Of a stretch of DNA of 64,000 bases, positions 1 to 64,000 are shown piece after piece. The notes under the pieces are model-generated. The model had not been told where the DNA came from. It worked only from the letters and a program-made list of their open reading frames with translations, and did no database searches. The translations under genes and the position numbers were made by a program. Source of the stretch: Halobacteriales archaeon QS_8_69_26 (lineage in GTDB: Archaea > Halobacteriota > Halobacteria > Halobacteriales > SW-7-71-33); assembly GCA_003023195.1 (NCBI GenBank), contig PXRX01000003.1, positions 927 to 64,926 of the forward strand, in the 5' to 3' direction. Position 1 is the first letter of the stretch. Every line of letters starts with the position of its first letter.

Positions 1-892
1 GGTCCCAGTCCAGGTCCAGGGCCTCGAACCGGGCGGCGAAGTCGGCCTCGACCCCGCTGTCGAAGGTGACCTCCGTGACCGGGTCGACGCCCGGCACCGA
101 GACCGGATCCCGGTGGTCCAGCGTCATGGTCCGCTCGTCCCCCCGGTCGTCAATCGTCGCCTCCAGGGACCACTCGGCGGTCCCGGCCAGGGTCCGGAGC
201 AGGCGGGCGAAGCGGGTGCCGTACCGCCGGGTCCGCCGGAACAGCGCCGTCGGCCCCGTGACCACCACCTCGCGGGTGCCCGGGCCCTCCTCCTCGACCG
301 GTCGTATCTCGTACATCAGCCCCAGTCGCTTCACGGCCGAAACCAGACCGGCGGGGTCCGACGACCGCGCCCGGACCTCGACGGCGTCGAACAGCGCCGT
401 CTGGGCCAGCGAGAGGTTGTACTGGGCGACCAGTTCGTCGGGATCCCACCGGGGGTCGAACTCGGCCAGCACCTGGCGGTCGGGCAGGTCTGCGTACAGC
501 GACCGGTCGACCGCGTCCGGGTCGGCGTCCAGGCGCTCGGCGGCCGCCGACAGCGCCCGGGACCGCTCCTCGGGGGTGACGACGCCGGGGGGATCCAGCG
601 ACTCGGCGGCCTCGAAGGCCGCCCGGCGGGCGCGCTCCGGGTCGACGGGGGCCCGCGTCTCGAAGGTCGCTTCCCGTTCCAGGAGCTTCGCGAACCCCCG
701 GACCAGTTTGAAGTCCTCGGCCTCCCGTTCCACCCCCTCGAGGGCGTCGTCCAGGTCCCCCTTCGGCTCCCCGACGTGACCCTGGTAGACGCCGATCAGT
801 CGGGCCGCCAGCTCCCGGTCGTCCTCGCCGGCGAACTCCGGGCGGAAACCGCCGCCGCGCCGCGAGACCCGCAGGAGGTCCTTCGTCAGCAC
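1..892 (-). CDS. DUF790 / Bax1-like nuclease family protein (3' end runs out of the window)
   Basis: Manual translation from GTG 892: MLTKDLLRVSRRGGGFRPEF...YADL...YNLSLAQTALF...TGPTALFRRTRRYGTRFA...FDSGVEADFA; these motifs are typical of DUF790. Confidence 0.8.
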   Translation of the reverse strand, partial: MLTKDLLRVSRRGGGFRPEFAGEDDRELAARLIGVYQGHVGEPKGDLDDALEGVEREAEDFKLVRGFAKLLEREATFETRAPVDPERARRAAFEAAESLDPPGVVTPEERSRALSAAAERLDADPDAVDRSLYADLPDRQVLAEFDPRWDPDELVAQYNLSLAQTALFDAVEVRARSSDPAGLVSAVKRLGLMYEIRPVEEEGPGTREVVVTGPTALFRRTRRYGTRFARLLRTLAGTAEWSLEATIDDRGDERTMTLDHRDPVSVPGVDPVTEVTFDSGVEADFAARFEALDLDWD

Positions 893-1152
893 GCCCCGGC
901 GTTGGCGGGCCAGCCCCAAAAGCCCGACCCACATTTCACTACCGGACCGGATCCTCCCAGATCCGCCGGAGGGGGTGCCCGACGGACGCGCCCGGTCGGA
1001 TCCCCCGGTGCGGCCCGAGGCACCGCCGAGGGCCGCACCGGACGGCGATCGACCGGCGAAAGTCGGAGATTTTCTGACTCCCGAGCGACGCTCGGGGACG
1101 GGCGGGGAGGTGAGGGGCCGCCACGCTCCGGCGCACCCCCTGCGAGGAGTGG

Positions 1153-1223
1153 CCGCCCGGGGATCCGGCGTCTGCACTCCGCCCGGGATCCGGCGTCTGC
1201 ACTCCGCCCGGGAATCCGGCGTC
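1153..1223. repeat. ~25-bp intergenic tandem repeat x3
   Basis: ccgcccgggatccggcgtctgcact repeated. Confidence 0.8.
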
Positions 1224-1367
1224 GGGCGGGAATGAAAGGGGCCGGGGGCTTTCCGGGTCGTCTCTTCGAACCATCCTGGGTCCACAGTCGAAACCACGAG
1301 ATCCACCCCTGAGTGCCCGCTGGATCGGACATAGCTAAGGGGAGGGCGCTCCTACGGGCGGTCTAGC

Positions 1368-1832
1368 GTGAGCGGGGACCGGTACGTGGTCGAAATCAAG
1401 TCCTCGGCCCGGCGGGCCAACGGCATGGTCGGCCGGGTGGTCAACAGTCGGGGCGTCCACCACCGCTTCGAGAGCCGCGAGCACGCCGAGACGTGGGCGG
1501 CAGGGCTGTCCAGCCAGGGCGCCAGGCCGGTGTGGATCCGGCGGGCCAACCCCAACGACCCGTCGCCGGTCGACGCCTACCTGATGAGCCGCCGGCCGGC
1601 CGACGAGAGCGAGCCCTGGGGCGGGAACGGCACCCCGGGGACCGGCGACCGCGTCGCCGAGGGCGGCCTCGCGCGGGACTGGGAGGCCGTCGACCACCGG
1701 ACCGACGACGACGGCGATCCCCCGGAGGGGCAGGCAGTGATCGGCGAATACGACGGAACCGGCGAGAACGGGACCGACCACCGGGGCGACGACGGGACCG
1801 ACCACCGGGGCGACGACGGGACCGACGACTAA
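1368..1832 (+). CDS. hypothetical protein with acidic, repeat-containing C-terminus
   Basis: 154-aa ORF with haloarchaeal composition; GTDHRGDD repeated at the end. Confidence 0.6.
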   Translation: MSGDRYVVEIKSSARRANGMVGRVVNSRGVHHRFESREHAETWAAGLSSQGARPVWIRRANPNDPSPVDAYLMSRRPADESEPWGGNGTPGTGDRVAEGGLARDWEAVDHRTDDDGDPPEGQAVIGEYDGTGENGTDHRGDDGTDHRGDDGTDD

Positions 1833-1917
1833 CGCACGGGAGCGATCGGAGCGACCGCCCGGCCCGCGACCGGTCCCGGAGGAATACGCCTAAGCCACCG
1901 GCCGTCCAAGCCGGCGT

Positions 1918-2541
1918 ATGGGCATCCTCGACGGGATCCGCGACGGGATCCGTGGGATCCTCGGCACGCGGGCCGAGGCCGACGCCACCAGCGGTGCCGA
2001 CCCCGAGGACCTGTTCGGGATGAGCACCGCCTACGTCACGATGGGGGCGGATCTCGGCTACGAGGTGGGCGAGGCGGCCGCCCTCTGTTTCTCGGGCGTG
2101 AACTCGACGGACTTCGAGGACACCGTCGAGGAAGTGATCGACATCCTCGAAGTGGGACGCGACGAGTTCGGTACCGAGGCGTACCTCCACGAGGACGACC
2201 ACGGCTACCACTGGGTCGTCCTGGAGGACACGAACTTCGAGGACCTGGTGACCAGCATCCACTTCGCGGCCGACACGTTCATCGAGCGGGGGTACGGCGC
2301 CCGCCTGCTCGCGGCGCTGTTCGCCTTCGAGAAAGACGACCAGCGGGCCTACTGGGTCTACTCCTTTCGCCGAGGTTCGTTCTACCCCTTCGCCCCCGAG
2401 GATCCCGCCGAGCGCGAGCGGGACCGCAACGCCGAGTTCAAACTCCAGAGCCTCCTCGAGGGGGAACTCGACGTCGAGGAGGACAAGGAGTACTGGTACC
2501 CCCTCTGGCCGAGTACCCGCCACGGTCACCCCTGGGAGTGA
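1918..2541 (+). CDS. PspA-associated protein PspAB-like
   Basis: LFGMSTAY, D..GY.W, GYGARLLAALF, YSFRRGSFYPFAP, W..LW motifs. Confidence 0.7.
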   Translation: MGILDGIRDGIRGILGTRAEADATSGADPEDLFGMSTAYVTMGADLGYEVGEAAALCFSGVNSTDFEDTVEEVIDILEVGRDEFGTEAYLHEDDHGYHWVVLEDTNFEDLVTSIHFAADTFIERGYGARLLAALFAFEKDDQRAYWVYSFRRGSFYPFAPEDPAERERDRNAEFKLQSLLEGELDVEEDKEYWYPLWPSTRHGHPWE

Positions 2542-2564
2542 GGGGTTCGCGGGGGGATCCGCTG

Positions 2565-2584
2565 TTACAGTAATCTTACTGTAA
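2565..2584. repeat. TTACNGTAA-NN-TTACNGTAA palindrome, copy 1
   Basis: TTACAGTAATCTTACTGTAA. Confidence 0.85.
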
Positions 2585-2663
2585 AGGACGTCCGGTAGCC
2601 TGCGACGGTCGGATCGCCGGGCGATACCAAGAGTTATTTCCGGCGGAACCGGACCACTCGTCC

Positions 2664-3785
2664 ATGACGGAGTTCTCCAGTCGCGTCGAGCGAGTCTCTA
2701 TCAGCGGGATCCGCGAGGTGTTCGAGGCCGCGGGCGAGGACGCCATCAACATGGGTCTCGGGCAACCGGACTTCCCGGCGCCGGACCACGCCCGCGAGGC
2801 GGCCAGGGAAGCCATCGCCGCGGGCGAGGCCGACGCCTACACCTCCAACATGGGGACCCAGGCGCTCCGGGAGGCCATCGCCGAGAAGTTCCGGCGCGAC
2901 CAGGGCATCGACGCCGACCCCGGGGCCATCATCGCCACGGCGGGGGGCAGCGAGGCGCTCCACGTCGCAATGGAGGCCCACGTCGACCCCGGCCAGGAGG
3001 TGATCGTTCCCGACCCCGGGTTCGTCTCCTACGAGAACCTCACCCACCTGGCGGGCGGCGATCCCAAGCCCGTGGGCCTGCGCGAGGACCTCACTCTCGA
3101 CCCGGGGGCCGTCGAGGAGGCAATCACCGACGACACCGCCGCCTTCGTGGTCAACAGCCCCGCCAACCCAACCGGCGCGGTGGGGTCGGAAGCGGACATG
3201 CGGGAGTTCGCACGGATCGCCGACGAACACGACGTGCTCTGTCTCTCGGACGAGGTGTACGAGCACATCGTCTTCGAGGGCGAGCACCACTCTCCCATGA
3301 AGTTCGCCGACTCGGACAACGTCGCCGTGGTGGGCGCCTGCTCGAAGACCTACTCGATGACGGGGTGGCGCCTGGGGTGGATCCACGCCGCCGGGGACCG
3401 GATCGACCGGATGCTCCGGGTCCACCAGTACGTCCAGGCGTGTGCAAGTGCGCCGGCCCAGTACGCCGCCGAGGCGGCCCTGACCGGCCCGCAGGACCAG
3501 GTCGAGGAGATGGCCGCCGAGTTCGAGCGACGGCGCGACGTCCTCCTCGACGCCCTCGAGGACATGGGCCTGGAGACCCCCACGCCCGAGGGCGCGTTCT
3601 ACGTGATGCCGAAGGTCCCCGACGGGTTCGTCGACGCCTGCATCGAGCGCGGCCTGGTCATCGTCCCCGGCCGCGCCTTCGGGGAACGCGGCGAGGGATA
3701 CGCCCGGATCTCCTACGCCACCGACATGGCGGAGATCGAGGCGGCGATCGGGATCATGCGAGAGGCGGTCGCGGCGGTGCGGTAG
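2664..3785 (+). CDS. PLP-dependent class I/II aminotransferase (aspartate aminotransferase-like)
   Basis: GQPDF, NSPANPTG, SDEVY, SKTYSMTGWRLG. Confidence 0.92.
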   Translation: MTEFSSRVERVSISGIREVFEAAGEDAINMGLGQPDFPAPDHAREAAREAIAAGEADAYTSNMGTQALREAIAEKFRRDQGIDADPGAIIATAGGSEALHVAMEAHVDPGQEVIVPDPGFVSYENLTHLAGGDPKPVGLREDLTLDPGAVEEAITDDTAAFVVNSPANPTGAVGSEADMREFARIADEHDVLCLSDEVYEHIVFEGEHHSPMKFADSDNVAVVGACSKTYSMTGWRLGWIHAAGDRIDRMLRVHQYVQACASAPAQYAAEAALTGPQDQVEEMAAEFERRRDVLLDALEDMGLETPTPEGAFYVMPKVPDGFVDACIERGLVIVPGRAFGERGEGYARISYATDMAEIEAAIGIMREAVAAVR

Positions 3786-3836
3786 CTTCCGGCAGAACCT
3801 CACGAACGGGGCGACCGGAGCGGGCGGTCAGCGGCG

Positions 3837-4526
3837 TCAGGGCGGAATCCACTGGACCGGGTACTCGACGTCGCCGGTACCGATCTTCAAGCCGACCCGC
3901 ACCTGCTGGCGCGACACCGAACGGGGGAGGACAGCGACGGCCCAAAGCCGCCTGGTTTCACCGTAGTCGACGTGGAAACCCGACGCCTCGAACTGGTGCT
4001 GGTGCTCGACCCGACGTAAATCCCTGATGAGAACTTTGCGTTCGAACTCGGGATGGTCGAAGCTACGCTGGGTCTGGTAGCCGGTGTCGCCGTCGACGAC
4101 GAACCCCATGGGAGCGGCCCAGCTATTGGGCGGGGAGGTGTTCTCGACCGCAACAGTTGCGACCGTCAGTTGCTGGCCGCCGGGCATCTCAAACGTCCGT
4201 TCGGCCTCGTCCGTCCGGAACGTCGTCGCCAGTTCGAGCGACCGAACGGTGACCTTCCAGTCCTCGCCCATCGCGTGCCAATCGTCGAACGGATACGTCG
4301 CCCTGTCGGCATACCGGGTCGTCTCAGTAGGCGTCTCCCCGCCAGTGGGAGAGGTCGCTGTCGTCCCGTCATCGGTCGGTGGCGTCACGGTCGTCGGTTC
4401 CTCGCCGGTGGACGACGACGACGTCGCCGGGCCGGACTCGGGCGTCCCCGTTTCCGACGGGGAGACACTGCCACATCCAGCAAGCAAGGAGAGTCCGCAA
4501 ATCGAGACGAACGTGCGTCGGTTCAT
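3837..4526 (-). CDS. Tat lipoprotein, hypothetical
   Basis: MNRRTFV...LLAGC (twin Arg plus lipobox), Ser/Thr/Pro linker. Confidence 0.8.
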   Translation of the reverse strand: MNRRTFVSICGLSLLAGCGSVSPSETGTPESGPATSSSSTGEEPTTVTPPTDDGTTATSPTGGETPTETTRYADRATYPFDDWHAMGEDWKVTVRSLELATTFRTDEAERTFEMPGGQQLTVATVAVENTSPPNSWAAPMGFVVDGDTGYQTQRSFDHPEFERKVLIRDLRRVEHQHQFEASGFHVDYGETRRLWAVAVLPRSVSRQQVRVGLKIGTGDVEYPVQWIPP

Positions 4527-4618
4527 GATTGATCGTTTTCACCAATCAATAAATTGCTTGTGATATGAAAAGTGAGAGTTGAACCTATCGATGGCTATAT
4601 TCACCCACAATTCCCAGA

Positions 4619-5317
4619 TTACAGGCTTTGAATCCTCACAACGGACATTTCCCCATAGTCTTTTATTGAGACGGTTGGTACTGCTTGAACGTCGACTTCA
4701 CCATATTCCGTTATCCGTCCTAACCGATGCTCAGGAATGTCGTCGAAATCGGCAGTCCTATCAGTTAGTTTAGCAGTCAGGGCGGTGACGCTACGAGTAT
4801 CGAGTTGGAACCTCTCGTCGATTCCGATTTTAAGCGTCCTGCGACTATTCTCCACGTCAAGTGTGAGTTTGCCCCCCGCACCCTGTTGAATTCGGATACT
4901 CGGCGGTTGATGTGGATCAACGAGTTGAATCCTCTCGGTGGGTCGCCGTCCCCCGCCGATATCAGTCGTAATTGATCGTACTGGACCGGAGCGGGTAACG
5001 CTTACAGGGGCAGAGTTAACGCCGATCCCTCCAATAACGTGGTCGTTTACCTCGAACACACGCTCCACGTGATCTGGGAGTGAGGGCGTGAGAACAATCC
5101 GGTCTTGGCTCGGGTCAACGAAGTACCGCGGGTCGCCGTCCACGTTCGTTCGCTGGTAGTCGTCACGCTCGGGCAGGTCGTACTCAACGCCTACTTCAAC
5201 GAGTCGGACCGCGCCGTAGTCAGTTTTTGTTGCCCGTACACTCCCGGCAAACACGAACCCACTCACGGCACCGGTCGTCTTCAGAAGTTTCCGTCGATTA
5301 ATTTTGTTGTTTTTCAT
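4619..5317 (-). CDS. Tat-exported hypothetical protein
   Basis: INRRKLLKTTG twin-Arg signal; low GC. Confidence 0.75.
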   Translation of the reverse strand: MKNNKINRRKLLKTTGAVSGFVFAGSVRATKTDYGAVRLVEVGVEYDLPERDDYQRTNVDGDPRYFVDPSQDRIVLTPSLPDHVERVFEVNDHVIGGIGVNSAPVSVTRSGPVRSITTDIGGGRRPTERIQLVDPHQPPSIRIQQGAGGKLTLDVENSRRTLKIGIDERFQLDTRSVTALTAKLTDRTADFDDIPEHRLGRITEYGEVDVQAVPTVSIKDYGEMSVVRIQSL

Positions 5318-5328
5318 AATTTAACACC

Positions 5329-6147
5329 CTAGCACCTGTCTGTTGATTGTTCATTACACGAACTAGATGCAGTATAATAAACGCTGTCTTCAGTACATGT
5401 CGTCAAATGCTGGGTGTACCCCCCATCCCAGCTAGTATACTCAGATTTACACGTTCCACATTCATCATATTATGATTCATGATATGTTATCATTGGCGTT
5501 GCATCGGCAGAAACGCTATTGATATTGCCAAGTGAATGTTCGTCGTACTCTGTTCTGTGATTTGGATCATCACACATAAGATTATTTACACTTCTTTGCT
5601 CTGCTCGTATGAACTGATGGAGTGGTTCCTGGATGACAGAATTCTTCCCCTTCCCTGTGCTGATACACGAACCCGGGACAGGTGTCCAAGCCATCAGACC
5701 AGTTGAGAATGCCGACTCCCCACAATTCTGGGCCCCACCTTCAGCGCTCGCGTAGGTAGTAGAGCAGCCGAAATCGTGAACAAGGGTATGTGCGCCGACG
5801 ATAGGCTTGATACTATCACATGTATAGTCGTCGCACCACTTCATGTCATCGTAGGCATCTCCACCTTTGAGATAGTCTAAAAACTCATTGCCGATATTAT
5901 CATTCGAGTTAATATCCGGATAGTTATGGTGGCTGTCCTCGGCTCTGAATCGCTGGATCGCGTAATAGTTAATAGAACCTGCATTTAACAGCTGCTCTCC
6001 CGCATCTCGTAACGTCGTCGTAACCACCGAGTTCGCTTCCGTGTTTCCTTTTTCGTTACTAGTGTTCGGGTACAACATGATGTACATTCGTTTGTTATCC
6101 TGACACGAATCGCCATTCGAGTATACCGTTTCATATTTTCTTGTCAT
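5329..6147 (-). pseudogene. Cys-rich zinc-metalloprotease-like protein interrupted by one in-frame TAA (5470-5472)
   Basis: ATG 6147; QEPLH...EHSLG...TPM; the frame continues 46 sense codons past the TAA to TAG 5329-5331, just upstream of the next ATG (5317). Confidence 0.55.
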
Positions 6148-6229
6148 TATCTTTTTTACCTCCGCTTTTCTCGTCTTTCGACCAGTTTGGGAAGGGAGCC
6201 TCGTCAACAGCTCCCACCGACATCATCCA

Positions 6230-6320
6230 ACTCCTCTAACTAATACATTATTATAATTATCATAGAAAATAAATAATACTTAATATATAATTAATTAATG
6301 TACGGATTTTATAAATAATC
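6230..6320. promoter_or_regulatory. extremely AT-rich intergenic tract (divergent promoter region / island edge)
   Basis: taatacattattataattatcatagaaaataaataatacttaatatataattaattaatg. Confidence 0.5.
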
Positions 6321-6394
6321 TCGAAGGGCATCGATGGGAGTTCGCCGGAGATGGTATTTCGGACCGAAGTCCCAAACTCTCAACCCGCATACTG

Positions 6395-7273
6395 ATGGGG
6401 ACGTTCGACGTATGGGTGCCCATGGAGATCACACGCCACGGATCGGGGGTGAGCGCGGCCGTCCGTGCGCTGGCCTCGCAGATCCACCCGGTGTTCATGC
6501 TGCCGCCGCTGGCCTCGTCTTGGTTCGGAGCGACTCTCGCCGGCGATTTCGGCCTCCTGGTGGGAGGGATCCACAACGTCGCCATCTTTGCGGCGGTGTA
6601 CACCGCCCACGTCAAGGACGGCTACGTCGACTTCCACGTCCGGGGCGAGGACGACGACCATCCCCTGACCGAGCGAGGGTGCAAGCTCGCCCTCGGTGGG
6701 ATCACGGCCGTCTTCCTCGCCTGCCTGGCGGCGCTGTGGTGGCTCGTTGGCCCGGGCGCGGCCCTGATCACCGCGCCGACCTGGGTGATCGGCTACCACC
6801 ACGCGCCCCAGCTGGACACCAACCCGGTCACCGCCACGACGGGCTACCCGCTGGGGATCGCACTGGCCATCGCCGGCGGGTTCTACGTCCAGACGGGGAC
6901 CCTGTCGGCGCTGGCCGTCGCCTTCGCGCTCGTCTTCCTGCTGTTGCTCTCGGGCGTGAAGGTCATCGACGACGCCCAGGACTTCGAGTACGACCGCTCG
7001 ATCCGGAAGCGCACCGTCGCGGTGGTCGTGGGCCGCCGGAAGGCCCGCCTGACTGCCTACCTCCTGATGGCGGCCGGCCTCCTGGCGGTCGTCGCCTTCG
7101 CCGCCGGCGGGCTCTTCCCCCCCAGCAGCGTGCTCGCGGTCCTGGCCTTCGCGGCCGTCGCCGCCGCCACCCGCCGGGCCGAGCCCGAACTGGCGACGAT
7201 GATCCTGATCCGCGGGTCGTACGTCTTCCTGGCCCTGCTCCTGGTCGCGGTGTGGTTCTCCCCGTTGCGGTGA
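6395..7273 (+). CDS. UbiA family prenyltransferase
   Basis: Multi-TM; KDGYVDF...EDD and DDAQDFEYD...KRT Asp-rich motifs; start could be 6422. Confidence 0.85.
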   Translation: MGTFDVWVPMEITRHGSGVSAAVRALASQIHPVFMLPPLASSWFGATLAGDFGLLVGGIHNVAIFAAVYTAHVKDGYVDFHVRGEDDDHPLTERGCKLALGGITAVFLACLAALWWLVGPGAALITAPTWVIGYHHAPQLDTNPVTATTGYPLGIALAIAGGFYVQTGTLSALAVAFALVFLLLLSGVKVIDDAQDFEYDRSIRKRTVAVVVGRRKARLTAYLLMAAGLLAVVAFAAGGLFPPSSVLAVLAFAAVAAATRRAEPELATMILIRGSYVFLALLLVAVWFSPLR

Positions 7274-7430
7274 CCCAGGGACGGTTCACCCGGCCCCGAC
7301 CGATCCCACCCCTGGAGTTCCGGACCGGTCAACTCCGCCCTGGAGCCCCAACGCCGACCCGCACCGACCCCTTTCTTTCCCGTCGATCGGGAGCGAAACG
7401 CTGAAACAGACGCCGTACCAGTGAGCGGGT

Positions 7431-7871
7431 GTGGACACGAGTCAAACCGTCTCGATCACTCGGCGGAGCCTGGACTACCGCGCCATCGCCGCGGGAGCCA
7501 TCGCCGAGACGGCGGTCATCCTGTTCCCGGTCGTGTTCGACCTGTGGTTCCACATCGGACTCCTCGGCCCGTTCGTCGGCGGTGCCGTCGCGGGGTGGAC
7601 CAGCCGTTCGTTCGAACACGAGGCCAACGACGGCGGCGTGGCCGCCTTCGCCGGTACCCTGTTCTCGCTGGTGGGGTTCGCCCTGCTGGTCTGGTTCGGC
7701 AACCCCGGCACCTCGGTCGACGCCCGCCTCGACATCATCATGTTCATGATGATCGGTGGGGTCTTCCTCGTGCTGGCGTTCGGCCTCGCGTTCGGCTTCG
7801 TCGGTGCCGTCGTCGCCCACGTCGTGGCGACGGCCCGTCGCCGGTCGCCGTACGTTCCCAGTCGGACGTAG
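7431..7871 (+). CDS. small multi-TM membrane protein (DUF5518-like)
   Basis: 4 hydrophobic helices, GGAVAG motif. Confidence 0.6.
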   Translation: MDTSQTVSITRRSLDYRAIAAGAIAETAVILFPVVFDLWFHIGLLGPFVGGAVAGWTSRSFEHEANDGGVAAFAGTLFSLVGFALLVWFGNPGTSVDARLDIIMFMMIGGVFLVLAFGLAFGFVGAVVAHVVATARRRSPYVPSRT

Positions 7872-7878
7872 ACCGGGC

Positions 7879-9060
7879 TCACCGCGCCGTCGAGACCACC
7901 TTGATCACGTCGCCCTCCGCCAGTTCGTAGTCGTCGGAGACCTGGCGGTCGCTGCGGGCGTCGACGGCGTGGAGGTAGCCGTCGCCGATGTCCGAGTGGA
8001 CGGCGTAGGCCAGGTCGACGGGCGTCGATCCCCGGGGGAGGAGGTGGGCGTCGGGGAGGACGTTCCCCTCGGCGTCGGTCCACTTGGTGGCGTCCTGGAC
8101 CGGATAGACCGTCACGAGGTCCAGCAGGTCGTAGACGGCGTAGTTGATCGCACGCTGGACGCCGGTGCCGCCGTACTCGTGCATGGTCTCCCGGAGGGCC
8201 TCCAGGGTCTCTCGCTGGCTCTCGCCGACGTCCCCGACCAGGGTGAAGTCCTCGTCGCCGGGGTCGTAGTCGATGACGCCCTGTTCGGCCCCGCGGCGCA
8301 GGGCGAGTTCGCCCTGGGCAGTGGTTGGAATCGCGGGCGGATCCAGGTCCACGAGGCGGTCGACGAACTCCCCGGGGGCGACGTCGGCCTTGTTGGCCGC
8401 GACGACGATGGGCTTGGTCTGTTCGCGGACCTCGCGGGCCAGGGCCTCCCGGTCCTCGTCGGTCCAGTTCTTCGGGTCGTCGGGATAGTCCAGGCGCCGG
8501 AGGCAGGCGGTGACGTCGGCCTGGGTGGCCCCGAAGCCGGTCAGCATGTCCGAGAGGGCCTCCTCCATGTCGAAGTCCGGCGACCGGGACCGGCGGGTCA
8601 CCGACTCCCAGTTCCCCTCGACGATGCCGGTCAGCCACATGTCCATCTCCTCCTCGACGAAGTCGACGTCCTCCATGGGGTCGTGGGTCCCGACGTCGAC
8701 GGGTCCGCCCTCCTCGTTCGTCCCGCCGGCGGCGTCGACGACGTTGAGGATGGCGTCGGCGTTGGTGAGTTCGTCGAGGAACTGGTTGCCCAGTCCCCGG
8801 CCCTCGTGGGCCCCGGGGACCAGCCCCGCCACGTCGTACAGTTCGACGGGGACGTACCGTTTGCCGTCGTGGCAGTGCTCGTCGCCACAGCGCTCGTCGC
8901 GCGCCAGGCACGGACAGTCGGTGCGGGCGTAGGAGACGCCGTGGTTGACGTCGATGGTGGTGAACGGGTAGTTCGCCACGTCCACCTCCGCCATGGTGGC
9001 CGCCGCGTAGAACGTGGACTTGCCCGCGTTGGGCTTGCCGGCCAGGGCGAGCGTGATCAT
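7879..9060 (-). CDS. ychF: Obg-family ATPase/GTPase YchF
   Basis: GKPNAGKST, YPFTT, DVAGLVPGAHEGRGLGNQFL, C-terminal TGS. Confidence 0.92.
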   Translation of the reverse strand: MITLALAGKPNAGKSTFYAAATMAEVDVANYPFTTIDVNHGVSYARTDCPCLARDERCGDEHCHDGKRYVPVELYDVAGLVPGAHEGRGLGNQFLDELTNADAILNVVDAAGGTNEEGGPVDVGTHDPMEDVDFVEEEMDMWLTGIVEGNWESVTRRSRSPDFDMEEALSDMLTGFGATQADVTACLRRLDYPDDPKNWTDEDREALAREVREQTKPIVVAANKADVAPGEFVDRLVDLDPPAIPTTAQGELALRRGAEQGVIDYDPGDEDFTLVGDVGESQRETLEALRETMHEYGGTGVQRAINYAVYDLLDLVTVYPVQDATKWTDAEGNVLPDAHLLPRGSTPVDLAYAVHSDIGDGYLHAVDARSDRQVSDDYELAEGDVIKVVSTAR

Positions 9061-9166
9061 TGCCGGCAGTTCTCCCCCGGGGCGAAAACTGCTTTCGGTT
9101 CGGCGAACGACGTCGGTCCCGGCCGGCGGAGGAGGTCGGTCACTCCTTCCCGCTCGGCGGGACCGA

Positions 9167-9628
9167 TCACTCCCCCTCGCGGGCGACGTCGTGCATCCGG
9201 TCGCTGAAGTCCCACGAGTACACCTTCGCGGGGTCGATCCGGAGGGTCACCTCCTCGCGTCCCTCGTCCAGCAACCGCCGCGCGAGTCGCGAGTCGGTCC
9301 CCCCGAGGTACCGCTCCAGCAGGTCCCGCAGCACCGCCTTCTCGGGGTCGGGCTCTATCTCCACGGTCCCCCGGCCTCGCACGCCCCGGTAGGGGGGATC
9401 GTTGGTCGACACCTCGAAGGCAACGCCGGGGTCCGACCGGAGGTACCGGACCACGTCGGCGTCGCGGCCGGTCGCACACTCCAGGCGACCGTCGCGGTGG
9501 CGGAACCACAGCGACACCATCCAGAGGTGGCTCCCGGGCGTCCGGCAGGCCAGTCGCAGGGGGATGGTCGCCTCCGCGAGGAACTCGGCGACCCCCGCCT
9601 CGTCCCAGGCGCCGGCGTAGTCGATCAT
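9167..9628 (-). CDS. pyridoxamine 5'-phosphate oxidase family protein
   Basis: RLAC...SLWF...DPGVAFEVS...YRGVRGRG...SWDFS. Confidence 0.8.
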   Translation of the reverse strand: MIDYAGAWDEAGVAEFLAEATIPLRLACRTPGSHLWMVSLWFRHRDGRLECATGRDADVVRYLRSDPGVAFEVSTNDPPYRGVRGRGTVEIEPDPEKAVLRDLLERYLGGTDSRLARRLLDEGREEVTLRIDPAKVYSWDFSDRMHDVAREGE

Positions 9629-9779
9629 CGTGTGGGATCACGCGGTCCCGATCCGTCAGTCCACCGCTCGTCGGGGGCGCTCAGACCGGGGGCTCGGGCG
9701 GACTGACCGGAGCGAGCGACCGAGCGTACCGACCGGCCCGGTCCGACGGGCTTCCGTCGACGGACCCCTCGGTCCGCCC

Positions 9780-10334
9780 TCAAAGCGGGAACTCCCGGAC
9801 GGTCGAGTACTCCGGCCCCTCGGGGGTAAGTTCGCTCTCGGTCAGGCGGACGGCCTCGACGGTGGTCTCGCCGACGGTCGGGTCCTCCGTCCGGACCGTC
9901 TCCTGGACGAGGTCCTTGCCGCCGGCGTGGTCCATCCGGGCGAGCGTGACGTGGGGCGTGAACTCGTGGCCCTCGGGGTCGAACCCGACCGCGGTGGTCT
10001 CGGCCTCGATGCCCTCGTGGAGGTCGGTCAGTTCCTCGCCTCCTTCCTCGACGCCGAGCCAGACGACGCTGATGTAGTCCAGCGAGGGGAACACCCCGAG
10101 GCCGCCGTACCGGACCGTGAAGGGATCGACGCCGGCGCGGTCGACGCCGGCGGCGACAGCCTCCTCGACGTCTTCCAGTCGGTCGCGGTCGACCTCGCCG
10201 AGGAATTTCAGGGTGACGTGGGCCTGGCCTGGGTCGGTGAAGTTCAACCCGCTCGCCCCCCGGAACTCGTCCTGGACCGCCTCGACCGCGTCGGCCAGGC
10301 GGTCCGGCAGGTCGACGCCGACGAACAGTCGCAT
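9780..10334 (-). CDS. thpR: RNA 2',3'-cyclic phosphodiesterase (2H family)
   Basis: MRLFVGVD, HVTLKFLG and PHVTLAR motifs. Confidence 0.92.
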   Translation of the reverse strand: MRLFVGVDLPDRLADAVEAVQDEFRGASGLNFTDPGQAHVTLKFLGEVDRDRLEDVEEAVAAGVDRAGVDPFTVRYGGLGVFPSLDYISVVWLGVEEGGEELTDLHEGIEAETTAVGFDPEGHEFTPHVTLARMDHAGGKDLVQETVRTEDPTVGETTVEAVRLTESELTPEGPEYSTVREFPL

Positions 10335-10960
10335 ATCACGGTCTGGGGCGGCGATGCCCTTTTTCCTCCCGGTTCCGGCCGACGAAGTCGGGGATCGGCT
10401 CCCGATCGTCGTGGGCAGTCAGGGATCGGCACCACCCGTCGCGAGCGGCACGGGCTCCCCGCGCCCGATACGGGATCCACAGTGGTCACTGCGCCCGATA
10501 CGGGGTCGGTCGTGCCGCAACGGGCGAACCCCACCGTCACGCACCATCCGGATCACCCGTCGAAACGCCACCCTTGATAATCAAGCCACCTCCGAATATA
10601 AGTGTAATAATTGCCATTTCGGTCTAGGCATCTAGATAGAGAGCATAAGGGGTACCACTCCCTACTAAGATGTGGGGGAACCGGGCAGGAGCCTGCAGGG
10701 ACGTCCGGACCGGCGCCGATACCCCACGTACGGTCTGCGCCTCAGACCCCGGCGCCGGACTTGACCACCGGACCGCCCAGGTTCACCCCACGTGCCGCCG
10801 CCTTTCCTTTCGGTCCGACCGGCAGTCGCTGGACCGGACACCTCCGCGACGCTCACGGGACCGTCTCCGCCGGTAGAGCGCCCCGCCGGTAGAGTACCCT
10901 CGCCACCGCCGCGGACCGGCAGGACGCAGGCCTTAACCCCGTAGAGGCGAACCGATCGGT

Positions 10961-11698
10961 ATGAACGACGACGAGCGGGACCACCAGTTCTCCGAGGGGC
11001 AGGGGTACGACGATCCCTACGAGGGGTTCGACCTGGAACCCGAGTTCGACGTCGACCCGGACCAGGTCGACCCGGTCGACTCGCGGGTGCTGGCGGACCT
11101 GCTCGACGAGCGCCAGGTCGCCGCCGACGAGGTCGACGCCGAGGGACTGCTGGAGGTCGGTCTTGGCTACATGCGGATCAACCGGTTCGAACAGGCCACA
11201 GAGACCTTCGAGCGGGCGGCCCGCTTCGCGGAGGACGACCGGATCGAACAGGAAGCCTGGGTCAACAAGGGGGCGGCTCACGCCGAGCTAGAGGAGTACG
11301 ACGCCGCCATCGGGGCCTACCGCGAGGCGCTCCACGTCGACGAGGACGCGGAACACGCCGCGACCGCCCACACCAACCTCGCGTACGCCCTCTGGGAGTC
11401 AGGCCGCTCCGAGCAGGCCCTGGAGCACGCCGAGCGGGCGGTCGAGATAGACGAGCGGTTCGCACAGGGGTGGTACAACCGCGGGTTCTTCCTCCTGGAG
11501 CGCGGCCTCGCCGAGGAGGCGGTCAACTGCTTCGACAACGCCGTCCGCCTCGGGATGCGCACCGCGACGGTCCTGGAGGAGAAGGCCCGCGCCCTGGAGG
11601 AACTCGGCGAGTACGACGAGGCCGAGGACGTCGCCGAACAGGCCCGGGAACTCCGCGAGGAGGCAGAGGCCGAACTCGTCGACGAGCACGGGGGCTGA
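10961..11698 (+). CDS. tetratricopeptide repeat protein
   Basis: Multiple TPRs (AWVNKG, AHTNLA, GWYNRG). Confidence 0.88.
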   Translation: MNDDERDHQFSEGQGYDDPYEGFDLEPEFDVDPDQVDPVDSRVLADLLDERQVAADEVDAEGLLEVGLGYMRINRFEQATETFERAARFAEDDRIEQEAWVNKGAAHAELEEYDAAIGAYREALHVDEDAEHAATAHTNLAYALWESGRSEQALEHAERAVEIDERFAQGWYNRGFFLLERGLAEEAVNCFDNAVRLGMRTATVLEEKARALEELGEYDEAEDVAEQARELREEAEAELVDEHGG

Positions 11699-11699
11699 G

Positions 11700-12080
11700 A
11701 TGACCGGCGACCGCGACGACCCGGGCGGGTCGGACGGGGCCGACGGGGTGTCGACCCCCGCCGAGGGAACCGTCGACCGCGAGAACGGCCTGGTGGTCAA
11801 CGAGCGCCAGACGGAGAAGGGCCTGCTGGTGTCGGTCTGTGACGGCGACCTGATCGGCCGGACCTTCGAGGAGGGCGAGGTGTCCCTGACCGTCTCCGAG
11901 GAGTTCTACGGCGGCGAGACCCTGACCGACGAGGAGACCGTAGAGAGCCTCTCGCGGGCCTCGGTCGCCAACCTCGTCGGGGTCCGCGCCGTCGAACTGG
12001 CGGTCGAGGCCGGCTACGTCGAGGAGGCGAACGTCCTCGACGTGGGCGACACCCGCCACGCACAGTTCATGCGGCTCTGA
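11700..12080 (+). CDS. DUF424 family protein
   Basis: LVSVCD..LIG.TF, SEEFYGG, ANLVG.RAV. Confidence 0.85.
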   Translation: MTGDRDDPGGSDGADGVSTPAEGTVDRENGLVVNERQTEKGLLVSVCDGDLIGRTFEEGEVSLTVSEEFYGGETLTDEETVESLSRASVANLVGVRAVELAVEAGYVEEANVLDVGDTRHAQFMRL

Positions 12081-12274
12081 CCCGGCGCGGACCCGAAACG
12101 ATCCCCTGGGACCCGGACCGTCCTCCGGTCCCGTCGGCGGCGAGGAGGACTGCGAGAAACTGGTTCACGTTCACCTGCGCCGTCCCGGCGAGGGCTGACC
12201 GCTCGTGCCGGGGGTGACCGGTCGCGGTGCCCCACCGGAGGCGACCCGTTGCAGTTCCACACCCGGGTGCGGCC

Positions 12275-12455
12275 CCGTTCCACGGGAAACGATCCCTCGT
12301 GAGAAGACGGGGGGCCGGGGGGAAACCGGTTCCACGGGAAACGATCCCTCGTGAGAAGACGGGGTGTCGGGGGGAAACCGGTTCCACGGGAAACGATCCC
12401 TCGGGAGGAGTCGGGTGACTGGGAGGCCCGTTCCACGCGAACCGATCCCTCGTGA
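12275..12455. repeat. ~52-bp tandem repeat x4 containing GTTCCACGGGAAAC
   Basis: Cores start at 12277, 12329, 12381 and 12430 (last one degenerate). Confidence 0.85.
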
Positions 12456-12602
12456 AGGGGTGGCCGACCGGAGAAGCGGCCCCTCCGGAACCACGGAAGA
12501 AACCCATACCGATCCCCACCCTCGCGTTTCGTAACCACTTCCGGCTACGTTCGACTGCCAGGACCGAAGGAGTGTTGAACCCCGAAGCCCCATTGATCGC
12601 CA

Positions 12603-13853
12603 ATGGGAGTGCAGGACGCCGAACCGCTGGACGTAGAGCGGATCCGCGAGGACTTCCCGATACTCGACCGGGAAGTCGGGGAGGGGACCGACCTGGTCTA
12701 CCTCGACAACGGGGCGACCAGCCAGACGCCCGAGTCGGTCGTCGAGACGATGTCGGAGTACTACCGGACGTACAACGCCAACGTCCACCGGGGGATCCAC
12801 CGGCTCAGCCAGGAGGCCTCCATCGCCTACGAGGACGCACACGACCGGGTCGCCGAGTTCATCGGCGCCTCCGGGGGGCGCGAGGAGGTGGCGTTCACGA
12901 AGAACACCACCGAGTCGATGAACGTCGTCGCCTACGCCTGGGGCCTCTCGGAACTCGGCCCCGGCGACGAGGTGGTCCTCACCCAGATGGAACACCACGC
13001 CGCGCTGGTGACCTGGCAACAGATAGCCAAGAAGACCGGTGCCGAGGTGAAGTTCATCCGGGTCACCGACGACGGCTACCTCGACTTGGACCACGCCCGG
13101 GAACTGATCACCGACGACACCGAGATGGTCTCGGTCGTCCACGTCTCGAACACCCTCGGGACCGTGAACCCGGTGTCGGAACTGGCGGACCTGGCCCACG
13201 ACCACGACGCCCTCTTCTTCGTCGACGGGGCCCAGGCGGTCCCCAACCGCCCCGTCGACGTCGAGGCCATCGACGCCGACTTCTACGCGTTCTCCGGTCA
13301 CAAGATGTGCGGCCCCACCGGCGTCGGCGTCCTCTACGGGAAACGGCACCTCCTGGAGGAGATGGATCCCTACCTCTTCGGCGGGATGATGATAAAGAAG
13401 GTCACCTTCGAGGAGTCGAAGTGGAACGACCTCCCCTGGAAGTTCGAGGCCGGCACGCCCCCCATCGCGGAGGGCATCGGCCTCCACGCCGCCGTCGACT
13501 ACCTCGAGTCCATCGGCATGGACCGGATCCAGCGCCACGAGGAACGGATCGTGGAGTACGCCTACGACCGCCTGACCGACCACGACGACGTGACCGTCTT
13601 CGGCCCGCCCGGCGACGACCGGGTCGGCCTGGTGTCGTTCGACCTGGACGGCGTCCACCCCCACGACGTCTCCCAGATCCTCGACGAACACGGCGTCGCG
13701 GTCCGGGCCGGCGACCACTGCACCCAGCCCCTGCACGACGTGCTGGGGGTGTCCGCCACCACCCGCGCCTCCTTCTACCTCTACAACACCCGCGAGGAGG
13801 TCGACGCGCTGGTCGAGGCCGTCGACGCCGCGCGGGAACTGTTCGCCGTCTGA
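12603..13853 (+). CDS. sufS: cysteine desulfurase SufS
   Basis: YLDNGATSQ, NANVHRG, SGHKMCGP, RAGDHC. Confidence 0.95.
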   Translation: MGVQDAEPLDVERIREDFPILDREVGEGTDLVYLDNGATSQTPESVVETMSEYYRTYNANVHRGIHRLSQEASIAYEDAHDRVAEFIGASGGREEVAFTKNTTESMNVVAYAWGLSELGPGDEVVLTQMEHHAALVTWQQIAKKTGAEVKFIRVTDDGYLDLDHARELITDDTEMVSVVHVSNTLGTVNPVSELADLAHDHDALFFVDGAQAVPNRPVDVEAIDADFYAFSGHKMCGPTGVGVLYGKRHLLEEMDPYLFGGMMIKKVTFEESKWNDLPWKFEAGTPPIAEGIGLHAAVDYLESIGMDRIQRHEERIVEYAYDRLTDHDDVTVFGPPGDDRVGLVSFDLDGVHPHDVSQILDEHGVAVRAGDHCTQPLHDVLGVSATTRASFYLYNTREEVDALVEAVDAARELFAV

Positions 13854-13955
13854 TCCGGCGACCCCCCGGTTCGAACCGGTCGCGTACCGATCCGGGAACG
13901 CGGACCGACCGCGTGCGGAACCCTTTTGCGTGGATCGGTCCTACACGGTCCTACG

Positions 13956-14369
13956 ATGGTCGGCTCGGATATGTACAGACAGCAGATCCTCGACCACTAC
14001 CGCAACCCCCGCAACCACGGGGAACTCGAGGATCCCACGTTCTCCCACGTCGGGGAGAACCCGATGTGTGGCGACGAGATAACGATGGACGTCGAACTCG
14101 CCGAGGACGGCGAGACCATAGAGCGGGTGGCCTTCCGGGGCGAGGGGTGTGCGATCAGCCAGGCCGCCGCCTCGATGCTCTCCGAGCGCCTGCCCGGGAA
14201 GACCCTGTCCGAACTCCGGGAGATGGACCGCGACGACGTCCTGGACATGCTCGGGGTGGACATCTCCCCGATGCGGATCAAGTGCGCGGTGCTGGCCGAG
14301 AAGGTCGCCCAGGACGGGGCCGAGATCTACCTCGGCGAGAAGGACCTCGACCGGACCTCCACCGAGTAG
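13956..14369 (+). CDS. sufU: SufU/IscU-like Fe-S scaffold / sulfur-transfer protein
   Basis: YRQQILDHY.NPRN.G, NPMCGD, GCAIS, RIKCA. Confidence 0.88.
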   Translation: MVGSDMYRQQILDHYRNPRNHGELEDPTFSHVGENPMCGDEITMDVELAEDGETIERVAFRGEGCAISQAAASMLSERLPGKTLSELREMDRDDVLDMLGVDISPMRIKCAVLAEKVAQDGAEIYLGEKDLDRTSTE

Positions 14370-14506
14370 CGCCCGTCGCGCTCTTTTGGCCGCGACGACC
14401 CCGCTTCCGCCGTTCTCCTACCAGTCGCGTCGATCCCTTCTACTCCGTTCCTCACGCCCGGCCACCGGGGAGAGGCTTACCACCCCCGGGACCGTAGACC
14501 GGATCG

Positions 14507-15424
14507 ATGACGTTCCACCTCTCGGGGGACGCCGGGATCGGTCGCGTGGCCCTCCGGGTCGACGACGTCGAGGGGATGGCGGAGTTCTACGGGGAGGCGC
14601 TGGGCCTGGCCCGTCTGGGGACCGGCGACGGTGCGGCGGACGCCACGGACGGAAGCGACGACACCGGGCGACGCGGCGATACTCGGGGAAGCGACCGTAC
14701 GACCTGGCTGGGCACCGGCGACGGCGATCCGATCCTCGGACTGGTCGAGGCAGCGGATGCACCCGCCCGCGGGGAGCGCGAGGCCGGCCTGTTCCACGTC
14801 GCCGTCCGGGTGCCTACCCGCGAGGCCCTGGCGGAGGGCGTCGCCCGCCTGCGGGTGGCCGGGGTGCGACTGAGCGGGGCCTCGGACCACCTCGTGAGCG
14901 AGGCGGTCTACTGCTCGGACCCGGAGGGCAACGGCCTGGAACTCTACCGCGATCGGCCCCGCGAGGAGTGGGAGGCGACGGCCGACGGCGGGGTGCGGAT
15001 GGCGACCCTCCCGCTGGACCTGGAGGACCTGCTGGCCGGGGCCGGCGACCCGGGCGACCGGATCCACCCCGGCGCCGACGTCGGGCACGTCCACCTGGAG
15101 CCGACCGACCTGGACCGGTCGGTCGGGTTCTACCGGGACGACCTCGGGATGAACGTCCGGACCCGGATGGGCGAGGACGCCGCCTTCCTCGCCGCCGGCG
15201 ACTACCACCACCACGTCGGCCTCAACCGGTGGGACGACCGGTCGGATCCCGCCGGCGACACCCGGGGCCTCGCGTGGTTCGAACTCGCGGTCCCGCCCGG
15301 GGACCGCCGGTCGCTGGCGGACCGACTGGACGGGGGTGCGACCGGCGACAGCCTGGAACCGGATGGAGAGAGTTTCGAGGTCCGGGACCCGGACGGGATC
15401 CGGGTCCGGATCGTCCCCCGGTGA
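14507..15424 (+). CDS. VOC family protein (CatE-like catechol 2,3-dioxygenase)
   Basis: GLFHVA, DHLVSEAVY..DPEGNG.ELY, GHVHL, YHHHVGLN. Confidence 0.82.
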   Translation: MTFHLSGDAGIGRVALRVDDVEGMAEFYGEALGLARLGTGDGAADATDGSDDTGRRGDTRGSDRTTWLGTGDGDPILGLVEAADAPARGEREAGLFHVAVRVPTREALAEGVARLRVAGVRLSGASDHLVSEAVYCSDPEGNGLELYRDRPREEWEATADGGVRMATLPLDLEDLLAGAGDPGDRIHPGADVGHVHLEPTDLDRSVGFYRDDLGMNVRTRMGEDAAFLAAGDYHHHVGLNRWDDRSDPAGDTRGLAWFELAVPPGDRRSLADRLDGGATGDSLEPDGESFEVRDPDGIRVRIVPR

Positions 15425-15457
15425 CGGGGAGCCCGACAGTTCTACCGCGAACTCGAT

Positions 15458-15477
15458 CTACGGTAACGTTACTGTAA
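15458..15477. repeat. TTACNGTAA-NN-TTACNGTAA palindrome, copy 2
   Basis: CTACGGTAACGTTACTGTAA (1 mismatch). Confidence 0.8.
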
Positions 15478-15526
15478 ACCGATCCGCCGGCACACACCCC
15501 TGGACTCCCGGTCGGAGGGATGTCTC

Positions 15527-15651
15527 GGCGGACGGGCGGAGGGGCGGCCCGGTGGACGGGCGGAGGGGCGGCCCGGTGGACGGGCGGAGGGGCGGTCCGG
15601 CGGACGGGCGGAGGGGCGGTCCGGCGGACGGGCGGAGGGGCGGTCCGGCGG
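15527..15651. repeat. 24-bp G-rich tandem repeat x5
   Basis: ggyggacgggcggaggggcggycc. Confidence 0.9.
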
Positions 15652-15825
15652 GCAGTCGAACCCGGCGGCTACCGGGCGGCGACGGGGATCGATGGACGCG
15701 ACTGTCCCTCCGGTGGCGGGATCGTCCGGCGACGGGCGGGATCGGAGCGTCGGGGATCGTCCCTGGGGGCGGCGTCGATCGTGTGCGAGACAATCCCTAA
15801 GTCGCTGGAACCGCCAGATCGGGCC

Positions 15826-17253
15826 ATGGCAACGGAGGAAGACGCCTCGCCACCGGAGACCTGTGACGGTCCGGGGGCCGGGCCGGAGTACGAGATGTCC
15901 GACCGGGCCCGACGGATCGTCGAGGAGCAGGGTCGGTCGCTCCGCGAGGAGGGGATGCTCCCCTCGAAGGTGTTCAACGACGACGGGATCTTCGAGGCCG
16001 AACTGCGGCAGATCTTCGGCCGACACTGGGTGTTCGTCGGCCACGAGTCCGAGATTCCGGAACCGGGCGACTACGCCCAGCGCCGGATCGGGCGGGACCC
16101 GTTCATCTTCGTCCGCGGCGAGGACGGGGAGGTCCGGGTGCTGTTCGACTCCTGTTCCCACCACGGGAGCAAGCTCTGCCGGGCCGAACAGGGCAACACC
16201 TCCCACTTCCGGTGTCCGTACCACGGCTGGACGTTCAAGAACACGGGCGACCTGGCCGGCGTCCCCCTCAAGCACCAGGCGTTCAAGGGCCTCGATCCGG
16301 AGGAATGGGGCCTCCACGAGGCACCCCGGGTGACCAACTACAAGGGGATGGTGTTCGCGTGCCTGCGCGAGGACGCCCCCGACTTCGAGGAGTACCTCGG
16401 GGACTTCGCGTGGTACCTCGACATCCAGCTAGAGATCGGCAAGGGCGGCATGGAGGTGGTCGGCGAACCCAAGCGGTGGATCGCCGACAGCGACTGGAAG
16501 TCCGGCGCGGACAACTTCGCGGCGGACTCCTACCACACCGGCGTCACCCACCGCTCGGCGCTGGACGTCGGCTTCGGGGCCGAGGAGATTTCGGGGACGG
16601 CGGGCCAGGAGACCCACCGCCACGTCACCCACGTCGACGCGGGGTCGACCAGCCTCCGCCTGCTCCACCCCGACGACGAGATATACTACGGCTACCCAAA
16701 CGAGTTCGTCGACACCTCCTCGCTCTCGGAGGACCAGCGCCGCATGGCGGCGGCCTGTGGCGCAGAGACGGGGACCATATTCCCGAACCTCTCCTTTATC
16801 CACGTCGCCGCCACCGACGACCCCGACGACGACCTGGCGGGCTACCTCGCCTTCCGGCAGTGGCAACCCCTCGAAGCGGGCAAGATGCAGGCCTGGAGCT
16901 GGATCCTCGCGCCCGCCGACGCCTCCGACGAGTACAAGCAGCGAGCCCACGACGTGGGGATGGCCACCTTCGCCGGCCCCTCGGGCAACTTCGAGCAGGA
17001 CGACATGGCCGTCTGGGACGGCGTCTCGGAGGCCGCCGGCTCCGTCTACGCCGAGCGCCACGAGTTCAAGCTCAACTACCAGATGGGCCGGCCGGGCATG
17101 AGCGAGGCCGAGATCGACGAGGACTGGTACGGCCCGGGCCTGGGCTGGGACGACAACCTGGAGGAGGGCACCCTCCGGACGTTCCACGGCAACTGGAACA
17201 AGGCCATGTCCGGCGAGGAAGTGGGCATGAGCTACCCCGAGGACCACATCTGA
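15826..17253 (+). CDS. aromatic ring-hydroxylating oxygenase alpha subunit (Rieske)
   Basis: CSHHG...CPYHGW Rieske ligands; DNF..DSYHTGVTH and EQDD mononuclear Fe site. Confidence 0.92.
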   Translation: MATEEDASPPETCDGPGAGPEYEMSDRARRIVEEQGRSLREEGMLPSKVFNDDGIFEAELRQIFGRHWVFVGHESEIPEPGDYAQRRIGRDPFIFVRGEDGEVRVLFDSCSHHGSKLCRAEQGNTSHFRCPYHGWTFKNTGDLAGVPLKHQAFKGLDPEEWGLHEAPRVTNYKGMVFACLREDAPDFEEYLGDFAWYLDIQLEIGKGGMEVVGEPKRWIADSDWKSGADNFAADSYHTGVTHRSALDVGFGAEEISGTAGQETHRHVTHVDAGSTSLRLLHPDDEIYYGYPNEFVDTSSLSEDQRRMAAACGAETGTIFPNLSFIHVAATDDPDDDLAGYLAFRQWQPLEAGKMQAWSWILAPADASDEYKQRAHDVGMATFAGPSGNFEQDDMAVWDGVSEAAGSVYAERHEFKLNYQMGRPGMSEAEIDEDWYGPGLGWDDNLEEGTLRTFHGNWNKAMSGEEVGMSYPEDHI

Positions 17254-17313
17254 GCGCACCAGTCCGAACGACACCACCGATCCAGAACGAACAACGGACC
17301 ACCCAGATCCAGC

Positions 17314-17850
17314 ATGAGCAAACAGGAACCCGAAGACGCGACGGCCGGACGGAGCGACGTCGAACTCCAGCACGAGGTCGAGCAGTTCTACTACCGCGAG
17401 GCGGAGTTGCTGGACGACCGCGACCTGGAGGCGTGGCTCGACCTGCTGACCGAGGACGTCGAGTACGCGATGCCGACGCGGCTGATCAGAGAGAAGGCCG
17501 CCGAGCGATCGCCGTTCAGCGAGACGAGCTTCAACTACCACGAGGACCGCTCCACCCTGGAGTCCCGGGTCGACCGGTTCGGCTCGGAGTTCGCCTGGTC
17601 GGACGACCCGCCGGCCCGGACCCGCCACTACGTGACCAACGTCCGTGTCGGCGACCCCGACGGCGAGGAACTGCCCGTGAAGTCGAACCTCCTGCTGTTC
17701 TGGGCCCAGCGCGAGAACGACGACACCCTCGTCTCGTGCGAGCGCCACGACCGCCTCCGGCGGGTCGACGGCGACCTGAAGGTCGCCCGGCGGGAGGTCC
17801 GACTGGACCACAACGTCGTCCCGATGAAGAACATCTCGGTGTTCCTCTGA
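17314..17850 (+). CDS. aromatic ring-hydroxylating oxygenase beta subunit
   Basis: FYYREAELLDDR..EAWLDL, PPARTRH.VTNV, KNISVFL. Confidence 0.9.
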   Translation: MSKQEPEDATAGRSDVELQHEVEQFYYREAELLDDRDLEAWLDLLTEDVEYAMPTRLIREKAAERSPFSETSFNYHEDRSTLESRVDRFGSEFAWSDDPPARTRHYVTNVRVGDPDGEELPVKSNLLLFWAQRENDDTLVSCERHDRLRRVDGDLKVARREVRLDHNVVPMKNISVFL

Positions 17851-17852
17851 CC

Positions 17853-18329
17853 ATGACCGATCGCCGCACGCGGCCGGCGGGCGAACCCTTCAGGATCCGG
17901 GGGGACGGTCGGGTCGTCACCGTCCAGAAGGTGTTCACCCCCGCCGGCGAGCGCCTCGAACTGACCGCCGACCCGGGCGGCCACTCGGTCCGGCCGGACG
18001 CCATCGCCCTGGAGGCCGTCGCCTGGCAGGACCCCGAGGAGATGCGCAGGCGGGCGGCCGCCCTCGAACCCGCCACCGGGAGCCCCGACGAGTCCGGCGG
18101 CCCCGGGCGCGAGGAACCGATCACCGTCAGCAACGAGTTCGCCCAGGCCGCCGTCGAGCGGACCGACGACGGCGACGGGCCGGGGCTGACGGTGTCGGCC
18201 CCGAAGCTGGGCTACTCGATCCGACTCGACGCCCGCGAACTGGCCTGGCTGACCCGCCAGGACCACGAGACGTTCACCGAGTGGATGGAGACGCCCTTCG
18301 GCCCGGCGGGCGAGGAACACGAGCACTGA
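17853..18329 (+). CDS. oxygenase-associated hypothetical protein with internal duplication
   Basis: ATG 2 nt after the beta stop; two similar halves (..ERLEL..SVRPDAIALEAVAWQD / ..GLTVSAPKLGYSIRLDARELAWLTRQD). Confidence 0.75.
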   Translation: MTDRRTRPAGEPFRIRGDGRVVTVQKVFTPAGERLELTADPGGHSVRPDAIALEAVAWQDPEEMRRRAAALEPATGSPDESGGPGREEPITVSNEFAQAAVERTDDGDGPGLTVSAPKLGYSIRLDARELAWLTRQDHETFTEWMETPFGPAGEEHEH

Positions 18330-18423
18330 TCGGCCCGACGGACCGGTGGGGCGGGCCGACGGAGGAGCCGTCGGGCCGGACCGGGCAGGAGGATCATTAG
18401 CGCCGGGCCGCGATCCGGAGGTA

Positions 18424-18600
18424 GTGAGCCCCTCGACGGATTTCTTCGAGCACGCGCCGGACCCGGTCGTCGCCGTCGGCGTCGAGGACGGCGCGGCGGT
18501 GGTCCGGGCGGCCAACCCCGCGTTCGAGGAGACGTTCGGGCGGGACGCAGACCGGGCCGCGGGCCGACCGCCGGCCGAGGCCGTCCCGGTCGAGGACTGA
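18424..18600 (+). pseudogene. truncated PAS-domain fragment
   Basis: FFEHAPDPVVAV...VVRAANPAFEETFG..., stops after 58 aa. Confidence 0.5.
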
Positions 18601-18691
18601 CCCGCAGGCCCCCCGCGCGGCCGGGTCGGGGGGCGACGGTGGCCGCTTCCGCGGGCGTAAGCGTTAGCATCCCCGGGTCCGATCCGGGTCC

Positions 18692-20011
18692 ATGGCCGAC
18701 CGCCAGTGGATCGGTTCGACGTTCACCAGTTCCGCCGGCTGGAACCACCTCCTCGACCTGGTCGACATCGGGAACCGCATGGCCGGGTCCGAGGGCGAGC
18801 GTGTCGGGGCCGAACTTACCAGGGAGGCCCTGGACCGGGTCGGCGCCCGGGACGCCCGCGTCGAAACCTTCGAGACCCAGGGCTGGACCCGCGGGGACAG
18901 CGAGATTCGCGCCGACGGGACCGTCCAGGACTGCATCGCCCTCCCCCGGAGCCCCGCCGGGAGCGTCGAGGGCGAACTCGTGGACCTGGGGTACGGCCTC
19001 CCGGAGGACTTCGAGGACGCCGACCTCGAGGGGAAGGTGGTGATGGCCGACAGCAACGTCCCCGACTGGTTCGACCGGTACGTCCACCGCACCGAGAAGT
19101 ACTACTACGCCGTCGAGGGCGGCGCGGCGGCGTTCGTCTACAAGAACCACGTCGAGGGGCAACTCCCGCCGACCGGGAGCGTCGGGAACGACGAGGACCC
19201 CATCGGCCGGATCCCTGCAGTCGGCGTCTCCAAGGAGGTCGGGGCGCGCCTCGGGCGGCGCTTCGAGGGCGACCCGGTCGAGGTCGACGTCGACGCAGAG
19301 GTCGGCAACGCCACCAGCGCGAACGTCCACGCCGAACTCGGCCCCGACACCGAGGAGGAGGTGCTGGTCACGAGCCACGTCGACGCCCACGACATCGCCG
19401 AGGGAGCGATGGACAACGGCGCCGGCACCGCGATGGTGGTCGAGGTGGCCAAGGCGCTGGCGGCCCGGGAGGACGAACTCGACACCCGCGTCCACTTCGT
19501 CGCCTACGGGGCCGAGGAGGTCGGCCTCGTCGGCTCCGAGCGCATGGCCGAGGAGTACGACCTCGACGACGTGAAGGCCATTCTCAACAACGACGGCGTC
19601 GTCCGGGGTCGGACCCTGAAACTGTACACCCACGGGTTCCCCGAACTCGCGGCGGCCGCCGACCGCGTCGCCGACCGGTTCGACCACCCGATAGAGACCA
19701 TCCCCGAACTGGGCCCACACAGCGACCACTGGCCGTTCGTGAAGTGGGGGGCACCGGGGATCCACGCCATGTCGAAGACCGGGAGCGAGGGGCGGGGCTG
19801 GGGCCACACCCACGCCGACACCATCGACAAACTGGAGTCGCGGGACCTGCGCGAGCAGGCGGTCCTCCTGACCGCCCTGACCGTCGAACTGGCCGACGCC
19901 GACACCGGCGTCGACCACCGCGATCCCGAGGACATCGCCGCCGGCCTGGAGGACCAGGACCTCGCGACGGGCATGAAGGTCATCGGTAGCTGGCCCTACG
20001 ACTTCGAGTAG
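18692..20011 (+). CDS. M28 family aminopeptidase with PA domain
   Basis: SHVDAH, GAMDNGAG, AEEVGLVGS, SDHWPF, HTHADT. Confidence 0.9.
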   Translation: MADRQWIGSTFTSSAGWNHLLDLVDIGNRMAGSEGERVGAELTREALDRVGARDARVETFETQGWTRGDSEIRADGTVQDCIALPRSPAGSVEGELVDLGYGLPEDFEDADLEGKVVMADSNVPDWFDRYVHRTEKYYYAVEGGAAAFVYKNHVEGQLPPTGSVGNDEDPIGRIPAVGVSKEVGARLGRRFEGDPVEVDVDAEVGNATSANVHAELGPDTEEEVLVTSHVDAHDIAEGAMDNGAGTAMVVEVAKALAAREDELDTRVHFVAYGAEEVGLVGSERMAEEYDLDDVKAILNNDGVVRGRTLKLYTHGFPELAAAADRVADRFDHPIETIPELGPHSDHWPFVKWGAPGIHAMSKTGSEGRGWGHTHADTIDKLESRDLREQAVLLTALTVELADADTGVDHRDPEDIAAGLEDQDLATGMKVIGSWPYDFE

Positions 20012-20286
20012 GCTGGGACTTCGCGTAGGGGCCGGGTCGGCCGGATCCGATCGCCAGGACGGGGATCGGACGCCAGGACCGGGGTCGGGTACGTCACCCC
20101 GGCCGAACGTCCCCGTGGCGCGCGAGGAACGCGCGAGGGACGACCGACCGTCGACCGGCGTGACCGGGACCGACGGGACCGGGAGCGCCGGGAGACGGGA
20201 GGGAGTCGGCTGGGGAGGTCCGTGGCCCGAGACCCCGACGTTCGGACGGGTCGGGCGACGCGGTCGAAACCGCGAGCTAGCCCGGA

Positions 20287-20607
20287 TCACTCCTCGCCCG
20301 CCGAGTCGTCGGCCTTTCGCTCTTCCAGGCGCTCCTCGGGGACTGGCGACAGTCGCTCGTCGAACTCCCCCTCCTCCTCGTCCTCGTCCTCCTCGGCCTC
20401 GGGGACGTAGTCCGAGGGCTCGAACCGGCCCTCCAGGCGCCGGCCGACGACGATCAGAACCAGGCCCCCGACGAACCCGAACACCGCCGCCGGCGCGGTC
20501 ACCGGGTAGGCGTTCTGGACGAGCGTCTGGTGGAGCACCCCACCGATGACGAAGGCTCCGGCCAGTTCGATCGCGCTGCCGAACATCGCCGGAACGCTCC
20601 ACTGCAT
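20287..20607 (-). CDS. small membrane protein with acidic tail
   Basis: Two TM helices followed by an E/D-rich C-terminus. Confidence 0.65.
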   Translation of the reverse strand: MQWSVPAMFGSAIELAGAFVIGGVLHQTLVQNAYPVTAPAAVFGFVGGLVLIVVGRRLEGRFEPSDYVPEAEEDEDEEEGEFDERLSPVPEERLEERKADDSAGEE

Positions 20608-20680
20608 CCCGTCGACCTATCCCTGGAGAACAGTTGAAGCCTTCGCTACTGACCGGGACGAACCGGGGACGGTGTGCCGG

Positions 20681-20875
20681 CTACAGGTCCGAGAAGGGCG
20701 AGACGATGTCCTCGGCCCGGTCGATGGCGTAGCCGGCGGCGTAGCCGGAGGCACCGCCGGCGGCGGCACCGATCCCGCCGCCGACCGGCCCCAGCGGCGT
20801 TCCGATCGTCGCGCCCACCTTCGCCCCCGTCGCGGCTCCCTTCCGCGCGTGTTTGCTCGACGTGCAGGGTAGCAT
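20681..20875 (-). CDS. 64-aa glycine-zipper protein
   Basis: MLPCTSSKHARKGAATGAKVGATIGTPLGPVGGGIGAAAGGASGYAAGYAID... Confidence 0.6.
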   Translation of the reverse strand: MLPCTSSKHARKGAATGAKVGATIGTPLGPVGGGIGAAAGGASGYAAGYAIDRAEDIVSPFSDL

Positions 20876-20956
20876 CCTGGGGACCGCTTCGGGCCGGGGG
20901 ACCAAAAGTCGTGTGCCGGGCACGGCCCGTCCCGGCGTCGTCGGGCCGGGTCTGGT

Positions 20957-21090
20957 GTCGAGGAGCGGATCCGGGATCGAGGAGCGGATCCGGGATCGAG
21001 GGACGGATCCGGGATCGAGGGACGGATCCGGGGCCGACGGACGGGTCCGGGGCCGACGGACGGGTCCGGGGCCGACGGACCGGGTCGCGG
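20957..21090. repeat. ~18-bp degenerate tandem repeats
   Basis: gaggagcggatccgggatc and gacggacgggtccggggcc units. Confidence 0.75.
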
Positions 21091-21219
21091 ATGGAGAGCC
21101 GGATCGAACCGGCGGATCCAGGGGAGGCGGCAGGCGCCCTGGCGGGGCCGACCGGTTCCGCGGCGTCGAGACCGCCGCCACCACCGAATTGATAACCGTT
21201 CCGGCACCTAGGGAGGCGT

Positions 21220-21375
21220 ATGCCAAAGACGATGGAGGTCAAGTGCAACGACGGGGACTGCGAACTCGACATGTTCGAGAACCACTACACCTACGACGTC
21301 GCCGACGACCACGGCGTCGACGACCTCCACTGCCCCCTCTGTGGGGGGTCGGAGTTGGAGGAGATCGTCGTATGA
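21220..21375 (+). CDS. 51-aa CPxCG-related zinc-finger microprotein
   Basis: MPKTMEVKCNDGDCELDMFENHYTYDV...LHCPLCGGSELEEIVV; ggagg upstream; ATGA overlap with the next gene. Confidence 0.75.
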   Translation: MPKTMEVKCNDGDCELDMFENHYTYDVADDHGVDDLHCPLCGGSELEEIVV

Positions 21376-22154
21376 CCGGGCCGGAACGCCTCGACGAGAT
21401 CGGCGAGTCGGTCGGGAACGCCCTCCTGTCCCAGGCCGGGCGACTGAGCAGTCGCTACCACGAGAAGCGGGGCCTGGAGGCCGACGTCCTGGAGAGCGAC
21501 GACGCCTACATGGTCGTGTTCGACGCCCCGGGCGCGACCAGCAGCGACCTCCAGGTCCGGTACCTCGACGGTCGGGTCCTGGTACGGCTCGACCGCTTCC
21601 GGGCGTTCCACGAGGGGTTCGAGATGCGCTTCCCCGGCCGGGGACTGTCGCTCGACGGCGACGTCGCACTCCCCGGCGACGCCGTCGTCGACGCCACCGC
21701 CGCCCGGGCGACGCTGACCGACAACGGCACCCTGCAGATCGAACTCCCGAAGGCGGCCGACCCGGGCGTCGACCGCGGGGGGATCGGCGGATCCGAGCCC
21801 GAGGAGGTGACCGAGGACGACGGGGACGAAACCGACGGTGGCGGTCCCGGCACGGACATCGAGGAGACCACCGACGACGAGGACGACGAGACCGAGGCCG
21901 GAGACGAAGACGGCGAGGGGGAGACCGACGACGGCGAAGGAGAGACCGACGAGGACTCTACCGCCGAGGAAGACGACACCGGATCCGACGCCGAGACGGA
22001 CGATGGAACCGGATCCGACGCGGACGGAGAGGGGGCCGACGCCGACACTGACGACGACCCCGGATCCGACGCGGACGGAGAGGGGGCCGACGCCGACACT
22101 GACGACGACCCCGGATCCGGCGCGGACGGAGACGAGGGCGACGACGAGGAGTGA
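21372..22154 (+). CDS. Hsp20/alpha-crystallin-like protein with long acidic tail
   Basis: DVLESDDAYMVVFDAPG...ATLTDNGTLQIELPK. Confidence 0.78.
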   Translation: MTGPERLDEIGESVGNALLSQAGRLSSRYHEKRGLEADVLESDDAYMVVFDAPGATSSDLQVRYLDGRVLVRLDRFRAFHEGFEMRFPGRGLSLDGDVALPGDAVVDATAARATLTDNGTLQIELPKAADPGVDRGGIGGSEPEEVTEDDGDETDGGGPGTDIEETTDDEDDETEAGDEDGEGETDDGEGETDEDSTAEEDDTGSDAETDDGTGSDADGEGADADTDDDPGSDADGEGADADTDDDPGSGADGDEGDDEE

Positions 22155-22218
22155 CGTCCAGGCCACCGCGGGTGGCCGCCCCGTAGCTATTTTGGCCTCC
22201 CCGTCCGTGCCGTCGTGC

Positions 22219-22617
22219 ATGCGATACCTCGTGGCGATCGACGGGTGGGAGCCGAGCCACCGGGCCCTTGCGTTCGCCGCCGAGCAAGCGGCGGCCAGCG
22301 GGAGCGACCTCGACGTCGTCCACGTCGTCGGCGAAGGGGGTGGCGACGAGGGGGCTAACGACCGGATCCGCGAGACGGTCGCCGAGGCCGTTGAGGGGGC
22401 CGGCGTCGACTACGAGGTCCACTTCATCGAGACCGACAAGCGAACGAAGCCCGCCAACAGGGTCGGATCGCGGCTCCTGGAGTTCGTCGAGGAACGCGAC
22501 CACGACGCCGTCTTCGTCGGCAACGAGCCGACCGGCACCGCCGAGCGAATGATCGTCGGGAGCGTCGCCCGGACGCTCGTCGACGCCCGCGAGGTGCCGG
22601 TCGTCCTCGTCCCGTAG
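22219..22617 (+). CDS. universal stress protein
   Basis: YLVAIDG...GSVARTLV...PVVLVP. Confidence 0.88.
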   Translation: MRYLVAIDGWEPSHRALAFAAEQAAASGSDLDVVHVVGEGGGDEGANDRIRETVAEAVEGAGVDYEVHFIETDKRTKPANRVGSRLLEFVEERDHDAVFVGNEPTGTAERMIVGSVARTLVDAREVPVVLVP

Positions 22618-22687
22618 GCGCGGGGGCGTCCGGGACCGGACGATCGGCGGGGATCACTCCTTAGTGTCGCGGGACCGAGTGGCGGAC

Positions 22688-23143
22688 ATGCCGACTCTCC
22701 TGGATACCTATCTGGAGAACCGCAAGCGGATCCAGCCCAACGACGCCAACAACTACGAGACGGCCCACGGCGGGATCGTGATGAAGGCGATGGACGAGGT
22801 GGGCGCGATGTCGGCGATGCGCTTCGCGGGCGAGACCTGCGTCACTGCCGGGGTCGACGACCTCTCCTTTCGCCAGCCGATCCCGGTCGGGGAGGTGGCA
22901 CGGATCGTCGCGTTCGTCTACGACGCCGGTCGGACGAGCGTCCGGGTGCGGATCCGCGCCGACCGCGAGGATCCCCGGACGGGGGAACAGGAGCGCACGA
23001 CGGAGTCGTGTTTCACGTTCGTCGCGGTCGACGACGAGGGGGATCCGACCCGGGTACCGGAGTTGCGCGTCGAGAGCGACCGAGGACGCCGGCTCCGCGA
23101 CGAGGCCCTGGAGGCCGAGGAGTCGGCGAAGGGCGGGAACTGA
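22688..23143 (+). CDS. acyl-CoA thioesterase (hotdog fold)
   Basis: PNDANNYETAHGG..MKAMDEVG, GRTS, FTFVAVD. Confidence 0.88.
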   Translation: MPTLLDTYLENRKRIQPNDANNYETAHGGIVMKAMDEVGAMSAMRFAGETCVTAGVDDLSFRQPIPVGEVARIVAFVYDAGRTSVRVRIRADREDPRTGEQERTTESCFTFVAVDDEGDPTRVPELRVESDRGRRLRDEALEAEESAKGGN

Positions 23144-23218
23144 TCCCGGGGGAGGACCGCCCGACGACGTGTCGACGGGAGAACCAAACTTTAGTGGCGG
23201 CCGACCCTCCCGGCGTGC

Positions 23219-24319
23219 ATGGACGACCGGATCAGGGACCACGCGGCGGTACTCGTCGACTGGAGTGCCCGCGTCGAGGAGGGCGACAGGGTAACGATGG
23301 CGGTCGGGGAGGGGGCCCACCCTCTCGCGGTCGCCGTCGCCGAACTGCTCGGGGAGCGCGGGGCGACGCTGCACGCGAGTTACGCCTCCGCGGAGGTACA
23401 GCGGGCCTACCTGCTGGCGAGCGACGAGTTCGAGGAGCCGACCCACGAGCGTCGCCTGATAGAGGCGACCGACGTCTACCTCTCGCTCCGGGGCGGTCGC
23501 AACACCAGCGCGATGGCCGACGTGTCCGCGGAGACCCACCGGGCGGCGTCGCGGGCCGGGAGCGAACTCCGGGAGGCCCGGATGGACACCGACTGGGTCT
23601 CGACGGTCCACCCGACGCGGTCGCTGGCCCAGCAGGCAGGGATGTCGGTCGAGGCCTACCGCGAGTTCGTCTACGACGCGATCCTCAGGGACTGGGAATC
23701 GCTCGCCGAGGAGATGGGCCGCATGAAGGAGCTCCTGGACGAGGGGTCGGAGGTCCGACTGGTCTCGGGCGAGGAGACGGACCTCCGGATGTCCGTCGAG
23801 GACCGGGTGGCGGTCAACAGCGCCGCCTCGGTGGCCTACGACTCGCACAACCTCCCCAGCGGCGAGGTGTTCACCGCGCCCCACGACCTGGAGGGGACGG
23901 TGACCTTCGACGTGCCGATGACCATCCGGGGCAAGCGCGTCCGGGACGTCCGCCTGACCTTCGAGGACGACGAGGTCGTCGACTACGCCGCCGCCGAGAA
24001 CGAGTCCGTCATCGGCGACGTCCTCGACACCGACGAGGGCGCGCGCAGGGCCGGCGAACTGGGGATCGGGATGAACCGTGGGATCGACCGGTTCACGGAC
24101 AACATCCTCTTCGACGAGAAGATGGGCGACACGGTCCACCTGGCGCTCGGACGGGCCTACGAGTCGAACTTCCCGCCGGGCACCGAGGACGAGCGCAACG
24201 ACTCGGCGGTCCACGTCGACCTGATCACCGACGTCAGCGAGGACTCCCGCCTGGAGGTCGACGGCGAGGTGGTCCAGCGCGACGGCCGGTTCCGCTGGGA
24301 GGACGGCTTCGAGGGGTAG
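23219..24319 (+). CDS. M29 (AmpS/aminopeptidase II) family aminopeptidase
   Basis: NLPSGEVFTAP, GELGIG.N, DEKMGDTVHLALG, SAVHVD. Confidence 0.9.
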   Translation: MDDRIRDHAAVLVDWSARVEEGDRVTMAVGEGAHPLAVAVAELLGERGATLHASYASAEVQRAYLLASDEFEEPTHERRLIEATDVYLSLRGGRNTSAMADVSAETHRAASRAGSELREARMDTDWVSTVHPTRSLAQQAGMSVEAYREFVYDAILRDWESLAEEMGRMKELLDEGSEVRLVSGEETDLRMSVEDRVAVNSAASVAYDSHNLPSGEVFTAPHDLEGTVTFDVPMTIRGKRVRDVRLTFEDDEVVDYAAAENESVIGDVLDTDEGARRAGELGIGMNRGIDRFTDNILFDEKMGDTVHLALGRAYESNFPPGTEDERNDSAVHVDLITDVSEDSRLEVDGEVVQRDGRFRWEDGFEG

Positions 24320-24464
24320 CCGGCCACGGTGACCGGTCGGCCCCGACGCCGCCGGGATCCGATCGCCCGATGGCGAATCCATTAGCCGGCCACAGCGGGA
24401 TACCGACGATAGCTAGCCACCATCAATAAGTACCGATATGACGAACAGTAGGTGTGATCGACCG

Positions 24465-24590
24465 ATGAAACCGGACCAGCTCCGGGAAACGGAAAGGGCA
24501 GTGGCCCCGATCGTCGCCCTCGTCATCATGGGTACGGTAACCATCTTCGTAACGGGCCTCGCGGCGGCACTGCTGTTCGGGCTGTTCTGA
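24465..24590 (+). CDS. 41-aa peptide consisting of a class III (type IV pilin-like) signal and one helix
   Basis: MKPDQLRETERA/VAPIVALVIMGTVTIFVTGLAAALLFGLF; aggtgtga upstream. Confidence 0.55.
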   Translation: MKPDQLRETERAVAPIVALVIMGTVTIFVTGLAAALLFGLF

Positions 24591-24816
24591 TCGGTCCGCG
24601 CTCGTTCTCGGCGTCGTTCCGTCGCAGTCACCGGGTTCTTCGGAGTCGGCTCCGCGCCGCCCGGCCCCCGAATGGTGGGGACGCCGACCCCGACGGTCGT
24701 TCGGTACGGGCGAGGAACGACCTTCCTCCCCGGCGACAACTGACGGCGAGTCCCACAGCAAAGCCCTACCCTCCACGAGCGAACCCGTCAGGGTGAGCGA
24801 AGTAGGGTGGGGTCGG

Positions 24817-25032
24817 TTACTCCTGGACCTGTTCGAGCAGGCAGGTCACCGAGCAGTAGTAGTGGCGGACCTCCTGGGTGTCGCCCTTCCACTCCATCGG
24901 CTTGACGACCTCAATGCGGGTGTCCTCGTCCTCGTCTATCTCGTCCATGCAGACGTTACACTGGGGCATCACGATCACCCCGTCCTCGCCCCGGTCGGTC
25001 GACCGGGATGGTGGCTCGGATGGCGTCGCCAC
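24817..25032 (-). CDS. small Cys-rich (CxxC...YCSxxC) protein
   Basis: CNVC...YYCSVTCL, TRASH/YHS-like. Confidence 0.65.
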   Translation of the reverse strand: MATPSEPPSRSTDRGEDGVIVMPQCNVCMDEIDEDEDTRIEVVKPMEWKGDTQEVRHYYCSVTCLLEQVQE

Positions 25033-25283
25033 CCGGTCGCGGGGTCCGGGCGTCGGACCCGCCGGGCTCGGACCGAACGGGAGCGGTGACGGTCATTTAA
25101 CGGGAACTGTTTTTGCGTGGAGTACCATTTCTTTGTCGGCTAGGGGAGGGATCGCCGGTTGATCGGCGGACGCGGGTCGCTCCGGGGACCACTCGCCCCG
25201 TCCGAGGGGCCGGTCGGGGGTCCCCGGGGAGGTCCGCACGCGTCCCCGGACTCCGTGGGGGCCGTGCTCCCGGGAGAGTCTCC

Positions 25284-26651
25284 CTACCCCCCGTCACCGG
25301 AAGCGCCCTCCTGCCCCGTGGCACCGGGGGCGCTCTCGCGCCCTCCGTCGCCGTAGGCACCCTCCTGCCGGAGCCGGCCGCGCACCCGGACGACCGAGGG
25401 GGTGCGACACAGCCCCGGTGCACCGGTCGCCTGGGGCACCGTGCAGTTGTTGCAGTTCTCACAGAGGACCGTGGCCTCGCCGTCGTCGAGGATCCGGGCC
25501 GGCAGGCGCGGTTCCGCGTAGAAGGGCCGGCCCATCCCGACCAGGTCGGTCGCGGGGGGATCCCCTCCGAGCAAGCGGTCGATCCGCGGGCGCTCGCGGA
25601 TCCCGCCCTCGCAGAGCACGACGGCGTCGGTCGCCTCGCGGACCCGCCGGCAGAAGTCGGCGTTCCAGGCGGGTTCGAAGTCGAACTGGAGGGACTGCAG
25701 GCGGTTGAGCAGGGCCACGGCCCGCGTCCGGGCCCGGGACCCGAACGCGTCGGCGTACCCCTCACGGAACCCCTCGTCGTTCCAGGCCCGGGCGGGGTAG
25801 GCCCCGCGGACGATGGACATGTCCCAGAAGGTCGAACACTCGACGGGAACCAGCGCCTCGAAGCCGGCGTCGTCCAACAGTTCGGCGATCCGCACCCCGT
25901 CCTCCAGGGTGAGGTGCCGACGGACGACGGGGGGCGCGGCCGTCTCGGCAGGCACCTTCGTCATCACCGGCAGGTCCGTCCGCTCGCGTACCTCCTCGCG
26001 AACGACCTCGAGGAACCGGACCCGGTCGCGGAGCGACCCGCCGAACTCGTCGTCCCGGCGGTTGTAGAACGGCGAGAGGAACTGCTGGACGATGCCCATG
26101 TTGGCGCCCGCGAGGTGGACGAGGTCGTAGCCCGCGTCGGCGGCGCGACCGGCCGCCCGCCCGAAGTCGGCCGCCAGGTCGTAGACCGCTTCGGTGCTCA
26201 TCACCTCGGGGTCGTACGACAGGAGGCCGGCGCGGTCGAGCAGGCGGAGTTGCCACGGCGGCTCCGAGACCGCAAGCTGGGTCGGGTCCCCGTGCGCCGC
26301 CCGGTAGCCCGCGTGCCAGGTCTCCATGCTCCGGAGCCCGCCGTGTTCGAGCTGGATCGCTATCCTCGCCCCGTGGTCGTGGACCCGGTCCGTGAGCCGG
26401 TCCAGGCGGGCGACGAACTCCGGGTCGTGGACCCGGGTCATGTTCGGGGCCGCACACCCGCCCTCACCGCGGACGATGGTCGCTCCCTGACAGACCAGTC
26501 CCGCCCCGGCCGCGGCGGCCGGTTCGAGGTCCGCGACCAGTCGGTCGACCGCGTCCGGCCCGTTGCCCGCACACTCCAGCAGGGGTGCGCGGTAGAGCCG
26601 GTTCGGGACCTCGACGCCGCCGATCGCGACGGGGTCCTCCAGGCGGGCCAT
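25284..26651 (-). CDS. NADH:flavin oxidoreductase (old yellow enzyme family)
   Basis: VPNRLYRAP, QLEHGG, QFLSPFYNRRDDEFGGS, GRPF, CENCNNC. Confidence 0.88.
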   Translation of the reverse strand: MARLEDPVAIGGVEVPNRLYRAPLLECAGNGPDAVDRLVADLEPAAAAGAGLVCQGATIVRGEGGCAAPNMTRVHDPEFVARLDRLTDRVHDHGARIAIQLEHGGLRSMETWHAGYRAAHGDPTQLAVSEPPWQLRLLDRAGLLSYDPEVMSTEAVYDLAADFGRAAGRAADAGYDLVHLAGANMGIVQQFLSPFYNRRDDEFGGSLRDRVRFLEVVREEVRERTDLPVMTKVPAETAAPPVVRRHLTLEDGVRIAELLDDAGFEALVPVECSTFWDMSIVRGAYPARAWNDEGFREGYADAFGSRARTRAVALLNRLQSLQFDFEPAWNADFCRRVREATDAVVLCEGGIRERPRIDRLLGGDPPATDLVGMGRPFYAEPRLPARILDDGEATVLCENCNNCTVPQATGAPGLCRTPSVVRVRGRLRQEGAYGDGGRESAPGATGQEGASGDGG

Positions 26652-26788
26652 TCACTGGGGGTACGGTCCCGACGGCTTAAACCGTGGGATCGGGGGGAGC
26701 GACCCGGGGTCGCCCCGGAGGGAGAGTCCGCGACGAGCCGGGAGCTACCGGTCGTGTTCGAGAAAAGTCGAAAGTGCCGCCGGTGACC

Positions 26789-27154
26789 CTACCGGTGCTG
26801 TTCGAGCAGCGCCTCGATCTCGGCAGTGCGGTCCTCGTCGGTGAGGACCCGCCCCAGCGTCCAGTCGAGCTGGTCGAGGACCGTCTCGAAGCCGGCCTCG
26901 GTCAGTTCGTACTGGTTGGTCCGCTTGTCGAGTTCGCTCTTCTCGATCAGCCCCATGTCGACGAGTTCGTCGAGGTTGGGGTAGAGGCGACCGTGGTTGA
27001 CCTCGGTGCCGTAGTAGTCCTCGAGCTCCCGCTTGACCGCCAGGCCGTACATCGGTTCTTCGGCCAGGATCACGAGGATGTTGCGTTGGAACGCGGTAAG
27101 GTCCCGTGCGATCTGCTCGGTCGTGCCGCCCGTCGATGTCTGCGCCTCAGACAT
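26789..27154 (-). CDS. rosR: PadR-family regulator RosR
   Basis: DLTAFQ.NIL, YGLA.KRELE.YY..EVNHGRLYPNLD, DKRTN.Y; divergent from ppa, as recalled for Halobacterium. Confidence 0.8.
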   Translation of the reverse strand: MSEAQTSTGGTTEQIARDLTAFQRNILVILAEEPMYGLAVKRELEDYYGTEVNHGRLYPNLDELVDMGLIEKSELDKRTNQYELTEAGFETVLDQLDWTLGRVLTDEDRTAEIEALLEQHR

Positions 27155-27471
27155 ACATCCGGTAAATGTCATCCAACTATATAACTCTTACCAACTAATT
27201 TAGGGACCTCCGGTAATCGTTTCCTACGCGCCTGATAGTCCAGGCGTCATCCACCGGATCGTTCCCACGCCGTGGTCCCGTCCCGCGGTCATTCGCACCG
27301 TTGGTCACACGTTTCGATGATATGAAATTTTATACTCTTTCCGATCAGACTATTTCGGCTCCGAGTTAATATTATGCTCCTGCCCGGTACCGTCGGTGCC
27401 GGAGGCAAATGCGGACCGACACCGTGACGGATGTCGAAAGGACTTTGCGTCGTCTGCGTGGAGTCGGGGGT

Positions 27472-28005
27472 ATGCCGAACCTCTGGGAAGACCTCGAGAC
27501 GGGACCGGACCCGCCCGAGGAGATCTACGCCGTCGTCGAGTGTCTGAAGGGCGAGCGCAACAAGTACGAGTACGACAAGTCGATTCCCGGCGTCGTCCTC
27601 GACCGGGTACTCCACTCGAACGTCCACTACCCTTCGGACTACGGGTTCATCCCCCGGTCGTACTACGACGACGAGGACCCCTTCGACGTCCTCGTCCTGG
27701 TGGAGGACCAGATGTTCCCCGGCTGTGTCATCGAGGCCCGGCCGGTGGCCCTGATGAAGATGGACGACGACGGCGAACAGGACGACAAGGTCATCGCCGT
27801 CCCCACCGAGGACCCGCGCTACGACCACGTCGAGGACATCGACGACATCCCCCAGCAGACCCTGGACGAGATAGACGAGTTCTTCGCGACCTACAAGAAC
27901 CTGGAGGAGGGCAAGGAAGTCGAGACCCTGGGCTGGGAGGACAGGGAGGCGGCGATGGAGGCCATCGAACACGCGATGGACCTCTACGAGGAACACTTCG
28001 GCTGA
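27472..28005 (+). CDS. ppa: inorganic pyrophosphatase
   Basis: NKYEYDK, YP.DYGFIP, DEDPFDVLV, DDKVIAV, YKNLE. Confidence 0.95.
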   Translation: MPNLWEDLETGPDPPEEIYAVVECLKGERNKYEYDKSIPGVVLDRVLHSNVHYPSDYGFIPRSYYDDEDPFDVLVLVEDQMFPGCVIEARPVALMKMDDDGEQDDKVIAVPTEDPRYDHVEDIDDIPQQTLDEIDEFFATYKNLEEGKEVETLGWEDREAAMEAIEHAMDLYEEHFG

Positions 28006-28124
28006 CGCCACCGCCGTCCTGCGGTAATCCCGATCCCATTATTCCCGGTGATAGCCACTCGCCCACGCCATGAGTTATGAGCATGGGTAATTACTTGTCC
28101 GTCCGGCCCGTACTACCGACCGTC

Positions 28125-28232
28125 ATGGCCGCCAGACCCGACCCCCGAGACACCGGCGTTGGTATGGCTCACCTGACCGTCGTCCCCGCCAACGCCGACG
28201 ACGTCGAGGAGTCCGAAGACTCCGAGAACTGA
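28125..28232 (+). CDS. putative 35-aa acidic microprotein
   Basis: MAARPDPRDTGVGMAHLTVVPANADDVEESEDSEN with host-like codons and an AT-rich upstream region. Confidence 0.45.
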   Translation: MAARPDPRDTGVGMAHLTVVPANADDVEESEDSEN

Positions 28233-28338
28233 TCACCCCGCGGAATCGCCCTCCGACCGCTACCCCAGCGTTCCGCAGGCGCCGGCTGGGTGCCGTCCCG
28301 ACCGAAGAAGTGTGAAACCGATCAGGTGACCGGCGCGA

Positions 28339-30306
28339 TCAGTCCCCGGCGGCGGCCGCGCCGTCGCCCTGGGCCCGCTTGCGGGTCCAGGAGAGCTTTC
28401 CGCCCAGCGCGAGCATGTCGCGTTCGCGCTCGGAGGCGTCCAGGCGGGCGGTGGCCTCCCAGTCGTCGTTGACGCGGATCGTGAACTCCTCCTTGCCGGA
28501 CTCGATGCCCTCGCGGAGGTCGTCGACGATCTCGACGTGGTCGCCCTGGTCGATCGTCTCGTAGGTGTCCTCGTCGATGATCAGGGGAACGAGGCCGAAG
28601 TTGAACAGGTTGGCGCGGTGGATCCGCGCGAAGCTCTGGGCGAGGACGCCCTCGACGCCGAGGTACATCGGGCACATCGCGGCGTGCTCCCTGCTGGAGC
28701 CCTGGCCGTAGTTCTCGCCGGCCAGCAGCCACCCGCCGTCGGCGGCCTTCGCCCGGTCGGGGAACGTCTCGTCGATGCGCGTGAGCGTGAACTCCGCGTA
28801 CTCGGGGATGTTCGACCGGAACTTCAGGGCGTCCGCGTTGGCGGGCGTGATGTGGTCGGTGGTGATGTTGTCGCCCATCTTGAGGAGGACGTCGGCCGCG
28901 AGGTCCGAGTCGAGGGGGTCCTTCAGCGGGACGTCCTTGATGTTCGGCCCCTTGATCAGTTCGTCGTCGACGGCCTCGTCGGGGTCGATGAGGTCGGCGT
29001 CCCGGCGGGTGTACTTGTCGCCCATCTCGAAGCCGGGGTCCTCGATGCCCATCTCCTCGGAGAGGTTCCGGGGGTCGACGATTTCGCCCTCGATCGCGGC
29101 GGCCGCGGCGACCTCCGGGCTACACAGGTAGACCTGGTCGTCGCTGATCCCCGACCGGCCCTCGAAGTTGCGGTTGAAGGTGCGCAGCGAGACCGAGTCG
29201 GAGGCGGGGACGTGGCCGATGCCGATGCAGGCCCCGCAGGTCGCCTCCGAGAAGTTGACGCCGGCGGCCATCATCTCCGCGACCCACCCCTCGCGGGCGA
29301 GCATCTCGCTGGCCTGCTTGGAGCCGGGCGCGACGATCATCTCGGTCTTCGGGTGGATCTGGCGGCCCTCCAGCATCTTCGCCGCCGGGAGGATGTCCTC
29401 GTAGGCACCGTTGGTACAGGAGCCGATGATGACCTGGTCGACGTCGGTGCCCTCCACTTCGGAGACGGGCACGACGTTGTCGGGCATCGACGGCTGGGAG
29501 ATCAGCGGTTCGATCTCCGAGAGGTCGACGGCGATTTCGTCGGCGTACTCGGCGTCGTCGTCGGGTTGTAGCTCGACGTACTCGTCGCCGCGGCCGAGCC
29601 GTTCGAGGAACTCCTCGGTCTTCTCGTCGGTCGGGAAGATGGAAGTGGTGGCACCGAGCTCCGTCCCCATGTTGGTGATGGTGGTGCGCTCGGGGACCGA
29701 CAGCGCGTGGGCGCCGGGCCCGGTGTACTCGAACACCTTGCCGACGCCGCCCTTGACCGAGAGGCGTCGCAGGAGCTCGAGGATGACGTCCTTGGCCGTC
29801 GCCCACTCCGGGAGTTCGCCCTCCAGGCGGACCTCGACGACCTCGGGCATCTCGAAGTAGTAGGGGCCACCGCCCATCGCGACGGCGACGTCGATGCCGC
29901 CGGATCCGATGGCGAACTCGCCCAGCCCACCCGGCGTCGGCGTGTGCGAGTCCGATCCCAGCATCGTCTTGCCGGGCGCGGCGAAGTTCTCCTTGTGGAC
30001 CTGGTGGCAGATGCCGTTGCCAGGTCGCGAGAAGTGCGCGCCGAAGGTCCCGGCGGCCGAGCGCAGGAACCGGTGGTCGTCCGTGTTCTTAAAGTCGAAC
30101 TGGTATGTCTGGTGGTCGCAGTACTGGGCGGCGAGTTCGGTCTGGACCTCGTCCAGCCCCATCGCCTCGAACTGCAGCCACACCATCGTCCCCGTCGTGT
30201 CCTGCGTGAGGACCTGGTCGATCTCGACCCCGATCTCCTCGCCTGGCTCTAGCTCGCCCTCGACGAGGTGGTCATCGAGGATCTTCTCCGTGAGCGTCTG
30301 TCCCAT
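28339..30306 (-). CDS. aconitate hydratase
   Basis: GNGICHQVH, GSDSHT, IGSCTN, CGACIG, TFNRNFEGR, GSSREHA. Confidence 0.93.
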   Translation of the reverse strand: MGQTLTEKILDDHLVEGELEPGEEIGVEIDQVLTQDTTGTMVWLQFEAMGLDEVQTELAAQYCDHQTYQFDFKNTDDHRFLRSAAGTFGAHFSRPGNGICHQVHKENFAAPGKTMLGSDSHTPTPGGLGEFAIGSGGIDVAVAMGGGPYYFEMPEVVEVRLEGELPEWATAKDVILELLRRLSVKGGVGKVFEYTGPGAHALSVPERTTITNMGTELGATTSIFPTDEKTEEFLERLGRGDEYVELQPDDDAEYADEIAVDLSEIEPLISQPSMPDNVVPVSEVEGTDVDQVIIGSCTNGAYEDILPAAKMLEGRQIHPKTEMIVAPGSKQASEMLAREGWVAEMMAAGVNFSEATCGACIGIGHVPASDSVSLRTFNRNFEGRSGISDDQVYLCSPEVAAAAAIEGEIVDPRNLSEEMGIEDPGFEMGDKYTRRDADLIDPDEAVDDELIKGPNIKDVPLKDPLDSDLAADVLLKMGDNITTDHITPANADALKFRSNIPEYAEFTLTRIDETFPDRAKAADGGWLLAGENYGQGSSREHAAMCPMYLGVEGVLAQSFARIHRANLFNFGLVPLIIDEDTYETIDQGDHVEIVDDLREGIESGKEEFTIRVNDDWEATARLDASERERDMLALGGKLSWTRKRAQGDGAAAAGD

Positions 30307-30483
30307 AACGTTCCGAAGTGGGCGCTCGCCGGATATAAATCCCCGGCGTTCACCTCCCCCGCCGGCTGGCGGTTTCGCAAAAGTTGCGGGATCGCGGGAC
30401 AGGGGCCGGCCGGCGGGGGCGACCGACTGCCATTCCACGTGGCCGGCCGGGAGCCTGGAGCGCCATGCCTCGATCCGGAGTGC

Positions 30484-30508
30484 GAAACAGTTTCACCTCC
30501 CGAAACAG
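30484..30508. promoter_or_regulatory. candidate operator GAAACAGTTTC plus a second half-site 18 bp downstream
   Basis: Palindrome upstream of the wHTH regulator. Confidence 0.5.
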
Positions 30509-30539
30509 ATATGGTCCGGTAGCGAGTACGACCGGGACG

Positions 30540-31307
30540 ATGAGCGGCGACGGCACCGACGAGGAGTTCGTGTTGGAACCGGTCCGGCGGGTCGAGGTGT
30601 TCAGGGCCCTGCTACGGGGTCCACGGACCCGGAGCGAGCTGGGGGAGACCATCGACGCCTCGCGGGCGACGCTCCACCGGATCGTCCAGTTCCTCGAGGC
30701 GAACGACCTGGCCCGCGAAACCGACGAGGGGATCGAGTTGACCTCGCTCGGGCGGGTCGTGGCGGGGGCGGTGACCGACTACGTGGACCGGGCGACCGAC
30801 GCGCGACGGCTGGCACCGCTGTTGAACGTGGTCGACCTGTCGTCGGTTCCCTTCGAGTTCGACCTCTCGCTGTTCGAGGACGCCACCGTGACCCTCCCGA
30901 AACCCGGCCAGCCACAGCGACCGGCCCAGCGCGTCATCGACATAATCGAGGAGGCGGACCGGGTCCGTGGCTTCGGACCGGTCGTGATGCCCATCTACGT
31001 CGAGGTGTTCCACCGCGAGATCCTCGACGGCATGGCGACGGAACTGATAGTCGGCCCGGACGTGGTCGCGGGTCTCGAACAGGCCTACGCCGAGAAGTTC
31101 GCCGAGGCCGCCGAGACGGGGAACCTCGACATGTGGATCCGCGAGGACCTCCCGTTCGGCCTGTTCATCACGCCGGGGGTCGTCGGCATCGTCGGCTACG
31201 ACGAGGACGACGTGCTCCGGGTCGTCGTCGACGCGGAGTCCGACCGACTCCACGAGTGGGCAGAGGACGTCTACGAGACCTACCGCGAGGACGCACAGAA
31301 GGTCTAA
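30540..31307 (+). CDS. haloarchaeal winged-helix transcriptional regulator
   Basis: RSELGETIDASRATLHR HTH; C-terminal LPFGL...WAEDVYETYR domain. Confidence 0.85.
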   Translation: MSGDGTDEEFVLEPVRRVEVFRALLRGPRTRSELGETIDASRATLHRIVQFLEANDLARETDEGIELTSLGRVVAGAVTDYVDRATDARRLAPLLNVVDLSSVPFEFDLSLFEDATVTLPKPGQPQRPAQRVIDIIEEADRVRGFGPVVMPIYVEVFHREILDGMATELIVGPDVVAGLEQAYAEKFAEAAETGNLDMWIREDLPFGLFITPGVVGIVGYDEDDVLRVVVDAESDRLHEWAEDVYETYREDAQKV

Positions 31308-31499
31308 CGCACCCGGCCGGATCCGACCCCCGTTTGCATCACCTCGATCCCGCGTTTCCTCCGGGTTCCGCCCATCGTTTTTCGCCGTAACTGACGACCC
31401 GTCCGTCCGTTTCTCTCCCGATCAGCGGTCCGAGCCCCCATTTCTGTCCGGAACCGTCGTCCCGACCCCCGTTTCGTCAGCGTCGGTGGAGAGTTCATT

Positions 31500-31546
31500 G
31501 AAACTGTTTTAGTGTATGAAATCGTTTTCTACTTCGAAACAATTTT
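31500..31546. promoter_or_regulatory. three GAAA(C/T)NNTTTT boxes at 18-bp spacing upstream of the subtilase
   Basis: GAAACTGTTTT 31500, GAAATCGTTTT 31518, GAAACAATTTT 31536. Confidence 0.55.
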
Positions 31547-31585
31547 AAGAATTGTCTCATTACCGCATCGCGGAGGAATCACGGA

Positions 31586-33321
31586 ATGTACGATCCCGAG
31601 CGAAGTGGAGCGACGATGCCGCGACGACGCGACGTACTGCGGGCGATGGGTGTCGCCGGAGCGGCGACCGTACTCCCGTTCCAGGCGGCCGCCAGCGAAA
31701 CCGTCGACGACGGCCTCTCGACGACGACGGACGACCTCCAGGAGGCACTGGTCGTGTTCACGTCGAACGACGCGGTCGACCGACTGCGACACCTGGACCT
31801 GGCGAACGGCTACCACAAGTTCGAGGTCCTCCCGATCGGGTACACGGAACTGACGGGCGACCAGGTCGAGACGGTGGCCGACTGGCCCGAGGTCCGGCGC
31901 GTCCGGGCGAACGAGGAACTGGAGTACTTCAACGACGACGCCCGGGCGACGACGCGTTCGGACCGGGTACAGTCCGAACTGGGCCACACCGGGGCGAGCA
32001 CCCACGCGGTGGTCATCGACAGCGGCGTCGACGGCGACCACCCGGACCTCCGCGACGACCTCGACGCCAACTACCGGTACGTGAACCCGCTGTCGTCCTC
32101 CGAGGACACGACGTGGGTCGAGGTGGAGGACCGCGACACCGACGACAACGGCCACGGGACCCACTGCTCGGGCTCTATCACCGGGTCGGGCGAGATGAGC
32201 GACGGCGAGTACCGCGGGATGGCACCCGACGCCGACCTCACCGTCTACTCGGCGGGGCTGGCGCTGTTCATCGTCAAGCCCGTCGCGGCCTACGACCACC
32301 TGCTGGCGCGGGTCCGGGACGGCGAGACCGACGTCCAAGTCGTCTCGAACTCCTGGGGCGCCACCGGCGGCCCGGACTTCGACCCCGACGACCCCGTCAA
32401 CGTCGCCACGTGGCACGCCTACCAGGAGGGGATCCTCCCGGTGTTCGCGGCGGGCAACGACGGCGCCGGCACGAACACGCTCAACCCGTACGCGCTGGCC
32501 CCCCACGTCCTGGGGGTCGGCGCGACCGACGACGCGAAGACGATCACCGACTTCTCCTCGCGGGGCAGGACGCCCGACTACGACGGTGCGAACAACTACG
32601 ACCGGAAGACGGCCCTCCGCAACCTCCGGAACTACTACGCGGCGGACAAGACCGACGAGGAGGTCGCTTCCGGGTCGTTCGCCGGGACCGTCGGCCCCGA
32701 CAGCAGCCAGTTCCACGAGTGGCAGGCCCCGAAGAAGGCCGGTTACGTCGAGGCGTCGCTCTCGTGGACGCCGAGCGCCGAGGACGTCGACGTCTACCTG
32801 CGGAAGGGGAGCACCGACGGCGAGGTCGTCGCCAGCGGCGCGACACTGAACGAACCCGAGACCCTGGCGGGCGCCGTCGAGGGCGGGACCACCTACTACT
32901 TCGAGGTCCGGCCGTTCGCCAACGTCGCCGCCGACTACACGGTCGAGTTCACCGGCTACGAGGGCGCCGACCGGAACATCGGGTCGACGGGCGTCTACCG
33001 CCCCGGCGTGGTGGCCCCCGGCGAACTCGTGATGAGTACCCTGAACCCGACCGATCCGCTCCAGGGCTACTACCAGGACGCCGAGACCTGGTACGGCCGG
33101 ATCAGCGGCACCAGCATGGCCTGTCCGGTCACCGCCGGCGTGGCGGCGCTCCTGTTCGACGCCCACTACCAGGTCAACGGCGAGTTCCCCGACCCCATCG
33201 ACGTGCTGAACACGGTCGAGGCCGAGGCCGAGGACGTCTACGTCGACTACACGCCCTGGAACGCCGGCGCCGGGATGGCGACTGGGCCTCGTTCGGCGAA
33301 GTGGACCTCGCCGACGACTGA
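31586..33321 (+). CDS. Tat-secreted S8 subtilisin-like protease with inserted PPC-like domain; frameshifted near the 3' end
   Basis: RRRDVL signal; VIDSGVD, HGTHCSG, AAGN, GTSMACP; probable native C-terminus GDWASFGEVDLADD* lies in another frame. Confidence 0.85.
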
Positions 33322-33394
33322 CGACCGGGATCCGTATCGATCGAGCAGTGACGAATTGGGAACCCTTTTCGTCTACGCGGTGGGGACTTGGCGT

Positions 33395-33874
33395 ATGTTC
33401 CGCTCCGGCGCGTTCGTTGCCGACCACGTCTCGCCCGTCAACGACGAACAGGTCCAGCCAAACGGGGTCGACCTGACCCTGGAAGCCGTCTTCGAACAGC
33501 GCGACTCGGGGTGGATCGGCCGCGACGCCAAGACCGTCGGCGACCGCCAGGCGGTCGAACCCGACGAGGTCGGCGAGCAGGTCCCCGAGACCTACTACCT
33601 CACCCCCGGGGGCTACGTCGTCCGCTACGCCGAGACCGTCTCGATCCCACGGGAACACGTCGGGTTCCTCTACCCCCGGTCGACCCTCCTCCGCAACTCC
33701 TGCATGCTCAACACCGCCGTCTGGGACGCCGGCTACGAGGGCAAGGGCGAGGGCCTGTTGCAGGTCCACAACGACGTCGCCATCGAACGGGGTGCCCGGG
33801 TGGCACAGCTAGTGCTGGCGGCCGCCGACCACCAGGGAACCTACGCCGGCGACTACCAGGGCGAGCACATCTAA
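33395..33874 (+). CDS. dUTPase / dCTP deaminase family protein
   Basis: QPNGVDLT, PRSTLLR, AVWDAGYEG, RVAQL, Y.G.YQ. Confidence 0.88.
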   Translation: MFRSGAFVADHVSPVNDEQVQPNGVDLTLEAVFEQRDSGWIGRDAKTVGDRQAVEPDEVGEQVPETYYLTPGGYVVRYAETVSIPREHVGFLYPRSTLLRNSCMLNTAVWDAGYEGKGEGLLQVHNDVAIERGARVAQLVLAAADHQGTYAGDYQGEHI

Positions 33875-33960
33875 ATCGGGTGCGAGCACCCGGACCGAGC
33901 GAACACGCGAACCGGGGATCGGCGAGCGATCACCGGTTCCGGGCCAAATCGCTCCCCCGG

Positions 33961-34040
33961 GCCGTCCGGTACCCGCATCGTTCCCGGATCACTCCTCCGG
34001 GCCGTCCGGTACCCGCATCGTTCCCGGATCACTCCTCCGA
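33961..34040. repeat. 40-bp direct tandem duplication covering the DHFR stop
   Basis: gccgtccggtacccgcatcgttcccggatcactcctccg(g/a) x2. Confidence 0.9.
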
Positions 34041-34547
34041 ATCGTCCGACGTCCGCACCCACTCCCGGAGTGTGAACCCGTCGTAGGGGACCTCCTCGGC
34101 GACGGTCCACTCCTCGTCGTCCCACTCGGGGTAGACGGTGTCGCCCTCGTACTCGCCGGGGACGTGGCTCAGCACCATCCGGTCGAGGTGGGGCTGGAAC
34201 AGTTCGTAGATCGCACCGCCGCCGAGGACGTAGGCGGTGTCTGCCCCGAGCGACTCGGCCACCTCGACCGCCTCCTCGACGTCCTCGGCGTGGTGGGCCG
34301 TCTCAGCGTCGAACTCGCGGTCCTCCCGGCTGAGGACGATCTGTGCCCGGCCGGGGAGGTCGTCGCGCATCGACTCGAACGTGTGCCGGCCCAGGATCAC
34401 CGGGTCGTCGGCGACCCGGGTGCGGTACTGCTCCCTGTCCTCGGGCAGGCTCTCCCACGGGATGTCGCCGTCCTTGCCGACGACGAGGTTGTCCGAGACT
34501 GCCGCCACCGAGACCAGTTCCATGCGTCCGGGTTCGGTCGCGCTCAC
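34029..34547 (-). CDS. folA: dihydrofolate reductase
   Basis: [36 protein letters not shown]. Confidence 0.92.
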
Positions 34548-34578
34548 TATAACGGATCGCCCGGGCGACTCGGGGAGG

Positions 34579-35868
34579 TCACTCCTCGCGGTGGTCGAAC
34601 ACCCGCTGGACCTTCCCGGTCTCGGTCCGGTCGATCACGCCGGGACCGACGACGTTGACCTCGTCGAGGGTGACGTTCAGGCGTTCCTCCAGGCGCCGTT
34701 CGATCAGGTCCTCCAGGTCGTCGTTCGACCCGTCGTAGTCCTCGTGGTGTTCGGCCGTGATCTCCATCGTGTCGAGGCTGCCCTCCCGGTAGAGGTCGAT
34801 CCGGTAGTGGGGCGCGACGTCCTCCAGGTCGACCATGACCTCCTCTATCTGGCTGGCGTAGACGTTGACCCCGCGGACGATGAGCAGGTCGTCGGTCCGC
34901 CCGGTGACGTTGTCCATCCGCCGGGCGGTCCGGCCGCAGTCGCACGTCTCCCCGTGGAGGCGGGTGATGTCGCCCGTGCGGTACCGCAGGACCGGGAGGG
35001 CCTCCTTGGTCAGCGTCGTGAGCACGAGTTCGCCCTCCTCGCCCGGGTCGACCGGTTCGCCGGTCTCCGGGTCGACGATTTCGGGGTAGAAGTGGTCCTC
35101 CCAGACGTGCAGGCCCTCCTGGGCCTCGACGCACTCCACCGAGACGCCCGGGCCGATGATCTCGCTGAGCCCGTAGATGTCGATGGCGTTGACGTCCAGT
35201 GCCCGCTCTATCTCGTCGCGCATCGGGTCGGTGAACGGTTCCGCACCGATGACGACCGTCTCCAGGGGCAACTCCCGGGGGTCGATCCCCCGCTCCTCGG
35301 CCGTCTCGGCGAGGTAGAGACAGTAGGAGGGCGTACACCCCATCGCGTCCGCCTCCAGGTCCTGGAGCATCTCGATCTGGCGGGCGGTGTTGCCCCCGCC
35401 GGTGGGGATCACGGTCGCGCCCAGTTCCTCGATGCCGTCGTGGAATCCGAGGCCACCGGTGAACAGGCCGTAGCCGTAGGCGTTCTGGAACGTCTCTCCC
35501 TCCTCGACGCCGGCGGCCGCGAGCGACCGGGCCATCACCTCCGCCCAGACCTGCAGGTCGCCGTCGGTGTAGGAGACGATCTTCGGCTTGCCCGTCGTCC
35601 CCGACGAGGCGTGGATCCGCCGCACGTCCTCGTGGTCGACCGCGAACAGGCCGTCGGGGTACTCGTCCCGGAAGTCCTCCTTCGTCGTGAAGGGGAGCTT
35701 CGAGACGTCCTCGACCCCCTCGATGTCCTCGGGGGTGATCCCCTTCTCCGAGAACTTCCGCCGGTAGAAGTCGACGTTCTCGTACGCTCGCTCGACCGTC
35801 TCCCGCAGTCGCCGGCTCTGGATCCGTTCCAGGCGCTCGCGGGACGCCCCCTCTATCTCGTGGTACAT
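34579..35868 (-). CDS. paaK: phenylacetate-CoA ligase
   Basis: [39 protein letters not shown]. Confidence 0.92.
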
Positions 35869-36054
35869 ACGGTGGGAATTGTGTGTGGGCGTCACAAATA
35901 GTCTGCCCCCGATCGGACACGACGCCGCGCCCACGACCGGAGCAGGTCGTGCTCCCGCCGGTCGGATCCGGGACCGTGCTCCGCCAGTCAGTCGCCGCCC
36001 GTCCGGTCAGTCGTCGGCCCGATCCCGGTCCGGGCCGGTCCGGTCCCCTCCCGT

Positions 36055-36395
36055 CAGTGTCACCCCGAACCGCATCTCCGAGTCCAGTTCCTCGTAGCCG
36101 TAGTGGTGCAGGATCCGCTCGTGCAGACGGGACTCGATTAGCGGCGTGGGGAGGTGACGGAGGGCGATCGCTCCCCTGGATCGAACTCGACGGCGACCCG
36201 CGTCCGGTCGCCCTCGGCCGTGTCGCCGTCGAGGTCCCCGCGGTGGCGCTCGAACGTCTCCAATGCGGCCATCTCGCTCCGGCCAGTCGTCGCGAGCAGG
36301 CAGTCCCAGGGGACCGGGTCGGTCCAGCCCGGTTCCGGCGGACCGGCCGGGCCGGCGTCCTCGGACACGGTCGGATCACTCGCGAGGAGCCCCAA
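36055..36395 (-). pseudogene. possible degraded gene remnant
   Basis: 85-aa ORF whose protein-like continuation (PLIESRLHERILHHYGYEELDSEMRFG) lies in a shifted frame. Confidence 0.3.
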
Positions 36396-36494
36396 AAGAA
36401 GCGGGGTGGATGCGACCCAGGAGTTCCCGCCCGCGAGTTCCCGTCGGGCGTGCCCGTGGCGCTCGCCGGGGGCCCGGGGCCGTCGGACCCGCCC

Positions 36495-37334
36495 CTACCT
36501 GGTCCGTCGCCTCCCCGCACCCGAACGGTCGTCCGCCGGGGCGCGGGACTCCGGAGCGCTCGTGCGGACCCGCTCGTCGTAGACCTGGGCGAAGAGGTAG
36601 AAGCTCCCGACCCCGAGGAAGAAGTACGCGATCGGAACCAGTGGCTGAAGCAGGTAGCCGACGAGGAAGGCGGTCAGGAACCCGACGATCATCTGGATGG
36701 CGAAGGCCGCCCCAGCCACCAGCGCCCACGGCACTGCGTAGTCGGTCGTCAGCGCGACGCGCCGGAGCCGGTCGACGGAGAAGGCCGCCGAGAGGCTCCG
36801 GTCGTCGGCGTACGAACAGATGGAGACCGGGGCGAAGTAGGACATGACCACCGCGTAGGCCAAGTACAGGACCGAGATCACCAGAAAGACGAGGATGCCC
36901 AGGAGGCCGAGTGCGGCCCCGGCCGACTCCTCCGCGAGGGCCCCCGCCCCGCCGACCAGTCCGACGAACGCCACGAACCCGACCCCCACGAGCACGAACA
37001 GCGGGATGGAGTAGACGAGGTAGACGACCGTCCCGAAGAGACCGTCCTTCAGCAGTCCCCCCCAGTCGTCCAGCGCCGGCGGCTTCGTCTCCCCCGCGTA
37101 CGTCGACCGTACGATGCGGACGAAGTAGCCCAGCCACAGCACCCCGACCAGCAGTCCGACCGGGTACAGGACGAGGTTCAGGATCCCGAGGAACGGTATC
37201 AGTAACGAGAGGAACGCGATGACGACGCTGACGATGGCCAGTACGACCGGGACGCCGGCCATGACCGCGAACACCGTGACCGTGTCGTCCCCCCGGAGCG
37301 GGTAGTCGAGCAAGTCCCCGTATTCGACGCTCAT
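36495..37334 (-). CDS. DUF4013 family membrane protein
   Basis: YP..., GYFVRIVR......PP..DW..LLKDGL, AAFS. Confidence 0.8.
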   Translation of the reverse strand: MSVEYGDLLDYPLRGDDTVTVFAVMAGVPVVLAIVSVVIAFLSLLIPFLGILNLVLYPVGLLVGVLWLGYFVRIVRSTYAGETKPPALDDWGGLLKDGLFGTVVYLVYSIPLFVLVGVGFVAFVGLVGGAGALAEESAGAALGLLGILVFLVISVLYLAYAVVMSYFAPVSICSYADDRSLSAAFSVDRLRRVALTTDYAVPWALVAGAAFAIQMIVGFLTAFLVGYLLQPLVPIAYFFLGVGSFYLFAQVYDERVRTSAPESRAPADDRSGAGRRRTR

Positions 37335-37608
37335 GTTTCACGCGTTCGGCAGCATGATATAAAAATCAGACGCCCGGCGGACCGGTCCGCCAGTCCGTTC
37401 CCGGGGGTGGAAGCCCCGCTTCGCCGCCGTCGCTACCGGAGCACTTCGGACCGGATCCGTTCCCGGGTCGGGGCCGTCACCGCCGGCGGACGGGAGCCAC
37501 GATCCACCGCGGTCACCCCGGAGGCCGACGCCCGTCGGTGGCTGGAACCGGGTCCGACCGCGACCGGGTCGGGAATCTTTTTCCCGCTCCCGGGCGACGT
37601 TCCGGACG

Positions 37609-38568
37609 ATGAGCGACACGACCCTCGTCACTGGCGGCACCGGATTCATCGGTTCGTACGTCGCGCGGGACCTCGTCGACCACGGCCACGAGGTGGTCTG
37701 CTACGACCTCTCGACGGACACCCGGATCCTCGAGAAGCTCGGCGTAGCGGACGACGTGACCGTCCGACGGGGGGACGTCTCCGACCCCACGGACGTCGTC
37801 CGGGCCGTCCGGGAGACGGGCGCGAACAAGGTGGTCCACCTGGCGGCCCTCCTGACGAACTCGGCGCGGGACAACCCCCGGACGGCCCTCAGGGTGAACG
37901 TCGAGGGCACCAACAACGTCTTCGAGGCCGCCCGGACACTGGACGACCAGGTGGACCGGGTCTCGTGGGCCTCCTCGGCGGCGGTGTACGCCCCGCCGCA
38001 CAACTACGGCGGCGGGTGGGTCACCGAGGACGACCTCGTCTACCCGGACACCCTCTACGGCGCGACCAAGGAGTACAACGAACACCAGGCGCGGGTCTAC
38101 GCCGAGGACTACGACCTCTCGCTGGTCGGCCTCCGGCCGACGGTCGCCTACGGCCCCTACCGCGAGACGGGCGGGTCCGCGTTCCTCGCCAACGTCGTCG
38201 AGAGGCCCGCACTCGGGGAGTCGTTCTCGGTGGAGTACGGCGACCAGGTCATCGACTGGCAGTACGTCGAGGACATCGCCCAGGCGTTCCGCCTCGCCGC
38301 CGACGTCCCCGACGAGGACCGCTCCCAACGGGTCTACAACGTCCGCGGGACCGTCGCCACCATCCGGGAGGCCGTCGAGACGGTCCGGGAGATCGTGCCC
38401 GACGCCGACCTGGAAGTCAGCGACGAGGGCGAACTGCCCTGGACCCAGAAACTGGACATGACCGCCGCGAAGGAGGACCTGGGGTACGACCCCGAGTACG
38501 ACCTGGCAGACGGCTTCCGGACGTACATCAACACCCTCCGCGAGGCGCATGGGATGGACCCGGTCTGA
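37609..38568 (+). CDS. NAD-dependent epimerase/dehydratase
   Basis: TGGTGFIG, HLAA, SSAAVY, YGATK. Confidence 0.9.
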   Translation: MSDTTLVTGGTGFIGSYVARDLVDHGHEVVCYDLSTDTRILEKLGVADDVTVRRGDVSDPTDVVRAVRETGANKVVHLAALLTNSARDNPRTALRVNVEGTNNVFEAARTLDDQVDRVSWASSAAVYAPPHNYGGGWVTEDDLVYPDTLYGATKEYNEHQARVYAEDYDLSLVGLRPTVAYGPYRETGGSAFLANVVERPALGESFSVEYGDQVIDWQYVEDIAQAFRLAADVPDEDRSQRVYNVRGTVATIREAVETVREIVPDADLEVSDEGELPWTQKLDMTAAKEDLGYDPEYDLADGFRTYINTLREAHGMDPV

Positions 38569-38626
38569 GGGTTCGCTCTCCACCGGGGAGGTGAGAAACG
38601 CGGTCGGCCGGTGCAAAACGGTGGGA

Positions 38627-38836
38627 TCAGGTGCCACCCGGCCGAACGACCACCCACGCCCCCGCACCCAGTACGGCCAGCGTCAGCAGGACCAGGTAGA
38701 GAACGAGACCGACCCCCGGCGGGAAGACGGCCCCATCGATGCCGAGCGACGGGGCGACGGCGACTGCCACCAGTGGAACGGCCCCCGCCAGACCCAGCAC
38801 GGCGGCGACCCGGACGAGGGAGCCGGTGAAACCCAT
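38627..38836 (-). CDS. small two-TM membrane protein
   Basis: 69 aa, hydrophobic. Confidence 0.5.
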   Translation of the reverse strand: MGFTGSLVRVAAVLGLAGAVPLVAVAVAPSLGIDGAVFPPGVGLVLYLVLLTLAVLGAGAWVVVRPGGT

Positions 38837-38905
38837 CGTTCACCGTAGGGTGCCGGAACACATGCACCTGTCGAGCCATTGGAACCTTCGGCGGATCCCG
38901 CACCC

Positions 38906-39331
38906 CTACGCCCGGTCGTCACCCGGGTCGTCCGCGTCGCCCTCGCCGGGACGTTCCCCCGATACGTCGGTCTCCACGGTGTCGTCGTCCGCGACCGGTG
39001 GCGCGCCGTAGACGAACACCCGCCCGGCCTCGACGGCGGTGAGGGTCCGCCACGTGTCCGGCGGAACCACCACGACGTCCCCCGGTTCGAGGGGCACGGT
39101 CTCGTCGCCGGCCGCCAGTTCGAACCGCCCCGAGAGGACCAGGTACACCTCCTCCTGGCGGTCGTGTCGGTGGCGGCGACTCGACTCCCCGGCCTCGTAC
39201 TCCCAGACGTTCGGCCGGGACTCCTCGGGTCGTAGCTCGTAGCCGACCGCCCGCAATCCGGGTTCGATCCCCTCGACCTCCCGGAGTTCCAGGTCGTCGA
39301 TGCTGACCGTCGCGTACGGTTGCTCCGCCAT
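38906..39331 (-). CDS. cupin domain protein
   Basis: HRHDRQEEVYLVLSG...PGDVVVVPP. Confidence 0.85.
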   Translation of the reverse strand: MAEQPYATVSIDDLELREVEGIEPGLRAVGYELRPEESRPNVWEYEAGESSRRHRHDRQEEVYLVLSGRFELAAGDETVPLEPGDVVVVPPDTWRTLTAVEAGRVFVYGAPPVADDDTVETDVSGERPGEGDADDPGDDRA

Positions 39332-39611
39332 GGCCGACCGGTGGGGCCGAGAGGAGAAAAGTACCCGCCGGGTACTGGGACCGATCCGGCACCTCCGTCC
39401 GCGGTCGGGGCGGTCCCACGTCGGCCGCCGATCCGGCGCCGACCCCACGTCGGCCACTCGTCCCCGCCGGGCCCGGCGTTCATTACCCGTCGCCGGTTGC
39501 GGGGCACATGGGCTACCACCTCGTCGATCCGGACGACCCCCGGATCGACGGTGGGATCCGTGCCGGTCCGCCGGTGATCGTTCGAGTGGAACGGATCCGG
39601 TCGAAGAAGGA

Positions 39612-39764
39612 GCGGGCCGGGAGGGATTTGAACCTGATTGCGAGACGATCCCTCGCTTCGCTCGGGCGTGCGTCTCGCGTGGTTCAAATCCTCTGGCCGC
39701 TTCTCCGATCCGGCACTCGCTCGTCGCTGGCGCTCCTCGCTCGTGAGTCGGATTGGAGAAGCGG
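39612..39764. repeat. tRNA-associated palindromic element carrying direct and inverted copies of the tRNA 3' end
   Basis: 39612-39634 is identical to 39761-39783; degenerate inverted copy at 39681-39700; further hairpins. Confidence 0.75.
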
Positions 39765-39835
39765 GCCGGGAGGGATTTGAACCCCCGACCGACGGATTAA
39801 GAGTCCGTCGCTCTCCCTAACTGAGCTACCGGCCC
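39762..39835 (-). tRNA. tRNA-Lys (CUU)
   Basis: GGGCCGGTAGCTCAGTTAGGGAGAGCGACGGACTCTTAATCCGTCGGTCGGGGGTTCAAATCCCTCCCGGCCCG folds as a cloverleaf with anticodon CTT; no encoded CCA. Confidence 0.95.
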
Positions 39836-39911
39836 GGGCGACTCCGGCTAGCACGGGTTCGCCCAAATAGGTTTTGTTTGGATCCCCCGCCACCTCGCGG
39901 TTCGAACGATT

Positions 39912-39933
39912 TTTACAGTAAATTTACTGTAAA
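39912..39933. repeat. TTACNGTAA-NN-TTACNGTAA palindrome, copy 3 (perfect 22-bp palindrome)
   Basis: TTTACAGTAAATTTACTGTAAA. Confidence 0.9.
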
Positions 39934-39957
39934 TCTCCCAAAGCCGCGATCCCCCAG

Positions 39958-41106
39958 TCACCCCCGGAGGGCGTCGACCGGCCGGTCCGTGGCCGCGCGG
40001 TAGGCGGGGTAGATCCCGCTGAGGAGGCTGGTGCCGAGGCCGAACGCCACTGCAACTAGTGGGTAGACCGCGTTGCTCGGGTGGAGCACGACGGACAGTT
40101 CCAGAACGGTGAACTCGTACAGCCCCAGCAGGATCGCCACGCTCGCCACCGCCCCGAGGAGAGACCCGACGGCGCCCAGCACCGCCGCCTCCGCGAGCAC
40201 GAGTTTCAGCACCTGGACGCGCTGGATCCCCACGGCCCGCATGACTCCTATCTCCTCGCGGCGCTCGACGGTCGTGACGAACATGATGTTGAGGATGGAG
40301 ACGCCGGCAACGAGCAGCGACACCGCGCCGATCCCCACGAGGAAGCCCGACAGGAGGTCGAAGAACTCGTCGATCCGGGAGACGACCGAGGAGAGTTCGA
40401 ACACCGACACCCGGTCCTGGCGGGCGTTGAGCCGCCCGCGGATCCGGTCGGCCGCGGCGGCGGCCTCCCGCCCGGAGTCGGCCTGGACGATGGCCTGGTC
40501 GAACTCGTCCGAGCGGAACTCGTCGGGCGGCAGGATGACGGCGTTGTCCGGGCGCACCGGGGTGATGGAGTCGGTGTCGGCGAGGACGGCGACCACGCGG
40601 TACTCGTTGCCCTCTATCTCGACGGTCGAGCCGACCCGGAGGTCCAGGCTCTCGGCCACGTCGGGGCCGACGATCACCCCCTGGCGGTGGCGTTCGGGCA
40701 ACTCCCCGGACCGGGCCTCGAACAGCGCCCCGGGCGTGGCGGTGCCGTACAACTGTGCGAACGTCCCCTCCGACCCCCGCTCGACGAGGGCCCCGCCGGT
40801 CTTGACCGGGACCACCGTGGCGTCCTCCCCGGCGGCCCGGTCTATCTCCCGGAGGTCCCGGTCCGAGAGCGACTCGACGCCGGCGTCCTGGTTGGGGTTG
40901 ACGATCACCTGGTTGCCCAGCCCCCCCAGCGACTGGGCGGCGGCTAGCTGGAGCACGTTCCCGAACATCCCCAGCGTGGCGATGGCCAGCACGCCGATGG
41001 CGATCCCCAGGACCGACAGCGCCGACCGGAGCCGGTTGCGCGAGAGGTTCCGGCGCGCGAGGACGACCGCCGGGAACCGCCGGTAGAGGGTTCGACGGAC
41101 GCTCAC
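39958..41106 (-). CDS. MacB/FtsX-type ABC transporter permease
   Basis: LARRNLSRNRLRSAL..LGI.IGV, ERREEIGVMRAVG, YPAYRAA..PVDALR. Confidence 0.9.
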   Translation of the reverse strand: MSVRRTLYRRFPAVVLARRNLSRNRLRSALSVLGIAIGVLAIATLGMFGNVLQLAAAQSLGGLGNQVIVNPNQDAGVESLSDRDLREIDRAAGEDATVVPVKTGGALVERGSEGTFAQLYGTATPGALFEARSGELPERHRQGVIVGPDVAESLDLRVGSTVEIEGNEYRVVAVLADTDSITPVRPDNAVILPPDEFRSDEFDQAIVQADSGREAAAAADRIRGRLNARQDRVSVFELSSVVSRIDEFFDLLSGFLVGIGAVSLLVAGVSILNIMFVTTVERREEIGVMRAVGIQRVQVLKLVLAEAAVLGAVGSLLGAVASVAILLGLYEFTVLELSVVLHPSNAVYPLVAVAFGLGTSLLSGIYPAYRAATDRPVDALRG

Positions 41107-41368
41107 GGTCCGGTTACCTCCGGTCCCCGGTTCGTTCGAATCGTCGGCCGGTCCGAACCGGTCTCCGGGCCGCCAGTCCCAGCGGTCCACCCCGACGGAG
41201 GCCACACCCTCCCCAGCCGACTCCCTCCCTCGTTCCTCGGTCGGTCGTCCCTCGCGCGGGGTCGTCGCGGCCGGTCGCCAGTGGCTCCCGGCCGCGACCG
41301 CACGCGCCTGCCGGACGCCCGTCGAGGCGGTTCGGCGGAGCCCGGGCGTCCGGGCTGTTCGCCGGGGA

Positions 41369-42051
<683 letters not shown>

Positions 42052-42052
<1 letters not shown>

Positions 42053-43668
42053 CAGTCGCCCCCGTCGCGGTCGGCGTCCGCCCGAACCCGTTGTCGCTCC
42101 CCCCCGTCCCGGATCCGGCGGACCGCGGCCCACCCGCCCAGCGGGATCCCGACCAGCGCGACCCCGACCAGGACGCCCAGGAGCAGGCCGGAATCGACGG
42201 GACCGCCGCCGCCCTCGTCGGGCGGGGTCAGCGAGTCGTCGTAGGGGATCCGGATCCGCCGGGTCTGCTGGACCCCGTCGACCGTGTAGGTCACGACCAG
42301 GGGGACGACGGTGGCGTTGGGCGCGTCGACGTCGGCGGTGAGTTCGAAGGGGGCGAACTCGCTGCCCTCGACGGTCCCGACGAAGTAGTTGCGCCGGGGG
42401 TAGGTGGGTTCGACCCCGGTGGCGTTGCCCACCGCGACGACGACGCCGGTGACCTCGGCGTCGCCGACGTTGCCCGCGTTGCCCTCGACGTGCAGGGCGC
42501 CGTCCTCGCCGAAGCGCATGCTGACGCCGGTCAGGGCGACGCTCCCGGTAGCGGGCCGGTAGTCGTAGGCCGCCTCGACCGACCCCTCGTCGCCGGCCAT
42601 CCGGTACTCGACCGAGAAGCGCACCTCGCCCGCCCGGTCGACCGACGAGAGGTCGACGGTCACCGACGCGGACTCGCCGGGCGCGACCGGTCCGGGGACC
42701 GCCTGGCGGGGCAGGGTCCGGTCGCCGGCGACGGGCCGGACGACGACGGCTCTCGCCGGCGCGTTGCCGAAGTTGGTGACGGTCACCTCGACCGTCGTTG
42801 GTCGCCGGGGCCCCTCGTCCTCCTCGGTGGTCTGGCCCCCGCCGAGGACGCCCTCGACGCCCCCGATGGCCGGCTCGGCCTCGTCCTCGCTGACCGGTTC
42901 GACCCGCACGCCGACGTCGCGGTCCGCCGGTGCGACCGACACGGTCCGGGACAGCGACGTGTTCGCCCGGACCCCCGCCGCGGTGGTGTAGGACAGGTCC
43001 GCACGGACCGATCCCTCGCCGGCGGCCGTGGGCCGCAGGGTGACGTTCACCGTCGTCGTCTCACCGGCGGCCAGGTCCGGCACCGTCGCCCGGTTCGCGA
43101 CCGGGTCGAACCCGTCGCCGTCGACCGAGAGCGCCAGATTCCGCACCGGTTCAGTCGTCGGGTTGGCGACCGTGACGGCGACCCGGGTCGGTTCGCCGAC
43201 GGCGGACGGTGGAACGCCGAGTTCGACCTGGGGCGGCGCTCGTTCGACCACCACCGAGAGGGGGCGTTCCACACGCGTCCGGTTGCCGTTCTCGTCGGTG
43301 GCGACCGCGACGACGGTCAACTCGTGTTCCCCGGCCGAGTCGAACCGCGCCGTCAGGGGAATCGTCAGCGTCTCGCCGCCGGAGAGGGTCCCCGGGTCCG
43401 TCGCGTTGACCAGGGTCCGGTCGCCCTCCCGGACCGCCACCCACTCGACGGCGGCGGGCGAGGGCGACCCGGCCGAATTCCGCAGCGTCACCGCCATCGT
43501 CACCGGTTCCCCCGTCACCGGCGTCCCCGGCGACACCGCCACGTCGGTCACCGTCACCCGGGCGTCATCCGGCGGGTCCGCGACGGCCGTCCCGGCCTGC
43601 CCCCCGACCCCCACCACGACCGGGAGGGCGACGAGAACCGCGACCGCAAGTACCGTCGACCGTTCCAT
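42052..43668 (-). CDS. exported CARDB/COG1361-like Ig-fold protein with C-terminal TM
   Basis: Signal peptide, repeated beta-sandwich motifs, YFVG.V..SEFAPFEL, TM anchor; coupled to the ABC genes. Confidence 0.8.
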
Positions 43669-44014
43669 TCCCCCGGGATTACGACGCCGCCCGCAAATAC
43701 GTGTCGCCGGCGGGGACCACTGCCGACTCGACGGCGGATCCGTCGGGGACCACTGCCGGTTCGGTGGCGGATCCGCCGGCCGACTCCCGGAACGGGCGAT
43801 CCGTCGCTCGTCCGTCGGAAGCGGTCCGTTCGCCGGCCGGCCTCGATAAGCCAGGATTACCGTGGGCGGCGACCGGCGTAGCGAGCGGAGGCGGTCGACG
43901 AATCACCCGGATCCCCTCCGGAGAGAGTTTCCTCTACCCCGCCGCTGCCTGCCGTTTTTTCCGGCCGAACGCAGGCCGAGAGCGTTAAGTGTCGGCCCGC
44001 AAAACGTCGATCCA

Positions 44015-45466
44015 ATGAGCACTGGGGTCACTATCTCCTCGATGTCCACCTACGCGATCCTCGGCTGTGGGAGCGTGGGGTACGCGGTGGCCGAGGAACT
44101 CATGGAACAGGGCAAGGACGTCCTGATCATCGACTACGACTCCGGGCGGGTGGAGACGCTCCGGGAACAGGACATGAACGCCCGGACGGCCGACATCCGC
44201 GAGACCGAGGTCGCGGGCGTCGTCGCCGACCAGGACGTCGTCCTGATCCTCTCCTCGGACGTCGAGGCCAACAAGGAGGCGGTGCGGAACATCCGCCAGG
44301 AGAACGGCGACGAGCAGTTCGTCGTCGCGCGGGCCTCGGACCCGGTGTCGGCCGACGACCTGCGGGACCTGGGCACCGACGTCGTCATCAACCCCTCGAA
44401 GGTCATCGCCGACTCGGCGCTGCGCTCGCTGGAGTCGGGCGAACTGGAACACCGCGCCCGCACCCTGGAGTCGGTCATCGTCGACACCCGAAAGCGGTTG
44501 GCGATCATCGCCCACGACAACCCCGACCCCGACGCCATCGCCTCGGCCGTCGCGCTGTCGGCCATCGCCGACCACCTCGGGGCCGAGGCCGACATCCTCT
44601 ACCGGGGGGACCTGGGCCACCAGGAGAACCGGGCGTTCGCCAACCTCCTGGGGATCGACATGCTGGAGTGGGACGAGGTCGACCACGACGACTACGACAC
44701 CGTCGCCCTGGTCGACCACGCCGAACCGACCGAGGACCCCCTGGACATGGAGGTGGCCGTCCTCATCGACCACTACGAGTCCGAGGGCCGCTACGACGCC
44801 GAGTTCGTCGACGTCCGCCCGAACATGTCCTCGACGTCGACGATCATGACCAAGTACATCCAGGAGTTCGACATGCGGGTCGACGAGGCCGTCGCCACCG
44901 CGCTCCTGTACGGCATCCGCGCCGAGACGATGGACTTCAAGCGCGACACCACGCCCGCCGACCTCACCGCCGCGGCCTACCTCTACCCCTTCGCCAACCA
45001 CGAGACCCTGGAACAGGTCGAGTCCCCGTCGATGTCCCCGGAGACCCTGGACGTCCTCGCGGAGGCCATCTCCAGCCGCGAGGTCCAGGGGTCACACCTC
45101 GTCTCGAACGCCGGCTACGTCACCGACCGCGAGGCGCTCTCCCAGGCCGCCCAGCACCTCCTGAACCTGGAGGGGATCACCACCACCGCCGTCTTCGGCG
45201 TCGGCGAGGACACCATCTACGTCGCCGCGCGCTCGAAGGACATCCGGATCAACATCGGCAACATCCTCCAGGAGGCCTACGGCGACATCGGCCGGCCGTC
45301 GGGCCACTCCACCCAGGGGAGCGCCGAGATACCGCTCGGGATATTCACGGGCATCGAGCCGACCGACGACACCCGCGACACCCTGCTGGAGCTGACCGAG
45401 CAGGCCGTCAAGTCCAAGCTGTTCGCGGCGCTGGGCGTCGAGGCCGAGAGCGAGAACGGGTCCTAG
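44015..45466 (+). CDS. TrkA-N / DHH family phosphoesterase
   Basis: GCGSVG NAD fold; HDNPDPDAIAS, VDH, IDHY, SGHSTQG. Confidence 0.88.
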   Translation: MSTGVTISSMSTYAILGCGSVGYAVAEELMEQGKDVLIIDYDSGRVETLREQDMNARTADIRETEVAGVVADQDVVLILSSDVEANKEAVRNIRQENGDEQFVVARASDPVSADDLRDLGTDVVINPSKVIADSALRSLESGELEHRARTLESVIVDTRKRLAIIAHDNPDPDAIASAVALSAIADHLGAEADILYRGDLGHQENRAFANLLGIDMLEWDEVDHDDYDTVALVDHAEPTEDPLDMEVAVLIDHYESEGRYDAEFVDVRPNMSSTSTIMTKYIQEFDMRVDEAVATALLYGIRAETMDFKRDTTPADLTAAAYLYPFANHETLEQVESPSMSPETLDVLAEAISSREVQGSHLVSNAGYVTDREALSQAAQHLLNLEGITTTAVFGVGEDTIYVAARSKDIRINIGNILQEAYGDIGRPSGHSTQGSAEIPLGIFTGIEPTDDTRDTLLELTEQAVKSKLFAALGVEAESENGS

Positions 45467-45759
45467 GCGACCGCGGCCGCCTCCTCTTCCTGCTCGGGGT
45501 CGCGGAGTCGCTCGACGACGTCGTTGACCAGCACCACGTCGCCCACGGCGCGGACCCAGCGGTAGGGGACCATCACGCCGCGGGCGTCGTCGACGTGACC
45601 GTCGAACAGTTCGCCGTTCAACTCGCCGAGCGCGAGGCCGGTTACCTTCTCGGCGTGCACGTCGATGCGGACGTCCTCGATTTCGCCGACGAACACGCCG
45701 TTGTTCGAGTACACCTCCCTGCCGATCAGGCTGGTTATCTCCTGGGGCGGGTTCTCCAT
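45463..45759 (-). CDS. cdpB1: PRC-barrel protein, CdpB1-like cell-division factor
   Basis: EITSLIGREVYSNNGVFVGEIED...PYRWVRAVGDVVL; paralog assignment rests on recalled similarity and synteny with the DHH gene. Confidence 0.7.
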   Translation of the reverse strand: MENPPQEITSLIGREVYSNNGVFVGEIEDVRIDVHAEKVTGLALGELNGELFDGHVDDARGVMVPYRWVRAVGDVVLVNDVVERLRDPEQEEEAAAVA

Positions 45760-45934
45760 ACCCGCCTAGCCGGCCCGCCCGGACTTAGTTCTACGTCAGA
45801 CGGGCGTCAGACTCCCGGGGTCGGCGACACCGCGATCGACCGTCGAACGTACCACTGTGATCCCGGTCGGGCAGCGAATATCCTATCGTTCGGCCAGCGA
45901 ATATCCTACCGGTCGGTCAGCGAACGCACCACCG

Positions 45935-46020
45935 CGATCGCGGTCGGTCGTCGGAACCGTATTGGGATCGCGGTCGGTCGTCGGAACCGTATTGGGATCG
46001 CGGTCGACCGTCGAAACCGC
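45935..46020. repeat. ~30-bp tandem repeat x2.5
   Basis: gatcgcggtcggtcgtcggaaccgtattgg. Confidence 0.75.
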
Positions 46021-46078
46021 ACCGAAAAGGGGACGCAGTCGCGCCGACCCCGGCCCCGTGGCCGGGTGACCGGCGGCG

Positions 46079-46690
46079 TTACTCGAAGTGGTCGAGGCAG
46101 GTGTGGAACTCGTCGGCGGCGTGGTCCCAGTCGACGACCTCGAAGAAGCCCTCGATGAAGTCACCGCGGGCGGGACCGTAGTCGTGGTAGTAGGAGTGCT
46201 CCCAGACGTCGAGCGCGAGGATCGGGTGCGACCCCCAGAGGGCACCCTGGTCGTGCTTGTCCACGACGAGGTTGCGGAGCTGGTTGGCGACGGGATCGTA
46301 GACCAGCAGGGCCCAGCCGCCGGCGGCGCCCGCGGCGGCCTCGAACTCGCCCTTCCAGGCCTCGTAGGAACCGAAGTCCTCCTCGATGCGGTCGCGGAGT
46401 TCGCCCTCCGGCTCTCCTCCGCCGTTCGGGTCCATGTTGTCCCAGAAGAGGGTGTGGAGGTAGTGGCCACAGCCGTTGTGGGTGACGTTGCGCATGGCCG
46501 CGGCACTGGAGCCGAAGTCCCCGCTCGCGCGGTTCTCGGCCAGCGTCTCCTCGGCGCTGTTCAGGCCGTTGACGTATCCCTGGTGGTGCGTGTCGTGATG
46601 CCAGGTGACTACCTGCTCGCTGATGTGGGGTTCGAGCGCGTCGTAGTCGTACGGCAGGTCGGGTAGCTCGGCGTGGGAGTGTTCGCTCAT
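46079..46690 (-). CDS. sod: Mn/Fe superoxide dismutase
   Basis: LPYDYDALEP, HHDTHHQGY, GHYLHTLFW, DVWEHSYY. Confidence 0.96.
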   Translation of the reverse strand: MSEHSHAELPDLPYDYDALEPHISEQVVTWHHDTHHQGYVNGLNSAEETLAENRASGDFGSSAAAMRNVTHNGCGHYLHTLFWDNMDPNGGGEPEGELRDRIEEDFGSYEAWKGEFEAAAGAAGGWALLVYDPVANQLRNLVVDKHDQGALWGSHPILALDVWEHSYYHDYGPARGDFIEGFFEVVDWDHAADEFHTCLDHFE

Positions 46691-46801
46691 GGTTTCGCTC
46701 CGTTCGTACGTTCGCCCGTAGCGGTGTTAAAATTTGGCAAAAGGTATCGACGCTCGACCGACCGTAACCGATCCCAGTTTCGCGGGGGCGCGGCGGCCGT
46801 C

Positions 46802-47782
46802 CTACCCCTCCCACTCCTCGAACGACCGGTAGATCCCCTTCGAGAGGTACCGCTCGCTGGAGTCGGGGAACACCGTCGCGACCGCGTCGTGTGGGGCGTC
46901 TATCTCGCCGTCGCGGATCCGTTCGGCGACGGCGACTGCGGCGACCGAGGCCGCGGCGGCGCTGGAGGCGACCAGTTGCCCTTCCTCCTCGGCAAGGCGG
47001 CGCGTTTCGCGGTGGGCGGCCCGGTCGGCCACCTGGACCACCTCGTCCACCAGGTCCGGCTCGAACAGTTCGTTCGTCGTCGGGTCGTGGGTGCCGATCC
47101 CCTCCATCTTGTAGTCGCCCTCCACGGGGTCCTCGCCCTCGAACGCGGAGTACATCGACCCCTCGGGTTCGACGGCGGTGACGTGGACCCCCGGTTCCTG
47201 CTCGCGGACGTACCGGGCGATCCCCATCAGGGTGCCAGCGGTGCCACACCCGGCGACGACGGCACCGACCTCGCCGTCCAGGGCCTCCCATATCTCGGGG
47301 CCGGTCGTCTCGTAGTGGGCCTCCGTGTTGAGCGGGTTCGCGAACTGCTGGGGGACGACGGCGTCGTCGAGTTCCTCGGCCAGTTGCTGGGCGCGGTCGA
47401 TGGCCCCGCCCATCCCCTCCTCGGTGGGCGTGTTGATTATCTCGGCCCCCAGCGCGTCCATCAGTTGCTGTTTCTCCACGCTGAACCGCTCGGGGACGAC
47501 GAACACCGCGTCGACGCCGAGTTGCCCCGCGGCGATGGCCAGTCCGATCCCGGTGTTGCCGGCGGTCGGTTCGATGACCGTCCCCCCTTCGGGCAACTCG
47601 CCGCTGTCGAGCATCGCCTCGATCATGTACCGGCCGATCCGGTCCTTGACGCTGGCACCCGGGTTGAACGACTCCAGTTTCGCGTAGACCGGCACCGCGT
47701 CCGGGGCGGCGTGGACCCGGACCAGCGGCGTTCGCCCGACGGTCTCCAGCACGGAATCCAGGGGCTCCCGGTGGGTCGTCAT
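46802..47782 (-). CDS. cysteine synthase / cystathionine beta-synthase family
   Basis: KLESFNPGASVKDR, EPTAGNTG, GTAGT, PDSSERYLSK. Confidence 0.9.
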   Translation of the reverse strand: MTTHREPLDSVLETVGRTPLVRVHAAPDAVPVYAKLESFNPGASVKDRIGRYMIEAMLDSGELPEGGTVIEPTAGNTGIGLAIAAGQLGVDAVFVVPERFSVEKQQLMDALGAEIINTPTEEGMGGAIDRAQQLAEELDDAVVPQQFANPLNTEAHYETTGPEIWEALDGEVGAVVAGCGTAGTLMGIARYVREQEPGVHVTAVEPEGSMYSAFEGEDPVEGDYKMEGIGTHDPTTNELFEPDLVDEVVQVADRAAHRETRRLAEEEGQLVASSAAAASVAAVAVAERIRDGEIDAPHDAVATVFPDSSERYLSKGIYRSFEEWEG

Positions 47783-47896
47783 TACCCGAGGGGTCGGTTC
47801 CGTGGCGGATAATCCTTGCCACTCGACGGCCGGTCCTCCGGACACGGGGGCGAGCCGGTGATCCTCCGGCCGGGATCCCCCGATGCTCGCCGGTCC

Positions 47897-48733
47897 TTAC
47901 CCCTCCCTGACGTCGATCCCCGTCGACCGTCGCGAGGCCCGGTCCCGGTCGGAGTCGCCGTCGTCCCCGGGCGAGTCGGTATCCCCGGTCCCGTCGTCGG
48001 GGGATCCGGCGCCGTCGTTCCCCTCTGCGGGATCGTCCGCGCTGTCCGCGGCGTCGTCGCTCGATTCCGCGGGATCGTCCCGGGTTTCTCCGGCGTCGTC
48101 GGTCGGCTCCGCGGTACCGTCCTCGCTGTCCGCGGCCGGCTCGCCCGAGCCCCCCTCGACGCCCTCCGCGTCCAGGCTATCCCGGTCGGTTCCCCCGGGA
48201 TCCTCGCGTGCCTCGCCGGCACTCTCGTCGACGTCTCCCGCATCCCCGGCCGGTTCGGCCGGCTCCGTCTCCGGATCCGCAACGTCGTCGGTCGGTTCGG
48301 ACTCCCCTACGTCCGGCGTCTCCCCCGGATCGTCGCCCGTCGCGTCGGCAGCCTCGGCGGATCCCCCGTCGGTGCCGGTCCCGGTCGACCCGTCCACCGC
48401 GTCCCCCGATCCGGACTCCCCGGCGTCGCCCAGTTCCGCGAACTCCTCGTCGGCACCGAGCACCGGCCCGGCGTCCAGGCCGGCCTGGTCGTAGATGGCC
48501 ACGACGTCGAGTCCGTCCCGGTGGGCCATCGCCTCCAGGAGCGCGGTCTGGCGGTCGATCTTCCGTTCGAGGACGTCGACGCGCTCGTTGGTCTCTTCGA
48601 CCCGGTCGCTCGCCTCGTCGACGTCCTCCTTCAACTGGACGAGTTCGTCGGTGACCGTCTTCAACTGCGAGTACATCTGCTCGGCCATCTTGGCGAGCTT
48701 CTGGACCCGCTTGGCCGTGCTTCCCAATCCCAT
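47897..48733 (-). CDS. DUF5798-like coiled-coil protein with long acidic tail
   Basis: MGLGSTAKRVQKLAKMAEQMY coiled coil. Confidence 0.7.
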   Translation of the reverse strand: MGLGSTAKRVQKLAKMAEQMYSQLKTVTDELVQLKEDVDEASDRVEETNERVDVLERKIDRQTALLEAMAHRDGLDVVAIYDQAGLDAGPVLGADEEFAELGDAGESGSGDAVDGSTGTGTDGGSAEAADATGDDPGETPDVGESEPTDDVADPETEPAEPAGDAGDVDESAGEAREDPGGTDRDSLDAEGVEGGSGEPAADSEDGTAEPTDDAGETRDDPAESSDDAADSADDPAEGNDGAGSPDDGTGDTDSPGDDGDSDRDRASRRSTGIDVREG

Positions 48734-48793
48734 GGACGCGGATCCGGCGGCTGTCGTCTTGGACCTTCCGACTCGCTGGACGGCCGCGTGTCG

Positions 48794-50209
48794 CTACCCG
48801 TCGCCCTCGAGGGCGTCGGTCGCTTGCCGGAAGAGGCCGTCGAGGATTTCCGGGGTCGTCGGGTGGTAGGCGCGGTCCGGGACCTCCCGGACGTCCAGTT
48901 CCATCTCCACGGCCAGTTGGGCGGTCTTCGCCATCACGTCGGCGTGGTAGTGCAGGCCCTGGTAGCCCAGGACGGTGCCGTCGTCGGGGTCGACGACCAG
49001 CGTCGCCAGCCCCTCCGGGGCGTCCTTGGTGCGGAACACGCCGTCGTCGCGGGCCTCGCGGGTGACGGCCACGTGGTCGATCCCCGCGGCCTCGGCCGAT
49101 TCCTTCGAGTGGCCGACCCGGGCGTAGGGGTAGACCCCGAGGCCGGTGAAGATGACGTGGTGGTGGACGTTCTCGTAGGGGACCAGGCCCTCGCCCCGGT
49201 GGTGCCGGAGGACGTTCCCGGCCGCGAGGTGGCCCTCCTCCTTGGCGACGTGGAGGATCGGTTCCCGGCTGTTGGCGTCGCCGACGACGAAGGTGTGGTC
49301 GTCGTCGGCCGCCTGCATGGTGTCCCCGACCCACCCCGGACCGGGGTCGATGCCCGCGTTCGCCAGGCCGAGGCCGTCGAGGTTCGGGCGTCGACCGGTG
49401 AACAGGAACAGGTGGTCGGCCTCGACGGTCGCCGCCCCGTCCTCGCGGTCGGTGTGCAACCGGACGCCGCCGTCGTCGGTCGGTTCGAGGCGTTCCTCGT
49501 ACGTCTCCCGGAGGATCCGGACGTCGAAGTTCTCCTCGTAGATGTCGAGGAGGGCGTCGCCGTACGCCGGGTCCGCCTCGTCGATCGGCCGGGCGTCGTG
49601 TTCGACGACGGTCAGCGAGAGGCCGGCGGCCTCCGAGAGGTACGGCACGAGTTCGGTCCCGACGTAGCCAAAACCCATCACGATCCCCGACTCGCCCGCG
49701 TAGCCCGTCGCGTCGAGGACGTCGGCGCTGGTCTCGTACTCGACGTCGTCGATCCCCGGGAGGTCGGGAACGTTCACCGTCGACCCGGTGGCGACGACGA
49801 CGTAGTCCGGTTCGATCCGTCGGTCCCCGACCGCGACCGTCCGGTCGTCGACGAACCGGGCGGTCTCGTGGAGGAACTCGACGTTCCCTCGCTCGGCCAT
49901 CCGCTCGACGGCCCCGCGCCGGTGGCTCGCGAAGTCGGCGACGTGTCCGTCCTTCGTCTCGACGACTCGCTCCATGTCGATCCCCGGCGGGTCGTCGGGG
50001 AGTCGATGGTCGTGTCGGGCCTGGAACCGGTGGGCGGCGGCCGAGAGCACCTCCTTGGAGGGCATACACCCTCGCAGGATGCAGAGGCCGCCGCCCGGAT
50101 CACCGTCGTCGACCAGGGTGAGTCGCACGTCCTCCTCGACGAGGCGGTCGGCGACGGCCACCCCGGCACTGCCGTACGCGCCGACGACGACTACGTGGGG
50201 TCGCGTCAT
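48794..50209 (-). CDS. dihydrolipoamide dehydrogenase-like pyridine nucleotide-disulfide oxidoreductase
   Basis: GGLCILRGCMPSK, ATGS, GFGYVG, HPTTPE. Confidence 0.88.
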   Translation of the reverse strand: MTRPHVVVVGAYGSAGVAVADRLVEEDVRLTLVDDGDPGGGLCILRGCMPSKEVLSAAAHRFQARHDHRLPDDPPGIDMERVVETKDGHVADFASHRRGAVERMAERGNVEFLHETARFVDDRTVAVGDRRIEPDYVVVATGSTVNVPDLPGIDDVEYETSADVLDATGYAGESGIVMGFGYVGTELVPYLSEAAGLSLTVVEHDARPIDEADPAYGDALLDIYEENFDVRILRETYEERLEPTDDGGVRLHTDREDGAATVEADHLFLFTGRRPNLDGLGLANAGIDPGPGWVGDTMQAADDDHTFVVGDANSREPILHVAKEEGHLAAGNVLRHHRGEGLVPYENVHHHVIFTGLGVYPYARVGHSKESAEAAGIDHVAVTREARDDGVFRTKDAPEGLATLVVDPDDGTVLGYQGLHYHADVMAKTAQLAVEMELDVREVPDRAYHPTTPEILDGLFRQATDALEGDG

Positions 50210-50380
50210 ACTTCCCCGTCGATCCCCCGGGGGATAGGCGTTTGCCCGGGCGTGTGCGCCGGGGACACGACCGGATCGGGACGAGACCCCACCGGCCGGA
50301 GCACGACGGAACCGACCGGCCGGGGCACGACCGGAGCCCCCGCGACCGGATCCCGAGGACGCCACCGCGCCCGTAGCCGT

Positions 50381-50431
50381 TTACAGTAACGTTACCGTAA
50401 GTTTCCCCGGGTTACCGTAACCGTACTGTAA
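50381..50431. repeat. TTACNGTAA-NN-TTACNGTAA palindrome, copies 4 and 5 in tandem
   Basis: TTACAGTAACGTTACCGTAA (50381) and TTACCGTAACCGTACTGTAA (50412). Confidence 0.85.
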
Positions 50432-50517
50432 GCCGGCGGATCGACGGCTCCGGACCCACGAACCGGCGGATCGACGGCTCCGGAGGAGCCGGAACACCGG
50501 GAGTGCGGGCGGAGGTC

Positions 50518-51474
50518 TCAGCGCGAAATATCGTCGTTCTCGCCCGCGATGACGGCCTCGACCTCGGCGCGAGTGATCGGTGCGAAGTCGCCGGGGATGG
50601 TCCGCTTGAGGGCGGCGGCGGCATTGGCGTAGTCCAGCGCCTCCCGGATGTCGTCGCCGGCGAGGCGGCGGGCGACGAACGCCCCCGAGAAGGCGTCGCC
50701 GGCACCGACCGGGTCGGTGGTCTCGGTCTCGTAGCCGTCGTGGCTGTGGACCACGCTGTCGTGCCAGGCGATGGCGCCCAGCTCGCCCCGCGTCACGACC
50801 ACGGTCGTGAACTCGTAGTCGGCGGCGATCTGGTGGGCGATCTGTGCGGGTTCCTCGCCGCCGTGACCGAGTACCCGCTGGGCGTCCCGGGCGGCGACGA
50901 CGAGCACGTCGACCGCCGGGAACAGCTGGGTGAGCGTCTCGCGGGCCTCGGCCGCCGACCACAGCTCCGAGCGGTAGTTGAAGTCCAGCGCGGTGGTCGT
51001 CCCGGCCTTTCGCGCGGCCCCCAGCAGGTTGGCCGTCGCCTCGCGGGTGGCGTCCGAGAGGGCGGGCGAGATGCCCGTCACGAAGAAGCCCCGCGCGTTC
51101 CGCACGACGTCGACGTCGAACCGCCGGGCCGAGACCGTCGAGAACGCCGACCCCTCGAGGTCGTAGACGACGTTCACGCCGCGCGGCGCGCCGGCGTGCT
51201 CGATGTAGTAGGTGCCGACCCGCCCCTCCTCGCCCCAGACGGCCTCGACGTCGATGCCCATCTCCAGGAGGCCGTTGTGGACCCGCCGTCCGATCGGCCC
51301 GTCGGGGAGCTTGGTCATGACGGTCGTGACGGCACCGAGTCGCTCCGCGGCGATGGCCGTCCCCGCGGCCGACCCGGCCGTCCGGACCTCGAACTGGCGG
51401 GCCGCCTCCAGGCGTTCCTCGTCCGGCGGGGAGAGCCGCAACAGGCCCTCCCCGAACGTGACCAGGTCAGCCAT
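50518..51474 (-). CDS. kdgK: 2-keto-3-deoxygluconate kinase (PfkB family)
   Basis: TFGEGLLRLSP, GRVGTYY.E.A..PRG, DFNYRSELW, DPVGAGDAF. Confidence 0.88.
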   Translation of the reverse strand: MADLVTFGEGLLRLSPPDEERLEAARQFEVRTAGSAAGTAIAAERLGAVTTVMTKLPDGPIGRRVHNGLLEMGIDVEAVWGEEGRVGTYYIEHAGAPRGVNVVYDLEGSAFSTVSARRFDVDVVRNARGFFVTGISPALSDATREATANLLGAARKAGTTTALDFNYRSELWSAAEARETLTQLFPAVDVLVVAARDAQRVLGHGGEEPAQIAHQIAADYEFTTVVVTRGELGAIAWHDSVVHSHDGYETETTDPVGAGDAFSGAFVARRLAGDDIREALDYANAAAALKRTIPGDFAPITRAEVEAVIAGENDDISR

Positions 51475-51602
51475 GCCGGCCCTCCCGCCGATCCGTGCGT
51501 GCTCGAACCATCGTATTCGGCCACGGCGGCCTCACTATAAAGAGTAACCCCCACGTTCCCTGGGTGTCCTGGGGTGGGGTACGGCGTACGTCGTCGGGGC
51601 GG

Positions 51603-51709
51603 GTTTCGGTTGTCCGCCGGTCGGAACCGGGGGCGGCTTCGGGGCGGGGCTACCGGCCGGGGTGAACCGACGGGACGAGTTTCGGTTGTCCGCCGGTCGG
51701 AACCGGGGA
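51603..51709. repeat. ~30-bp direct repeat x2
   Basis: gtttcggttgtccgccggtcggaaccgggg. Confidence 0.75.
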
Positions 51710-51794
51710 CGGCTTCACCTCTAGCCGATCGAATTAATTACCCAGACGTGTGAGAGGTCAAACGAGTCACCGACGACGTGGCTCGGATCCGACG

Positions 51795-52466
51795 ATGGAA
51801 CTGGACGACTTCGCACGATCCAACGCACCGGACGAGAGCGCCGACCGATTCGAACTGGAGAACAGCAAGCTACTGGACGTCGACGTCGAGGGGTCGGTGA
51901 TGGCCAAGGTCGGGGCGATGGTCGCCTACACCGGCGACCTCAGCTTCACCGGCAAGTCGTCGGCCGAAGGGGGGATCACCGGGTTCATCAAGGAGAAGGC
52001 GACCAGCGAGGGGACCCCGGTGATGGAGGTCGGGGGCACCGGCCACCTCTACCTGGCCGACCAGGGCAAGGAGGTCCAGGTCCTCGACCTCGACGCGGAC
52101 GAGGAGATTTCGGTCAACGGCGACGACGTCCTCGCGTTCGAGTCGAGCGTGAACTACGAGATCCGAACCCTGGACAGCATCGCGGGCATCTCGACGGGCG
52201 GCCTCACGAACGTCTACCTCGAGGGCCCCGGGAGCGTAGCCATCACGACCCACGGCGACCCGCTCGTGTTGACCCCGCCGGTCCGCACCGACCCCGAGGC
52301 GACCGTCGCCTGGAGCGGGACGGCCTCGCCCGGCCACCACAGCGACCACACCATAAGCGACATGATCGGCCGGTCCTCCGGCGAGAGCTACCAGCTCGAC
52401 TTCACCGGGAACGAGGGATTCGTCCTCGTCCAGCCCTACGAGGAGCGCGGAGTCGGACAGCAGTAG
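51795..52466 (+). CDS. AIM24 family protein
   Basis: GAMVAYTG, GHLYLAD, GGLTNV.L.G.G, G.G.VLVQP. Confidence 0.85.
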   Translation: MELDDFARSNAPDESADRFELENSKLLDVDVEGSVMAKVGAMVAYTGDLSFTGKSSAEGGITGFIKEKATSEGTPVMEVGGTGHLYLADQGKEVQVLDLDADEEISVNGDDVLAFESSVNYEIRTLDSIAGISTGGLTNVYLEGPGSVAITTHGDPLVLTPPVRTDPEATVAWSGTASPGHHSDHTISDMIGRSSGESYQLDFTGNEGFVLVQPYEERGVGQQ

Positions 52467-52547
52467 CGGCCCCGGGCGACCGGCCACTGGCCAGCCCGCG
52501 ATCGTCCGACCCGGTGCGGACCGCCCGGTCAACCCGTTCGACGCCGG

Positions 52548-54905
52548 TCACTCCCCGCGCCGGCCGCCGTGACCGGGGTAGTCCCGCTCGAAGCGGGCCG
52601 CTATCTCGTCGCGGTCGATCCCCACGACGACGGGGCGCCCGTGCGGGCAGGCGTAGGGGTTCTCGCAGTCGTCCAGCGCGTCCAGCAGGTCGAGCACGGA
52701 CCCCTCGGTCAGCGAGGTGTTGCCCGTGACCGAGGGGTAGCAGGCCAGGTCCGCGAGGAACTCGTCGACGACCTCCTCGACCGTCTCGCCCACCTCGCCC
52801 GTGGCGACGAACTCCCCGAGCAGGTCACGCAGGCGGTCGGGATCCACCGTCGCGTCGAGGACCGCGGGGACCGCCGCGATCCGGAGGGTCCGGCCGCCCG
52901 TGCCCCCCGTGTTCTCGGAGTCGATCGGGTCGCCGCCGGAGTCGGTCGGATCACCGCCGGAGTCGGTCGGACCGCTATCCGAGTCGACCAGTTCGGCCTC
53001 GAACCCCAGGCGCGAGAGCGCCTCGCCGGCGGCCTCGAAGGTCGCCGCCTCGCCGGGCGTCAGTTCCAGTTCCACGGGCGTCGCGAGGCGCTGGGCGGTC
53101 GTCTCCCCCTCGACGGCGGCCGACAGGCGCTCGTAGTTGACCCGCTCGTCGGCCGCGTGCTGGTCCACCAGCGCGATGCCGTCCGGCGTCTCGCAGACGA
53201 CGTAGGTGTCGTCGAGTTGCCCGAGCACCCGCAACGGCGGCAGGCGGTCGTACTCCCGCTCCGGCGTCGCCGTCCCCCCCGACAGCGTCCGCTGGTCCGT
53301 CCCCCCGGAGAACTTCCGGGCGGGATCCGGCCGATCCGTCGACTCCCCGGCGGATCCGGGGCGGTCGTCCTCCCCGGACCGGCCGTCGCCTTCGGGTCGC
53401 TCCCCGGTTTCGGGCGCGGTTCCGGGCCGGGGGTCCCCCGACCCGCCGGATCCGGGGCGGTCGGTCGCGCTCCCGGCGTCGCGGTCGGAACCCTCCGTGG
53501 AGGGACCGCCCCGGCTCCGCCCCCCGGCCGGTTCGCCGCCGGGATCCCCTCCACCGGTCCGACCGCGGACGGGGTCCGGGTCGGCGTCGAGGGCGTCTCC
53601 GGCGGGGGGACGGTGGTCGTCCGCTCGCTCCATCCTCCCGGCATCACCGGTTCCGTCCTCGACGTCTCCGGTCCCGTCACCGCCGTCGTCCGCTGTCCCG
53701 TCCGCACCACTACCCGCCGGATCGACGGGCGTCTCGTCCGGGGCGGACCGGCCGCGCGGGGCGGTCGTGCGGACGAGGCCGTGGTCGAGGAGGGCGTCGC
53801 GGACGGCCGTCCTGACCGCCGCCCGGACGCCGTCCTCGTCGCCGAACCGGACCTCCATCTTCCGGGGGTGGACGTTCACGTCGACCGATCCCGGCGGGAG
53901 TTCCAGGAAGAGGACGGTGAAGGGGTAGCGGTCGCTCGCGAGTTGCCCGCCGTACGCTTCGAGGACCGCCTCTCGGACGACCGCGGCGTCGACGTACCGC
54001 CCGTTGACGAACGCGGTGACGTACTCCCTGCTGGAGCGGGTGGTCTCGGGGTGGCTGACGTACCCGCCCAGGCCGGTCAGCGGTCCCTCCGGGAGGTCGA
54101 CGGGGTCGGCGTCGATGCCCAGCGACCGGTCGGGCGGGTCCCCGCCGACGACGGGGACCATCGCCTCGGCGACCTCCCGGCCGTAGACCGACAGCAGGGC
54201 CGCCCGGAGGTCACCCTCGCCGGTCGTCGCGAACGTCTCGCGGTCGTCGTGGGTCAGCGACACCGCCACGTCGGGGTTCGCCAGCGCGTACCGGGAGACG
54301 ATCCGGTTGACGTGGGCGAACTCGGTGGCCTCCCGCTTGAGGTACTTCCGGCGGGCCGGCGTGTTGTAGAACAAGTCCTCGACGTCCACCGTGGTCCCCT
54401 CCGGACATCCCGCAGGCTCGACCGAGACCACCTCGCCGCCCTCGTAGCGCAGGCGGGTGCCCGCGCCGTCGGCCCCGCGGGGCTTGGTGGTGATCGTCAA
54501 CCGCGAGACGGCGCCGATGGTGTGGAGGGCCTCGCCCCGAAAGCCCAGGGTACCGACGCCGGACTCCAGGTCGTCGATGTCCGCTATCTTCGAGGTGGTG
54601 TGTTCCCGGACCGCGGCCCTGACGTCGGCCTCGGTCATCCCGCGGCCGTCGTCCCGGACCCGGATCCCGCCGGTGCCGTCGCCGTCGATTTCGACGTCGA
54701 TCCGCGAGGCGTCGGCGTCGATGGCGTTCTCGACCAGTTCCTTCACCACCGAGGCGGGGCGCTCGACCACCTCGCCGGCGGCGATCCGTTCGACCGTCGA
54801 CTGGTCGAGGGGTCGGATCTCCGTCCCGGACCCGGCGGGACCGCCGGCGTCCGCGTCCTCGCCAGCGCCGTCGGCCCCCTGGGGGTCGTCCCCGGCGTCG
54901 TTCAT
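52548..54905 (-). CDS. mutL: DNA mismatch repair endonuclease MutL
   Basis: IAAGEVVERPASVVKELVEN, GFRGEAL, DQHAADER, CPHGRP. Confidence 0.95.
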   Translation of the reverse strand: MNDAGDDPQGADGAGEDADAGGPAGSGTEIRPLDQSTVERIAAGEVVERPASVVKELVENAIDADASRIDVEIDGDGTGGIRVRDDGRGMTEADVRAAVREHTTSKIADIDDLESGVGTLGFRGEALHTIGAVSRLTITTKPRGADGAGTRLRYEGGEVVSVEPAGCPEGTTVDVEDLFYNTPARRKYLKREATEFAHVNRIVSRYALANPDVAVSLTHDDRETFATTGEGDLRAALLSVYGREVAEAMVPVVGGDPPDRSLGIDADPVDLPEGPLTGLGGYVSHPETTRSSREYVTAFVNGRYVDAAVVREAVLEAYGGQLASDRYPFTVLFLELPPGSVDVNVHPRKMEVRFGDEDGVRAAVRTAVRDALLDHGLVRTTAPRGRSAPDETPVDPAGSGADGTADDGGDGTGDVEDGTGDAGRMERADDHRPPAGDALDADPDPVRGRTGGGDPGGEPAGGRSRGGPSTEGSDRDAGSATDRPGSGGSGDPRPGTAPETGERPEGDGRSGEDDRPGSAGESTDRPDPARKFSGGTDQRTLSGGTATPEREYDRLPPLRVLGQLDDTYVVCETPDGIALVDQHAADERVNYERLSAAVEGETTAQRLATPVELELTPGEAATFEAAGEALSRLGFEAELVDSDSGPTDSGGDPTDSGGDPIDSENTGGTGGRTLRIAAVPAVLDATVDPDRLRDLLGEFVATGEVGETVEEVVDEFLADLACYPSVTGNTSLTEGSVLDLLDALDDCENPYACPHGRPVVVGIDRDEIAARFERDYPGHGGRRGE

Positions 54906-55044
54906 CGGTCCCGGTTCGTCGTTCGAGGGTAATTAACCCCCGCCCCGGACGCCCGGCCCCGACCGGATCCCCCGGCCTCCCACTCGCCCCGGACGCCCGG
55001 CGCCGACCGAAACCCCCTCGGCCCCCCGGACCGGAGTGGGGACG

Positions 55045-55761
55045 ATGATCGACCGTGCGGTGCTGTCCTGGAGCGGCGGGAAGGACGCCGCCCTCGCCCT
55101 CCACGAACTCGCCGGATCCGGAGGCGAGGGCGGATCCGGGGACGTGGGGGGAGCACCAGAGATCGCAGTCGAGCGACTGCTCACCACCGTCTCGGCCGCG
55201 ACCGACCGGGTCACGATGCACGGCGTGCGCCCGGAACTGGTCGAGCGCCAGGCCGCGGCCGCCGGCCTCCCCCTGGACGTCCTCGAACTGCCGGCCGATC
55301 CCTCCAACGAGGAGTACGAGGCCGCCATGACCGGCCAGTTGCGCGAGTACGCCGACCGGGGGATCGACCGGGCCGTCTTCGCCGACGTGTTCCTCTCGGA
55401 CGTGCGGGCGTACCGCGAGGAGAACCTCTCGGACACCCCGCTGTCGGGGTACTGGCCGCTGTGGGGCCGGGACACCGAGGACCTGGTCGAGGAACTGCTG
55501 GCGGCCGGTTTCCGGGCCACCGTCGTCTGCGTCGACGGATCCGCGCTGGACCGGTCGTTCGTCGGCCGGGACCTCGACCGCGACTGTCTCGCCGACCTGC
55601 CCGAGGGCGTGGATCCCTGCGGCGAGAACGGCGAGTTCCACACCTTCGTCCGGGACTGCCCGGCCTTCGAGGCCCCCGTCCACGTCGAGACCGGAGAGCG
55701 GGTCACCAGGACCGTCGCCGGGAGCGAGTTCCACTACTGCGACCTCCTCCCGGCGGAGTGA
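55045..55761 (+). CDS. adenine nucleotide alpha-hydrolase (diphthamide synthase-like ATP-binding protein)
   Basis: SWSGGKDA, MHGV, PLWG, DPCGENGEFHTFV. Confidence 0.85.
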   Translation: MIDRAVLSWSGGKDAALALHELAGSGGEGGSGDVGGAPEIAVERLLTTVSAATDRVTMHGVRPELVERQAAAAGLPLDVLELPADPSNEEYEAAMTGQLREYADRGIDRAVFADVFLSDVRAYREENLSDTPLSGYWPLWGRDTEDLVEELLAAGFRATVVCVDGSALDRSFVGRDLDRDCLADLPEGVDPCGENGEFHTFVRDCPAFEAPVHVETGERVTRTVAGSEFHYCDLLPAE

Positions 55762-55995
55762 TCCGGAGAACCGCGTTCGCTGGTCCGTCCACACGGCGCG
55801 CGGGCCGCGCCGCCAGGCGCGGCCTCGTGCGAGGGGCGAGCACCGCAGGCGGCCGACCAGCGGGAGGCCGACAAGGAGCGCAGTCGGTTGGGGAGGGTCG
55901 AGGCCCTAGCTCCTGACGGGCAGTCCAGTTCCGTAGGCCGGGCGAGACGGAGCCGAGATCACAGCGAGAACGGCCGGATCAGCGAGGAAGACCGA

Positions 55996-56238
55996 TCACA
56001 GCGGGAACGACCGCATCACCGACGGGAGGTAGTTCGTCAGCCGGGTCCTGAGCGGGCCGGAGAGGTCGTGGATCCGCTCCCGTTCGTCGTCGGTCAACTC
56101 GAAGTCGAAGACGGCGAGGTTCTGCGCCAGGTGCTCGCGGCTGGACGACCGGGGGATCGCGACGACGTTTGCCTGGCCGACCAGCCAGCGCAGGGCGACC
56201 TGGGCGGCGGTCTTGTCGTACCGCTGGCCGATCCGCTT
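55996..56238 (-). pseudogene. aldo/keto reductase C-terminal fragment
   Basis: RIGQRYDKTAAQVALRWLV.Q.NVVAIPRSSSREHLAQNLAVFDFELT; no start codon, and an in-frame TAA lies just upstream inside the palindrome. Confidence 0.85.
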
Positions 56239-56256
56239 ACAGTAAAATTACCGTAA
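56237..56256. repeat. TTACNGTAA-NN-TTACNGTAA palindrome, copy 6
   Basis: TTACAGTAAAATTACCGTAA. Confidence 0.85.
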
Positions 56257-56306
56257 AATGCGAGCCTGGGATCCACCCGCTCAGTGGTACCCGACCGACA
56301 GGGTGG

Positions 56307-57197
56307 CTACCCGTCGACGTGCTCGGTCACCCCGACCACCGCGACCGACCCGTCTATCGTGGCCTCGACCCGCGGGCCGTCCTCGATGGGAAAGGCCACC
56401 CGGACCCGCCAGGGGTCCTCCGAGAGCACCTCGGTGTGGCGGTCACTGACCAGCTGTGGGATCGTCCAGTAGGGTCGCTGGCGGGGGTAGGCGTCGTGGC
56501 GGTGGTGGAACGACTGGACCGCGGGGTGGTTGAGCGCCACGCTCCCGAAGGAGGTGGTGGCGGTGCGACGACAGACCCGGCACTCGAAGCGGGGCAGGAC
56601 GTCGAAGTCGAGGTAGTCGGCCACGTCGGTGGTGACCCGCCCGTCCATGTGGCCGGTGCACTCGGGACAGACGCCACCGGCCGCCAGGTTCGCCTGGGCG
56701 GTGCTCCAGCGGTCGAACGCCGCGAACACCTCCGCCGGCGTCCGACCCCGGACCGCCGCGGGCGAGAACGGCACCGACACGATCCGTTCCTCGCAGGCCG
56801 TACAGCGGATCGTCAGCGTCTCGTTCTCGTAGCTCCCCTCCAGGGCCTCGGCCCCGCAGGCGTAGCACGCGCCCGGCGCCGGGGCCGGGGCGACCCGGGC
56901 CCGGTCGGTGAACGTCCCCGCGAGGATGGCGTGGGCGATCCGCCGGCCGTGGTAGCGGAAGGCGTAGCCGTCCTCGTCGTGTTCGACGAAGTGGCCGACG
57001 AGTTGCTGGAGGTGGTAGTTGAACCGTCCGCTGTCGCCCGTTCCGACCGCTTCCCGGAGTTCCGAGAACGAGAGGGGTGCCTCGTCGTCGCGTTCCACGA
57101 GGGCGCGGAGTATCTCGGTCCGCGTCTCGTTGCCGAGGATCCCGAACGCCTCCGCGGCCGGGATGGCCTCGGCGCGGTCGGTGTCCGGTTCGTCCAT
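56307..57197 (-). CDS. ArsR-like wHTH protein with zinc ribbons
   Basis: AFGILGNETR..IL, FSELR...DSGRFNYHL, multiple CxxC. Confidence 0.85.
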   Translation of the reverse strand: MDEPDTDRAEAIPAAEAFGILGNETRTEILRALVERDDEAPLSFSELREAVGTGDSGRFNYHLQQLVGHFVEHDEDGYAFRYHGRRIAHAILAGTFTDRARVAPAPAPGACYACGAEALEGSYENETLTIRCTACEERIVSVPFSPAAVRGRTPAEVFAAFDRWSTAQANLAAGGVCPECTGHMDGRVTTDVADYLDFDVLPRFECRVCRRTATTSFGSVALNHPAVQSFHHRHDAYPRQRPYWTIPQLVSDRHTEVLSEDPWRVRVAFPIEDGPRVEATIDGSVAVVGVTEHVDG

Positions 57198-57274
57198 GGG
57201 ACGCCTTCACCCGGCGGTGGTTTAGGGGTATCGGGGGGTCGGACGCGACACCACTGATCGCGGTATCGGCCCGC

Positions 57275-57796
57275 TCAGACCGCCAGCACCGGCTGGCTGG
57301 CGTACGAGAGGACGTACTCGGCGGCTTTCTCCAGGGCCTCCGGGGCGTCGACGGCCCGTTCGCGTGGCACCACGACGAAGTCGGCGTCGGCCTCCTCGGC
57401 GCAGTCCAGGATCACGCTCCCCGGGTGGCGGGTCAGCCGACCGGTCGAGAACCCGGCGGCCGTCGAGGACGAGACGGCGACCGACCGGCGCGAGCAGACC
57501 GCTCGCACCTGCTCGAAGAACCGGCTGGCGCCCTCGGCGACGGCCTCGCGTTCCAGGTCCCCGGCGCGGATCTCCCGCGCCGTCTCGCTGCCGACCACGT
57601 AGAGGGCGTGGACGTCGGCCCCGTAGCGGTCGGCCACGGCCGCCGCGTGCTCCACGGCCGTCAGCGCCTCCTCGCTCCCGTCGACGGGGACCAGGACGCA
57701 CTCGACGGTCACGTCGTCGTCCGGGGATCCACTTGCGGAGGCGTCGTCCGGGGATCCACTGGCGGAGACGTCGCCGTCGGTATCTGTGGGACTCAC
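57275..57796 (-). CDS. universal stress protein
   Basis: VLVPVDGS, HPGSVILD.A, ASQPVLAV. Confidence 0.85.
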   Translation of the reverse strand: MSPTDTDGDVSASGSPDDASASGSPDDDVTVECVLVPVDGSEEALTAVEHAAAVADRYGADVHALYVVGSETAREIRAGDLEREAVAEGASRFFEQVRAVCSRRSVAVSSSTAAGFSTGRLTRHPGSVILDCAEEADADFVVVPRERAVDAPEALEKAAEYVLSYASQPVLAV

Positions 57797-57912
57797 GGTT
57801 CACGGTGCGGACGGCACCGGCAAAACCCTGACTCTTCGCGTCGGTGGTCGTGCGGGTGAGGACGCCCGGGATCCCGCCGGGCCGGGACCATTCCGGTCCC
57901 ACGCACCCGGGA

Positions 57913-58455
57913 TCAGGCCAGCCGGATCGAGTACTCCCGCTCGAAGCGGTCGTTGCCCGAGGGTTCGAACCCCACCTTCTCGTAGACCCGGATGGCGGGC
58001 TTGTTCCAGGGTTCGACGGTCAACCAGACGCGGTCGACCCCCTGGCGGGCGCCCTCCCCCAGGAGCGTCCGGAGGAGTTCCGTTCCGATCCCGGCACCCT
58101 GGTAGTCCCCGAGGACGAAGATGGCGAGTTCGTGGCTGTCGGCGTCGGTGGGTGCGTCGGGGACGAGGGTGGCGTGGCCGACCGTGCCCCCGTCGTGCCG
58201 GGCGACGACGTTGACCCCCTCGTCCAGGAGTTGCTCGACCCACTCGCGGATCCGCTCCTCGCCGACAGGAGGGATCCCCTGGGCGCGGTCGGACGGGTCG
58301 AACGCCCGGTACATCGCCACCAGGTCCTCCGTCCTGTCCTCGTCGACCGCCCGGAACTCGACGGTCCGGTCGGCCCGGTCCTCGACGGTCCGGGGCGGCG
58401 CCTCGAAGGGACCGGCTGGCTCGTCGGGGTAGACGCGGGTGCGGTCCCCGGTCAT
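57913..58455 (-). CDS. GNAT family N-acetyltransferase
   Basis: ELAIFV..YQGAGIGT, N.PAI..YEKVGF. Confidence 0.88.
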   Translation of the reverse strand: MTGDRTRVYPDEPAGPFEAPPRTVEDRADRTVEFRAVDEDRTEDLVAMYRAFDPSDRAQGIPPVGEERIREWVEQLLDEGVNVVARHDGGTVGHATLVPDAPTDADSHELAIFVLGDYQGAGIGTELLRTLLGEGARQGVDRVWLTVEPWNKPAIRVYEKVGFEPSGNDRFEREYSIRLA

Positions 58456-58823
58456 GGTTCGCGGATCACCGTGACCGTGACGGAACTGCTCATCAGCACC
58501 GCCTGTACCACCGGATCGATCTCCACCTTCCCCATCGGGCTCCGCCCGCCGCCGCCGAGGACGATGCGGTCGAACCCCTCCCGCTCGGCGAGGGCGACCA
58601 GGCGACCCGCAGGGTCCCCCGACAGCGCCCGTACGTCGGGCTCCAGTCCCGCCGCCGTCAGCGTCTCCCGCGCGTCGGCGACCAGCCCCTCGCCGGGGGA
58701 GCGGTCCCCGGGGGCGAGGACGGCGACGACGAGGTCGTCGCCCGTCGCGGCCGCGCGTTCGGCCGCCAGTTCGAGGCCCCGCCGGGGTCGGTCGGCGTCC
58801 CAGAGCCCGTACAGCACCCTCAT
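58452..58823 (-). CDS. universal stress protein
   Basis: GDPAGRLV..AE.E.FD.IVLGGG.RSPMGK. Confidence 0.82.
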   Translation of the reverse strand: MRVLYGLWDADRPRRGLELAAERAAATGDDLVVAVLAPGDRSPGEGLVADARETLTAAGLEPDVRALSGDPAGRLVALAEREGFDRIVLGGGGRSPMGKVEIDPVVQAVLMSSSVTVTVIREP

Positions 58824-59020
58824 CGGTGGGGAGTTCCGTCGCCGGGTCGAAAAGGATTGCGTCGCCGCCAGTACTGGCCCGTCCCCGGTTCGCCGGTCGA
58901 CCGTCGGGCGGCCGGTCGGTCCAGGATTCCCTGGAGGGATCCAGCAGACGCCCGCCGTCCGCTGAAACGACTCTTTCAGCTTGGCGTATCGCTTTTTGAG
59001 TGGGGTCCGTTCGTCCGGGC

Positions 59021-61024
59021 ATGCCACTCGACCGAAATATGATCGCGGTCGCGTTCGCCGCCCTCCTGGTGGGATCGGCGGTCGGCGCGGGCGCGACGGC
59101 GCTAGCGCCCCCCACCAGCAACGGTCCCGACGACGGGGTGGGGACCGGGACGCCGACCGACGGCGTCGGTGCCGACTCGGAGACCGCGGGGGTCGAACAG
59201 TTCGAGTCCGAGGCGGCGTTCCACGACTACGTCTCGCGCGAGCGAACCAGCTACCGGGCCAGGGCCGCCCAGGCCGGCGGTGACGCGGGCGCCGAACGCG
59301 AGGCCAGGACGACCGAGGAGGACGCCGAACGGTCGAGGGCGACCGCCCAGCCGACCCGGACGGTGACCGACGAGGCCTCGGCGGGCAAGTCCGCCGCGAG
59401 CGGCCCCGACCGCGTCTCCGGCACCAACGTCCAGGAACGGGGGATCGACGAACCGGACATCCTCAAGACCGACGGGCGAACCGTCTTCTACGCCAGCCCC
59501 CGACGGCGACACACCCACGGCGAGCGCGACGAGGGGTCCACGACGGTGCTGGACATCTCCGACCCCGCCGACCCCGCAGCCATCGAGGAGGTCGACGTCG
59601 GCGGTCGGCTCCTCCTGTCGAACGACACGCTCGTCGCCTTCGAGCGCGACCGGATCGTCGGCGTCGACGTCTCGGACCCCGAGTCCCCCGAGCAGGTCTG
59701 GGAGAAGGACCTGGAGGGCCGCCTGACCGCCGCCCGCCTCTACGACGGCGAGGTGTACGCGGTGGTCGAACAGCGCGCGACGTCGGAGGACGCCTGTCCC
59801 GTGGCACCGCTGGGCGAGACCGGCCCGTCGGTGGCCTGTAGCGAGGTCTACCGGCCCACGAAGCCGGCCGACGTCGACTCGACGTACACCACCCTCCGCC
59901 TGCAACCCGAGACCGGCGCGGTGACCGACACGGTCAGCGTCGTCGGCTCCCGGCGGACGGCGGCGACCTACGTCTCCGGCAACGCCGTCTACCTGAGCTA
60001 CGTGCGCCGGGCCTCCCGGGCGGACCTCATGATGGAGTACCTGCTGACCAACCGGAGCGACCTGCTCGACGACCGGGCGCGCGACCGCCTCCGGGAACTC
60101 CAGGGGTACGACCTCTCCGAGCGGGCCCTCCGGATCGAGATCGGTGAAACGGTCCGCCGGTGGCTCGAACGGGTCGACGAGGACCGCCGCGACGAACTCC
60201 GCAAGGAACTCACCGAGGGGTTCCAGGCATACCTCGCGGAGCGCAAGCGCGACCTGACCACCACCGGCGTCGTGAAGGTCGGTATCGAGGGCGGCCTCTC
60301 CGTGGACGCCGTCGGCGAGGTCCCCGGGGTCCCGCTCGACCAGTTCTCGATGGACGAACACGACGGCCACCTGCGGATCGCGACCACCGTCGAGGGCGGG
60401 AGCACCTCCGAGAACGACGTGTACGTCCTCGACGAAAACCTGGAGGTGGTCGGCTCCGAACAGGGGATGGGCGTCGACCAGCGTATCTTCGCGGTCCGGT
60501 TCATGGAGGACACGGCCTACCTCGTCACCTTCAGGCAGGTCGATCCCTTCCACGTGGTCGACCTCTCGGAGCCGACCGACCCCGAGGAACTCGGCGAGGT
60601 GGAACTGCCCGGCTTCTCGGACTACCTCCACCCCCTCGGCGACGACCGGGTCCTCGGGATCGGCGAGGAGGACGGCAAGGTCAAGGCCGTCGTCTTCGAC
60701 GTCTCGAACCCGACCGACCCCGTCGTCGAGGAATCGCGGATCGTCGACGACCGCTGGTCCGCGGTCTCCGACAGTCACCACGCCTTCCTCAAGGACGAGA
60801 AGCACGGCGTGTTCTTCCTGCCCGGCAGCGAGGGGGGGTACGTCTTCTCCTACGAGGACGGCCTCGAACTCCGGACGCGGATCGAGACCGACGGGCGGGC
60901 CACCCGCGCGATGTACGTCAACGACTACCTCTACGTCTTCAGCGAGCGCGGCCTGACCGTCGTCGACGAGACGACCTGGGAGGAGGTCGACTCCCTGGCG
61001 TTCGACGACCGCGAGGACGAGTGA
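59021..61024 (+). CDS. secreted beta-propeller domain protein
   Basis: Signal; TNVQ..GIDEPDILKTDG, QFSMDE..G.LRIATT, VTFRQVDP, LPGFSDYLHP. Confidence 0.88.
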   Translation: MPLDRNMIAVAFAALLVGSAVGAGATALAPPTSNGPDDGVGTGTPTDGVGADSETAGVEQFESEAAFHDYVSRERTSYRARAAQAGGDAGAEREARTTEEDAERSRATAQPTRTVTDEASAGKSAASGPDRVSGTNVQERGIDEPDILKTDGRTVFYASPRRRHTHGERDEGSTTVLDISDPADPAAIEEVDVGGRLLLSNDTLVAFERDRIVGVDVSDPESPEQVWEKDLEGRLTAARLYDGEVYAVVEQRATSEDACPVAPLGETGPSVACSEVYRPTKPADVDSTYTTLRLQPETGAVTDTVSVVGSRRTAATYVSGNAVYLSYVRRASRADLMMEYLLTNRSDLLDDRARDRLRELQGYDLSERALRIEIGETVRRWLERVDEDRRDELRKELTEGFQAYLAERKRDLTTTGVVKVGIEGGLSVDAVGEVPGVPLDQFSMDEHDGHLRIATTVEGGSTSENDVYVLDENLEVVGSEQGMGVDQRIFAVRFMEDTAYLVTFRQVDPFHVVDLSEPTDPEELGEVELPGFSDYLHPLGDDRVLGIGEEDGKVKAVVFDVSNPTDPVVEESRIVDDRWSAVSDSHHAFLKDEKHGVFFLPGSEGGYVFSYEDGLELRTRIETDGRATRAMYVNDYLYVFSERGLTVVDETTWEEVDSLAFDDREDE

Positions 61025-61158
61025 CCGGCGGCGGTTCGGGAGCGATCCGAGTCCCGAACCGTGATCGCCGATCGCGTCCCGAACCGGAACCCCGTGGTCG
61101 CCACCGGTGACCGCGAACGAACGGCAACCTATTCGTGTCGGGGCCGCCAGGTCCCGGT

Positions 61159-62094
61159 ATGGGCCGGCTCGGACGGTACTGGCCGGAGATCCGGTCGCAG
61201 GCCAAGCGCCTCCTCGTCTGGCTGGTGGCCGCGGCCATCGTCGCCGTGGCGGTGGGGCTGGTGTGGGCCGGGACGCCGTACGAGGCCACCGACGGGAGCG
61301 TCGAGGCCGTCGAGGACGACGACCGGGTGGTCGTCGAGCGAACCGACGGGGGCTACGTCCTCCACCCGGCCGACGGTCCCGCGGAGACGGGGCTGGTGTT
61401 CTACCCCGGCGGGCGCGTCGATCCGAACGCCTACGTCGGGTCGCTCGCGGGGCTGGTGCGGGAGGCGAACGTCACCGTCGTGATCCCACGGATGCCGCTG
61501 AACCTCGCGATTTTCGACTACGGGGCGGGGCAAACCGGCCTCCGCTCCCACGCCGCCGACGAGGCGATGGCCGAACACCCGTTCGTCGAGCACTGGTACG
61601 TCGGCGGCCACTCGCTGGGCGGGGCAATGGCCTGCCGGTACGCGGCCGACCACCCGGATGCCGTCGAGGGGGTCGTCCTCTACGCCTCGTACTGCGACGT
61701 GGACGTCTCGGAGGGGGACCTCTCGGCGGTGAGCGTCGTCGGGGCGAACGACACCGTGTTGAACCGGGACGCCTACGAGCGCAACCGCGACAACCTCCCG
61801 GCGTCGGCCCGGGTCGCGGTGCTGCCGGGGCTCAACCACACCCACTTCGGGAGCTACACCGGCCAGGACCGCCCCACCGGCACCAGCTACGAGGAGGCCC
61901 ACGAACGGATCGACGGCGTCGTCGTCCCGTGGCTGCGAACCGAAACCGCCACCGAGGACCGGATCATCCACCCTCACGGGGCGGCGCAATCGCTCCGCGT
62001 CACGGGGAGAACCCGGTCCCCGCGGCTACTCGGTGAGGGGCACGGTCCCCGCGGCTACTCGGTGAGGGGCACGGTCCCCGCGGCTACTCGGTGA
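61159..62094 (+). CDS. membrane-anchored alpha/beta hydrolase
   Basis: FYPGGRV, GGHSLGG, NHTHFGSY; the C-terminus runs into a tandem repeat. Confidence 0.82.
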   Translation: MGRLGRYWPEIRSQAKRLLVWLVAAAIVAVAVGLVWAGTPYEATDGSVEAVEDDDRVVVERTDGGYVLHPADGPAETGLVFYPGGRVDPNAYVGSLAGLVREANVTVVIPRMPLNLAIFDYGAGQTGLRSHAADEAMAEHPFVEHWYVGGHSLGGAMACRYAADHPDAVEGVVLYASYCDVDVSEGDLSAVSVVGANDTVLNRDAYERNRDNLPASARVAVLPGLNHTHFGSYTGQDRPTGTSYEEAHERIDGVVVPWLRTETATEDRIIHPHGAAQSLRVTGRTRSPRLLGEGHGPRGYSVRGTVPAATR

Positions 62095-62136
62095 GGGGCA
62101 CGGTCCCCGCGGCTACTCGGTGAGGGGCACGGTCCC
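62014..62136. repeat. 29-bp tandem repeat x4
   Basis: cggtccccgcggctactcggtgaggggca at 62014, 62043, 62072, 62101. Confidence 0.9.
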
Positions 62137-62277
62137 GTAACCATTCGTCATCGCCACCACCAGACGGGTCGGTTCGGGGCGGTATCAATCCATCGTCACC
62201 GAAGATCGGGGTTCGGGATCCCCGCCGTCGACCGGACCCGATCCCCGGCCCCCGACCGGGAGCGGTACTCGCCGCCG

Positions 62278-63387
62278 TCAGCCGCGGTCCGGGACGTCTT
62301 CGGGGAGGACGTGCAGGCCGTCGCGGTGCTTGATCACCCGGACGGTGTCGGCGTCGGGGCCGAGGTAGTCCGGGCGGGCGACGGTGGTCGCCTCGTAGGT
62401 TTCGGGGTCGAGGACCTGGACGGCGTGGGCGTCCTCGACGGCCACGAGGGTGGTCTCGCTGGCGTCCTCGACGGTCCCCAGGCGTCGGGCCTCGGGGGCG
62501 ACCCCGTCCTCCCAGTCGGCCTCGTACCGGTCGCCGGTCGTGAGGCGCCGGCCCTTCAGGTTGCCCCGGGCGCTGGCGACGAGGACCGGCCCCTCGCCGT
62601 CCCCGGGGTCGATCACGTCCCCCGGTCGGTAGGGGGGCAGGCGGACGGCGTAGGCCATCCGGTAGACACGCTGGCCGTCGCCGTCCTCGGTTATCAGCCG
62701 CTTCGCCTCCGAGACGGTGCCGCCGAACCGCTCCGCGACCCGGTCGGCGATGGCCCGACCGATCTTGGCCGTCGAGACGCGCACGTCCAGGCCGTCGTCG
62801 GTCTCGCTCAGTTCGGAGATGAAGGCCTCGCGGTCGCCGTCGGCCTCGCGGTCGGCGACGTACTCCCGTGCGATCTCCCGGGCGCCGGCGAGTTCGTCGT
62901 CGTCGGGAGTGCGGTCGTCCGCCCGGACCTGGACGGTGGCGGCGTAGTAGTCGCCGGCGATGCGGCCGCACCGCTCGCAGGTGCCCCGGGAGAGCTTCAC
63001 CGGGACGGTCACCTCCTCCTCGACCGGCTGGCCCTGGACGAGGCCGGAGAACAGCGCGTGGACCCGGACGGTCGTCTCGTCGACGTTCTCCGGGGCGGCC
63101 TCCCAGGCGACGTCCTCGGCGTCGACGTGGACCGCCAGCGCCTCGCTGACGGCGTCCACGGCGACGTCGGCGTAGTCCTGGGCACCGACGTCGACCCAGC
63201 GCTCGCCCCGCTTGACGGCGCCACACGAGGCGCAGACGGGGACGTCGATCCGGTCGGGGGCGTCCACCAGATCGAAGTCCTCGAAGTAGCAGGCCACACA
63301 GAGTTCGCCGCCCCGCCCCGTCGGGTCGGGGACCCCGTGCTCGACGGGGTCGCCACACCGGGGACAGAACGCGCCCGATTCGCTCAT
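62278..63387 (-). CDS. NMD3 family ribosome export/biogenesis protein
   Basis: FCPRCG, LCVAC, VCASCG, CERCGR....YYAATVQVR. Confidence 0.88.
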   Translation of the reverse strand: MSESGAFCPRCGDPVEHGVPDPTGRGGELCVACYFEDFDLVDAPDRIDVPVCASCGAVKRGERWVDVGAQDYADVAVDAVSEALAVHVDAEDVAWEAAPENVDETTVRVHALFSGLVQGQPVEEEVTVPVKLSRGTCERCGRIAGDYYAATVQVRADDRTPDDDELAGAREIAREYVADREADGDREAFISELSETDDGLDVRVSTAKIGRAIADRVAERFGGTVSEAKRLITEDGDGQRVYRMAYAVRLPPYRPGDVIDPGDGEGPVLVASARGNLKGRRLTTGDRYEADWEDGVAPEARRLGTVEDASETTLVAVEDAHAVQVLDPETYEATTVARPDYLGPDADTVRVIKHRDGLHVLPEDVPDRG

Positions 63388-63588
63388 CACCCGCGGTAGG
63401 CCGTCGACCGGATTAAGGGACACGTTCTCGGCCGGGTCCCCTGCCGGCGATCAGGGGGGTCGATCCCGCCGGTGTCGCTGGCCAGCGACCCGATCCTCCC
63501 GCCACTCATCGACCCGATCCTCCCGTAGCCCCCCGAATCCGGTTCCACCGCGTCCCTTTAGCCCGTCGAGCGCGTAGTTCCGTCAGTC

Positions 63589-64000
63589 ATGAAGTGGCGG
63601 ACAGACTGGGGCCTGCGGGCCCGCATGGCCGTGACGATGTTCCTGCTATTCGTCCTGTACGTCGTCTTCGCGGGTGCCATGGTCCTGTACTTCGACCTGG
63701 GACTGGCCGCGACCGCAGTGGTGCTCGGTGGCTTCTCGGTGGTCCAGTTCCTCTTCAGCCACAAGCTGGTCCTCCGGACCATGCGCGCCCGGGAGGTCAC
63801 CGAGGACGAGTACCCCGAACTCCACGCCACGGTCGAGCGCCTGTCCCGGCAAGCCGACCTCCCGATGCCGACGGTCGCGGTGGCGGACTCCCGCGTCCCG
63901 AACGCCTTCGCGACCGGGCCGACCCAGAACAAGAGCGTGGTCTGCGTGACCACCGGCCTCCTGGACGCCCTCGACCGCGAGGAACTGGAGGGCGTCCTCG
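63589..64000 (+). CDS. htpX: zinc metalloprotease HtpX (5' part)
   Basis: MKWRTDWGLRARM..TMFLL..., YPELH..VERL...ADLP.P.VAV....PNAFATG...VCVTTGLL. Confidence 0.88.
   Translation, partial: MKWRTDWGLRARMAVTMFLLFVLYVVFAGAMVLYFDLGLAATAVVLGGFSVVQFLFSHKLVLRTMRAREVTEDEYPELHATVERLSRQADLPMPTVAVADSRVPNAFATGPTQNKSVVCVTTGLLDALDREELEGVL

Follow-up and report, generated by a model that had tools for sequence, protein, structure and literature searches.

Here we describe a 20-bp palindrome that recurs at 186 loci in the genome of Halobacteriales archaeon QS_8_69_26, and we propose, as a reading that we hold at about even chances, that a domesticated reader protein occupies these sites as a genome-wide lattice of roadblocks and that a deletion in an aldo/keto reductase (AKR) gene stopped at the edge of one of them. 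The window, by which we mean the whole stretch of DNA analysed, comprises 64,000 nucleotides of contig PXRX01000003.1, which is contig C3 of the source genome (G000; 3.29 Mb, 87% complete, and alone in its genus among the genomes compared). The palindrome at the junction, TTACAGTAAAATTACCGTAA at 56237-56256, has the form TTACNGTAA-NN-TTACNGTAA. Its surroundings and the other copies in the window are listed in Table 1.

Table 1. Features at the AKR junction and further palindrome copies, in window coordinates
Feature	Position	Strand	Remarks
Palindrome copy at the junction	56237..56256	.	two 9-bp TTACNGTAA half-sites whose starts are 11 bp apart; predicted docking site of the RHH-like protein
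AKR gene, 3' remnant	55996..56236	-	residues ~199-277; own stop present; without internal stop or frameshift
TAA within the palindrome, in frame with the AKR remnant and upstream of it	56248..56250	-	uninformative
50-bp spacer from the palindrome to the stop of the HTH gene	56257..56306	.	similarity to five intact AKR loci no higher than that of shuffles
Intact DUF7347/DUF7351 HTH gene, ending 50 bp short of the palindrome	56307..57197	-	not adjacent to AKR in genome G002
Diphthamide-synthase-family gene, convergent with the AKR remnant	55045..55761	+	not adjacent to AKR in genome G002
Array copy, intergenic	2565..2584	.	
Array copy, one mismatch, intergenic	15458..15477	.	
Array copy, intergenic	39913..39932	.	
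Tandem pair, 31 bp apart (about three helical turns)	50381..50431	.	resembles the 30-bp pair upstream of the C24 reader gene

A sequence-only reading of the window had placed the palindrome exactly at the breakpoint of an AKR gene lacking the N-terminal two-thirds of its protein, and both points hold. The minus-strand piece matches Pfam Aldo_ket_red and aligns at 70% identity with residues 199-277 of the intact 277-aa orthologue in genome G002; 198 of the 277 residues, or 71% of the gene, are gone. This identity is in line with the 66% median for orthologues, and, since the remnant carries no internal stop, the loss looks recent. When six intact AKR genes are set in register, homology begins at 56236/56235, 0-1 nt off the palindrome, and identity inside the palindrome falls to background. 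The remnant was thought to overlap the edge of the palindrome; instead it abuts it, and its first K codon (56238-56236), built from two palindrome bases, is not homologous to AKR. The palindrome does supply an in-frame TAA at 56250-56248, as had been noted, but this triplet lies upstream of the remnant, terminates nothing, and tells us little, since on either strand two of the three frames of the consensus contain a TAA.

A contig of run X1 (a halite metagenome, possibly the source sample and so not independent) covers 55813-58500 with zero differences, and its unchanged passage across the junction argues against a misjoin. In G002, the three genes at the AKR locus lie on three separate contigs. 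An AKR-derived origin of the palindrome or of the 50-bp spacer was rejected, since neither has similarity to AKR sequence. The missing 5' part, for which the sequence-only reading had suggested looking beside another palindrome copy, was found neither there nor elsewhere in the 87% complete G000, whose remaining AKR matches are paralogues of 23-55% identity. One of its N-terminal AKR pieces, beside a palindrome on contig C35, was rejected as the lost half, being 45.5% identical to the G002 orthologue and closest to another paralogue. A second broken AKR paralogue (L311, G000:C35:89760-90410) has an internal deletion and an intact start 65 bp from a palindrome. A search of 54900-57400 against Rfam gave no match. 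At 55790-55905 the window also carries a dispersed intergenic repeat of about 110 bp, with 37 BLAST matches in G000, further matches in other haloarchaea and none in Rfam.

The window holds six palindrome copies, against 0.00 in 100 shuffles, and G000 as a whole holds 103 exact and 199 near copies of the same form, grouped into the 186 loci. A 36-bit weight matrix run over the genome added only three sites, all weak, and decayed copies are almost absent; the central dinucleotide is free, with 16 types. The exact palindrome was absent from 300 genomes of the same order, and no comparable array was found in relatives, where relaxed cores gave at most four copies (400 genomes) and other half-site spacings at most eight (300 genomes). 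Gaps between loci have a median of 13.6 kb and a mode of 10-12 kb: just 5 of 142 are shorter than 6 kb, where three null models give means of 43-45 and minima of 27-29, and 9 (n=142) exceed 30 kb, against 16.6 under the null. Such even spacing, taken together with the strongly kept consensus, indicates that the site is under selection for protein binding. Our own Markov caller yielded 2915 genes and missed some real ones; by its calls, 183 loci of the 186 are intergenic: 85 stand between tandem genes, 64 between divergent and 32 between convergent ones, and the remaining 2 are at contig ends. The 50 bp before gene starts are avoided, with 7 sites where 46 are expected. At seven loci the palindrome is doubled, the two copies being 30-32 bp apart. 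Three solo sites have 30-60 bp of flank in common, and a few sites were copied with short flanks. A metal-responsive ArsR operator was considered and dropped, the neighbours being repair genes and transposases. A search of the openly accessible literature listed no paper on the palindrome motif, the reader family or the element described below.

Other repeated sequences were seen along the way. GGATCC shows a 3.9-fold over-representation in G000, compared with 0.43 in the half of G002 that was sampled, and is a second lineage-specific signal; GATCC reaches 19 per kb within 50 bp of palindromes versus about 11 in other intergenic DNA. Four 52-bp tandem units at 12263-12467 of the window, upstream of a cysteine-desulfurase-like gene, resemble archaeal origin recognition boxes; no cdc6 gene was seen beside them. 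Short tandem arrays at 15485-15676 (periods 24 and 8), 20924-21075 (19 bp) and 61985-62158 (29 bp) lie outside genes or at their ends.

The AKR gene is one of four 5'-truncated genes that read away from a palindrome, found among 370 flanks where about 0.5 would be expected within 20 nt (P~0.002), an expectation that is Poisson and derives from a rough count of about 61 truncated pieces genome-wide; 143 of the 370 flanks had any homologue in the small database used. The truncated start lies 0-1 nt from the palindrome in AKR, at most 7 nt in an ABC ATPase on C21, at most 18 nt (0 with one gap) in an HlyC/CorC gene on C7, and at most 17 nt (about 3 with gaps) in an N6/N4 methyltransferase on C20. 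Flanks C11:2418, C1:62657 and C9:1115 had also been flagged and were discarded, the cause being an ORF artefact, length variation or a weak distant match. A direct control gave 9 of 1120 points within 30 nt, a rate similar to that at palindromes, and does not decide the matter because most control points appear to fall inside fragments. We regard the enrichment of truncated genes at palindromes as likely. The sequence-only reading had asked whether other copies abut truncated genes, which these few do and the other 182 of the 186 loci do not; it had also supposed that the palindrome took part in, or was left by, a rearrangement, for which the flush break and the three further truncated genes speak, while a simple scar is unsupported. 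Selection alone on the palindrome could also leave breaks near its edge. Conservation of neighbours was of no help here: in half of G002, neighbours are kept at 3 of 53 palindrome-bearing gaps versus 11.4 for matched gaps, and, because gaps with an unrelated repeat behave alike (kept in 1 of 17), low synteny was dropped as evidence for breakage at palindromes.

The candidate reader is a protein of 64 aa encoded on the minus strand of contig C24 (12222-12413); its gene sits between cdd and udp, with palindromes at -40 and -70 and with no ParA-like gene adjoining. Judged from sequence, the palindrome is the likely docking site of this RHH-like protein. A half-site occurs within 100 bp upstream in 50 of 51 distinct loci of the reader family and downstream in 46 of the 51, against 1.8% of 660 control windows; the 51 are those with enough flank, five of them found via the motif and two from G000 itself. 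Half-site spacing in the family is 11, 12 or 21 bp, by subfamily. The Arc repressor has two half-sites 11 bp apart, and we think it very probable here that each of two RHH dimers occupies one half-site, the two lying a helical turn apart. An AF2 model (pLDDT 86.5) gives an extended segment at residues 1-12, helices at 13-25 and 31-46, and an extra helix, the N-terminal strand followed by two helices being the RHH layout. The folds closest to this model are mostly RHH (NikR, MazE9, ParD2, PutA RHH and Arc), with a middling best Z of 5.7, and MatP and CdbA are also among its neighbours; Foldseek with a first, weaker model returned nothing at E<=0.001. Pfam RHH_1 matches 4 of 63 family members weakly (best E 3.2e-4) and the G000 protein not at all, and no family in NCBIfam fits the reader. 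A homodimer prediction scored 0.30, where the mark was 0.42, and was counted neither for nor against.

Among 300 other genomes, 36 carry a member of the reader family; none of four genomes of the host's own taxonomic family (55-78% complete) does. A metagenome scan found 44 loci at 40-60% identity over most of the protein, none close, and one protein 89% identical to the reader (P0020) is present only on contigs up to 1.1 kb. In one of five other genomes, G004, cdd and udp are directly adjacent and the reader gene is absent; in the other four they are unlinked. The GC3 of the C24 gene, 0.92, equals the genome median, and that of other family copies is 0.35-0.75. The gene was, we judge, probably captured between cdd and udp and then retained.

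A scan of all genomes with the palindrome found 59 loci, one of them in Halorubrum vacuolatum, where a 63-codon ORF lies between two palindromes inside a unit of about 300 bp with inverted repeats. Inverted repeats of 15-24 bp bound units of 290-395 bp without a transposase in about half of the 51 loci, and some of these repeats may be target hairpins. One element copy (L137) splits an ORF and has an 11-bp target duplication; duplications of 5-6 bp occur at L155, L163 and L165, and none were found in most others. At C42:16297, G000 itself keeps a decayed AT-rich element copy. A mobile-element origin of the palindrome-reader pair is thus supported by sequence comparison, and the C24 gene is likely a capture from a miniature mobile element. 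The idea of a mobile scar, raised from the window alone, survives to this extent, but the solo copies have neither target duplication nor terminal repeat. With archaeal MITEs and non-autonomous IS derivatives (PMC13343696), the elements share a size of ~300-390 bp, inverted-repeat ends and some target duplications; unlike those, the haloarchaeal element carries one small gene between two predicted operators of its own, and the solo sites in G000, unlike the element form, have lost every element feature. As a class, these widespread and uncurated 290-395-bp elements, each with one RHH-like gene between two predicted operators, span L098, L099, L137, L150-L173 and L255-L292, and have several unrelated sets of terminal repeats.

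Related sites also occur farther afield. In Nitrososphaerales, each genome has 5-11 palindromes, which precede radA, the PolB operon, a photolyase-like radical SAM gene and TFB. A gene for a 126-aa RHH-like protein, a distant homologue of the reader, has a related site upstream in seven loci and is apparently autoregulated; the first 21 residues of this protein align with the reader family (probability 66.5%). We consider this a candidate DNA-damage regulon in Nitrososphaerales and related MAGs (L100, L101, L103, L105, L107, L112, L113, L145, L301-L306). Saccharicrinis genomes G306-G308 (L039, L044, L067) have 8-11 copies, mostly hundreds of kb apart, and a query of G307 with the Nitrososphaerales protein found no homologue. 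In a 52-kb phage record (G528; L396, L412) a related palindrome occurs 21 times, spread over the length of the record, and no reader homologue was found in it.

How might such a system have come about and what would it do? In the mechanism that we propose, a MITE-type cargo RHH gene would have been captured between cdd and udp and maintained, and its RHH-like product would occupy the 186 palindromes, forming roadblocks on the DNA. The bound complex would stop what travels along the DNA, in the likeliest case nucleases that resect an end, and SMC or RNA polymerase may be halted as well. Even spacing would be kept if a further site less than ~6 kb away brings no gain and long bare stretches are costly, with the result that one palindrome is retained per ~11-16 kb. 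In Haloferax, MMEJ is known to follow resection (PMC12281630); halted resection followed by microhomology joining would place the deletion endpoint at the palindrome edge, and the deletion that took the front of the AKR gene would have ended in this way. Only tentatively, as a somewhat improbable extension, the system could be a lineage-specific archaeal functional counterpart of Chi, derived from a domesticated MITE cargo RHH gene, in which the ~11-16-kb lattice caps DSB loss and the decapitated genes are footprints. Chi is an oriented 8-mer that is read by the RecBCD nuclease itself. Under this extension alone, the two would be alike as dispersed self-marks limiting degradation from a broken end; unlike Chi, the palindrome is symmetric and has a separate predicted reader.

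The main rival accepts the same reader and lattice and assigns them to chromosome folding or segregation (in the manner of SegB, HpaB or MatP, or by SMC stalling), the palindrome being passive in the deletions: those that remove it would be purged, so that the surviving breaks adjoin it. The even spacing and intergenic placement suit this account, SMC is present in G000, and there are precedents in RHH proteins, SegB (10.1101/2025.02.07.637068) and HpaB (PMC13722703), and in the roadblock TrmBL2 (PMC11840125). Against it, the breaks gather within 18 nt of the palindrome, with essentially none at 20-130 nt, and the remnants are little eroded; no ParA-like gene was found beside the reader. We consider it unlikely.

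Quite unlikely, in our assessment, is that the palindromes are mobile scars, relics of RHH-element insertions spaced by target immunity, with the cut genes left by element-driven adjacent deletions. Such a history would fit several findings: real elements in other haloarchaea carry a palindrome at each inner end, and one of these elements splits a gene; a decayed copy lies at C42:16297; three sites share flanking sequence; and the palindrome at the junction was not formed in situ out of the AKR gene. The solo sites (185 loci), however, show no excess of inverted repeats, no 5-8 bp flanking duplications beyond shuffled pairs and no reader remnants, and the breaks abut the predicted operator rather than a terminal repeat 10-35 bp outside it. 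The consensus, moreover, is held at ~36 bits with almost no decayed copies, which indicates current selection.

A global transcription factor regulon, in which an RHH protein would act on many genes from a position ~45 bp before their TATA box, the AKR junction being due to chance, seems to us very unlikely. Distances to gene starts do lend it something: 37 sites lie 70-80 bp upstream of a start where 8.9 are expected, and a start is found 50-100 bp away at 81 of the 186 loci. The Nitrososphaerales palindromes upstream of radA, the PolB operon and the photolyase-like gene point the same way. Yet 34 loci face no start, the genes downstream have mixed functions with no common theme, radA here lies 10 kb from a palindrome, and regulons are not evenly spaced along chromosomes. 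The 32 of 186 loci between convergent genes equal the background level (15.8% of gaps), without orientation preference, and the sites are not confined to promoters of related genes, which bears out the earlier judgement that the palindrome is no ordinary promoter operator.

That a site-specific recombinase cut the AKR gene with the palindrome as its crossover site, a recombination-site role being one of the two that the sequence-only reading had favoured, is hardly tenable and already largely refuted: the flush junction, the dyad symmetry and one Halorubrum copy adjoining a tyrosine integrase would suit it, but of 29 broken adjacencies just 1 carries a palindrome at each end (1.2 expected; half of G002 sampled), the free 2-bp centre leaves no conserved overlap, the breaks lie outside the palindrome and not in its centre, no homologue of the Halorubrum integrase was found in G000, and the lost 5' AKR part was not found there. 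The data rule against both a crossover at the palindrome and fresh scars.

MatP/matS in E. coli, CdbA in Myxococcus and KorB/OB in RK2 are familiar cases in which a dimeric protein organises DNA through scattered sites, and the present array differs from all of them in motif, host and range; to our knowledge, neither MatP, CdbA nor KorB derives from a MITE cargo gene. The array is partly like SegB, HpaB and MatP, with a small reader and dispersed sites; its reader gene is in no operon with ParA, and it differs from them in spacing, number and origin. SegB of Saccharolobus solfataricus (10.1101/2025.02.07.637068) is a site-specific archaeal protein that likewise has a palindrome upstream of its locus, together with dozens of sites on the chromosome, which it is proposed to organise, but its 46 sites are 84% intragenic and clustered near segAB, with a ParA partner; ours are 186 intergenic, evenly spaced loci with another motif, no adjacent ParA and a candidate reader whose family occurs on mobile elements. 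HpaB, too, comes from a haloarchaeon and is predicted to be an RHH protein, and its AT-rich sites lie in intergenic DNA next to unrelated genes; it is a protein of ~150 aa in an operon with ParA, with six hpaS3 sites on one replicon, Haloferax volcanii pHV3 (PMC13722703), unlike the stand-alone 64-aa gene and genome-wide sites found here. TrmBL2 of Thermococcus kodakarensis, a euryarchaeon that has SMC, is bound to DNA at tens of loci and acts there as a roadblock to SMC; it forms filaments whose stalling efficiency is tied to DNA structure (PMC11840125), and differs in this from a strict 20-bp dyad with a small RHH-like candidate reader.

With the proposed lattice, a genome-wide array of even spacing on an archaeal chromosome gains a 20-bp site and a candidate reader, and there emerges a plausible route by which a 300-bp mobile cassette may become a chromosome-wide system within one lineage. 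The analysis also brings to light an uncurated family of RHH-like proteins carried by MITE-like elements and, in Nitrososphaerales, a candidate DNA-damage regulator. The array bears on how chromosomes are organised and protected in polyploid haloarchaea, and the 64-aa protein and its 20-mer are directly testable in Haloferax.
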